From: Fibrobacteria bacterium
Lineage (GTDB): Bacteria; Fibrobacterota; Fibrobacteria; UBA11236
Direction of reading: 5' to 3'
DNA: 11,140 bases
Assembly: GCA_041746255.1 (NCBI GenBank)
Contig: JBGTHM010000029.1
Location: 1-11,140, forward strand
Shown in pieces: positions 1 to 11,140 of the stretch (within the stretch, counting starts at the first letter, position 1; each line of letters begins with the position of its first letter). The notes under the pieces were generated by a model. That model did not search any database, had not been told where the DNA came from, and saw only the letters and a program-made list of their open reading frames with translations. The translations under genes were made by a program, and so were the position numbers.

Positions 1-828
1 GGGGCCGCGACGGCGGCGAGCTCGGGTAGCGCGTTGAACGCGGCGAGCGCGAGCAGCGGGCGGGAAATTATTGCGGGGCCCTCTGGGGAAATCGCCGCAG
101 CGGAACACAAGGAATACGTGACCTTGATCTTCAAGGACAACGGCAAAGGCATGGACTCGGAAACAGCGGCGCATGTCTTCGATCCGTTCTACTCAACCAA
201 GGCCAAATCCACCGGGTCAGTGGGATTGGGCATGTCGACGGGCTACGGCATCATCCAGCAGAGCGGGGGAACGATCTCCCTTACCAGCGTGCCGGGAAGC
301 GGTACGGAAATCATCATCCATCTTCCCGTCCACAATGGGAAGGCGCAATCCCGTCCGAAGACGGATACGCCACCCGCGGCTGTTCCCCACGTGCCGGCCC
401 CGGGCGGATGGGAGGGAAAAGGCGAAGGCCAAAAGGCCACCATCCTCCTGGTGGAAGACGAAGCCGCCGTGCGGAAGATGGCTGGCCTGGTCCTGCAAAA
501 AAACGGTTACAAAGTCCTGGAAGCTGTGAATGGCGAAGAGGGATTGGCGACTTTCACCGCTCAATCCCATGGTATCGATCTCGTGCTATCGGATGTGATG
601 ATGCCGAAAATGGGCGGCTTGGAAATGGCCCGGGAAATCCTTTCCCGCCACCCGGATTTTCCCATCCTCTTCATGTCGGGGTATTCTGATGACCACATGG
701 GCGGCTTTGAAATGCCGCCTGGACGCTTTGGATTCCTCCAGAAGCCTTTTTCGGTCGCGGATTTCCTGGAGAAAGTGGACGGAGCCATCCACGGGATGGC
801 TCCCCGAGAGCGTCAGGCTTTGCAATAA
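1..828 (+). CDS. Hybrid sensor histidine kinase/response regulator (CckA-like), C-terminal part: HATPase_c + REC; 5'-truncated by the window edge
   Basis: The frame is open from base 1, so the ORF-track TTG start at 34 is not the real start. G1/F/G2 boxes are present (DNGKGM, VFDPFYSTK, GLGMSTGYGII), followed by a Pro-rich linker and a receiver domain (ILLVEDE, LVLSDVMMP, FMSGY, LQKPF). Stop TAA at 826-828. Confidence 0.93.
   Translation, partial: GAATAASSGSALNAASASSGREIIAGPSGEIAAAEHKEYVTLIFKDNGKGMDSETAAHVFDPFYSTKAKSTGSVGLGMSTGYGIIQQSGGTISLTSVPGSGTEIIIHLPVHNGKAQSRPKTDTPPAAVPHVPAPGGWEGKGEGQKATILLVEDEAAVRKMAGLVLQKNGYKVLEAVNGEEGLATFTAQSHGIDLVLSDVMMPKMGGLEMAREILSRHPDFPILFMSGYSDDHMGGFEMPPGRFGFLQKPFSVADFLEKVDGAIHGMAPRERQALQ
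781..803. repeat. Perfect 10-bp inverted repeat (GGAGCCATCC-acg-GGATGGCTCC) inside the 3' end of the kinase gene
   Basis: Read directly: 781-790 is the reverse complement of 794-803. No U-tract follows on either strand. Confidence 0.8.
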
Positions 829-920
829 GAAGTGGACTTATATTTAAGTTTGCTTCTCGCAATCAACTTTTCCTTTTTCAAATTTAATCTTTCGTCCCCA
901 AAAAATACCTTTCATTTAAT

Positions 921-957
921 GACCCGAAGGGGCAACTCTTCGAGGCCCATGTTGCCC
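921..957. terminator. GC-rich hairpin region just past the DAACS stop codon; possible terminator or 3' stabilising structure
   Basis: CGAAGGG-GCAA-CTCTTCG (925-942), with an alternative pairing GGGCAAC(930-936)/GTTGCCC(951-957). It lies between convergent genes but has no adjacent clean U-tract. Confidence 0.4.
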
Positions 958-960
958 GCC

Positions 961-2316
961 TCAGTCTTGCACGCGCTTCTGCAGGATTCCGCTTTCGCCT
1001 TCGCTACGCGCGATAATCACCGCCCCGCAACTATCGCCGAAAATATTCACGCTGGTCCGGAACATATCCAATATGCGATCCACCACCAAAATCAAACCGA
1101 TGCCTTCGACCGGAAGCCCGATGGCCGCCAGGATAATGGCGATGGCTACCAGGCTGGCCGAAGGAATACCCGCCACGCCGATGGAGGTCAGTAAGGCCAC
1201 CATAACCACGGTAAACTGAACCCCCAGGCTCAACTCGAGTCCATAGCATTGAGCGATGAAAAGCGCGGCCACGCATTCGTACAGGGCCGTTCCGTCCATA
1301 TTCACCGTCGCGCCCAAAGGCAGGACAAAGCTGCTCGTGCGCCGGGAGACTCCGGCGTTCTTTTCCACGCATTCGATGGTGCGCGGGAGGGTGGCCGAAG
1401 AGGAGCTGGTGGAAAAGGCCATGAGCAGCGCACTGGCCATGGCCTGGAAATGGCGAAAGGGACTGACGCGGCCCACTAATAAAAGTAGTAGCGGCAAGGT
1501 TATAAAGGCATGGCCCGCCAAAGCCAAGACGGTGGTAAAAAAGAAATCGCGCAAGGGAACGAAAGCGTCGAAACCGGTGCTGGCAACGGTTTTCGCGACC
1601 AATCCGAACACGCCCACCGGGGCCAAGCGCATTACCAAATCGGTGATTTTGATCATGACTTCATAAACGCCTTCGAAAAAGCGAAGCAGGCTGCCTTCGT
1701 AAACGTTTCCCACCCGCGTCAGGAAAAATCCGAACAACATGCTGAAAACGATAACCGCCAGAATGTCGCCTTCGGCCGCCGCACGAACCACATTCTCCGG
1801 AATCATGCGCACGAAAATTTCCACGATGTCGCCGGCGCCTTTGTCCGAAACCGAGGCCATTACGCTTTCGGTGCCCGCGGAAAGGCCAATCAAATCTTTT
1901 GCGGGCTTACCCTCGACGATTCCGGGTTGAATCAGGTTCACCCAGAACAGGCCCATCAGAATCGCAGCCATACTGCTGACGGAATAGAATACCAGGGTCT
2001 TAACGCCCAGACGCGCGAAATCGCGGCTCTTTCCGATACCCGCCACTCCGGTAATGATGGAGGCCGCGATGAGAGGCACGACGATCATCTTCAACCCGCG
2101 TAAAAAGATTTCACCCATAAAGGCGAAAGTATCCATCAGCGGCAAACCGAAAAGATGGCCCTCTTCTCCGGACAACCAACCCGCCAAACCACCCGCTATC
2201 AAGGCAATGAATATCTGCCAGTGGAGTGCGAGTTTTCGTTTGGGATTGCTTCGCTCCGACCCGGCATCAGCAGCGTCGCGGTTTTCGGACAAGGGAGGGG
2301 GAATGGGTTTATCCAT
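961..2316 (-). CDS. Dicarboxylate/amino acid:cation symporter (DAACS/SDF family, GltP/GltPh-like), probably Na+-coupled Asp/Glu uptake
   Basis: Family motifs: HP1 FSTSSSSATLP, TM7 LPLGATVNMDGTALYE, HP2 SIGVAGIP, TM8 DRILDMFRTSVNIFGD. The Asp and Arg equivalent to GltPh D394/R397 are retained. Multiple hydrophobic helices. Confidence 0.95.
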   Translation of the reverse strand: MDKPIPPPLSENRDAADAGSERSNPKRKLALHWQIFIALIAGGLAGWLSGEEGHLFGLPLMDTFAFMGEIFLRGLKMIVVPLIAASIITGVAGIGKSRDFARLGVKTLVFYSVSSMAAILMGLFWVNLIQPGIVEGKPAKDLIGLSAGTESVMASVSDKGAGDIVEIFVRMIPENVVRAAAEGDILAVIVFSMLFGFFLTRVGNVYEGSLLRFFEGVYEVMIKITDLVMRLAPVGVFGLVAKTVASTGFDAFVPLRDFFFTTVLALAGHAFITLPLLLLLVGRVSPFRHFQAMASALLMAFSTSSSSATLPRTIECVEKNAGVSRRTSSFVLPLGATVNMDGTALYECVAALFIAQCYGLELSLGVQFTVVMVALLTSIGVAGIPSASLVAIAIILAAIGLPVEGIGLILVVDRILDMFRTSVNIFGDSCGAVIIARSEGESGILQKRVQD

Positions 2317-2343
2317 GAGGTCTAAGCTTACGCTTCCGCAAAA

Positions 2344-3669
2344 CTAATAAATCAAGAGCTCCCGGAGTTTCGTAAGCAGCCCTTTCGGGGTGAAGGGCTT
2401 CTCCAGGAACAGGCCTAGGGCTCGATTATCCTCCGCCGGGGGATTTCCATTGGGGCTTTCGTCCGCAGTTCCGCTCATGAATAGGACCCGCATATCCGGA
2501 CGAAGCTCGCGCACCTGTTCCGCGAGATCGACTCCGCGATGGCGAGGCAGGGTTTTATCCGTAATCATTCCCGTCAAATTCCCCTCATGCATGGAACAGA
2601 TTTCCAATGCATCTTCGCCGTTGGCGGCCTCCAAAACCTGATGCCCCGCCATGCGCAATACAGCGCAAACCAAGGCGCGAACCGAATCGTCGTCCTCTAC
2701 CACCAGCAAGGTTGCGGGAGGAAAATCGGTAGCGAAATAGGTTTGCGAGGCATCGGTTGCGTCAGTCCGTAGCGCGTTGGGTTCAGGACAAGGAATATAC
2801 AGGCTGAACACGGTTCCCCGACCCGGATGGCTGGCAACTTCGATATCACCTCCCATATCGCGAACTATGCCAAAAACCGTGGTCAATCCTACGCCCGTGC
2901 CGCTACCCTTGGATTTAGTGGTGTAAAAGGGATCGAAAATCCGAGCCAGGGTGCTTTTATCCATTCCCACCCCGGTATCCGTAACGGAAACAAGAATGCA
3001 GGGCCCCTGTTTCTTCCCTTCCCGGGTAAAGTGGGAGTGGATGGGGAAGGTGGAATTGGCGGTGGCGAAAGTAATGCGACCGCCTCCGGGCATAGCATCG
3101 CGGGCATTCAAGGCCAGATTCAATAACGCCTGCTCCATTTGTCCGGAATCGCCCAGCACCAATTCCAAATGCGGGTCGAGCAAAACCTGCAAATCAATTT
3201 GTTTTCCTAGAAGGCGCTCCAGCATCCCGCTGAGATTCTCCATTACCGAATTAACATCCAGGGCTCCGAAGGCGATTTTCTTTTTGCGGCTGAACGCGAG
3301 GATTTGCCGGGTCAGCCCCGTGGCTCTTTCACCCGCCCGGCATATTTGTTCCAAACCCGATCGGATTTCCTCGTCCTCAAACCGCTTTTCGAGCAGCAAG
3401 GCGCTGTAACCGTTTATCGCCACCAGCAGGTTATTGAAATCATGCGCCATGGCTAGGGCCATGTGACCCAGCGCTTCCATTTTACGGGATTGCCGGTTGT
3501 CTTCTTCGAGAATCGGCGCCGCTTTCCAATCCTGGGAGGATTTTTTTTGCAGCCGCAGCAAATCGATCATTTTGTTTTTATGCTGGAGTTCCTTTCGCAG
3601 GCTGCCTATCAGATCTTTCAACTCATCGATTTGTTGCTGAGATTCTCCAGGTTCAACGGCAACGTCCAT
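2344..3669 (-). CDS. Cytoplasmic hybrid histidine kinase (coiled coil-HisKA-HATPase_c-REC), CckA-like
   Basis: H box AHDFNNLL, N box QALLNLALNARDAM, DTGVGM, IFDPFYTTK, GTGVGLTTV, then a REC domain (LLVVEDD, MITDKTLP, FMSG, LEKPF). I place the start at ATG 3669 because AAAGGA lies 8 nt upstream; ATG 3678 is an alternative. The ORF-track extension to 3834 looks non-coding. Confidence 0.9.
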   Translation of the reverse strand: MDVAVEPGESQQQIDELKDLIGSLRKELQHKNKMIDLLRLQKKSSQDWKAAPILEEDNRQSRKMEALGHMALAMAHDFNNLLVAINGYSALLLEKRFEDEEIRSGLEQICRAGERATGLTRQILAFSRKKKIAFGALDVNSVMENLSGMLERLLGKQIDLQVLLDPHLELVLGDSGQMEQALLNLALNARDAMPGGGRITFATANSTFPIHSHFTREGKKQGPCILVSVTDTGVGMDKSTLARIFDPFYTTKSKGSGTGVGLTTVFGIVRDMGGDIEVASHPGRGTVFSLYIPCPEPNALRTDATDASQTYFATDFPPATLLVVEDDDSVRALVCAVLRMAGHQVLEAANGEDALEICSMHEGNLTGMITDKTLPRHRGVDLAEQVRELRPDMRVLFMSGTADESPNGNPPAEDNRALGLFLEKPFTPKGLLTKLRELLIY

Positions 3670-3855
3670 GGCGGCCATCCTTTCTGATTCGAATTCCGGA
3701 AGCGCGATTTTCACCGGAAAAGTGACAGAGCACCCGGAGGAAAACCGGGGGTAACACCTCCATTCTATTTCCTTTTTGCGACGGAAATCCAAAGAAAACG
3801 TCGTGGAAACCGGCCGACTCCACGGCCGAATCACCCCTGCATTCCATACATGGGG

Positions 3856-4764
3856 TTATCCCACGCGGAACCTTCCCAACCAGACAATCCCCATGGCCAC
3901 CAATGCCATACCCGCGAGTTGGGTTACGCGAATCGTATCGCCCCATAGCAGCCATCCCATCAGGAAAGCGGCCAGGGGGCTGCTGCAGCTTGCAATGGAA
4001 GCGCGTGTTGATCCGATGAGACGCACCCCGTACCCGAACAGGTAAACCGGAATCACGGTGGAAAAAAATGCCAGAACCAAAAGCAATAACAATATCTCCG
4101 GAGTAAAACGGAGAGAATCCATTCCGCGGTCGAGACAGAAATGCCCGAGAAAGGTCCCTCCCGAAACCAACATGGCATAGCCCGCCAGACGCGATGCGCC
4201 AATTTTTACTACGTAGCGCCCATAGCCAACCAGGTAGACGGCATAGGAAAAAGCGCTCAGCAGAATCAGCGTCGCCCCGAAATACCCCTTTTCCGGGTGG
4301 ATACCCGCGCCGTCGGCGAAAGCGAGGGCAATTCCCCCATAACTCAAAGCCAGTGGCCCGAGTATGCCCAGAGAAGGCTTGGCCCCCGGAAGAAACAAAC
4401 CGATTACGACCACGAAAGCGGGATAGGAATACAGGATAAGCCTTTCCAATCCGGCCGACACGTATTGCAATCCCACCAAATCCAAATAGCTGGCGAGGTA
4501 ATAACCGGTAAACCCCAACAGCGAGACGACCACCCAGTCACGCACTCCGAGCGGGGAGGGATGGGTACGACGAAACAGTTGGACCAGCGCCACCACCAGG
4601 AAAATCGGCATCGCAAATAGCAGGCGCCCCGCCATCACCGTAACCGGGTCCAATCCCAGTTCGTAGGCGATTTTGATTAAGGGCCCTTTACACGCGAATA
4701 AAACGGATGAAAGCACCACGGCGGAGAATCCGGCCAGGTATCGAGTAGGTACTGGATAAGACAT
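3856..4764 (-). CDS. EamA/DMT superfamily transporter (about 10 TM, two EamA repeats)
   Basis: 302 aa with about 10 hydrophobic segments and motifs GYYLASYLDLVGLQYVSAGLERLILYSYP and GVRLIGSTRAS...LLWGDTI...QLAG. GGAG Shine-Dalgarno just upstream of ATG 4764. Confidence 0.92.
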   Translation of the reverse strand: MSYPVPTRYLAGFSAVVLSSVLFACKGPLIKIAYELGLDPVTVMAGRLLFAMPIFLVVALVQLFRRTHPSPLGVRDWVVVSLLGFTGYYLASYLDLVGLQYVSAGLERLILYSYPAFVVVIGLFLPGAKPSLGILGPLALSYGGIALAFADGAGIHPEKGYFGATLILLSAFSYAVYLVGYGRYVVKIGASRLAGYAMLVSGGTFLGHFCLDRGMDSLRFTPEILLLLLVLAFFSTVIPVYLFGYGVRLIGSTRASIASCSSPLAAFLMGWLLWGDTIRVTQLAGMALVAMGIVWLGRFRVG

Positions 4765-4809
4765 AACGGCTCCCAGGGAGGCCGAATTACCGTCTTTATG
4801 CGAGGGGAT

Positions 4810-4840
4810 AAAAAAACCCGCTCGCCAAGGAGCGGGTCTT
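4810..4840 (-). terminator. Intrinsic terminator upstream of the EamA gene (probable attenuator terminator)
   Basis: Minus strand reads ACCCGCTC-cttggc-GAGCGGGT-TTTTTT: an 8-bp stem (4837-4830 with 4823-4816) followed by a U-tract (4815-4810). Confidence 0.88.
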
Positions 4841-4882
4841 CGACCGGTTATTATTCCGGCATCAAAAAACGAACCCGCTCCT
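4828..4882 (-). promoter_or_regulatory. Antiterminator helix, mutually exclusive with the terminator
   Basis: On the minus strand AGGAGCGGGT (4882-4873) is perfectly complementary over 10 nt to ACCCGCTCCT (4837-4828), which contains the terminator 5' arm. A small CCGG-aataataa-CCGG hairpin (4859-4844) sits in the loop. Confidence 0.75.
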
Positions 4883-4993
4883 CCCCCCTATTCCAATGGT
4901 TGCGCGCCAAATAATAGCGGATAACGCAACTTTCAGCACAGCCGAAGCGGATGCCTTGCGATGGGAGTCAGGTGCGGAGGTGTTAGGGTTCAC
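4862..4993 (-). CDS. Putative 43-aa attenuator leader peptide MNPNTSAPDSHRKASASAVLKVALSAIIWRATIGIGGRSGFVF
   Basis: Hand-translated from GTG 4993 to TGA 4864-4862 (44 codons), with an alternative in-frame GTG at 4939. The last codons overlap the antiterminator strand. It is below the ORF-track size cutoff, and translation is inferred. Confidence 0.5.
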   Translation of the reverse strand: MNPNTSAPDSHRKASASAVLKVALSAIIWRATIGIGGRSGFVF

Positions 4994-5000
4994 GAAAAAA

Positions 5001-5030
5001 GATCTACTCAAGCGAGTACCCCGCTGTCAA
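5001..5030 (-). promoter_or_regulatory. Putative sigma70 promoter for the leader/EamA transcript
   Basis: Perfect -35 TTGACA (5030-5025), 18-nt spacer, weak -10 TAGATC (5006-5001), then 7 nt to the leader GTG at 4993. Confidence 0.55.
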
Positions 5031-5042
5031 CCCGGTGGCTAA

Positions 5043-5585
5043 TCAGGGTTGGGAATCGGAAGTCGCCGGCAAGACGGTTGTTCCATTGTCGGCCGGGGGG
5101 ATGTAAAGATCCGCCCAGGAGGCCCAGAAACGCGGCCGGTTTTCCAAATAGAATTCATCCTCGACGGCGTCTTCATACACCTGTTGCAAGGGGTTGAGCA
5201 CCAGGTAATGCAAATCTCCGACCTGATAGTCTATTACGTTTCCGCCCGCTTTTTCAGTAATTGCACCCCGTAAAGCCTTGCGCGGAATGCGGGGGTTATA
5301 ATGTCCCACCAATAGGAATTCATCCTGATAATCGCCTCGATAGACGAATTCCAAACGGTATTTCAAGATATAGGCATAGTCATAATGATCGTTGTCGGGA
5401 AAGTTTCCCGGTGCTTCGGCCAGGCGCGCGACAACCACCAAGGTACCCGGTACGGGAGGATTGTTGGGAATCCGGGTGATGGATTCCCTTTCGAGCTGGT
5501 TTTGCCGACAGCCGGTAAGGAAGCCACTGGGGAACAATCCTAGCACGACCGACATCAAAATAAGTAAACCGAATTCGCGGCGCAT
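5043..5585 (-). CDS. Uncharacterised lipoprotein (about 180 aa), beta-rich
   Basis: Starting at ATG 5585 gives a classic signal peptide MRREFGLLILMSVVLGLFPSGF plus lipobox LTGC. The ORF-track start at 5645 runs through a hairpin and is unlikely. The mature part is aromatic/acidic (PDNDHYDYAYILKY, VGHYNPR, EDEFY, RFWASWAD). Confidence 0.8.
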   Translation of the reverse strand: MRREFGLLILMSVVLGLFPSGFLTGCRQNQLERESITRIPNNPPVPGTLVVVARLAEAPGNFPDNDHYDYAYILKYRLEFVYRGDYQDEFLLVGHYNPRIPRKALRGAITEKAGGNVIDYQVGDLHYLVLNPLQQVYEDAVEDEFYLENRPRFWASWADLYIPPADNGTTVLPATSDSQP

Positions 5586-5591
5586 GCTCTC

Positions 5592-5600
5592 AATATAACA
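5592..5600 (-). promoter_or_regulatory. Extended -10 element (TGtTATATT) 6 nt upstream of the lipoprotein ATG; leaderless-type promoter
   Basis: Minus strand reads TGTTATATT-gagagc-ATG(5585). Confidence 0.5.
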
Positions 5601-5607
5601 TCGCGAG

Positions 5608-5636
5608 GAGAAATGGGCCGCGCATCGCACGGCCCA
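5608..5636 (-). terminator. Hairpin immediately downstream of nrdB; probable nrdAB terminator or 3' stabiliser
   Basis: Minus strand reads TGGGCCGTGC-gat-GCGCGGCCCA (10 bp with one G-U pair, 5636-5614) followed by a weak TTTCT tail. It starts 8 nt after the nrdB stop. Confidence 0.6.
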
Positions 5637-5644
5637 AGCAACCA

Positions 5645-6702
5645 TCAGTCCCAGTTCAAGGCGCCGCCCGTCTGGTATTCCACCACTCGGGTTTCGAAAA
5701 AGTTCTTTTCCTTGCGTAAGTCCAGGACTTCGCTCATCCAGGGAAAAGGATTTTCGGAATTGTAAATCTTAGGCAATCCGATTTTTTCCAATCGCCTGTC
5801 GGCCACATATTGAACATAGTCTTCGAACATGGCCGCATTGAGGCCGAGGATGCCGCGAGGCATGGTGTCCTGGGCATAAGCGACTTCAAGCTTCACCGCT
5901 TCGCGCACCATATGCACCGATTTCTCGCGGGTCTCCTTGGTCCAGATATCCGGGTTCTCGGCCTTGATGGTATTGATGATATCGATGCCGAAATTCATAT
6001 GCATGGTTTCGTCGCGCAGGATGTATTCGAATTGCTCGCCGGTGCCGGGCAGGCGGTTCTGGCGTTTGAAGTTCAACATCATCACGAAGCCGCTATAAAA
6101 GAAAATGCCTTCCATGATTACATAATAGCCGATAAGGTTTTCCAGGAAGGTTTGGGCGCCCTTGAAGGACTGCGTCTCGAAATCGGGCCGCAGCATTTCG
6201 CGCGTCAGGTCGATTTCGAAGGCGTCTTTTCCGTGAATGGATGCGACCTCGTGATACATGTTGAAGACTTCGGCTTCGTCCAGCCCCAGCGATTCGACGA
6301 TGTATTGGTAGGCGTGGGTATGCAGCGCCTCTTCAAAGGCTTGACGCAGCATGTATTGGCGGCATTCCGGATTGGTGATATGCCTATAGGCGGCCAGCAC
6401 GATATTGTTGGCGACCAGCGAATCGGCGGTGGAGAAAAACCCCATGTTGCGCTTGACCACCCGACGTTCGTCTTCGGTGAAAAGGTTGCTTTTCCAGAGT
6501 TCGATGTCGCGCGACATGTTGATTTCCTGCGGCATCCAGTGGTTCGCGCAGGCGTCGAGGTATTTTTGCCAAGCCCATTGGTATTTGATGGGAACCAGTT
6601 GGTTGACATCGGCCCGGCAGTTGATGATGCGTTTCTCATCCACCTTGACCCGGTCGGTCGATTCCCCGAACAGGGACTTATTCCCAACGATTGTTTCTGC
6701 GT

Positions 6703-6712
<10 letters not shown>
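5645..6712 (-). CDS. nrdB: Ribonucleoside-diphosphate reductase class Ia beta subunit
   Basis: Di-iron ligands and the radical Tyr are present: FFSTADSLV (Asp), EEALHTHAY (His and radical Tyr), [17 protein letters not shown]-terminus [10 protein letters not shown]. The Asp+Tyr combination argues for class Ia rather than the Glu/Phe Chlamydia-type class Ic. Confidence 0.97.
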
Positions 6713-9603
<2,891 letters not shown>

Positions 9604-9814
9604 CTTTTTCCGCTCTCCTATTCCTTGTTGCCTTGAATTCCGGATGGTTCGCTGCCGTCCGGATTCGAGCTAATGTTTGCCCGACTTTCATCCTTCGTCG
9701 TTTAGAGCCCTCCGGAGAGCCGCCAGGGCCAATGGTTATTGGCTTGGAGGCCTTACGGCAAGTAGGCTTTTCAAATTCCGGATGCTTAATATTAGTGTTT
9801 TTGAAATGGCGTAG

Positions 9815-9830
9815 CAACAAAATATTGAGT
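9815..9830. promoter_or_regulatory. NrdR box (gene-proximal) caACAAAATATTGAgt
   Basis: Matches the neighbouring palindromic core at 10 of 12 positions and is offset from it by exactly 31 bp (15-bp gap), the usual tandem NrdR-box arrangement. Confidence 0.8.
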
Positions 9831-9845
9831 ATTTTTTTTCCTAGA

Positions 9846-9861
9846 CCACAATATATTGTAT
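9846..9861. promoter_or_regulatory. NrdR box (gene-distal) ccACAATATATTGTat
   Basis: The perfect palindromic core ACAATATATTGT (9848-9859) fits the NrdR consensus acaCwAtATaTwGtgt and lies upstream of nrdA. It overlaps a minus-strand TACAAT -10-like hexamer. Confidence 0.9.
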
Positions 9862-10044
9862 ATCAACCACTTATGGAGAGAACTGGAGAATTTGGAGAAA
9901 CCCGGGAAGGTGCAGAGATTGAATACTAGCAATCTTTCTTCGGGCTAGGGGGAGATAGCCTATTCCTTCCCCACCACCGATTTCTGCGCAAAAATGGCAA
10001 TTGCGTGTTCCCGGCTAACCCGAATTTCTACTATTGTTCCTGAA

Positions 10045-10755
10045 ATGCACCAAATTTACCCCATCACACCCCTATCCCCACCCAAATACCCGAAATACGG
10101 TGTATTGGGGCCCCTAATGGCATTTTCGTTCTATTCCCTGTTTTTAGGAGCCTGTGGGGAGGACGTACGCAGCCGTTCCTACACGGAGATAGCGCCAGTC
10201 AGAGCACCCCAGCAATTGGAGGGTGAAATGTCGGGGTCGATGTTGGGCGGAAACCCCGTGGAGATAACCGTGACCTGGGAAGCTCCCGATAGCTGGGTCG
10301 ACAAAGACTCCTCCTCGGCTCTACGTATCGGCAGTTATCTGATTCCGGACCCTGCCTCGTCCCTACCCGTGCAACATATCGACGCTTCTAACCCACGTAA
10401 CATAGACGTTTCGGTGGTACAGTTGGCCGGCTTCGCGGGAGGACTCGAAGATAACGTAATCCGCTGGATGAAGCAAATCGGCATCCTGCTGCCCGACGAC
10501 GATCAGCTGCAGGTATTTCTCGAACAGGCGCAGCGGTTCAGCACCCGCACCGGCCAGGAAGGCATCTACATCGATCTCACCCCGATGCTTTCCGGCGACA
10601 TTACTCAATCCACCGGCATATTCGGGGCCATTATCGCCACCGGAAAATATACGGTGTTCGTGAAAGCCCAAGGCGCTAAGCCCAGGGTCATCGAAGAAAT
10701 ACCCGCCCTGAAGGCCTTCTGTAAGACCCTTGCCATCGAAGACAGCGACATATGA
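10045..10755 (+). CDS. Uncharacterised lipoprotein, translationally coupled to a ResB-like gene
   Basis: Hydrophobic segment GVLGPLMAFSFYSLF plus lipobox LGAC, followed by TWEAPDSW, LRIGSY and DVSVVQLAGFAGGLEDNVIRWMKQIG. The start is uncertain (ATG 9994 or 10045); I prefer 10045 because it gives a more normal signal length. Confidence 0.8.
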   Translation: MHQIYPITPLSPPKYPKYGVLGPLMAFSFYSLFLGACGEDVRSRSYTEIAPVRAPQQLEGEMSGSMLGGNPVEITVTWEAPDSWVDKDSSSALRIGSYLIPDPASSLPVQHIDASNPRNIDVSVVQLAGFAGGLEDNVIRWMKQIGILLPDDDQLQVFLEQAQRFSTRTGQEGIYIDLTPMLSGDITQSTGIFGAIIATGKYTVFVKAQGAKPRVIEEIPALKAFCKTLAIEDSDI

Positions 10756-11140
10756 CTCCTTTGCAATTACGGCGTGCAAAAATCGCCCGGCATCCCGTGA
10801 TGCGCCTGTTGCTTCACCCGGTAATTACCCTGGGCGGCTTGGCCATTCTCTTCGCCCTGATTTTTTTCGGTACCCTTTACCAAACCGAACATGGGCTTCA
10901 TGAGGCCCAGAAGGAGTTCTTCTCCTACGGATTCGCCTGGATAGGCGGCATAATTCCCATACCCGGCGCCTTGCCGGTTCTTTGGATACTTTCCCTTCAG
11001 CTTACGCTGACCATGCTTTTCGTCATGCCTCTGAAGGCTGCCAAATCGGGCTTGTGGATAGTCCATGTCGGGATGCTGGCGCTTATGTTGGGCGGGTTCA
11101 TCACCGAACAAATGGCCGTTGAATCCCACCTCACCCTGGC
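10752..11140 (+). CDS. ResB/Ccs1-like cytochrome c biogenesis (System II) membrane protein, N-terminal part; runs off the window edge
   Basis: Not in the ORF track. Hand translation from ATG 10752 (ATGA overlap with the upstream TGA): MTPLQLRRAKIARHPVMRLLLHPVITLGGLAILFALIFFGTLYQTEHGLHEAQKEFFSYGFAWIGGIIPIPGALPVLWILSLQLTLTMLFVMPLKAAKSGLWIVHVGMLALMLGGFITEQMAVESHLTL. It has three TM helices, GTLYQ after TM1 and the conserved His in GxxxxHxG of TM3, as in ResB/Ccs1. Confidence 0.78.
   Translation, partial: MTPLQLRRAKIARHPVMRLLLHPVITLGGLAILFALIFFGTLYQTEHGLHEAQKEFFSYGFAWIGGIIPIPGALPVLWILSLQLTLTMLFVMPLKAAKSGLWIVHVGMLALMLGGFITEQMAVESHLTL

Follow-up and report, generated by a model that had tools for sequence, protein, structure and literature searches.

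The locus analysed here raises the question of whether a short open reading frame (ORF) and a terminator hairpin lying before a gene for an EamA/DMT transporter in Fibrobacteria form a leader-peptide attenuator and, if so, what this attenuator senses. Attenuators that respond to amino-acid starvation normally control biosynthesis and sense their amino acid through codon runs. A sequence-only reading of the locus had proposed an attenuator of this type with an Ile/Val/Leu cluster. The window, the whole stretch of DNA analysed, is one complete contig of 11,140 nucleotides from a Fibrobacteria genome (G000).

Locus and Elements of the Leader

The gene order on the minus strand is nrdA, nrdB, a 200-aa lipoprotein-like ORF (5043–5645), the leader, the EamA gene, a hybrid kinase and a dicarboxylate/amino-acid symporter. 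The lipoprotein-like ORF is joined to nrdB and is conserved at 61% in the congeneric genome G001; it matched no Pfam or NCBIfam family, and neither did a second lipoprotein-like ORF (9994–10755, plus strand). The promoter, the leader ORF, the antiterminator and the terminator were all found on the minus strand where the sequence-only reading had placed them (Table 1), and the Ile codons of the leader are ATT ATT ATT ATA, as it had stated. The leaderless spacing of the ORF start had been overlooked: TAGATC is best taken as an imperfect −10 box, from which a leaderless transcript is predicted.

Table 1. Features of the EamA leader locus (window positions; the leader is read on the minus strand).
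Feature	Position	Strand	Basis and remarks
EamA/DMT transporter gene	3856..4764	−	302 aa, two EamA repeats, PF00892 E 2.5e-29
GGGAG, Shine-Dalgarno-like, of EamA gene	4770..4774	−	Read in sequence; GGAG retained in G001
Intrinsic terminator: 8-bp stem 4837–4816 and U-tract 4815–4810	4810..4837	−	Sequence, folding
Strand 3, common to antiterminator and terminator	4827..4838	−	Folding, consensus stem
Inner hairpin, begins at stop codon, stacked in antiterminator	4839..4866	−	G-U pair here is A-U in G001
Leader ORF, GTG start 4993, TGA 4864–4862, 43 codons	4862..4993	−	Frame, start and stop retained in G001 across indels
Strand 2, antiterminator 5′ arm, within last ORF codons	4872..4883	−	Folding, family comparison
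Trp codon 29, candidate control codon	4907..4909	−	In frame in 30/30 EamA leaders
Tandem Ile codons, unconserved in family	4910..4915	−	Tandem Ile in 8/30 leaders
ATCCGCT, earlier proposed as strand 1; exists, unconserved	4916..4922	−	Folding, family comparison
Predicted strand 1, ORF 5′ end, pairs with strand 2 if ORF untranslated	4968..4991	−	P 0.72 here
−10-like box TAGATC	5001..5006	−	18-nt spacer to −35; 7 nt before leader start
−35 box TTGACA	5025..5030	−	Sequence; same in G001; TTG-type box in 30/37 lineage loci

The terminator agrees with the earlier description, with an 8-bp stem (folding energy −18.4) and a U-tract that ends at 4810, 45 nt ahead of the EamA start codon ATG (4764). 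The antiterminator formed by strands 2 and 3 is likewise present, but it spans 12 bp (4883–4872 with 4838–4827) and not 10 bp as first described; together with the stacked inner hairpin it reaches −29.8 kcal/mol. A strict scan of 4500–5400 called neither a promoter nor a terminator, and the folding energy of the whole leader is not significant against chance (z −1.4); therefore, it is conservation that carries the case for the leader. Only one copy of the leader exists in the genome, which rules out a repeat element. No Rfam family matched the window or any of 20 related loci at gathering score; the sequence-only reading had not recognised the leader as a named family.

Conservation of the Leader in Fibrobacteria

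The EamA protein has a match in 48 of the 61 lineage genomes. A DNA search of 60 relatives matched only G001, and a scan of the genome contigs returned one locus; the family is visible through protein, not DNA, similarity. The 37 loci with sufficient upstream DNA were examined, leaving aside L002, L007 and L024 (35–173 nt upstream), L032 (3′ half) and six distant f5 copies. Leader ORFs were chosen blind to their content, by promoter and then nearby ORF, which picked 30 of the 37 loci, the window's own included; the relatives in these counts are not independent. In the seven loci missed by the pattern, a Trp-bearing ORF before the terminator was recognized by eye. An unpublished genome (G021) supplied one of the EamA leaders (L009) and one of the cimA leaders (L172), and no conclusion rests on them.

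G001 retains the −35 box, the GTG start, the peptide segments AIIWR and RSGF, the stop codon, the hairpins and the terminator, with the frame preserved across indels. In the 30 leaders, the −10 box lies 4–9 nt before the start codon (7 nt in 17), and a Shine-Dalgarno (SD)-like motif precedes the start in only one, so that lineage transcripts are predicted to be leaderless. Peptide length varies between 26 and 60 codons. In the terminator consensus stem, built from 29 sequences, 5 of 11 pairs show changes on both sides. Among 26 leaders, strand 2 falls in one reading frame in 14 and in another in 12, and the conserved peptide end therefore reflects a constraint at the RNA level. The lipoprotein gene stands upstream at only 2/30 leader loci, which assigns the hairpin to EamA. 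Promoter, ORF and antiterminator are all conserved in relatives, the comparison that the sequence-only reading had named as a test, and ORF, antiterminator and terminator are conserved with EamA: at the level of sequence, a leader-peptide transcription attenuator before this gene is confirmed.

Several loci depart from the common arrangement. The six distant f5 loci have no leader by eye, and upstream of one f5 copy (L146) a direct repeat of ~90 nt with internal palindromes, REP-like in appearance, occupies the place where the leader would be. At L063, L081 and L082, the leader ORF retains its Trp codon, has seemingly lost its own promoter and lies directly behind the upstream gene. L053 is labelled as an Actinomycetota order, whereas the lineage homologues are labelled Fibrobacteria; it is probably a mislabelled assembly. 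At L019 and L022, a long membrane-protein ORF, MFS-like by eye, begins directly after the EamA stop codon and is probably under the same attenuator.

Predicted Folding of the Switch

The ribosome was modelled as a 12-nt mask from the A-site codon, on RNA ending at strand 3. In the predicted folds, strand 2 captures strand 3 in 28/30 leaders with the ribosome at Trp, in 18/30 at Trp+7 and in 0/29 at Trp+12, which supports the earlier proposal that a ribosome at the stop codon masks the antiterminator and one near Ile-Ile-Trp (IIW) does not. A stall anywhere between the first codons and about Trp+5 is predicted to permit the antiterminator; thus, geometry alone does not pick Trp. The spacing to strand 2 varies (21–45 nt in 25 of 26 leaders). 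When the full transcript is folded at equilibrium with the last Trp masked, the terminator wins in 30/30 leaders, and the switch would therefore have to be kinetic.

When no ribosome is present, strand 2 is predicted to pair with the 5′ end of the ORF in 28/29 leaders, compared with 65% of shuffled controls and 78% of controls with swapped 5′ ends, and the duplex energy is −22.0 versus −17.3 for controls. These values give modest support to the ORF 5′ end as a putative strand 1. The 1:2 helix first proposed, with ATCCGCT (4922–4916) as strand 1, fared poorly: this segment can form an isolated duplex with strand 2 (−10.6), its pairing probability in the untranslated-ORF ensemble is 0.00, and over 30 leaders the near-Trp duplexes are no better than shuffled ones (−7.5 versus −7.1).

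The Trp Codon and the Ile and Leu Leaders of the Same Lineage

All 30 content-blind leaders contain an in-frame Trp codon (one in 24 leaders, two in 5, three in 1; tandem in 0/30). A Trp codon lies within the zone 9–19 codons before the stop codon in 30/30, with the conserved one at about 11–19 codons, and the distance from the first Trp to the stop varies from 11 to 23 codons. An alignment anchored on Trp has no other invariant column, its flanking bases vary, and TGG has no conserved pairing partner in the folded leaders. Tandem Ile, Val and Leu occur in 8, 4 and 2 of the 30 leaders, and IIW in 3, compared with Trp in all; the Ile/Val/Leu cluster is not supported as the signal of the family. 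Of the sensing options raised earlier (Ile/BCAA or Trp), Trp is favoured by this comparison and Ile is not.

The mere presence of Trp is a soft test, because TGG also occurs in frame +1 in 24/30 ORFs, and Ala, Lys, Leu and Val are found in all 30 leaders, as their high frequency predicts. The residues near Trp are biased, being basic or Ala before it and His/Leu plus hydrophobic after it, and Asp/Glu are nearly absent from the Trp zone. Ile is present in the zone in 23/30 EamA leaders. The four Ile codons of the window's own leader lie inside the predicted ON window, and a local Ile input may exist at this particular leader.

Controls are provided by the same genomes. A genome-wide scan reduced 148 terminator-like hairpins to seven candidates, three of which are promoter-proximal: the EamA leader and those before cimA (TIGR00977 above cut-off) and leuA. 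Among the relatives, 17 of 30 cimA loci were picked, of which 16 were kept after L177, a mis-pick without a terminator, had been dropped, and 10 of 30 leuA loci were picked. Tandem Ile occurs in 15/16 cimA leaders and Leu runs in 10/10 leuA leaders; Trp is absent from both sets (0/16 and 0/10), and hence from their zones 9–19 codons before the stop (0/16 and 0/10). The Ile run of cimA leaders starts 9–17 codons before the stop, in the zone where the Trp of EamA leaders sits, and the mean number of Ile codons is 4.4 in cimA leaders, mostly shorter peptides, versus 2.7 in EamA leaders. As judged from sequence, Fibrobacteria appear to use leaderless starvation attenuators in which the sensed codons correspond to the pathway controlled, with Trp holding the corresponding place before EamA. 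No report of such leaderless attenuators in Fibrobacteria, with Ile codons before cimA or Leu codons before leuA, was found in the literature searched.

The cimA leader of this genome (G000:C32:43349, plus strand; L161) is a leaderless ORF of 41 codons with an Ile run before citramalate synthase. Its SAIII segment resembles SAIIW of the EamA leader and the terminators are alike, which hints at shared leader ancestry. Named homologues of the citramalate synthase itself, ~80% identical, bear the label Fibrobacteria, and on this ground the lineage is taken to be Fibrobacterota. The leuA leader (G000:C127:24611, plus strand; L162) is also leaderless, with 17 codons and a Leu run before a Leptospira-type LeuA2, and its antiterminator arm appears just after the stop codon.

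Homologues Beyond the Lineage

From 589 confirmed metagenome loci the best 80 were taken, of which 79 could be placed. In 24 of these 79, a different conserved RNA motif follows a leaderless-type ORF, and an in-frame Trp codon is present in 23/24, a count that includes several near-copies and concerns a motif first spotted in Trp-bearing leaders. The leader at L118 has CGG in place of the Trp codon with its RNA arms intact, which is either a natural loss or an assembly error. The arms of the metagenome type are complement-swapped with the same topology, and predicted folding gives the ON state in 18/18 leaders with the ribosome at Trp and in 0/18 at Trp+10; the hairpin has a poor U-tract. An extra translational layer at the ribosome-binding site of this type was considered and found no support (0/20 more open with the ribosome at Trp in equilibrium folding). 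The loci are Proteobacteria-like, their proteins clustering with those that bear the names Nitrotoga, Sterolibacterium, Sulfuricella and Gammaproteobacteria. A third arm set with the same predicted ON/OFF behaviour is found in Vibrio sp. THAF191d (L154, ~2270–2400), where an SD-led ORF of 17 codons with one Trp precedes an EamA homologue.

Many EamA homologues have no leader, Bacteroidota-like ones included, and none was seen by eye at the Azospirillum, Vitreoscilla, Acinetobacter and Ralstonia homologues from a plasmid collection. At L064, L069, L071 and other Bacteroidota-like loci without a leader, EamA lies directly behind dapD of the lysine pathway, an adjacency that may point to a different substrate link. 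In a quick tree with long branches and labels assigned by eye, leader-bearing EamA genes are scattered among genes without a leader; this tree cannot separate a single origin of the leader from multiple origins.

The EamA Transporter

The structural model of the EamA protein (pLDDT 92) has two EamA repeats in a DMT fold, and Lys26, Lys31, Arg47 and Glu107 are invariant. The importer LicB and 5I20, which we take to be YddG, match the fold equally (16–17% identity), and the fold search therefore says nothing on direction; a PDB sequence search with the protein gave no match. Among the 67 neighbouring ORFs scanned (of 117) around EamA loci, there were no trp or aro genes and no other hint of the substrate.

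The nearest Atlas cluster bears the automatic name 'Transporter ycbK', and this name is the sole sequence tie to YcbK. The ycbK gene of Bacillus subtilis is presumably an EamA gene in the rtpA operon. It is described as an uncharacterised, TRAP-repressed putative efflux gene (PMC13170310, PMC3971595), and the rtpA operon as answering to uncharged tRNA-Trp through T-box and ribosome-stalling control (PMC10327191). The link between ycbK and the present subfamily is a possible one and serves as a lead only.

Proposed Mechanism and Alternatives

The attenuator probably monitors the supply of charged tRNA-Trp through its single Trp codon and would turn EamA on when this supply fails. Folding predicts that a ribosome which has come to the stop codon hides strand 2, so that the terminator forms. 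With the ribosome held at Trp, strand 2 would stay open and pair with strand 3 ahead of the synthesis of strand 4, and RNA polymerase would read through. If no ribosome loads, the ORF 5′ end is predicted to hold strand 2, and the terminator would again form. As the cause of the stall, we infer a lack of Trp-tRNA.

Sensing of Trp is favoured by several lines of evidence: the presence of Trp in 30/30 EamA leaders picked by promoter position alone; the match of codon to pathway in cimA and leuA controls of the same design, with Trp in 0/26; the lack of a conserved pairing partner for TGG, together with variable flanks, Trp-to-stop distance and peptide length; and the retention of Trp and of the ON/OFF geometry in the metagenome and Vibrio RNA designs. 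Against it, one Trp codon would be a weak sensor, since for Ile and Leu these genomes rely on codon runs; any early stall would be inducing; and L118 carries CGG. In addition, neither inspection by eye nor the genome-wide scan showed such a leader at trpE of the genome, trpA is present in 58/61 genomes, trp and aro neighbours were not seen in the ORFs scanned, and the biased residues around Trp would also follow from a peptide effect.

The job of the transporter is the least certain part of this Trp-attenuator model. Uptake of Trp or a precursor is the simplest reading and a reasonable possibility, short of an even chance; export of a substance blocking the synthesis or charging of Trp is conceivable and somewhat less probable.

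Ligand- or drug-dependent arrest is the main alternative, though an unlikely one, in which Trp in the nascent peptide would aid a small-molecule stall within ~5 codons and the stall would induce an exporter of that molecule. It would account for a Trp that is single and never tandem, for the biased neighbours of Trp and the near absence of Asp/Glu in the zone, and for a predicted ON window that reaches Trp+5; against this stand the lack of a second invariant residue across lineages, the variable spacing to the stop codon and to strand 2 (see above) and last residues that are fixed as RNA in two frames. In TnaC of Escherichia coli, one essential Trp lies ~13 codons before the stop codon, and the ribosome arrests at the stop with fixed spacing and blocks Rho. 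EamA leaders resemble TnaC in having one Trp upstream of the stop, but they vary in Trp-to-stop distance and in their last residues, and termination is the predicted outcome with the ribosome at the stop; an arrest of the TnaC type at the stop codon would hide strand 2 and turn the gene off, not on. A DMT exporter has a precedent in YddG, described as exporting aromatic amino acids (PMC13170310).

A general sensor of translation stress like B. subtilis bmrB–bmrCD, in which any slowing in the leader induces and Trp is a built-in slow codon, has a published precedent (PMC4191407) and fits the finding that any early stall permits the antiterminator. It is nevertheless improbable, as it leaves unexplained why Trp in particular is retained in two phyla and in three RNA designs and is absent from 26 paralogous leaders. 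Starvation for Ile or branched-chain amino acids, the option that the sequence-only reading had put first, is more doubtful still: four Ile codons in the ON window of this leader, the likeness of SAIIW to SAIII of cimA and Ile in the zone of 23/30 leaders speak for it, whereas tandem Ile occurs in 8/30 EamA leaders versus 15/16 true Ile leaders, and the mean Ile content is lower than in the mostly shorter cimA peptides. That the hairpin is a mere terminator of the upstream nrdAB–lipoprotein unit and the ORF there by chance would suit the empty strict promoter scan and the unremarkable folding energy, and is very improbable given that leader and terminator travel with EamA, with the lipoprotein gene at 2/30 loci, and that promoter, ORF and antiterminator are conserved.

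Relation to Known Attenuators

The EamA leaders share with E. coli trpL, thrL, leuL and ilvL (RF00513, RF00506, RF00512) a short ORF, a control codon upstream of the antiterminator arm, the choice between 2:3 and 3:4 pairing and a terminator with a U-tract. They differ in their single non-tandem Trp, leaderless start, length of 26–60 codons and transporter target, and in a strand 1 that is predicted at the ORF 5′ end. They are not of the trpL type, because tandem Trp occurs in 0/30, the downstream gene is EamA and not trp, and the match to Rfam Trp_leader (RF00513) is only sub-threshold, at 18.8 bits against a cut-off of 41; nor are they of the ilv/leu type, given the low counts of tandem Ile, Val and Leu. 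The family is predicted to work like trpL and is not a trpL member.

Leaderless attenuator ORFs are described in Deinococcus deserti (PMC4007540), as are poly-Cys leaderless ORFs of mycobacteria that act on access to the ribosome-binding site (10.1101/834739). As predicted for the present leaders, the peptide of these ORFs is described as beginning with the first transcribed base and the amino acid as sensed by stalling; the ORFs differ in carrying multiple codons for the sensed amino acid and in controlling synthetases or metabolic operons, as far as these accounts go. The rtpA/ycbK system shares control by uncharged tRNA-Trp and a putative efflux gene; the control described there is exerted by a T-box, TRAP and translational coupling, not by a terminator switch, and kinship is given by the automatic cluster name only. 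In bmrB–bmrCD, a leader ORF and a terminator likewise gate a transporter gene, but the system is described as responding to ribosome antibiotics, its terminator lies inside the ORF, and no invariant amino-acid codon is apparent in that account (PMC4191407). Leaderless attenuator ORFs (PMC4007540, 10.1101/834739) and attenuator-gated transporters (PMC4191407) thus each have a published precedent. No description of the EamA leader family was found in the literature searched, which covered few subscription journals.

More tentatively, a one-codon Trp sensor before one EamA subfamily across Fibrobacterota and Pseudomonadota, with its RNA switch rebuilt in at least three ways, might mark a dedicated responder to failure of Trp-tRNA. 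If the subfamily is that of YcbK, three unrelated controls would converge on it, and the protein could be a new importer of tryptophan or else a pump acting on tryptophan antagonists. If true, a single-codon version present in two phyla would illustrate how simple a ribosome sensor can be, and the leader offers a direct route to the substrate of an EamA subfamily that is widespread and uncharacterised. Should B. subtilis YcbK be included, the old question of why Trp shortage leads to production of a supposed efflux protein would become testable. Vibrio sp. THAF191d is a cultured organism and offers a possible test system.
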